From contig JAJPHT010000035.1 of assembly GCA_021325135.1 (NCBI GenBank), positions 1-17,903 of the forward strand: a stretch of 17,903 nt of DNA, in the 5' to 3' direction. Made by a program: the position numbers and the translations under genes. Under the pieces are notes generated by a model, which was not told the DNA's origin, did no database searches, and was given only the letters and a program-made list of their open reading frames with translations. Below are positions 1 through 17,903 of this stretch, one piece after another. Within the stretch, counting starts at the first letter, position 1. Each line of letters begins with the position of its first letter. This stretch comes from Pseudomonadota bacterium. Its GTDB lineage: Archaea; Thermoplasmatota; SW-10-69-26; JACQPN01; JAJPHT01.

Positions 1-377
1 AACTCCATGGCGCGCGGCACGCAGTAGTTCTCGTGGCTGCCGTAGGAGACGCCGTCGGGGTCCGTGTTGTTCTTGAACGCGCTGACCTTGACGTTGTGGA
101 ACTCCTCCAGCTTCATGCGGGCGAGGTCCACGATGCGCTCGCCCGCCTTCTCGTAGATGAGCATCTCGCGGGCGTTGAGCGTCTCGGGCGTGCTGATCTC
201 TAGGTGGCCCACGTCGAAGTAGGCGCGGCTGCCGTTCTTGAGCCACTCGCCCTGCGCGGCGAACTGCGACTTGCGGATCACTTCCAGGGCGAGCCGGTGC
301 GGGTCGATGCCGCGCGGGTTCATCTGGTGCGAGAAGAGGGTGTACTCGTGCTCGCTGCCCATGATGCGGGGCTTCAC
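1..377 (-). CDS. PafA/Dop family (Pup ligase/deamidase, carboxylate-amine ligase fold) protein; 5' part only, runs off the left edge
   Basis: Manual translation from GTG at 377: MKPRIMGSEHEYTLFSHQMNPRGIDPHRLALEVIRKSQFAAQGEWLKNGSRAYFDVGHLEISTPETLNAREMLIYEKAGERIVDLARMKLEEFHNVKVSAFKNNTDPDGVSYGSHENYCVPRAME. It matches the PafA/Dop motifs RIMGxExE, LxNGxRxYxD, H-x-E-x-S/T-x-E, KAGE, KNNxD and SYGxHENY. An AT-rich TATA-like tract lies at 402-413. Confidence 0.92.
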   Translation of the reverse strand, partial: MKPRIMGSEHEYTLFSHQMNPRGIDPHRLALEVIRKSQFAAQGEWLKNGSRAYFDVGHLEISTPETLNAREMLIYEKAGERIVDLARMKLEEFHNVKVSAFKNNTDPDGVSYGSHENYCVPRAME

Positions 378-464
378 GCACTCGCCAGGTGGCGGGCAGA
401 CTATTTCCCTTTTGCGAGAAGCGAGGCCGCTCCCTTCATGCGGGGCGCGGCATTTCCGCCGGGC

Positions 465-1073
465 GTGGGCGCCGAGGTCACCTGCACGGCGGAGCACGCC
501 GGCGAGCGCGGCGAGGGCAAGGCCATGCTGGAGGGGGACAAGCTCCTCTTCCGCGGGCCCTTCCGCGTCGCCATCCCGCTGGCGCAGGCCAAGGTCCGCG
601 TCGAGGGCGATGCCCTCGTGGCGGACTGGCCAGGCGGCCGCGCGTCGTTCCTGCTGGGGGCCAAGCGCGCGGCGGCGTGGGCGGAGAAGATCCTCCACCC
701 GCCGACGCGCCTCGACAAGGCGGGCGTCAAGGCGGGCACGCGCGTCTCCCTCGTGGGCCTCACGGAGAAGGGCTTCGCCGCGGAGCTTCGCGCGGCGGGG
801 GCGAAGGTCGTGCGCGCGGAGGCGGACGTGACCTTCGCGCAGATCGACGATCCCAAGGACCTGGGAGGCATCGCGAAGCTCGCCAAGGGGCTGCCCGCCG
901 AGGGCGCGCTGTGGGTCCTCTCCCCGCGCGGGCGGCCGGAGATCGCGGACACCGTGGTCATGGCGGCCGCGCGGAAGGCGGGCCTCGTGGACACCAAGGT
1001 CATGCGCTTCTCGGAGACGCACACGGCGCTGAAGCTCGTCTGGCCGCGCGAGGCGCGCGCGAAGAAGCCTTAA
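465..1073 (+). CDS. DUF3052-like domain protein with N-terminal extension
   Basis: Likely start is GTG 465 (MGAEVTCTA...), because the track extension to 204 overlaps the pafA/dop gene. The C-terminal half has LDKAGVKAG...GALWVLSPRG...AARKAGLVDTKVMRFSETHTALKLV, resembling DUF3052. Confidence 0.65.
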   Translation: MGAEVTCTAEHAGERGEGKAMLEGDKLLFRGPFRVAIPLAQAKVRVEGDALVADWPGGRASFLLGAKRAAAWAEKILHPPTRLDKAGVKAGTRVSLVGLTEKGFAAELRAAGAKVVRAEADVTFAQIDDPKDLGGIAKLAKGLPAEGALWVLSPRGRPEIADTVVMAAARKAGLVDTKVMRFSETHTALKLVWPREARAKKP

Positions 1074-1097
1074 GTCCCGGCCGACCGAAGGCATGGC

Positions 1098-1625
1098 GTG
1101 GACAATCTTGTCGCCGCCGAGCTGGACGGCGCGCGCGACTACACCGCGCTCTTCCGGCTGGTGAAGCGCCTCGTGGAGGCGCGCCTGCGCAAGTCGCGCG
1201 CCGGCATCATGCTGGGTCTGGCGCCCCTGGGCCTCTCGCCCGAGGGCTTCCTGGGCGGCTACTTCGTCCTGGGCTCCAACGCCATGATCCTCAACAAGGA
1301 CGTGCTCAACTACGTGAAGGTCCACGAGCCCGCGCACCACAACGCCTACGCGTTCCACGTCCTCCTCCACGAGTACCTCCACACGCTGGGCTACTTCCGC
1401 GAGGACGAGGTGCGCCCCATGGCCTACGACATCTCCCGCGACGCGCTGGGGCCTGAGCACCCCGCGACGCTCATCGCCGCCGCCATGGTGCCCGGCATGG
1501 AGGGCGAGGCGCCCGCGTTCTTCCGCAAGCTGGTGTACCCGCAGTTCGGCTGGGCCCCCGCGCGCCGGCCCGCCATCGAGATCGTCAAGGGGTTCGACCC
1601 CGACGCGACGCCTTACATCGGATGA
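1098..1625 (+). CDS. Hypothetical HExxH (zincin-like) metallopeptidase-type protein
   Basis: 175 aa containing HVLLHEYLHTLGYFREDEVR, with typical codon usage. TTAAG box at 1070-1074. Confidence 0.7.
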   Translation: MDNLVAAELDGARDYTALFRLVKRLVEARLRKSRAGIMLGLAPLGLSPEGFLGGYFVLGSNAMILNKDVLNYVKVHEPAHHNAYAFHVLLHEYLHTLGYFREDEVRPMAYDISRDALGPEHPATLIAAAMVPGMEGEAPAFFRKLVYPQFGWAPARRPAIEIVKGFDPDATPYIG

Positions 1626-1676
1626 CCATTCTCGGACTCGCGCGCCCAATCCTGGCTCATCCTCGTCGGAACGCCT

Positions 1677-1922
1677 ATGGCCGCGTCGGGCGCTTTCCGG
1701 CGCGTGAAGACGCTCAGCTTCCCGCTGGCCGTGCTCGACGCCGCGAACGTCGAGGACCTGCTGGACCTCGTGACCTCCATGGACGGCGTGGTGGCCGCAC
1801 TGGTGGAGCGCGACGCGCCCGGCCTCCAGGTCCTCGTGCGCAGCGACCACAGCGCGCTCCTCGTGCGCGAAGGCCTGCGCTCCGCGCTGGCGGCCGGCTG
1901 GGCCGGCGCGGCGCACGCCTGA
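1677..1922 (+). CDS. Small hypothetical protein (81 aa)
   Basis: ATG-started ORF with plausible codon usage filling the gap between two + strand genes; no recognisable motif. Confidence 0.5.
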   Translation: MAASGAFRRVKTLSFPLAVLDAANVEDLLDLVTSMDGVVAALVERDAPGLQVLVRSDHSALLVREGLRSALAAGWAGAAHA

Positions 1923-1976
1923 GCGCGGGCGCCGATTCCGCAGCGTTCAAAGCGCGCCCGCGCCTGGCTCTCCCGT

Positions 1977-3233
1977 ATGCGCGCCGCGCTCCTGCTTGTC
2001 GCCCTGCTCCTCGCCGGCTGCGCCGCGCCCTCGGCCCCCACCACGACAACGCCGTCGTCGACGCCCTCTTCGACCCCCGCGCCGACGGAGACTCCGTCCT
2101 CGCCCCCGGCGACGACGCCCACCCCCTCGGGGAACGCGGACGCCCTGACGAGGTTCACGGGCTGCAAGGGCTCCGGGCCCGTGACGTTCGCGCAGTCGCC
2201 CATGCGCGTGAGCGACTTCGGCAACATGCTCCCCTACGGCGTCGTCGTGGGCGGGCACGTGACCCCCATCGACCACATGTACTTCTCTCCGGCGAACGTC
2301 AGCCTGGGGCGCGACGCCTACGAGGTGCGCGCGATCGGCGACGCGGTGATCTACAGCATCCAGCCGCGCGACGTCAACGTCGAGTCGGGCGCCGCGAAGC
2401 TGCGCGAATGGCGCGTGGACATGGCGCACACGTGCACGTTCACCAGCTACTTCGACCTGCTCACGAGCCTCGCGCCCGACTTGGAGGCGGCGTACAACGC
2501 GAGCCGCGCGGGCAACCAGGGACCCCTCTCCGTGCCGGTGAAGGCGGGCCAGCTCGTCGGCCGCATCGGGGCCCAGACGCTGGACTTCGGCGTGTACGAC
2601 TACAACGTCACGCTGCCCGGCTTCCTCGTGCCCTCGCACTACGACCGCGAGCCGTGGAAGGTCCACACCGTCGACCCCTTCCCGCACTTCCCGCCGGACG
2701 TGCGCGCGGCCATGCTGGCGAAGATGCTGCGCACCGCGGAGCCTCGCGCGGGGAAAATCGACTGGGACGTGGACGGCGCGCTCGTGGGCAACTGGTTCAA
2801 GGTGGGCACGAACGGCTACGCGGGCGTCGATCCGTCCAACTACTGGGAAGGGCACCTGAGCGTCTCGCCCGACACCTACGATCCCTCGCACGTCGTCTTC
2901 AGCATCGGCGACTTCAACGGGACACCGCGGCAATTCGGCGTCAAGGGGAACCCGGACCCGGCGAAGGTCACGCCCGCCTCCGGCCTCCTGAAGTGGGAAT
3001 TGGTGACGTTCGACGAGTACGACAACAAGACAGGCGAGCGCGGCTTCTCGCGGGACGGCACGACGGGGATCCAGCCCGGCGACGGCATCACGGCGCGCAA
3101 CGACGACCAGGTCGTGGGCGTCGCGCTGCTCCAGATGACCGGGCCTCGCGCGCTGAAGCTGGAGGTCTTCCCCGGCAAGGCCGCGGCTGACGTGACGGGT
3201 TTCGACGCCGACGCCTGGAGCTACGAGCGCTAG
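1977..3233 (+). CDS. Putative lipoprotein with Thr/Pro/Ser linker and beta-rich extracellular domain
   Basis: Signal peptide with lipobox LLAGC and linker APSAPTTTTPSSTPSSTPAPTETPSSPPATTPTP. The globular domain contains GHVTPIDHMYF and VKAGQLVGRIG. Confidence 0.8.
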   Translation: MRAALLLVALLLAGCAAPSAPTTTTPSSTPSSTPAPTETPSSPPATTPTPSGNADALTRFTGCKGSGPVTFAQSPMRVSDFGNMLPYGVVVGGHVTPIDHMYFSPANVSLGRDAYEVRAIGDAVIYSIQPRDVNVESGAAKLREWRVDMAHTCTFTSYFDLLTSLAPDLEAAYNASRAGNQGPLSVPVKAGQLVGRIGAQTLDFGVYDYNVTLPGFLVPSHYDREPWKVHTVDPFPHFPPDVRAAMLAKMLRTAEPRAGKIDWDVDGALVGNWFKVGTNGYAGVDPSNYWEGHLSVSPDTYDPSHVVFSIGDFNGTPRQFGVKGNPDPAKVTPASGLLKWELVTFDEYDNKTGERGFSRDGTTGIQPGDGITARNDDQVVGVALLQMTGPRALKLEVFPGKAAADVTGFDADAWSYER

Positions 3234-3688
3234 GCGGACGCCACCGGGGGCTCGGGCTCCGTGCGGGGGCCGTACCTGACGAGCCCCAGGAGCGCGACGA
3301 CGAGGCCCAGCTCCACCGTCTTCGTGAAGAGGTCCATGAGGCCGATCTCCTCCTTCTCGCCCGCCATGGGGCCCGCGGGGACGCCCACGAAGCGCGTGTA
3401 CGCCCAGAGCGCGAGCAGGAGGACGTTGCCCACGAGGCCGCAGGCGAGCATGAAGCGCCACCCGCTGGGCCACCACGCGGGCCGCGGGCGCGGGCTGTAG
3501 CCCTCCCAGAGGAGGATCGCGCCGTTGGCGGCCTGCGCGACGAAGCAGACGACGAAGAACGCGCCGTAGCCCCACCACTCCTCGAAGTGCTCCGGCGCGA
3601 CGGCCAGGTGCAGCAGCCCCGCGATCGCGCTGAGGCTTCCGGCGACGAGGACGAGGCGCCGCGTCGGCGCGTCCCAGAGGGGGTGCAC
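3230..3688 (-). CDS. Hypothetical integral membrane protein (about 4 TM)
   Basis: Hydrophobic segments; AGLLHLAVAPEHFEEWWGYGAFF motif; GTG start about 25 nt from an AT-rich tract. Confidence 0.7.
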   Translation of the reverse strand: MHPLWDAPTRRLVLVAGSLSAIAGLLHLAVAPEHFEEWWGYGAFFVVCFVAQAANGAILLWEGYSPRPRPAWWPSGWRFMLACGLVGNVLLLALWAYTRFVGVPAGPMAGEKEEIGLMDLFTKTVELGLVVALLGLVRYGPRTEPEPPVASA

Positions 3689-3742
3689 GCAAGGGCCACG
3701 GGGGCAGGAGGGATATGCCTCTTTTCCCCACTCCGGCTGGCC

Positions 3743-4108
3743 CTACGCCCTGGACCAGCGCAGGGGCTTGCCCCCGTCGCGCCTGAGGACGCCCTGCGCC
3801 TCCAGGTCCAGCTGGACGCACTTGACCCACCACTCGACCTTCTCGCCGCCGGGCCAGTGCTCCGCGGGCGCCACCTTGCGCGCGGCGTCCCACATCTCGC
3901 TCTGCGTGAGCCCCGCGCCCTTGGGGACGACCTGGAGAAGCACCTTCCTCATCGCGTCGTACTTCGTCCGGTCGACGGTGGCGGTGTAGCCGGGCACGTT
4001 GGGCGTGCGCACCTGCACGCGGTCGCCCGCGGGCGCGGCGGCCTTCTTCGCCGCCTTCCTCGGGGCGGCCTTCTTCGCGCTCTTCTTGGCGCTCTTCTTC
4101 GCGGCCAT
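3743..4108 (-). CDS. DUF6958-like winged-helix protein with Lys/Ala-rich N-terminal tail
   Basis: ATG 4108 gives MAAKKSAKKSAKKAAPRKAAKKAAAP, followed by VDRTKYDAMRKVLL...GLTQSEM...WWVKCVQLDLEAQG. Confidence 0.7.
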   Translation of the reverse strand: MAAKKSAKKSAKKAAPRKAAKKAAAPAGDRVQVRTPNVPGYTATVDRTKYDAMRKVLLQVVPKGAGLTQSEMWDAARKVAPAEHWPGGEKVEWWVKCVQLDLEAQGVLRRDGGKPLRWSRA

Positions 4109-4186
4109 GGGCGGGCCAGCGTGGCGGCTCCGCTTCAACGTGGCGAAAGGCGGGCGGGGCGCAGCGAAGCGCCTCCGCGCGCGACA

Positions 4187-4633
4187 TCAGCCGGAGTCGA
4201 CCTCGGCGTCGTCGTCGCAGACGTCGTGGTCGTAGACGCCCAGCAGGATGGACTGCCCGACCACGGGGAGCGGGTGGCTCGCGCCGTCGTAGCAGACCTC
4301 GGCGCCGCCGACGCCCGCCACGAAGGCGTGGACCTCGAGGTGGTCGTCACCGGGGGCGGTGCAGGCGTTGCCGCCGGGGATGCCCTTGGGGTCGTTGAGG
4401 AACGCCAGCAGGGCCGCGGCGGCGCCGGAGCCCGTGGGGTTCGTGGGGTCGCTGGGGAGGACGGTGTTGTAGACGGTGCCGTCCTCGACCTCGACCTCAG
4501 CCTCGCCGCCGGTGCCGTCGAGGTCGTAGCACTCGCCGCTGATGCCCGCGTCGACGGGGTCGGGCTGGGCCGCGTGGGCATAGGCCGGGATCAGGAGAAA
4601 GGCCGCTAGCAGATACAGGATGCGGAGCTTCAT
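4187..4633 (-). CDS. Secreted acidic hypothetical protein with 4 Cys
   Basis: ATG 4633 gives the signal peptide MKLRILYLLAAFLLIPAYAHA; the mature part is Asp/Gly-rich with four Cys. Confidence 0.7.
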   Translation of the reverse strand: MKLRILYLLAAFLLIPAYAHAAQPDPVDAGISGECYDLDGTGGEAEVEVEDGTVYNTVLPSDPTNPTGSGAAAALLAFLNDPKGIPGGNACTAPGDDHLEVHAFVAGVGGAEVCYDGASHPLPVVGQSILLGVYDHDVCDDDAEVDSG

Positions 4634-4736
4634 GGGTGGTTCCCCGCGCCGGCCAGGCCCGCGGGGAAGGATATCATTGTTGGAGATCGGATGTGAAATC
4701 GCACGAAGCCCCGCCTCAGATAACGGATTGATCCAC

Positions 4737-4798
4737 AAAAAGAGGGCATCCGAGAAGGAAAAGGGGGCGCGCGGGCGCGGCGCGGGGCCGCGCCCGTG
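4737..4798 (-). terminator. Possible terminator downstream of arc
   Basis: GC hairpin CGGGCGCGGC/GCCGCGCCCG (about 4772-4796), followed on the minus strand by CCCCCTTTTCC and CTCTTTTTG pyrimidine/T tracts. Confidence 0.4.
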
Positions 4799-4809
4799 AC
4801 GATCCGGTT

Positions 4810-5013
4810 CTCACATCACTTCGACGTTGTCGTTCGCTGCAAACCGCGCGCGCTCCCACGGCCGAAGCCTCTCCTCGCGGCCTGAAGGCCGCTCGTCGGG
4901 ATCGGCCTGGTCGCACGCGCGATTTGCGCTGCACGCCAACGTCGAAGTCAAGTTCGGCCTTCGGCCTCACATGACTTCGACGTTGTCGTTCGCTGCAAAC
5001 CGCGCGCGCTCCC
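4810..5013. repeat. Direct and inverted copies of the arc 3' end
   Basis: 4810-4857 matches 4966-5013 at 47/48. 4913-4950 is an inverted copy (31/38). Small hairpins lie at 4877-4892 and 4956-4966. Confidence 0.92.
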
Positions 5014-6499
5014 GCTGCCGCTTCTGGTACACGGACGACTCGACGAGGGCGTGCTCCTTGGACTCCTCCTCGGCGGCCTTGCGCAGGTCCTCGAAGTTGA
5101 GGCCTTCGCGGGCGCGCTCGTGAGAGCCGCGCGGATAGGGCAGCACGCGCTTCACGTAGTTCTTCTTCGCGGTGGTGATGATGCTCTCGATGAGGGCGCC
5201 GGAGATGATGTCCTTGCGCTTGATGGTCTTCACGGACTCCTTGGCCTCGGGGTCCAGCTTGAACTCGACCCACTTGTTGTCGCCGTAGAGCTCCTCGATG
5301 AGCATGCTCTTCATCGTCTCCAGGGCCTTCTCCTTGGAGCCGCCGTTGTCGCGCACGAACGTCTCCTGGAGGGGCAGGTCCTTGGTGAGGTAGATGTCGA
5401 TGATCTGCATCGCGGCCTGCTTGTTGGGACGCTGGATCTCGATGACCTCGTCGAAGCGGCCCGGGCGCAGCAGCGCGGGGTCGATCATGTCGGGGCGGTT
5501 CGTGGCGCCGAGGATGTAGACGTCCTTCAGCGTGTCGATGCCGTCCATCTCCGAGAGGATCTGCGCGATGATGTTCTTCTGGACGCCTGCGCTGTCCTGC
5601 TGGCCGCGCGTCGTGCCCAGCGCGTCGAACTCGTCGAAGAAGATGATGCTGGGCGCGTTCTCGCGCGCCTTGCGGAAGAGCGCCTTGATCATGTTCTCGG
5701 ACTCGCCCACCCACTTGGAGAGGATGTCGGCCACCTTGACGTTGAAGAACGTCATGTCGTTCTCGGTGGCGACGGCCTTGCCGATGAGCGTCTTGCCGCA
5801 GCCGGGCGGGCCGTAGAGGAGGACGCCCTTGGGCGCCTTCAGCTTGATCGCGGCGAAAAGCTCGGGCTCCTTGTAGGGAAGCTCGACCACGTCGCGGATG
5901 CGGTCCAGCGTCTCGTCCAGGCCGCCGATCTGCGCGTACTTCACGTTGGGCGTCTCGCCCAGGAAGAGGTCGCGGATCTCGCTGCTGGGGCGCACCTCCA
6001 GGATGTCCAGCGTGGGCGGCAGGAGGCTGACCTCGTAGCCGATCTTGATCTCGTCGCCCATGCCCGAGGGCAGGTCGATGATCTTCTTCTCCATGCCGTC
6101 GGAGGTGGTGATGACGAGCTTGTCCTGGTAGATGTCGACGACCTTGCCCACGACGCCCTGCTCGTACTGGCGCGTGGAGGCGATGATGGCGTAGGTCTTG
6201 GGGTGGAGCCAGACGTACTGGCCCGTGCGGAGGTCGGACTTCGCGACCTGGCCCACGGCGACCTTGAGCACCTGCGTGCCGTGGCTGACGACGACTTCCT
6301 GGGGCTCCAGGTCGGCGCCTGTCAAGCGCAGGACGTATGCCGAGAGGAGCGGCGGCTCCTTGATCTGGTTGAACTTCTCCTCGTAGGCCTTGACGATGGC
6401 CTGGAGCTCGGCGATCTGCTCCTCCTTGCTGGGCGCGTCGCCGGCGTCGGCGCCGCGCGGGGCGCGGCCGCGCTTCTCCATGTCCCGGTCGTCCTTCAT
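4967..6499 (-). CDS. arc: ARC/Mpa-type proteasome-associated AAA+ ATPase
   Basis: N-terminal coiled coil ending in KEPP, then a beta-rich (OB-like) interdomain. Also present: YAQIGGL...IRDVVELP, Walker A GPPGCGKT, Walker B IFFDEFD, and SRH ATNRPDMIDPALLRPGRFD. The C-terminal region (YLTKDLPL...LYGDNKWVE...KDIISGALIESIITTAKK...GLNFEDL) follows actinobacterial Mpa/ARC rather than PAN. Confidence 0.85.
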   Translation of the reverse strand: MKDDRDMEKRGRAPRGADAGDAPSKEEQIAELQAIVKAYEEKFNQIKEPPLLSAYVLRLTGADLEPQEVVVSHGTQVLKVAVGQVAKSDLRTGQYVWLHPKTYAIIASTRQYEQGVVGKVVDIYQDKLVITTSDGMEKKIIDLPSGMGDEIKIGYEVSLLPPTLDILEVRPSSEIRDLFLGETPNVKYAQIGGLDETLDRIRDVVELPYKEPELFAAIKLKAPKGVLLYGPPGCGKTLIGKAVATENDMTFFNVKVADILSKWVGESENMIKALFRKARENAPSIIFFDEFDALGTTRGQQDSAGVQKNIIAQILSEMDGIDTLKDVYILGATNRPDMIDPALLRPGRFDEVIEIQRPNKQAAMQIIDIYLTKDLPLQETFVRDNGGSKEKALETMKSMLIEELYGDNKWVEFKLDPEAKESVKTIKRKDIISGALIESIITTAKKNYVKRVLPYPRGSHERAREGLNFEDLRKAAEEESKEHALVESSVYQKRQRERARFAANDNVEVM

Positions 6500-6531
6500 C
6501 GGTGATCCGTCGCGGCTAGGGACTTGCTCAG

Positions 6532-6537
6532 CTTAAA
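6532..6537 (-). promoter_or_regulatory. TATA-like box (TTTAAG) for arc
   Basis: TTTAAG on the minus strand about 33 nt upstream of ATG 6499, preceded by purine-rich GAAGG (BRE-like). Confidence 0.5.
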
Positions 6538-6710
6538 GTACCTTCTCCATGGGAAGTGTTCCTCCCGCGCTCGGTCGAGGCCGTCGGCGCCAGGCCCCCA
6601 CGGCCGCGGGCCATCGAACGGGCCCCGTCTCGCGCTCCGCAGGCGGTAGCGCAAGGGGCCCCGCGGAGGAAGGACAACCCTTTTTCCGGGGGCCCCTCCA
6701 TCGCGCCCCC

Positions 6711-7733
6711 ATGGGCGTCGACCTCTCGGACGTCGTGCCGCGCACGCCGCGCACGCTCCAGGATTTCCAGGGGAAGACCATCGCCATCGACGCCCACAAC
6801 GCGCTCTACCAGTTCCTCTCCAGCATCCGCCAGCCCGACGGCACGCCGCTGAAGGACAAGCAGGGGCGCGTCACGAGCCACCTCTCCGGGCTCCTCTACC
6901 GCACGGCGAACCTGGCGGAGTCCGGCATCCGTCCGGTCTACGTCTTCGACGGCAAGCCCCCCGAGCTGAAGCGCGCCACCATCGAGGAGCGCATCGAGCG
7001 CAAGGCGAAGGCCGAGGCCGAGCTGAAGCAGGCCCTGGAGGAGGGCGACGAGGAGAAGGCGTTCAGCAAGGCGCAGCAGACCTCGCACCTCTCCCGCGAC
7101 ATGGTCGCGGAGGCCAAGGCGCTCCTGGACGCCTTGGGCATCCCGTGGGTGCAGGCGCCCGGCGAGGGCGAGGCTCAGGCCGCGCGCATGGCGGAGAAGG
7201 GCGACGTGTGGGCCGCCTCGTCTCAGGACTACGACTCGCTCCTCTTCGGCGCGCCGCGGCTCGTGCGCAACCTGGCCGTCACCGGGAAGCGCAAGCTCCC
7301 CGGCAAGAGCGTGTGGGTCGACGTGGAGCCCGAGATGATCGAGCTTTCCCAGGTGCTCGAGGCCTTGGGCCTCACGCGCCAGCAGCTCGTGGAGGCCGGC
7401 ATCCTCGTGGGCACGGACTTCGACGCGGGCGTGAAAGGCGTCGGCCCCAAGCGTGCGGTGAAGCTCATCAAGGAGAAGGGCGCGCTCATCGACGTGCTCA
7501 CGCAGCTGGAGGCCGACATCCCGGACGCGGACGCCATCCGGGACATCTTCCTGAAGCCCGAGGTCACCGACGACTACTCGGTGAAGTTCGGGCAGGTCAA
7601 CGAGGCCGCCGTGCGCGACGTCCTGGTGCGCCAGCACGACTTCGGCGAGGAGCGCGTCAAGGCGACGTTCCCCCGCTACGCGAAGCTGCACGAGGCGATG
7701 AAGCAGCGCTCGCTGGACGCCTTCTTCGGCTAG
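6711..7733 (+). CDS. fen: Flap endonuclease 1 (archaeal FEN1)
   Basis: MGVDLSD...IAIDAHNALYQFLSSIRQPDGTPL, TSHLSGLLYRT, YVFDGKPP, APGEGEAQAA, SQDYDSLLFG, LVGTDF, GVGPKRA, and C-terminal PIP box QRSLDAFF. The true start is ATG 6711. Confidence 0.97.
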   Translation: MGVDLSDVVPRTPRTLQDFQGKTIAIDAHNALYQFLSSIRQPDGTPLKDKQGRVTSHLSGLLYRTANLAESGIRPVYVFDGKPPELKRATIEERIERKAKAEAELKQALEEGDEEKAFSKAQQTSHLSRDMVAEAKALLDALGIPWVQAPGEGEAQAARMAEKGDVWAASSQDYDSLLFGAPRLVRNLAVTGKRKLPGKSVWVDVEPEMIELSQVLEALGLTRQQLVEAGILVGTDFDAGVKGVGPKRAVKLIKEKGALIDVLTQLEADIPDADAIRDIFLKPEVTDDYSVKFGQVNEAAVRDVLVRQHDFGEERVKATFPRYAKLHEAMKQRSLDAFFG

Positions 7734-7734
7734 G

Positions 7735-8346
7735 TCATCCGAACGCCAGGAGCAGCAGCGCGTCGTCCGGGTCCACGGTGACGTTGCGCGTCTCGGTGGT
7801 CACGACGTGGCTCGACGTGCTGAAGCTCGCGACGTCGCCGAACGCGAGGGGCGAGCCCGTGGAGTTCTGGAAGGCGAGGGCGGAGAGCACGGTGGTCTCG
7901 TCGAGGCTCACGTCGCGCGTCGTGCTGGTTGTGCGCGTCGACTGCGCGTCGACGTCGGAGACGCACCCCAGGAGCGAGGGCCCCAGGCCGCTGCCCGGCG
8001 TGCCCGCGGCGAGGAGCGCCAGCAGGTTGTCGCGGCTCATGCTCATGCGCTGGGTGAGCGCGCCGGAGTTGCTGGACGAGGTGGTGCCGTTCTGGAGGGC
8101 GGCGAGCGTCACGCCCGTGACGCCGTGGTTTTGCAGCGCGAGCCCCAGGACGAGGCTGTCTGGGCCCACGGAGAGGTCCTGCGACGACGCGCTGTCGCTC
8201 GTCTGCACGACGCTGGAGTTGGAGAGCGCCCCTGGAGGCGCGCTGCACGGCAGGGGATCGGTCGTCGAGGCCTGCGCGGGGGCGGGCCCGACCACGAGGA
8301 GGAGAGTAGAGACGGCGAGCGCGCTGAGGAGAGCGGTGCGGTTCAT
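7735..8346 (-). CDS. Secreted Ser/Thr-rich protein with internal repeats (paralog of 8467-8883)
   Basis: ATG 8346 gives MNRTALLSALAVSTLLLVVGPAPAQA. Contains LPCSAP and four repeats of about 16 aa. Confidence 0.65.
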   Translation of the reverse strand: MNRTALLSALAVSTLLLVVGPAPAQASTTDPLPCSAPPGALSNSSVVQTSDSASSQDLSVGPDSLVLGLALQNHGVTGVTLAALQNGTTSSSNSGALTQRMSMSRDNLLALLAAGTPGSGLGPSLLGCVSDVDAQSTRTTSTTRDVSLDETTVLSALAFQNSTGSPLAFGDVASFSTSSHVVTTETRNVTVDPDDALLLLAFG

Positions 8347-8466
8347 GGGATCAGCCCTCCCGCCCAGACGCCAACGCGCCAAGGCGGGCAGCCCCCGCAC
8401 GGGCTCCCCGTGCATCCCGGTGCCGCTTGTCCGATTCCGTCGTTGTTGCCCTGGCGTCGGGCCGGA

Positions 8467-8883
8467 TCAGAAGAGGCTCAGCGGCACGTCGATCCCGCCG
8501 AAGCCCGACGGGGCCGCGCGGTAGGAGACGACAGTCGTGGAGACGATGGCGCCGCCCGCGCAGCCGGGGACGACGACCTGGAGGTCGCCGCCCTCCGCGC
8601 CCAGCGCGGCGAGCGCCAGGACGCTGGTGCTGTCCAGGGGCGCGGGCTCCGTCGCCAGGGAGCCGTTCCCCAGCGCGAGCGCCAGCAGCACGTCGCGCGG
8701 CTCCAGCGAGACGACGCGCGTGGCGCCCCAGCTCGACGTCGCGGGGGCGACGAAGACGCCCACCGAGCTTGCGGGCGCGGTGCATGGAAGCGAAGTGACG
8801 ATCGACGATTGCGCGGAGGCGAGGCCGGCGCCCAGGAGGAGCCCCGATCCCGCAAGCAGGCCCAGGAGCAGCGTGCGGTTCAT
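8467..8883 (-). CDS. Secreted hypothetical protein (paralog of 7735-8346)
   Basis: ATG 8883 gives MNRTLLLGLLAGSGLLLGAGLASA. Contains LPCTAP and VSLEPRDVLLALALGN. Confidence 0.65.
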   Translation of the reverse strand: MNRTLLLGLLAGSGLLLGAGLASAQSSIVTSLPCTAPASSVGVFVAPATSSWGATRVVSLEPRDVLLALALGNGSLATEPAPLDSTSVLALAALGAEGGDLQVVVPGCAGGAIVSTTVVSYRAAPSGFGGIDVPLSLF

Positions 8884-8957
8884 GCGTCCAACTCCCCCGC
8901 CGGAGGCCCCGGCGGGTGGCGGTCCTTGGCCCTTCGCGTGCATCCCTGTGCTGGCCC

Positions 8958-9680
8958 TCAGGCGGGCGCGACGCGGCGCGCGATCCAGCTTGGCGGCTGG
9001 TACGCCCACGAGATGCTCATGGCCGAGAGGAGGCCGAGTACCACGGGAAGCGCCGCGGCGAGGCCGCCGTCGCGCAGCACGATGCTGCCGCTCCACGCCA
9101 GGGTCGAGAGCGAGATGAGCCAGATGCGGGCGCGGTGCGCGCCGCGGGGCGCCTCGCGCAGGAGCGCCAGGTAGGTCCCCGCGCCCACGACGGGCGGGAT
9201 CACGAGGAGGAGGGCCACCGCCAGGGCGCCCAGGAGCGGCGTCGCGAAGACGAGCGCCGTGCGCCAGGGCGCCACCTCCACCGCCGCGGGCGCGCTGCGC
9301 GTCACGAGGAAGAGGAGCACTGCGTAGTAGCCCGCGTAGAACGCCGCGAGGGGCGCCATGAGCCGGCGCTGCCCCGTGAGGACGAACGCCAGGTAGTACA
9401 TGAGGCCCCAGAGGCCGATGCAGACGGAGACGATCTGCATGTAGCGCAGCGCGACGAAGACGCCGAAGGGCTCCAGGCCGAACGCCGCGAGCACGTCCTC
9501 GTTGGCGCCCGCGACGGCGTAGATCGCCAGGCCGATCCACCAGACGGCGAAGAGCGTGAGGGCCTGCTGGGCGCCCGCGTCGCCCACCCGCCGTTGCAGC
9601 AGCGCGAGGCCCGTGGCGAGGAAGAGGCCCGACGCGAGGGACGCCGCGCCCGCGCTGACGAGGAGAGTGGCTTCCACCAA
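8958..9680 (-). CDS. Polytopic membrane protein (about 7 TM), possible sensor-type
   Basis: Seven hydrophobic stretches, including FAVWWIGLAIY and LWGLMYYLAFVLTG. Palindromic CGATATATCG at 9711-9720 upstream. Confidence 0.7.
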   Translation of the reverse strand: MVEATLLVSAGAASLASGLFLATGLALLQRRVGDAGAQQALTLFAVWWIGLAIYAVAGANEDVLAAFGLEPFGVFVALRYMQIVSVCIGLWGLMYYLAFVLTGQRRLMAPLAAFYAGYYAVLLFLVTRSAPAAVEVAPWRTALVFATPLLGALAVALLLVIPPVVGAGTYLALLREAPRGAHRARIWLISLSTLAWSGSIVLRDGGLAAALPVVLGLLSAMSISWAYQPPSWIARRVAPA

Positions 9681-9776
9681 GGCGGGCGACCCCGGGGCCG
9701 TCTGCCGATGCGATATATCGCCTTGTCGGGCCGCCGGGGCGCGCCCGGCCTCCGCGATGCCCCAGGGTGGCCCAGC

Positions 9777-9785
9777 TTTTTTATA
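9777..9785 (+). promoter_or_regulatory. TATA box for lpdA
   Basis: TTTTTTATA about 30 nt upstream of ATG 9815 in otherwise very GC-rich DNA. Confidence 0.65.
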
Positions 9786-9814
9786 GCCCCTCCCTGTCCC
9801 GAGTTGGAGTCCCC

Positions 9815-11224
9815 ATGGCCACCACGATGAGCACCGAGGTCCTCGTGATCGGAGCGGGCCCTGGAGGGTACGTCGCCGCCATCCGCGCCGCGCAGCTGGG
9901 CAAGAAGGTCCTCTGCGTCGAGAAGGAGAAGCTGGGCGGCGTGTGCCTCAACGTGGGCTGCATCCCCAGCAAGGCGCTCATCCACGCGGCGAAGGAGTGG
10001 CGCACGCTGCACACGGAGGCCGCCGAGATCGGCATCGAGGTGCAGGGCGCGCGGCTGGACTTCAAGAAGACGCAGGAGTGGAAGCGCGGCGTCACCACCG
10101 GCCTCACCAACGGCATCGGCCAGCTCTTCAAGGCCAACAAGGTGGACTCCCTCTTCGGGACCGCGACGTTCACCGGGCCCAACGCGGTCTCCGTGAAGAC
10201 CGCCAGCGGCGACGTCTCCGTCACGTTCCAGCACTGCATCGTGGCCACCGGCAGCCGGCCCATCCAGATCCCGGGCTTCGCCTTCGATGGCCAGAAGGTC
10301 GTCGACAGCACGGGCGCCCTGGACTTCGAGACGGTGCCCCGCGAGCTGGTCGTCATCGGCGGCGGCTTCATCGGCCTGGAGATCGGCGCCGCCTACGCCG
10401 CGCTGGGCAGCAAGGTCACGGTCGTCGAGATGATGGACCAGATCCTCCCCGGCCAGGACGCCGAGATCGTCCGCATCGTCGAGCGCCGCCTCAAGAAGGA
10501 CGACGTCGCGGTCTTCACCAAGGCCAAGGCGAAGGCGTTCGGCGGCTCGCACGTCACCATCGAGGTGGACGGCAAGGAGCAGGCCATCGCCGCGGACAAG
10601 GTCCTCGTGGCCGTGGGCCGCCGACCCAACACCGACTCGCTGGCGCTGGACAAGGCCGGCGTCAAGGTGGGCGAGAAGGGGCTCATCCCCATCAACGACA
10701 AGGCGCAGACCAACGTGCCCCACATCTACGCCATCGGCGACATCACCGCCGGCCCCGCCCTCGCGCACAAGGCCAGCAGGGAGGGCCTCGTCGCGGCGGC
10801 GCACCTCGCGGGCGACAAGGGCGCGGCGCTGGACTACAAGGCGCTCCCGTGGGCCGTCTTCGTCGAGCCCGAGATCGCCACCGTGGGCCTGACCGAGGAG
10901 CAGGCGAAGGCCAAGGGCTTCGACCCCGTCGTCGCCAAGTTCCCCTACGCTGCGCTGGGCCGCGCCAAGAGCACCAACGCCACCGAGGGCTTCGTGAAGA
11001 TCGTCGCGGACAAGAAGACCGATCTCCTCCTGGGCGTCCACGTCGTGGGAGCCGAGGCCTCGAACATCATCGCCGAAGCGGCCCTCGCCATCGAGATGGG
11101 CGCCACCGCCAAGGACCTCGCGCTGACCATCCACACGCACCCCACGTTCCCCGAGGCCATCATGGAGGCCGCGGAGGGCGTGCACGGGAAGATGATCCAC
11201 GCGGCGAACCGCGGAACGAAGTAA
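9815..11224 (+). CDS. lpdA: Dihydrolipoyl dehydrogenase (E3)
   Basis: GAGPGGYVAA FAD motif, redox disulfide GGVCLNVGCIPSK, ATGS, GGGFIGLE, YAIGD, LAHKAS, and C-terminal HPTFPE. Confidence 0.96.
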   Translation: MATTMSTEVLVIGAGPGGYVAAIRAAQLGKKVLCVEKEKLGGVCLNVGCIPSKALIHAAKEWRTLHTEAAEIGIEVQGARLDFKKTQEWKRGVTTGLTNGIGQLFKANKVDSLFGTATFTGPNAVSVKTASGDVSVTFQHCIVATGSRPIQIPGFAFDGQKVVDSTGALDFETVPRELVVIGGGFIGLEIGAAYAALGSKVTVVEMMDQILPGQDAEIVRIVERRLKKDDVAVFTKAKAKAFGGSHVTIEVDGKEQAIAADKVLVAVGRRPNTDSLALDKAGVKVGEKGLIPINDKAQTNVPHIYAIGDITAGPALAHKASREGLVAAAHLAGDKGAALDYKALPWAVFVEPEIATVGLTEEQAKAKGFDPVVAKFPYAALGRAKSTNATEGFVKIVADKKTDLLLGVHVVGAEASNIIAEAALAIEMGATAKDLALTIHTHPTFPEAIMEAAEGVHGKMIHAANRGTK

Positions 11225-11291
11225 CGCGGTGAGCCGCGTGGAGCACGCGACGCCTCCGCAGAGGCGGCGCTGGTGATCCACGCGACGAACC
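11193..11291. repeat. Direct and inverted copies of the lpdA 3' end
   Basis: 11193-11213 has an inverted copy at 11225-11245 (18/21) and a direct copy at 11274-11291 (17/18). Hairpin CGCCTC-CGCA-GAGGCG at 11251-11266. Confidence 0.8.
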
Positions 11292-11313
11292 TCCCGCCTC
11301 GGGCGGGGCGCAG

Positions 11314-11541
11314 CTAAAGCAGATCGTCAAGCTCCTCGCGCGTCAGCCCCGCTTGGCGCAGGATGGAGACCAGCGTTCCGGGCGCGATGTCCGCGTGGTT
11401 GGGCACGATCACGACGCGGACCCTCCCGCCGCGCTCGCCGTTGAGGCGGACGTGGCTGCCGCGTTGGGCCACGACCTCGAATCCGGCCTTGCGGAGCGCG
11501 CGGATGACCTTACGCGCGGACAGGGCGGGAAGCTTCGCCAT
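11314..11541 (-). CDS. hicA: HicA family toxin (mRNA interferase)
   Basis: ATG 11541: MAKLPALSARKVIRALRKAGFEVVAQRGSHVRL...VIVPNHADIAPGTLVSILRQAGL, including the GSH catalytic motif. Confidence 0.92.
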   Translation of the reverse strand: MAKLPALSARKVIRALRKAGFEVVAQRGSHVRLNGERGGRVRVVIVPNHADIAPGTLVSILRQAGLTREELDDLL

Positions 11542-11737
11542 CGCCAGCCTCGAACTTGCGGAAGATGGGCTTCGTGCGCGGGACCGACGCGTGAGGGTCC
11601 TCAAGGAAAAGCTCGACGGCCTCCTTCAGGTTCTTCAGCGCGGACGCCGAGGTGCGCCCCTGGCTCGCCACGTCGATCTCGGGGCACCACGCGACGAACC
11701 AGCGCCCCTCCTTCCGGATGACGGCCGAGAACTCCAC
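11510..11737 (-). CDS. hicB: Short HicB family antitoxin
   Basis: GTG 11737: MEFSAVIRKEGRWFVAWCPEIDVASQGRTSASALKNLKEAVELFLED. It is the tail of track ORF 11510..13381 and overlaps the hicA start. Confidence 0.88.
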   Translation of the reverse strand: MEFSAVIRKEGRWFVAWCPEIDVASQGRTSASALKNLKEAVELFLEDPHASVPRTKPIFRKFEAGDGEASRPVRA

Positions 11738-11797
11738 GTCCGGACTGAGGCGCGGCGTCGCATGAACTTTATCCCCGGGGCCTTGGATCCGCTCGCG

Positions 11798-12139
11798 ATG
11801 GGCTCCGCGCGCGCCCTGGAGTCGTGGGGCAAGCACGGCCGCTTCAGCTACCGCGGCTCCGTGGAGCTGGGCACGCGCATCGTGCTGGGGCGCGGCGAGG
11901 GCGTCACGCTGGAGGCGGACGTGTACCGCGCGCTCCTCGCGCACTTCGACCGCCGCACCGTGCCCATCGGGGCGTCGCGCAACCCGCCACGCGACAGCCT
12001 GGGCGGCTGGCTGCGGTCGCGCGCGGGGGCCATCGTGCTCGCGGCCTACGTGGGGCCCATCCTGGTGCGCGAAGGGTACGCGCGGCGCGTGGGCGAGTCC
12101 GAGATCCGCATCGACGCCGCGCCGGCGCAACGTCTTTGA
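11798..12139 (+). CDS. Hypothetical protein (113 aa)
   Basis: ATG 11798, 26 nt after TTTAT (11768-11772). Globular-looking sequence: FSYRGSVELGT...SLGGWL...AAYVGPILVREGYA. Confidence 0.65.
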   Translation: MGSARALESWGKHGRFSYRGSVELGTRIVLGRGEGVTLEADVYRALLAHFDRRTVPIGASRNPPRDSLGGWLRSRAGAIVLAAYVGPILVREGYARRVGESEIRIDAAPAQRL

Positions 12140-12163
12140 CCGCGCGCCGGGGTGCGACGCCCG

Positions 12164-13366
12164 ATGGCGGACGCCGGGCTCCTGCTGGACCTGGTGAGCC
12201 GCTACGGCTACGCCCTCGTGTTCCTCCTGGGCGTCGGCGAGGCGCTCCCCCTCGTGGGCATCCTCGTGCCGGGCCACGCGACGCTGCTCCTGGCGGGCGT
12301 CGCCGCGGCGGCGGGCCTCCTGGACGTGCGCCTCGTCATCGCGGTCGCCTTCGCAGCAGGTATCGTGGGCGACGCCATCGGCTTCTGGCTCTCGCGGCGC
12401 CACGGCCAGGCGTTCCTCGACCGCCACGGCGCGAAGCTGCGCATCCGGCCCGCCCACGTCGCCAGGAGCAACGCCGTGTTCGAGCGGTACGGCCCCTTCG
12501 CGCTGGTGGTCGTGCGCTTCAGCTTCGTCGCGCGCGGCATGGGCCCCTTCCTTGCGGGCCTGAGCGCCATGCGCTGGCGCACCTTCTGGCTCTACAACGT
12601 GGTGGGGGCCGTCCTCTGGAGCGTCGCCAACGCGCTGGGCGGCTACTTCTTCGGCCTCGCGTTCCTGGAGGCGCAGGCGCTCTTCGGCCGCGTCCTTGCG
12701 TCCACGCTCCTCGCCGCGGCGGGCATCTACGCGCTCTATCGGGTGCTGCGCCGCTTCGCGCCCGCGTTCACGCGCCTCGACCTCGCCGTCGCGGTGGCCG
12801 GCGCGGGGGCTGCGGCGCTCTTCGGAGCCATCGCGGACCGCGCGGGCCGCCCGGGGCTCGACGACCCGCTCGACCGGCACGCGGACGCCCTCCAGGCCGC
12901 GCTGGCCCCCTTGGCGCCCCTCGCGCCGGCCACGCACGCCTCCGTCCTGGGCCTGGCGGCGCTCGCGCTGGCCGCGGGGCTCCTGGCGCGGCGCCGCCGG
13001 TGGGAGGCGGCCCTGGTGACGGTGGGCGTGGGCGGCGCCCTCGCGCTGGCGCTGGGGCTCCACCCCTTGTTCACGGGCCTCCCGCAGGGCGCCGGGTTCC
13101 CCAGCGCGCGTGCGGCCGCCTCCACGGCGCTGGCGGGCGTGGCGGCCTACCTTGTGGCCGAGCGCGCGCGGCGCGTGGGGCCCGCGCTGGCGGCCACGGG
13201 CGCGGGGCTCCTCCTCGTCGCCGCGGCCTCGGCGGCGGACCTGGCGCGCGGGGGCGCGCTTCCCACCAGCGTCGCGGCGGGGCTCGCGCTGGGCGCGGCG
13301 TGGCTGTGCGTGAGCCTGCTCCTCGTGGAGTTCGGGATCAAGCGGCCGCGACCGAAAAGTCCCTGA
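12164..13366 (+). CDS. DedA family membrane protein fused to a degenerate PAP2-like domain
   Basis: DedA motifs: E...GILVPG, GDAIGFWLSRRHG, RF...R...AGLSAM...F..YNVVGA..W. The C-terminal TM region has GFPSARA and LPTSVAAG, which are PAP2-like remnants. Confidence 0.85.
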   Translation: MADAGLLLDLVSRYGYALVFLLGVGEALPLVGILVPGHATLLLAGVAAAAGLLDVRLVIAVAFAAGIVGDAIGFWLSRRHGQAFLDRHGAKLRIRPAHVARSNAVFERYGPFALVVVRFSFVARGMGPFLAGLSAMRWRTFWLYNVVGAVLWSVANALGGYFFGLAFLEAQALFGRVLASTLLAAAGIYALYRVLRRFAPAFTRLDLAVAVAGAGAAALFGAIADRAGRPGLDDPLDRHADALQAALAPLAPLAPATHASVLGLAALALAAGLLARRRRWEAALVTVGVGGALALALGLHPLFTGLPQGAGFPSARAAASTALAGVAAYLVAERARRVGPALAATGAGLLLVAAASAADLARGGALPTSVAAGLALGAAWLCVSLLLVEFGIKRPRPKSP

Positions 13367-13389
13367 GGCGGCGCGGCCCATGGAGCGGC

Positions 13390-14286
13390 GTGCAGGGCGT
13401 CTTCGACCTCGTCGGGAATACGCCGCTCGTCGAGATCATTCGCCTCAACCCGCACCGCGCGAGGGGCGTGCGCATCGCGGCCAAGCTGGAGTCGCGCAAC
13501 CCTGGCGGCAGCGTGAAGGACCGGCCAGCGCGCGGCATCCTCCTCGACGCCGAGGCGCGGGGCATCCTCCCCGGGCGCGCGCTCCTGGACGCCACCAGCG
13601 GCAACACCGGCATTGCCTACGCGATGCTCTGCGCGGCGCGCGGCTACGAGTGCCACCTGGTGCTCCCCGCCAACGCGAGCAAGGAGCGGCTGGCCATCCT
13701 GCGCGCCTACGGCGCGACGCTGCACCTCACCGACCCCCTGGAGGGGCAGGACGGCGCCATCGACCGCGCGCACGAGATGGCCAAGGAGGCGCCTGCCCGC
13801 TTCTGGCACGCCGACCAGTACGCGAACCCGGCGAACTCCCTCGCGCACTTCGCCACCACGGGGCCCGAGGTCTGGCGCCAGACGGAGGGCGCGGTCACGC
13901 ACTTCGTCGCGGGGCTGGGCACCACGGGCACGCTCATGGGCACCGCGCGCTTCCTCCGCGAGAAGCGCCCCTCCATCGCCATCGCGGCGGTGGAGCCCTC
14001 GGGCCCCTTCCACGGCATCGAGGGGCTCAAGCACCTGGCCACGAGCCACGTTCCCCCCATCTTCGTCGAGAAGGAGGCCGGGCTCCGCCTGGCGGTCGCC
14101 ACCGAGGAGGCGCAGCGGCTCACGCGGGCGCTGGCGCGGGAGGAAGGGCTCCTGGTCGGGGGCTCCTCGGGCGCCGCGCTGGCGGGCGCGCTCCGGGTCG
14201 CCGCGGAGGCGCCCCCCGGCTCGCTGGTCGTGACCGTCTTCCCGGACGGCGGCGAGCGCTATCTCTCCACCGGGCTGCTTGGGTGA
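13390..14286 (+). CDS. PLP-dependent cysteine synthase family protein (CysM-like)
   Basis: GTG 13390 preceded by GGAG. Motifs: VGNTPLV, KLESRNPGGSVKDR (PLP Lys), ATSGNTG, QYANPAN, GLGTTGT, EEGLLVGGSSGA, FPDGGERYLS. Confidence 0.93.
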   Translation: MQGVFDLVGNTPLVEIIRLNPHRARGVRIAAKLESRNPGGSVKDRPARGILLDAEARGILPGRALLDATSGNTGIAYAMLCAARGYECHLVLPANASKERLAILRAYGATLHLTDPLEGQDGAIDRAHEMAKEAPARFWHADQYANPANSLAHFATTGPEVWRQTEGAVTHFVAGLGTTGTLMGTARFLREKRPSIAIAAVEPSGPFHGIEGLKHLATSHVPPIFVEKEAGLRLAVATEEAQRLTRALAREEGLLVGGSSGAALAGALRVAAEAPPGSLVVTVFPDGGERYLSTGLLG

Positions 14287-14392
14287 CCGCGGCCGCGGCT
14301 CCTTCCGCTATTTGAAGCAGGCCCCCACTGCCGAATGCGCTCTGCGGCCCTCGCGAGCGAGATAACCATCCCGCCGCGTTACGTACCCGCAG

Positions 14393-14704
14393 GTGAAGTG
14401 GTTGGGCATCACCCGTTGGAACCCCGAATCGCGCGCTGGAGCCGTCGCCATCACGCCTCGCCGCCCGCACGACGCGAAGGCCATTGGCGCGGTCGCGGAC
14501 GCGCTCCGGGACTGGGCCGAGTACCAGAACCTCGCCGGCGAGTCCGACGTGGTCGAGTCGAGCCCCATCCGCGGCACCTACGACTGGCGCTCCTACCTCC
14601 ACGAGGAGGCCGCGGCGGCCAGGCAGCGCGCCGAGCGCGAGCGGCCGGCCAAGAAGCCCGCCCCCGCCCAGCCCACCGCCGCCCCCCGCGTGTTCTACGC
14701 CTGA
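14393..14704 (+). CDS. Small hypothetical protein ending in VFYA
   Basis: 103-aa ORF with good codon usage in its 3' two-thirds, converging on the mntR-like gene; start uncertain. Confidence 0.55.
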   Translation: MKWLGITRWNPESRAGAVAITPRRPHDAKAIGAVADALRDWAEYQNLAGESDVVESSPIRGTYDWRSYLHEEAAAARQRAERERPAKKPAPAQPTAAPRVFYA

Positions 14705-14711
14705 GCGGCTG

Positions 14712-15176
14712 CTATCGTTTTTCCAGCTTCGCCCACCACTCCGGGTGGGCCTGTGCGTAGGCCACGAGGTCGGCCACGCGCGCGAGCGTCTGCGCGTCCA
14801 GGTGGTGCTCGATGCCCTCCGTGGCCTTGTGCGCGGTCGCCTCGTCCACGCCCAGGAGGCGCAGGAAGCTCGTGAGGATGCCGTGGCGCTCGCGGAGGCG
14901 CTTCGCAAGCTCGGTGCCCGCGTCGGTCAGCGCGATGCCGCGGTAGCGCTCGTAGACGACCAGCCCCTCCTCCGCCATGCGCTGCACCATCTTGGTCGCA
15001 GTGGGCGAGGAGACGTGCAGGTGCGCGCCGATGTCGATGATGCGCGCGTACCCCTTCTCCAGGATCAGCTCGTAGACGACCTCGATGTAGTCCTCGACGC
15101 GCGGCGTGGGGCCGGACGGGCTCGTGGCGTGGGCCCGCTTCAGGGCGCGCAGCCGGTCCGCGTCGCGCGTCGTCAC
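14712..15176 (-). CDS. mntR: MntR/DtxR family metal-dependent transcriptional regulator (short form, no FeoA domain)
   Basis: VEDYIEVVYEL...GYARIIDIGAHLHVSSPTATKMVQRM...YERYRGIALT...RHGILTSFL...ATEGIEHHL. Confidence 0.9.
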   Translation of the reverse strand: MTTRDADRLRALKRAHATSPSGPTPRVEDYIEVVYELILEKGYARIIDIGAHLHVSSPTATKMVQRMAEEGLVVYERYRGIALTDAGTELAKRLRERHGILTSFLRLLGVDEATAHKATEGIEHHLDAQTLARVADLVAYAQAHPEWWAKLEKR

Positions 15177-15227
15177 GATCGGAGAGGAGAGGGGCCGTCA
15201 CAAAAAGGCGCCGCTTTGGGGTCCGGT

Positions 15228-15359
15228 GGTGGGCTGCGCCGCCTGACGCGGGGGGAACATGGGCAGCGCAGCCCGCCGGAGCTTGGGGGTTCGCACCCCG
15301 CAACCTGCGCGCGAAGCCTGCGAAGGGGGAGTCGGGAGCAGGCCTCTCGCGAACGCGCA
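15228..15359. repeat. Cluster of GC-rich palindromes (REP-like or structured RNA)
   Basis: GGTGGGCTGCGCCGCC...GGCAGCGCAGCCCGCC; GGGGTTCGCACCCC; GCGCGCGAAGCCTGC...GCAGGC...GCGCA. Confidence 0.5.
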
Positions 15360-15453
15360 CTCGCCTGCCTGGTGGATCAAATCCGCGCCGCCGCATCCGC
15401 CCGATTGCTGCCAGGTCCGCAAGGATCAAGCCCGCGGGGCCCGCCTTCCCGCC

Positions 15454-15879
15454 GTGCCCAGGCTCCTCGTCCCGGCCGCGCTCCTCGCCCAGGTCCACGC
15501 GCACGCCCGCGACGGCGCGCCCCAGGAGGTGTGCGGCCTCCTCGCCGGCCGCGCGACGGCCTCGGGAGACCGCGAGGTGCTGCACGCGTTCCCCGTGCGC
15601 AACGCGCACCCGCGCCCCGTGGGCGAGTACCAGCTCGATCCGCAGGAGCAGCTCCGCCTCACGCTGCGCATCGAGGACGAGATGGGCCTGGAGGTCGTGG
15701 GCTTCTACCACAGCCACCCCGCGGGCCCCGCGCGCCTCTCCGCCACCGACGCCGCGCGCGCCTCGTGGCCGGGCGCCTCCTACCTGCTCGTCCACCTCGC
15801 GCCCCACGAAGGGCACCTCAGCGCGCGGTGGGACGCGGAGAAGGGGCGCTTCGTGGGGGAGGAGATTGTTGTGGTGTAG
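15454..15879 (+). CDS. JAMM/MPN+ (M67, Mec-like) metalloprotease
   Basis: GTG 15454: MPRLLVP...QEVCGLLAG...VVGFYHSHPAGPARLSATD, a complete E-xn-HxH-x7-S-x2-D motif. Confidence 0.92.
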   Translation: MPRLLVPAALLAQVHAHARDGAPQEVCGLLAGRATASGDREVLHAFPVRNAHPRPVGEYQLDPQEQLRLTLRIEDEMGLEVVGFYHSHPAGPARLSATDAARASWPGASYLLVHLAPHEGHLSARWDAEKGRFVGEEIVVV

Positions 15880-15911
15880 CGGGGGCGCGAGAACGCCTCT
15901 CCCCTTCGCAT

Positions 15912-15967
15912 GCAGGTGTGGCCACACCTGCCCAACCTGAGGCCGGCCCCCGGTGAGGCCGCACCTG
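15912..15967. repeat. Palindrome modules upstream of the EarA-like gene
   Basis: Perfect 20-bp palindrome GCAGGTGTGGCCACACCTGC (15912-15931), CAACCTGAGGCCGGCC (15933-15948) and GGTGAGGCCGCACCTG (15952-15967). Confidence 0.85.
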
Positions 15968-16018
15968 CGGTGATTCCCGGATAACGTCCAAGTCAGGCTC
16001 AGCGCTCATGGCCCTCAC

Positions 16019-16348
16019 ATGCACGTCTTAGGACCCGACACCGAGCGCTGTCTCACCCGCTCCCGCCTCCGCCGCCGCGCGCTCATCATGCTGAGCTCCC
16101 TGGGTGAGGCGTATCCCCGCCAGCTGGCCAAGGCGATCGGGATCGACTGCGGGCGGCTCAAGGATCTGATGCATGGCAGGCCGCCGCGCTACAGCGTCGA
16201 GGATGCGCTGATCACGGTGGAGCTTGCCGAGCGGAAGACCGACGCGCACGAGCGGCACTACTACGCCATCACGACGCGTGGGCGGCGCAAGGCCCGCAGC
16301 ATCCTGAAGCGGGGCGAACGGCGCAAGCCCGTCGACCATGTCGCCTGA
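16019..16348 (+). CDS. EarA/DUF1495-like archaeal winged-helix transcriptional regulator
   Basis: LTRSRLRRRALIML...AYPRQLAKAIG...GRPPRYSVEDALITVELAE...YYAITTRGR resembles the euryarchaeal EarA family pattern SLxxSxLRxxIL...YxxEI...GxxxRY...LxxLGLV...YxLTxxG. Confidence 0.7.
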   Translation: MHVLGPDTERCLTRSRLRRRALIMLSSLGEAYPRQLAKAIGIDCGRLKDLMHGRPPRYSVEDALITVELAERKTDAHERHYYAITTRGRRKARSILKRGERRKPVDHVA

Positions 16349-16353
16349 CCCGC

Positions 16354-16417
16354 GCAGGTGTGGCCGCGCCTGCGGCCGGCCTCAGGTTGTCCAGGTGCGG
16401 CCTCACCTGAGGCCGGC
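16354..16417. repeat. Mirrored palindrome modules downstream of the EarA-like gene
   Basis: GCAGGTGTGGCCGCGCCTGC (16354-16373). GGCCGGCCTCAGGTTG (16374-16389) is the exact reverse complement of 15933-15948. CAGGTGCGGCCTCACC (16392-16407) is the exact reverse complement of 15952-15967. Confidence 0.85.
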
Positions 16418-16563
16418 ACGGAGCCCTCTCTCCTCCATCCCACCTAGAAAAACCAGAATGCCGGGGACCGAGCCGCCCCGGCGCGGCAGAGCAAGGGGGG
16501 CCCTTCGCCGACCCGACCGGACCGCAGTCCAGCCCGGCGGCGAAGGGCTCGTTGCTTCGCTCC

Positions 16564-17903
16564 TCACCCTTCCCCGAAGAATCCGCGGAGGACGGGGTGC
16601 ATCTCCATGGCCTGCTCCTTGGCGATCTGCTCGTACAGACGCTGCAGGATGCCGACGGCCAGGAGGATGCCCGTGCCCGAGGCGTTGCCGAGGGTGCCGA
16701 TGAGGTCGGCGAAGACGGCGAGGCAGCCCACGGCGGCGCCGCCGATCACGGTCACGACGGGGATGTAGCGCTCCAGGATCTTCGCGGTGACGCGCGGGTC
16801 GCGGCGGAAGCCCGGGATCTGCATGCCCGAGCCCTCGATCTGCTTCGCGACCTGGTCGGGGCCCATGTTGGTGGTCTCGATCCAGAAGATGGCGAAGATG
16901 ATGGAGCCGCCGATCATGAACGCGCTGTACGCGAACACGTGGAGGAGGATCTGCCACGCCGCGCGCTGGAGGAAGAGGCCCGAGTAGCTCTGCGAGATGA
17001 ACGGCAGGAGCCAGTTGCTCAGGCCGTTCACCTGGCTGAAGTAGTACGCGATGCCGGTCACCGCGGTGGTGCTCCCTTCCTGGTAGCCGCCGACCCACAG
17101 CTTGTGGCCGAGGAAGGGCATGCCGTGAAGCGGGCCCGTCCAGAGCATGAGGCCGATGAGGTTCACGTTGGCCAGCAGGGCGCCCGCCAGGATGACGGGG
17201 ATGTTGCTGGCGTAGAGCAGGCGGATGGGGTAGCGGCCGCGCGCGCCGCGGACGCGGCCGTGGGCGAGGGGCAGCTCGATGCGGCTGCTCTCCGCGTACA
17301 CGACCACGAAGAAGGTGGTCAGCGTGGCGATGAGGGCCGCGATGGTGTTGTGGTCGTTGGCGTTGGCGCCCACGAACAATTTCTCAAACCCGCCCTGCGT
17401 GATGAACTGCGGGGCGGACATGGAGCTGAGGAAGTAGAACGCCTTGGGCAGCACGCCGCCGGGCGGGTTGCTGATGGAGAGCGGGCTGCCTGCGGTCTGC
17501 GGGATCCACGAGATGAGGCCCGTGAAGACGGACTGCGCGACGCCGGCCACGATGAAGAGCGAGATGCCCGAGCCGAGGCCCCACTTGGAGACGACCTCGT
17601 CCATGAGGAAGACGATCCAGCTGCCGACGGCAAGCTGGAGGACGATGAGCGAGCGGGCCCCGAAGACGCCGAACTTGGCGAGGGCGACCTTGTCGGGCGC
17701 CAGGAAGCCGAAGACCTGGGGGATCGCCTCGACGAAGATCATGACGATGACGAGGATCTTCTGCGCGCCCTGGTAGATCGCCTTGTCCTCCGAGTTCTGG
17801 AGGTCGAGCTTGATGATCTTCGCGCCGACGAAGAGCTGCATGATGATCGACCCCGTGACGATGGGGCCGATGCCCAGGTGCACCAGCGAGCCCGATTGGC
17901 CGG
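16564..17903 (-). CDS. secY: Preprotein translocase subunit SecY (archaeal type); 5' end lies beyond the right edge
   Basis: GSLVHLGIGPIVTGSIIMQL, DEVVSKWGLGSGISLFI, YPIRLLYASNIPVIL, QIPGFRRDPR, SGTGILLAVGILQRLYEQI, MEMHP. Confidence 0.97.
   Translation of the reverse strand, partial: GQSGSLVHLGIGPIVTGSIIMQLFVGAKIIKLDLQNSEDKAIYQGAQKILVIVMIFVEAIPQVFGFLAPDKVALAKFGVFGARSLIVLQLAVGSWIVFLMDEVVSKWGLGSGISLFIVAGVAQSVFTGLISWIPQTAGSPLSISNPPGGVLPKAFYFLSSMSAPQFITQGGFEKLFVGANANDHNTIAALIATLTTFFVVVYAESSRIELPLAHGRVRGARGRYPIRLLYASNIPVILAGALLANVNLIGLMLWTGPLHGMPFLGHKLWVGGYQEGSTTAVTGIAYYFSQVNGLSNWLLPFISQSYSGLFLQRAAWQILLHVFAYSAFMIGGSIIFAIFWIETTNMGPDQVAKQIEGSGMQIPGFRRDPRVTAKILERYIPVVTVIGGAAVGCLAVFADLIGTLGNASGTGILLAVGILQRLYEQIAKEQAMEMHPVLRGFFGEG

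Follow-up and report, generated by a model that had tools for sequence, protein, structure and literature searches.

The closest described counterpart of the locus studied here is the actinobacterial Pup-proteasome system. The two have in common an enzyme of the same glutamine-synthetase (GS) fold in which the catalytic set is complete, an ARC-type ATPase, and a small tag with an aromatic residue at -7/-8, a Lys near -3 and a Gly-Gln/Glu in which Gln and Glu switch. However, we found here one enzyme outside the PafA and Dop clades that has lost two pocket arginines, a tag that cannot be aligned to Pup and whose Gln/Glu is internal, with a tail of 6-9 residues behind it, an ARC that lacks GQYL, an absence of linked 20S genes, and a dispersal of the genes in this genome. 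Corynebacterial pupylation, in which ferritin is disassembled by ARC, likewise combines a tag and an unfoldase without 20S (PMC8223512), but corynebacteria have two enzymes and a terminal Glu, whereas the present host has a 20S proteasome and PAN. A proteasome-independent tag and unfoldase is the likely working mode here. In UBact and sporadic non-actinobacterial Pup loci, too, a small tag gene lies beside a PafA-family gene (Iyer et al. 2008, PMC2588565), and single-copy homologues have been reported in some Planctomycetes (PMC7947786). Archaea also tag proteins for AAA+ unfolding by SAMP/Ubl with PAN or Cdc48, but that tag is a beta-grasp protein adenylated by E1 at its C-terminal Gly, and the chemistry is unrelated. 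UBact and sporadic non-actinobacterial Pup tags end in G[EQ], unlike the tag described below. In the openly searchable literature, neither an account of a Pup-like system in archaea nor the tagging chemistry pointed to here was found.

An earlier note on this DNA had placed a PafA/Dop-family gene and an ARC-like ATPase 4.6 kb apart on the same strand, and both were found on the minus strand of the window, which is the whole analysed stretch of 17,903 nucleotides (Table 1). The window is the beginning of contig C18, the reverse strand of which shares a unique exact 102 bp with contig C15, and the enzyme gene joined over C18/C15 is free of stops through all of its codons. Its start codon, GTG (window 377 to 1), agrees with the starts of the homologues. 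Orthologues from the same genus and family align over the junction, and a Logan contig from the probable source run extends about 950 nt beyond the left end of the window. The arc and enzyme genes do not form an operon in this genome, because seven unrelated ORFs, four of them on the opposite strand, lie between them. The flap endonuclease beside arc is archaeal, as had been claimed, and the arc-fen neighbourhood was seen again in several relatives. TATA-like boxes had been proposed for both genes; before arc a TATA-like hexamer was seen 33-38 nt ahead of the ARC start, of a kind that is rare genome-wide (0.044 per kb), and the enzyme gene has a weak purine-rich match only. The spacer of the duplication at the end of arc bears an element of about 50 nt with five more copies in the genome, and this duplication is probably unrelated to the tagging system.

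Table 1. Features of the window (positions in nucleotides).
Feature	Position	Strand	Remarks
Pup-ligase-family enzyme, 5' part	1..377	-	residues 1-125 of 427; rest on contig C15, to position 1009
Duplication of the final ~50 nt of arc	4810..5020		direct copy 156 nt downstream, degenerate inverted copy between
ARC/Mpa-type AAA+ ATPase, 510 aa	4967..6499	-	best match TIGR03689; ends VEVM
TATA-like TTTAAG, purine-rich bases upstream	6532..6537	-	between divergent arc and fen; consensus match only
Archaeal flap endonuclease fen	6711..7733	+	passes archaeal TIGR03674; context marker only

The genome is 94% complete with a contamination estimate of 5.6%, and this estimate, as well as the breakage of the enzyme gene at a contig end, might be taken to mean that the module is an assembly chimera or bacterial contamination. 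However, the coverage check that had been proposed gave an even unitig depth (20.7-25.7 along 1-7800), which speaks against a chimera together with an even GC (0.65-0.73 along 1-7500) and archaeal neighbours on both contigs. The class-wide distribution of the enzyme, with orthologues in 19/20 class genomes, rules out this reading, to which we give practically no chance. The Pup-like system is real, archaeal and host-like, and not chimeric. Among 20 class relatives (Thermoplasmatota), the enzyme was present in 19, the tag in 19 and ARC in 16; elsewhere in the sampled Thermoplasmatota the enzyme was found in 1/380 and the tag in 0/40.

The 5' part of the enzyme in the window carries E9, E11, D55, E60 and a GSHEN motif without a Dop loop, and matches the Pup_ligase profile PF03136 (E 1.9e-26). 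This match above the cut-off and the GS-type PafA/Dop fold make the enzyme a member of the family. The predicted fold resembles Dop and PafA (TM 0.86-0.91 in the top eight matches), and the predicted model of P0024, which is 87% identical to the enzyme, has a pLDDT of 95.8 and a TM of 0.90 to Dop (7OYH). The catalytic and metal set (Dop E8, E10, D94, E99, H155, R227, R239 and H241) is retained in 120-122 of the 122 clade enzymes. Nevertheless, neither by score nor by clade is the enzyme a PafA or a Dop: it reached 240 bits with TIGR03686 (PafA; equivalog cut-off 551) and 234 bits with TIGR03688 (Dop; cut-off 492), and in the tree it groups with sequences from archaeal contexts, in a clade separate from PafA and Dop and outside the bacterial clades. 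It is PafA-like only in the absence of the Dop loop, the E10-D94 span being 44 aa in 121/121 clade enzymes, and in the Val-Gly after the catalytic Asp, with Val at the position of Dop His95. At the equivalents of Dop R205 and R221, Arg or Lys occurs in 0/122 clade enzymes, compared with 140/140 and 138/140 of the other family members. We take the equivalent of Dop R205, too, to be a pocket arginine. The R221 equivalent in PafA, R201, makes a salt bridge to the C-terminus of Pup (PMC8599861), and a Thr stands at this position in our enzyme. A domesticated Pup-like system had been suggested earlier; the part that stands is a class-wide archaeal Pup-like system, and descent from bacteria is not supported by the position of the enzyme clade, apart from PafA and Dop.

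Beyond the left edge, the bacterial order arc-dop-pup-prcBA-pafA had been expected, with a small modifier, a second paralog and perhaps proteasome subunits. The first 15 kb of C15 contain no tag, paralog or 20S genes; the next gene encodes a PRC-barrel protein and is followed by unrelated genes. This protein ends in Glu, but as a candidate tag it was rejected, not being conserved beside the enzyme in relatives. A second PafA/Dop paralog was found neither in this genome nor in the 19 class relatives having an enzyme match. The 20S genes are ordinary archaeal ones elsewhere in the genome (two alpha and two beta subunits, with a PAN and two Cdc48 that have a penultimate Tyr), and no 20S genes lie beside the module at any archaeal locus examined, so the two enzymes and linked 20S genes of a Pup-proteasome system are not seen here. 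Four ThiS-family genes and two JAB/JAMM-family proteins are also encoded in the genome.

The small modifier does exist, away from the left edge and with an end other than G[EQ]. Its gene (C15:129867-130049, 60 aa) is 129 kb from the enzyme gene in this genome; it lies directly behind the enzyme gene in 11 class relatives and is also adjacent in a related order. Other lineages have arc-enzyme-tag operons, and a tight linkage to ARC was seen in all lineages examined. The tag shows the features listed above, with a Pup-like K-G-Q before a conserved 9-residue tail, and departs in its end from the Pup/UBact format of 50-90 aa with terminal G[EQ]. Therefore, the search for ORFs ending in G[EQ] that had been proposed would miss it; a genome-wide scan of short ORFs with this ending gave eight, none of them Pup-like (a LysW-like ORF and unrelated ORFs). 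No similarity of the tag to the Pup profile PF05639 was detected (the Pfam Pup search was empty up to E 10), and comparison with the PDB, NCBIfam, one bacterial Pup and the ESM Atlas gave no informative match. The tag is identified by gene order, by the position of its motif and by the Glu/Gln switch: the residue is Gln in 20/20 tags of this class, and in the related order the same position switches between Glu (24) and Gln (5) before the same GGDR tail, there of 6 residues. The tail codons differ by silent changes only. In sister loci the tags are tail-less, ending in GE, AE, GQ or GE, and the enzymes retain the first Arg (5/5) and the second (4/5). Extra tag copies bear long variable tails and look like leader-plus-core peptides. 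Pup91 was rejected as a precedent for Dop processing of a C-terminal tail, as it is N-terminally truncated.

The ATPase has a coiled-coil-like N-terminus, two probable OB-type repeats, one AAA domain and an ARC-type C-terminal region. Profile, full-length alignment and tree agree with the earlier note that it is of the ARC type rather than PAN or Cdc48. TIGR03689 (pup_AAA) gave 359.6 bits over residues 36-484, under the equivalog cut-off of 504.75, and the PAN profile 276 bits over residues 116-375 only; the protein can be aligned over its full length with bacterial ARC, and its AAA domain groups with ARC and not PAN/Cdc48 (support 91/78, unstarred, in a tree with one PAN only). The top rank of Cdc48/VAT in phmmer was set aside as family evidence, because their two AAA domains add up; a search with a sister ARC likewise gave Cdc48 after the self match. 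The end of the ATPase, VEVM, lacks the penultimate aromatic residue of the GQYL/HbYX docking motif. The penultimate residue is Val in the ARCs of the related order and in 14 of the 15 ARC C-termini read for this class, compared to Tyr/Phe in four sister ARCs. In the tree, the loss of the arginines, the tail and the ARC change map to one branch and thus represent a single event, not repeated co-evolution.

A model of the enzyme-tag complex scored 0.66 (best control 0.00), and the mark applied is reached by 58/80 solved pairs and 2/110 mismatched pairs; the runs share at least 62% of contacts and the partner pLDDT is at least 56. The model supports binding of the tag to the enzyme. Its confident interface comprises the N-terminal and middle parts of the tag, not the Gln, and residues 45-60 with Gln51 are not confidently placed. 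The pass may stem from likeness to solved PafA/Dop-Pup structures. In our reading, the poly-Lys N-terminus of the tag would sit on the acidic C-terminal domain of the enzyme, and another surface would hold residues 37-44. The side chain of the internal Gln51 (Glu in many relatives) might then be converted to a gamma-glutamyl phosphate and, in this activated form, linked to a lysine of the target, the tail staying on as a branch. Because no Dop was found, the same enzyme would handle Gln, either deamidating it or transamidating it directly, and would probably also take the tag off. In favour of this, PafA by itself is capable of depupylation and of Pup transfer (PMC5358908); against it, mycobacterial PafA is unable to deamidate Pup-Gln, and our enzyme has Val at the place of Dop His95. 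Tagged proteins would be captured by ARC and unfolded or disassembled, a process in which ARC perhaps does not dock on the 20S core.

We give about even odds (0.5) to the reading that one enzyme links the internal Gln side chain of the tag to target lysines and that ARC unfolds these targets, possibly proteasome-free. That enzyme, tag and ARC belong to one system is very likely; judging from the sequences, covalent conjugation via Gln/Glu is probable and, given conjugation, the tail would be retained with good probability. The tail might instead be a propeptide, cut after Gln51/Glu by a protease or by the enzyme before ordinary C-terminal pupylation, much as ubiquitin is produced as a longer precursor (PMC12288473). 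The extra copies with long variable tails would suit such a scheme, and the JAB/JAMM-family proteins and an HExxH protein (window 1098-1625) offer conceivable proteases. However, no protease gene accompanies the operon, the HExxH gene also occurs in three genomes without an enzyme match and was not found in 4/20 class relatives, a distribution that does not support it as the tail protease, and cleavage would leave unexplained why both arginines are gone from all 122 enzymes; we consider it unlikely. It is more improbable still that no protein-protein tagging takes place. In that case, the enzyme would act on nothing but the small protein, deamidating it or ligating it to a small amine or peptide, or the small protein would work non-covalently as a regulator or adaptor linking enzyme and ARC. 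The scores far below both equivalog cut-offs, the modelled interface away from the Gln and the leader-plus-core look of the long-tailed copies would fit this, but the unfoldase is tightly linked in every lineage examined and the tail-less sister tags stop exactly at Glu/Gln, as Pup does.

The fate of the targets is a separate matter, and degradation by the host 20S is compatible with the conjugation of the internal Gln that we prefer. The host has the subunits, PAN and Cdc48 listed above, and Cpa of Actinobacteria, which has no GQYL, binds the 20S core (PMC8223512), so ARC might dock via a non-standard tail or hand over to PAN/Cdc48. We rather doubt this in view of the penultimate Val of the ARCs compared with the Tyr/Phe of the sister loci, the absence of 20S genes beside the module at the archaeal loci examined, and corynebacterial pupylation and unfolding, which run without a proteasome (PMC8223512). 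A bolder version can be offered only tentatively from sequence comparison: across the lineage, a single bifunctional GS-fold enzyme might attach the tag through its internal Gln/Glu in a transglutaminase-like, branched fashion, the tail might diversify into signals, and a docking-less ARC might remodel the targets.

If the conjugation proposed here is true, archaea would have a second protein-tagging chemistry that is not of the ubiquitin type and is fixed in an entire class and in most of another order. With three small genes, it could be tested if a single enzyme suffices for the tasks of both PafA and Dop, if the Glu has to be the last residue of a Pup-type tag, and which roles a tag and ARC have besides degradation by the proteasome; natural controls are provided by the tail-less tags of the sister loci. 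An enzyme ligating through an internal motif could serve protein labelling. The separation of the archaeal clade from PafA and Dop is also relevant to the origin of pupylation.

The source genome (3.77 Mb, 71% GC, 94% complete) has Thermoplasmatota as its close relatives, and its contig C18 begins with the 17.9 kb of the window. The two gene positions given in the earlier note were both correct, and a profile search with the fragment read from 377 to 1 returned a Pup_ligase match. Contig C15 shares a unique 102-bp overlap with reversed C18, so that the enzyme gene is uninterrupted and encodes 427 aa. A contig from what is probably the source run crosses this junction, orthologues of the enzyme align over it, and the coverage check proposed earlier found even unitig depth across 1-7800. 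Archaeal neighbours (fen, secY, ribosomal proteins) lie on C15 and C18.

The enzyme retains every metal and catalytic residue but has no Dop loop, and by published PafA/Dop-distinguishing determinants (PMC7947786) it mixes PafA-like and Dop-like positions. Its PafA and Dop profile scores are roughly equal, both far under the cut-offs, and the predicted structure of a close homologue can be superposed on those of Dop and PafA. At the positions matching Dop R205 and R221, respectively 140/140 and 138/140 other members of the family have Arg or Lys, as against none of the 122 members of the enzyme's clade. The R221 equivalent is PafA R201, which forms a salt bridge to the Pup C-terminus (PMC8599861). 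In a quick tree, this clade and its nearest relatives form one group separate from bacterial PafA and Dop (SH-aLRT 99). Family and alignment searches of the genome found no second PafA/Dop-type enzyme, and the 19 positive class relatives (genomes of the same Thermoplasmatota class) have one match each. In one archaeal bin (L114, G464:C74), a short contig carries a Dop gene of bacterial type (574 bits), which is probably a contaminant.

Beyond the left edge, where a small modifier, a second paralog and perhaps proteasome genes had been predicted, the first 15 kb of C15 hold none of these; a predicted modifier, the tag, does exist, further along C15. Neighbourhood comparison revealed a 58-60 aa gene directly behind the enzyme in 11 relatives. 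In this genome its product is poly-Lys at the N-terminus and then has an acidic stretch, DFDLDL, and KG-Q, after which come AGTR and five further residues. The tag is present in 19/20 class relatives versus 0/40 other Thermoplasmatota searched, and the enzyme in 19/20 versus 1/380. A second lineage, which includes RBG_16_68_12 (Ca. Angelarchaeales; PMC9038741), carries a compact operon, arc-enzyme-tag; within the order surrounding one genome of this lineage, the enzyme occurs in 56/79 and the tag in 58/79. There, 24 sequences have Glu and 5 have Gln at the position equivalent to Gln51, the predicted attachment residue, and GGDR follows in every case. Codons of the tail vary silently, which indicates selection at the protein level. 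Across the class of our genome, in which the system's genes are dispersed, Gln is fixed. A Gln/Glu switch is the signature of Pup (PMC2588565), but in the tag it lies inside the chain.

Features of the proposed tag system, its sister loci and neighbouring genes
Feature	Position	Strand	Remark
Enzyme, 5' part	window 1-377	-	
ARC ATPase	window 4967-6499	-	
Tag	C15:129867-130049		located by neighbourhood comparison; follows small regulator-like gene
Sister ARC, Pup-ligase and tail-less tag	L077:6354-9487		
Sister ARC, Pup-ligase and tail-less tag	L079:415-3326		tag on opposite strand, Ala-Glu end
Sister ARC, Pup-ligase and tail-less tag	L081:1-2118		
Sister ARC, Pup-ligase and tail-less tag	L083:118-5151		two enzymes
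Ribbon-helix-helix-like gene	L071:7530-7871		upstream neighbour of tag here
Helix-turn-helix-like gene, ~105 aa	L054:9184-9513		equivalents elsewhere; possible regulator
Repeated element	window 4810-5020		3' end of arc
HExxH protein, 175 aa	window 1098-1625	+	unannotated; adjoins enzyme in this genus
Cysteine-synthase-like gene	window about 13400-14286	+	
JAB/JAMM-family gene	window 15259-15879	+	near the preceding gene
PAN	G000:C24:49578 region		C-terminus SAFA, Phe replacing Tyr

In 10 relatives the helix-turn-helix-like gene immediately precedes the enzyme; in this genome it is not at that place. Judged by eye, the gene after the tag encodes a membrane protein similar to presenilin-type proteases in L052, L053, L054 and L055, and is metallophosphoesterase-like in L059, L061, L065 and L068. 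Additional tag copies distant from the enzyme (L143-L158 in G419-G474; P0325-P0343) number five in one genome, G420. Some retain a 6-residue tail; others have longer tails beyond the KG[EQ]-[GA]G-x-R core, common to several genomes. One long-tail type (G426, G429, G430) ends in QYYF, an HbYX-like terminus that might dock on the 20S core. Of the class relatives, 16/20 have the HExxH protein, as do 3/20 others. The JAB/JAMM and cysteine-synthase-like genes possibly belong to a sulfur-carrier pathway unconnected to the tag system.

The ATPase is ARC-type, as the earlier note had proposed, and not PAN or Cdc48. Its top profile score, near-full-length yet under the cut-off, is to the Mpa/ARC model; its alignment with bacterial ARC spans the full length and takes in the part that follows the AAA core; and an AAA-domain tree, moderately supported here (91/78), places it with bacterial ARC and separates it from Cdc48 and from the PAN of this genome. 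That PAN, two Cdc48 proteins, each with a penultimate Tyr, and ordinary 20S genes are encoded at other sites in the genome. Mpa requires an aromatic C-terminal motif for proteasome opening (PMC12288473). Our ARC ends in VEVM. Of the 15 class ARC C-termini read, 14 have the penultimate Val, which is also seen in the related order. A second copy of the arc 3' end lies 156 nt downstream, and between the two is an inverted copy; 17 such short-range direct repeats occur in the genome, where the spacer element is repeated 5 times. This resembles a small element, mobile or palindromic, that copies gene ends.

We suggest that the enzyme joins the tag to targets via its internal Gln or Glu and that ARC unfolds them, and we give this whole mechanism a probability of about 0.5. 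The predicted enzyme-tag complex scored 0.66 (best control, 0.00), on a scale whose mark is reached by 58/80 solved and 2/110 mismatched pairs; contact agreement between runs was at least 62%, and partner pLDDT was no lower than 56. On the tag, the confident contacts fall on residues 4-9, 15-29 and 37-44, with Gln51 and the tail unplaced. The score may partly be owed to solved PafA/Dop-Pup structures, although the tag itself cannot be aligned to Pup. Because Pup is linked through its gamma-carboxylate and not its alpha-carboxylate (PMC6466877), the chemistry does not itself require a free C-terminus, and an enzyme without the pocket arginines could accommodate an internal Glu or Gln. Cleavage of the tail before conjugation is a much less probable course, and roles of the enzyme or tag other than conjugation are somewhat less probable again. 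As Gln is fixed in the class and no Dop was found, the enzyme itself would deamidate or transamidate it, or else some unrelated deamidase would. PafA performs depupylation and Pup transfer but not Pup-Gln deamidation (PMC5358908), which makes Gln handling the weakest step. Unfolding without a proteasome, which the favored mechanism might involve, has a precedent in Corynebacterium (PMC8223512). The system would work similarly to pupylation, but its components fall outside PafA, Dop and Pup when tested for membership, and it differs from the Pup-proteasome system, which is marked by a two-enzyme, proteasome-linked locus. A search of the openly accessible literature found no published description of such a module.

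One of the nearest relatives comes from a Nitrososphaerales archaeon, archaeal-type neighbours surround two others, and the remaining two are an unassigned pair. All four sister loci, which serve as a natural control, contain an ATPase gene, one or more enzymes and a small gene. Their tags have no tail (C-termini GE, AE, GQ and GE), their ARCs have a penultimate Tyr or Phe, and the sister enzymes retain the first Arg in every case (5/5) and the second in 4/5. At least two sister loci or genomes have two enzymes; in G402 (1.1 Mb) these lie on separate contigs. A single branch shares the gain of the tail and the loss of the arginines and of the docking aromatic, and its members are single-enzyme. 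As these changes amount to one event, their coincidence hints at a functional link without establishing it.

Follow-up and report, generated by a model that had tools for sequence, protein, structure and literature searches.

Why should the 3' end of a proteasome ATPase gene stand three times in succession, twice forwards and once backwards, in the genome of an uncultured member of the Thermoplasmatota? The question is raised by a stretch of DNA of 17,903 nucleotides (hereafter the window), which constitutes contig C18 of a MAG of 51 contigs, 3.77 Mb and 72% G+C (hereafter G000). From the letters of the window alone, two readings had been put forward in the original prediction, namely a translation-coupled 3' switch or stabiliser for the gene, or the scar of a fold-back template-switch duplication. 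Here, the locus is considered together with the remainder of G000 and with orthologous loci in five relatives, i.e., the congeners G001, G002 and G003 (uncultured Thermoplasmatota), G004, and G006, which belongs to another genus.

The gene, referred to as arc, encodes an intact protein with an AAA domain recognised by profile (PF00004, E 1.7e-42), whose best NCBIfam match is the proteasome ATPase TIGR03689 (E 2.7e-107, below the cut-off); the ..VEVM tail with which the protein ends is also the C-terminal end of the orthologues in the 5 relatives. With arc encoded on the minus strand, it is the copy with the higher coordinates that forms the true gene end, the "downstream" copy being the one with the lower coordinates (Table 1).

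Table 1. Coordinates of the features of the window, with those of the second dispersed hairpin family elsewhere in G000; the parts of the arc 3' end are listed in mRNA sense.
Feature	Positions	Strand	Remarks
arc-like proteasome AAA ATPase gene	6499..4967	-	510 aa, intact; stop TGA 4969-4967
A(up), gene-attached target copy	5013..4966	-	last 15 codons of arc, stop and 1 nt
H1, mini-hairpin GGCC-GAA-GGCC (4956-4966), then GAA	4966..4954	-	right after the stop; apex of the A(up)/A' palindrome
A', degenerate gene-end copy, inverted	4953..4908	-	complementarity 76% to the downstream copy, 79% to the gene end (46-47 nt compared)
Core, structured hairpin repeat	4907..4860	-	48 nt; exact centre of the A'/A(down) palindrome
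A(down), direct gene-end copy, displaced	4857..4810	-	47/48; non-coding; native 3' flank beyond
GC-rich inverted repeat with two oligo-T tracts	4732..4800	-	mRNA sense: TTTT ~4759-4762, TTTTT ~4736-4740
PafA/Dop-like ligase fragment	1-1916	-	TIGR03688/03686, E ~1e-20, far below the cut-off
Second instance, 3' end of the pyridine-nucleotide-disulphide oxidoreductase gene (9767-11224)	11194..11291	+	
A(up) of the second instance	11194-11210	+	
Stop TAA of the second instance	11222-11224	+	
A' of the second instance	11225-11242	+	18 nt, just past TAA
GC hairpin of the second instance	~11247-11271	+	
A(down) of the second instance	11275-11291	+	17 nt, 16/17
Family-2 locus	C34:15057-15131		
Family-2 locus	C12:109473-109517		
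Family-2 locus	C12:112163-112238		
Family-2 locus	C12:16065		
Family-2 locus	C33:117038		
Family-2 locus	C40:135349		
Family-2 locus	C6:17937		

Read in the sense of the mRNA, the 3' end of arc is composed of (i) the gene-attached copy, A(up), (ii) a mini-hairpin, H1, (iii) an inverted copy, A', (iv) a structured hairpin, hereafter the core, and (v) a displaced direct copy, A(down), beyond which lies the native flank. The parts listed in the original prediction are all there: the last 48 nt of arc recur 156 nt away, i.e., at a distance of 52 codons with the frame open between both TGA codons, their sole difference is synonymous (GTC/GTG, Val), a degenerate inverted copy lies between them, and GGCC-stemmed mini-hairpins are found both in H1 and inside the core. 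The gene-end repeat is confirmed as real and far beyond chance, the longest exact direct run at a spacing of 40-260 nt reaching 40 nt in the window, whereas 20 shuffles of it yield runs of 11-15 nt. Folding, proposed from the outset as a check, revealed that the 204-nt stretch from one direct copy to the other is far more stable as RNA than its shuffles (-119 kcal/mol, z = -8.3, 0/200 shuffles); as DNA, it reaches -68 kcal/mol (z = -7.2). Both of the mutually exclusive pairings envisaged for the inverted copy also hold, as the gene end with the inverted copy (-75.9 kcal/mol) and the inverted copy with the core and the second copy (-95.4 kcal/mol) each yield a stable long hairpin when folded alone.

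What the original prediction had missed is that the spacer hairpin is a conserved dispersed repeat. Core copies were found by similarity search of G000, and then by pattern search and covariance model; the first search of G000 with the arc region returned 5 further copies of the 50-nt spacer, and the total amounts to 13, namely 8 in G000, among which one is shortened to a "mini-core", plus 4 in G002 and a single one in G003, the genes of these core-bearing genomes being only 85-92% identical to one another. The strict core pattern has 0 copies in the other 18 genomes of the class, the matches in other genera are only weak and doubtful and, among the matches listed for metagenome and genome collections, only the known G003 copy is real, the others being due to chance. 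With the spacer dispersed at many loci, a single isolated slippage during replication cannot fully account for the arc locus.

Structurally, the core exhibits an outer stem of 6-7 bp (GGCCGA/TCGGCC), two conserved and purine-rich strands, CCCGACGAG and GAGGAGAGG, whose alignment yields tandem GA/GA mismatches, and an inner hairpin, the stem of which varies in sequence among copies but always pairs, with compensatory changes. In a model-fitted alignment of the 13 copies, 98.4% of the cells are paired and 5 pairs show double changes, which 0/500 shuffles match. Two subtypes can be discriminated, i.e., GAT..CTTC and GAA..AATTC, both of them being represented in G000 as well as in G002, where they occupy loci that are not orthologous. 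A search of G000 for single core ends, left or right, outside the compact cores found none, which argues against a longer parent element as far as this incomplete MAG goes. The window has no match in Rfam at gathering score, nor at permissive thresholds, and the long arc hairpin retrieves only a sub-threshold look-alike of a miRNA precursor. Some known motifs were rejected by eye, namely the bulge-helix-bulge intron (a 4-bp helix bordered by 3-nt bulges is lacking), the K-turn (tandem GA pairs but no 3-nt bulge) as well as C/D-box RNA and the hammerhead (their core motifs are absent). At many loci (window 4956-4966; C23 and C12:34722 in G000; C45 in G002), the small hairpin loops exhibit a C-GAA-G closure or GCGAAGC, which we take to be the very stable DNA mini-hairpin sequence described by Hirao and colleagues. 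Loops of this type hint at single-stranded DNA, and not RNA alone, as the relevant folded form.

The layout encountered at arc is recurrent. In 11 of the 13 core copies, a local sequence A is followed by a short loop or hairpin, the inverted A', GA, the core, GAA and the direct copy of A; at G002 C15 and G002 C68, nested palindromes precede the core, with a direct copy that is short or unresolved. Each core copy has its own local A, with direct copies of 6-48 nt (6, 15, 15, 17, 19, 21, 24, 36, and 48 nt) and inverted copies of 8-44 nt. The stop codon or the tRNA 3' end constitutes the apex of the A(up)/A' palindrome and the core the centre of the A'/A(down) palindrome; modules comparable to H1, i.e., a GC hairpin and GAA, occupy the equivalent place in other core copies. 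The core is co-oriented with the targeted gene in at least 10 of the 13 copies. Besides the proteasome ATPase of the window, the targets comprise (i) the 3' ends of three tRNA genes, namely tRNA-Met(CAT), tRNA-Ile(GAT) and tRNA-Val(CAC), where the direct copy starts in the T-loop and matches at 36/36, 15/15 and 17/17, respectively, (ii) the 3' ends of protein-coding genes, namely a thermosome-family chaperonin (15/15), the acidic ribosomal stalk protein (~22/24), a thiolase (19/22), a DRG-type GTPase (inverted copy 43/44, direct copy ~70%), a GatE-like protein and a small Cys-rich protein, and (iii) the ATGA stop/start junction before hom (20/21). At this last locus (G000 C15:211947-212040), the core sits at the junction of an ACT-domain gene with hom and leaves a mini-ORF of 30 codons with a stop/start overlap at both ends.

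Comparison with the orthologous locus in relatives, likewise proposed as a check, could be carried out and yielded no conserved structure at arc: the duplication is missing from G001 and G003, G002 exhibits a different and smaller form (19-nt direct copy, 12-nt inverted copy, 21-nt plain hairpin), and the contigs of G004 and G006 end just behind their arc orthologue. At the thiolase, 5/5 relatives have an empty site. The GTPase site is empty in four, and G004 there possesses a 57-nt near-perfect duplication with other hairpins and without the core. The canonical core was present in G002 at 0/5 of the orthologous G000 sites checked; most of the orthologous sites checked in congeners are without a core and none has the canonical 48-nt form. 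Occupancy of the core sites is shown by these comparisons to be lineage-specific. Two further loci are shared more broadly. At C12:34722, an insertion with an identical right junction is common to G000, G002 and G004 with three different hairpins, the attached copy growing AT-richer stepwise across the three species (0, 1 and 2 changes) and the whole unit being tandemly repeated in G004. At the end of the stalk-protein gene (C23 in G000), a stop-spanning hairpin is found in all genomes examined (G000, G002, G001, G004, G003, and G006) and the arms of the palindrome track the synonymous codons proper to each species (five genomes); in G006, this gene end exhibits the full A/A'/hairpin/A triplication, with a hairpin unrelated to the core.

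The process also appears at loci devoid of the core. When G000 was scanned for direct repeats whose spacer contains an inverted copy, additional loci of this layout emerged, with hairpins that are unique or miniature, including a second instance in the window itself, at the end of the oxidoreductase gene (Table 1), whose GC hairpin has no other occurrence in G000. A second dispersed hairpin family of ~75 nt (family 2, the core being family 1) is present at 7 loci in G000 and at least 10 in G002. Direct target duplications flank 7/7 of the G000 loci (18, 32, 35, 52, 65, 82, and 94 nt), spanning tRNA 3' parts or the last codons and the stop, and a clear inverted copy is absent; the duplication starts in the anticodon loop at tRNA-Ser and in the T-loop at one other tRNA. 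At G004:C56 and G003:C121, the whole unit forms tandem concatemers (A-hairpin-A'-hairpin repeated, or A-core-A-core), which look like the outcome of rolling or slipped copying of the unit. Stop-spanning hairpins with a score of at least 12 occur at 21 of the 2,858 gene ends of G000, against 2 at each of two internal controls; half of these 21 ends belong to another repeat family and about 10-20 ends carry the layout. A general design of the gene ends of G000 was rejected on these counts and, being enriched yet rare, stop-spanning hairpins point to sporadic insertion. G000 also harbours two other abundant families of long palindromes (e.g., C11:16987, C49:64188 and C2:41623), one of ~93 copies with GGGGCGCAGCCCCCTGACGT in the arms and one of ~30 copies with GGGTCCAAAGAACGCGA at the ends.

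The arc triplication is, as such, one of about twenty small hairpin insertions in G000, in which gene ends were copied forwards and usually backwards too; the chances appear balanced that it corresponds, more precisely, to a single insertion of a small repeat that carries no gene, forms hairpins and is specific to the archaeal genus in question.

The two direct copies at a locus are not interchangeable. Differences between attached and displaced copies are mostly synonymous and at third positions (C18, C12:34722, C23, C15, C33, C17 and C12:109473 in G000), the pairs seen being, besides the GTC/GTG of arc, TAT/TAC with GGC/GGG, GCT/GCG, CTC/CTG, GTCAGC/GTGTCC, and AAA/AAG with GAA/GAG. The attached copy tends to A/T and old displaced copies to G/C, including a change from TGA to TGG on two occasions; the second instance in the window and the stalk-protein locus of G006 are exceptions to this trend. 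It is the displaced copy that looks native at C12:109473 and at the stalk-protein locus. The inverted copy always agrees with the attached copy.

Among the processes able to generate such an anatomy, a replicative template switch combined with a spreading hairpin module is favoured here and, judging from the order of the parts, would have roughly an even chance of being correct. The layout would be made by copying and not by cut-and-paste: (i) DNA synthesis would arrive at the gene end, (ii) it would fold back, the gene end being copied in reverse, (iii) the hairpin module would be picked up, and (iv) synthesis would resume at the start of the gene end, i.e., by a template switch returning upstream of its departure point. 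Later switches would re-homogenise the palindromes. The gene-attached copy would preserve the ORF, the second copy would be a displaced non-coding remnant in the 3' untranslated region, and the stable alternative RNA or DNA hairpins would be a consequence of the insertion and not a device evolved for arc.

Of the two readings in the original prediction, the fold-back scar is the closer one: the direct/inverted/direct order fits, but the shared core is left unexplained. The A/A'/A order, seen in 11/13 core copies and at several coreless loci, agrees with the four-point model, and the process is broader than the core in view of the unique-hairpin loci, family 2 and the concatemers. The tracking of species-specific codons by the arms at the stalk-protein locus is the pattern expected of recurrent arm-to-arm switching (PMC8794818, PMC13100816). 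In G000-G004, MAGs of 86-99% completeness in which a partner enzyme could be missed, the RVT_1 profile is absent, as are Cas1 (PF01867) and the Y1 transposase (PF01797), the latter being detected in 6 control genomes; the lack of a reverse transcriptase, of Cas1, of a Y1 transposase and of a long parent element fits a host-driven process.

Several observations sit less well with template switching. In its pure form it adds no foreign sequence, whereas the core and H1 at the junctions are not local; since the same 48-nt core is found at 13 loci, something must move or copy it between loci, and the GA...GAA-flanked hairpin modules at both junctions are not accounted for. A simple in-place duplication does not predict displaced copies that look native and attached copies that are AT-richer. 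The duplications in tRNA genes have their starts in the T-loop or anticodon loop, like the att sites of integrases, and the co-orientation of the core with its target hints at a transcription- or RNA-linked step, or at a function.

Some of these difficulties would be resolved by a miniature integrative element, an account which nonetheless strikes us as unlikely, if quite conceivable. The mobile unit would then be A-H1-A'-core, in the form of a single-stranded circle or dumbbell, whose A/A' stem would mimic a duplex target; this unit would recombine with the end of the gene on the chromosome, the gene would come to end in element-borne sequence and its native end would be displaced downstream. 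In phage CTX, a folded attP mimics dif and the integrated DNA contains, as at the present loci, an inverted copy of the site. By analogy, the A-loop-A'-cargo-A order may be the expected product of single-strand hairpin integration. The native-like displaced copy and the derived AT-richer attached copy, at the stalk-protein locus and at the family-2 locus C12:109473, would be accounted for, as would the agreement of A' with the attached copy. The starts in tRNA genes, in the T-loop (3/3 in family 1, 1 in family 2) or the anticodon loop (the tRNA-Ser of family 2), have a comparator in archaeal att duplications (PMC3293823). Against integration of this kind, two tiny families with about 20 targets would require a new A/A' pair at every target, with no acquisition route evident, there is no recombinase gene in or beside the ~108-nt inserts, family 2 is without a clear inverted copy, and the stepwise AT gain at C12:34722 looks like change after insertion and not like import.

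A third explanation, improbable in our view, is that the structure has been selected as RNA, i.e., as a 3' untranslated-region stabiliser, a terminator aid or a translation-coupled switch for housekeeping mRNAs, that of arc among them. The extreme stability of the alternative hairpins speaks for it, together with the co-orientation of the core in at least 10/13 copies, core loops and tandem GA motifs typical of structured RNA, the stop-spanning hairpins of the stalk-protein gene, kept with compensating arms in five genomes, and the housekeeping nature of the targets (thermosome, stalk protein, proteasome ATPase, GatE-like protein, GTPase and tRNAs). The switch or stabiliser that the original prediction had proposed for arc nevertheless finds no confirmation. 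An arc-specific device is contradicted by the lack of conservation of the structure at this gene (absent from G001 and G003, different in G002), and the layout also lies behind tRNA genes, between a stop and a start codon and at about 10 other gene ends; only some 10-20 of ~2,860 gene ends carry it. Function would not explain the third, direct copy, and no Rfam family matches.

That the triplication is an artefact of assembly or of whole-genome amplification, in the form of chimeric inverted and direct joins, is very improbable: G000 is indeed a MAG in 51 contigs, and contigs of G004 and G006 do break just after the arc orthologue, but at least five MAGs, assembled independently of one another, show the core and the layout at many loci and with compensatory changes, and repeats of such a kind tend to collapse in assembly and not to expand. 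Programmed read-through or recoding, by which a longer isoform with 52 additional residues and the same C-terminal tail would arise, is hardly credible at all, for the 52-codon spacing, the frame open from TGA to TGA and the hairpin after the TGA are offset by the open frames expected by chance at 72% G+C, by spacings of 94, 97, 100 and 85 nt in other copies, in-frame spacing thus not being characteristic of the family, by tRNA targets that cannot be translated and by a peptide that is not conserved in relatives. Selenocysteine-like recoding was rejected with in-frame spacing at some loci only and with tRNAs among the targets. A diversity-generating retroelement was likewise rejected, the single difference being C/G and not adenine-specific and RVT_1 being absent from G000-G004, as was integration of the Cas1 type (casposon or CRISPR repeat duplication), PF01867 being absent from the same genomes and the duplications varying in length.

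The elements can be set beside several known systems, in the first instance REP/BIME and the MITEs of bacteria and archaea (PMC2229807, PMC3184786). Like them, they are short, gene-less and GC-rich palindromes, dispersed and of low to moderate copy number; their stems covary, their conserved ends are particular to each family and most of them are located at gene ends. Unlike REPs, which are mobilised by RAYT Y1 transposases, they are found in genomes (G000-G004) where no Y1 was detected. To our knowledge, target duplication is not a feature of REPs. Unlike MITEs, with their short target duplications of fixed length and their longer parent with the same ends, duplications here are variable (6-57 nt in family 1, the 57 nt being those of a coreless locus, and 18-94 nt in family 2), no such parent was found in G000, and family 1 possesses an inverted copy of the target besides the duplication.

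As for copying processes, a single template switch can generate a perfect inverted copy, with a direct duplication in addition if it returns upstream, and repeated switches homogenise and lengthen hairpin arms, resulting in apparently compensatory changes (PMC8794818, PMC10710096, PMC13100816). The described switches nevertheless copy local sequence only, whereas shared hairpin modules are present here at both switch points, and, unlike them, the insertions cluster at stop codons and tRNA 3' ends. Synthesis-dependent microhomology-mediated end joining leads to snap-back and loop-out junctions with inverted and direct copies of the flanks, primed at short hairpin-forming repeats (PMC2943611, PMC5728401); its known setting is the repair of breaks in eukaryotes, not in these archaea, and there the insertions are short and no shared module recurs. 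The duplications also resemble archaeal att duplications (PMC3293823) in that a 3' part is directly repeated, the proximal copy reconstitutes the gene and the native end is displaced, and resemble integrase att sites in that the boundaries in tRNA genes fall in the T-loop or anticodon loop. They differ from att systems by the mere ~50-110 nt between the repeats, the lack of an integrase, the ~20 targets and the lack of a common att core, the repeats differing completely between loci in family 1 and family 2 alike.

Taken in this context, the elements resemble small non-autonomous palindromic elements, and their mechanism has a genuine chance of being new. The insertion signature differs from every catalogued transposition chemistry known to us, and a search of the literature found no published description of such hairpin elements. 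More broadly, and as a doubtful though possible extension, they might represent an undescribed kind of prokaryotic mobile DNA, in which gene-less hairpin modules would insert at gene and tRNA ends without a dedicated transposase, a palindrome being built from the target via a dumbbell or single-strand intermediate or by programmed template switching, with the gene end regenerated and with long, variable, direct and inverted target copies, a process that may be widespread in Thermoplasmatota and perhaps beyond them in other archaea. If so, small palindromic repeats of archaea would spread with long variable target duplications and an inverted copy, aimed at stop codons and tRNA 3' ends, which would imply either an enzyme so far unrecognised or a pathway of host replication or repair that behaves like transposition. 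It would also account for duplicated gene ends and "tRNA fragments", commonly interpreted as scars of integration. At the level of single loci, it would illustrate a single-step origin for long perfect hairpins that overlap coding ends, and about twenty datable insertions in one genus provide a population for tests.

Returning to arc, the gene is intact and special regulation need not be assumed, even though the hairpins may incidentally affect the 3' stability of its mRNA. Scanning positions 4550-5100 for bacterial-type terminators revealed no terminator-like site, and the nearest oligo-T tracts lie 45-120 nt past the second copy, so that the hairpin is without the directly adjoining U tract of an intrinsic terminator; the GC-rich inverted repeat with its two oligo-T tracts, downstream of the whole element (Table 1), likely represents the archaeal termination region of arc. 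Independently of the repeat, the window also encodes a PafA/Dop-like ligase fragment on the same strand as the ARC-like proteasome ATPase, and the presence of both in a member of the Thermoplasmatota makes for an unusual home of Pup/UBact-type machinery.
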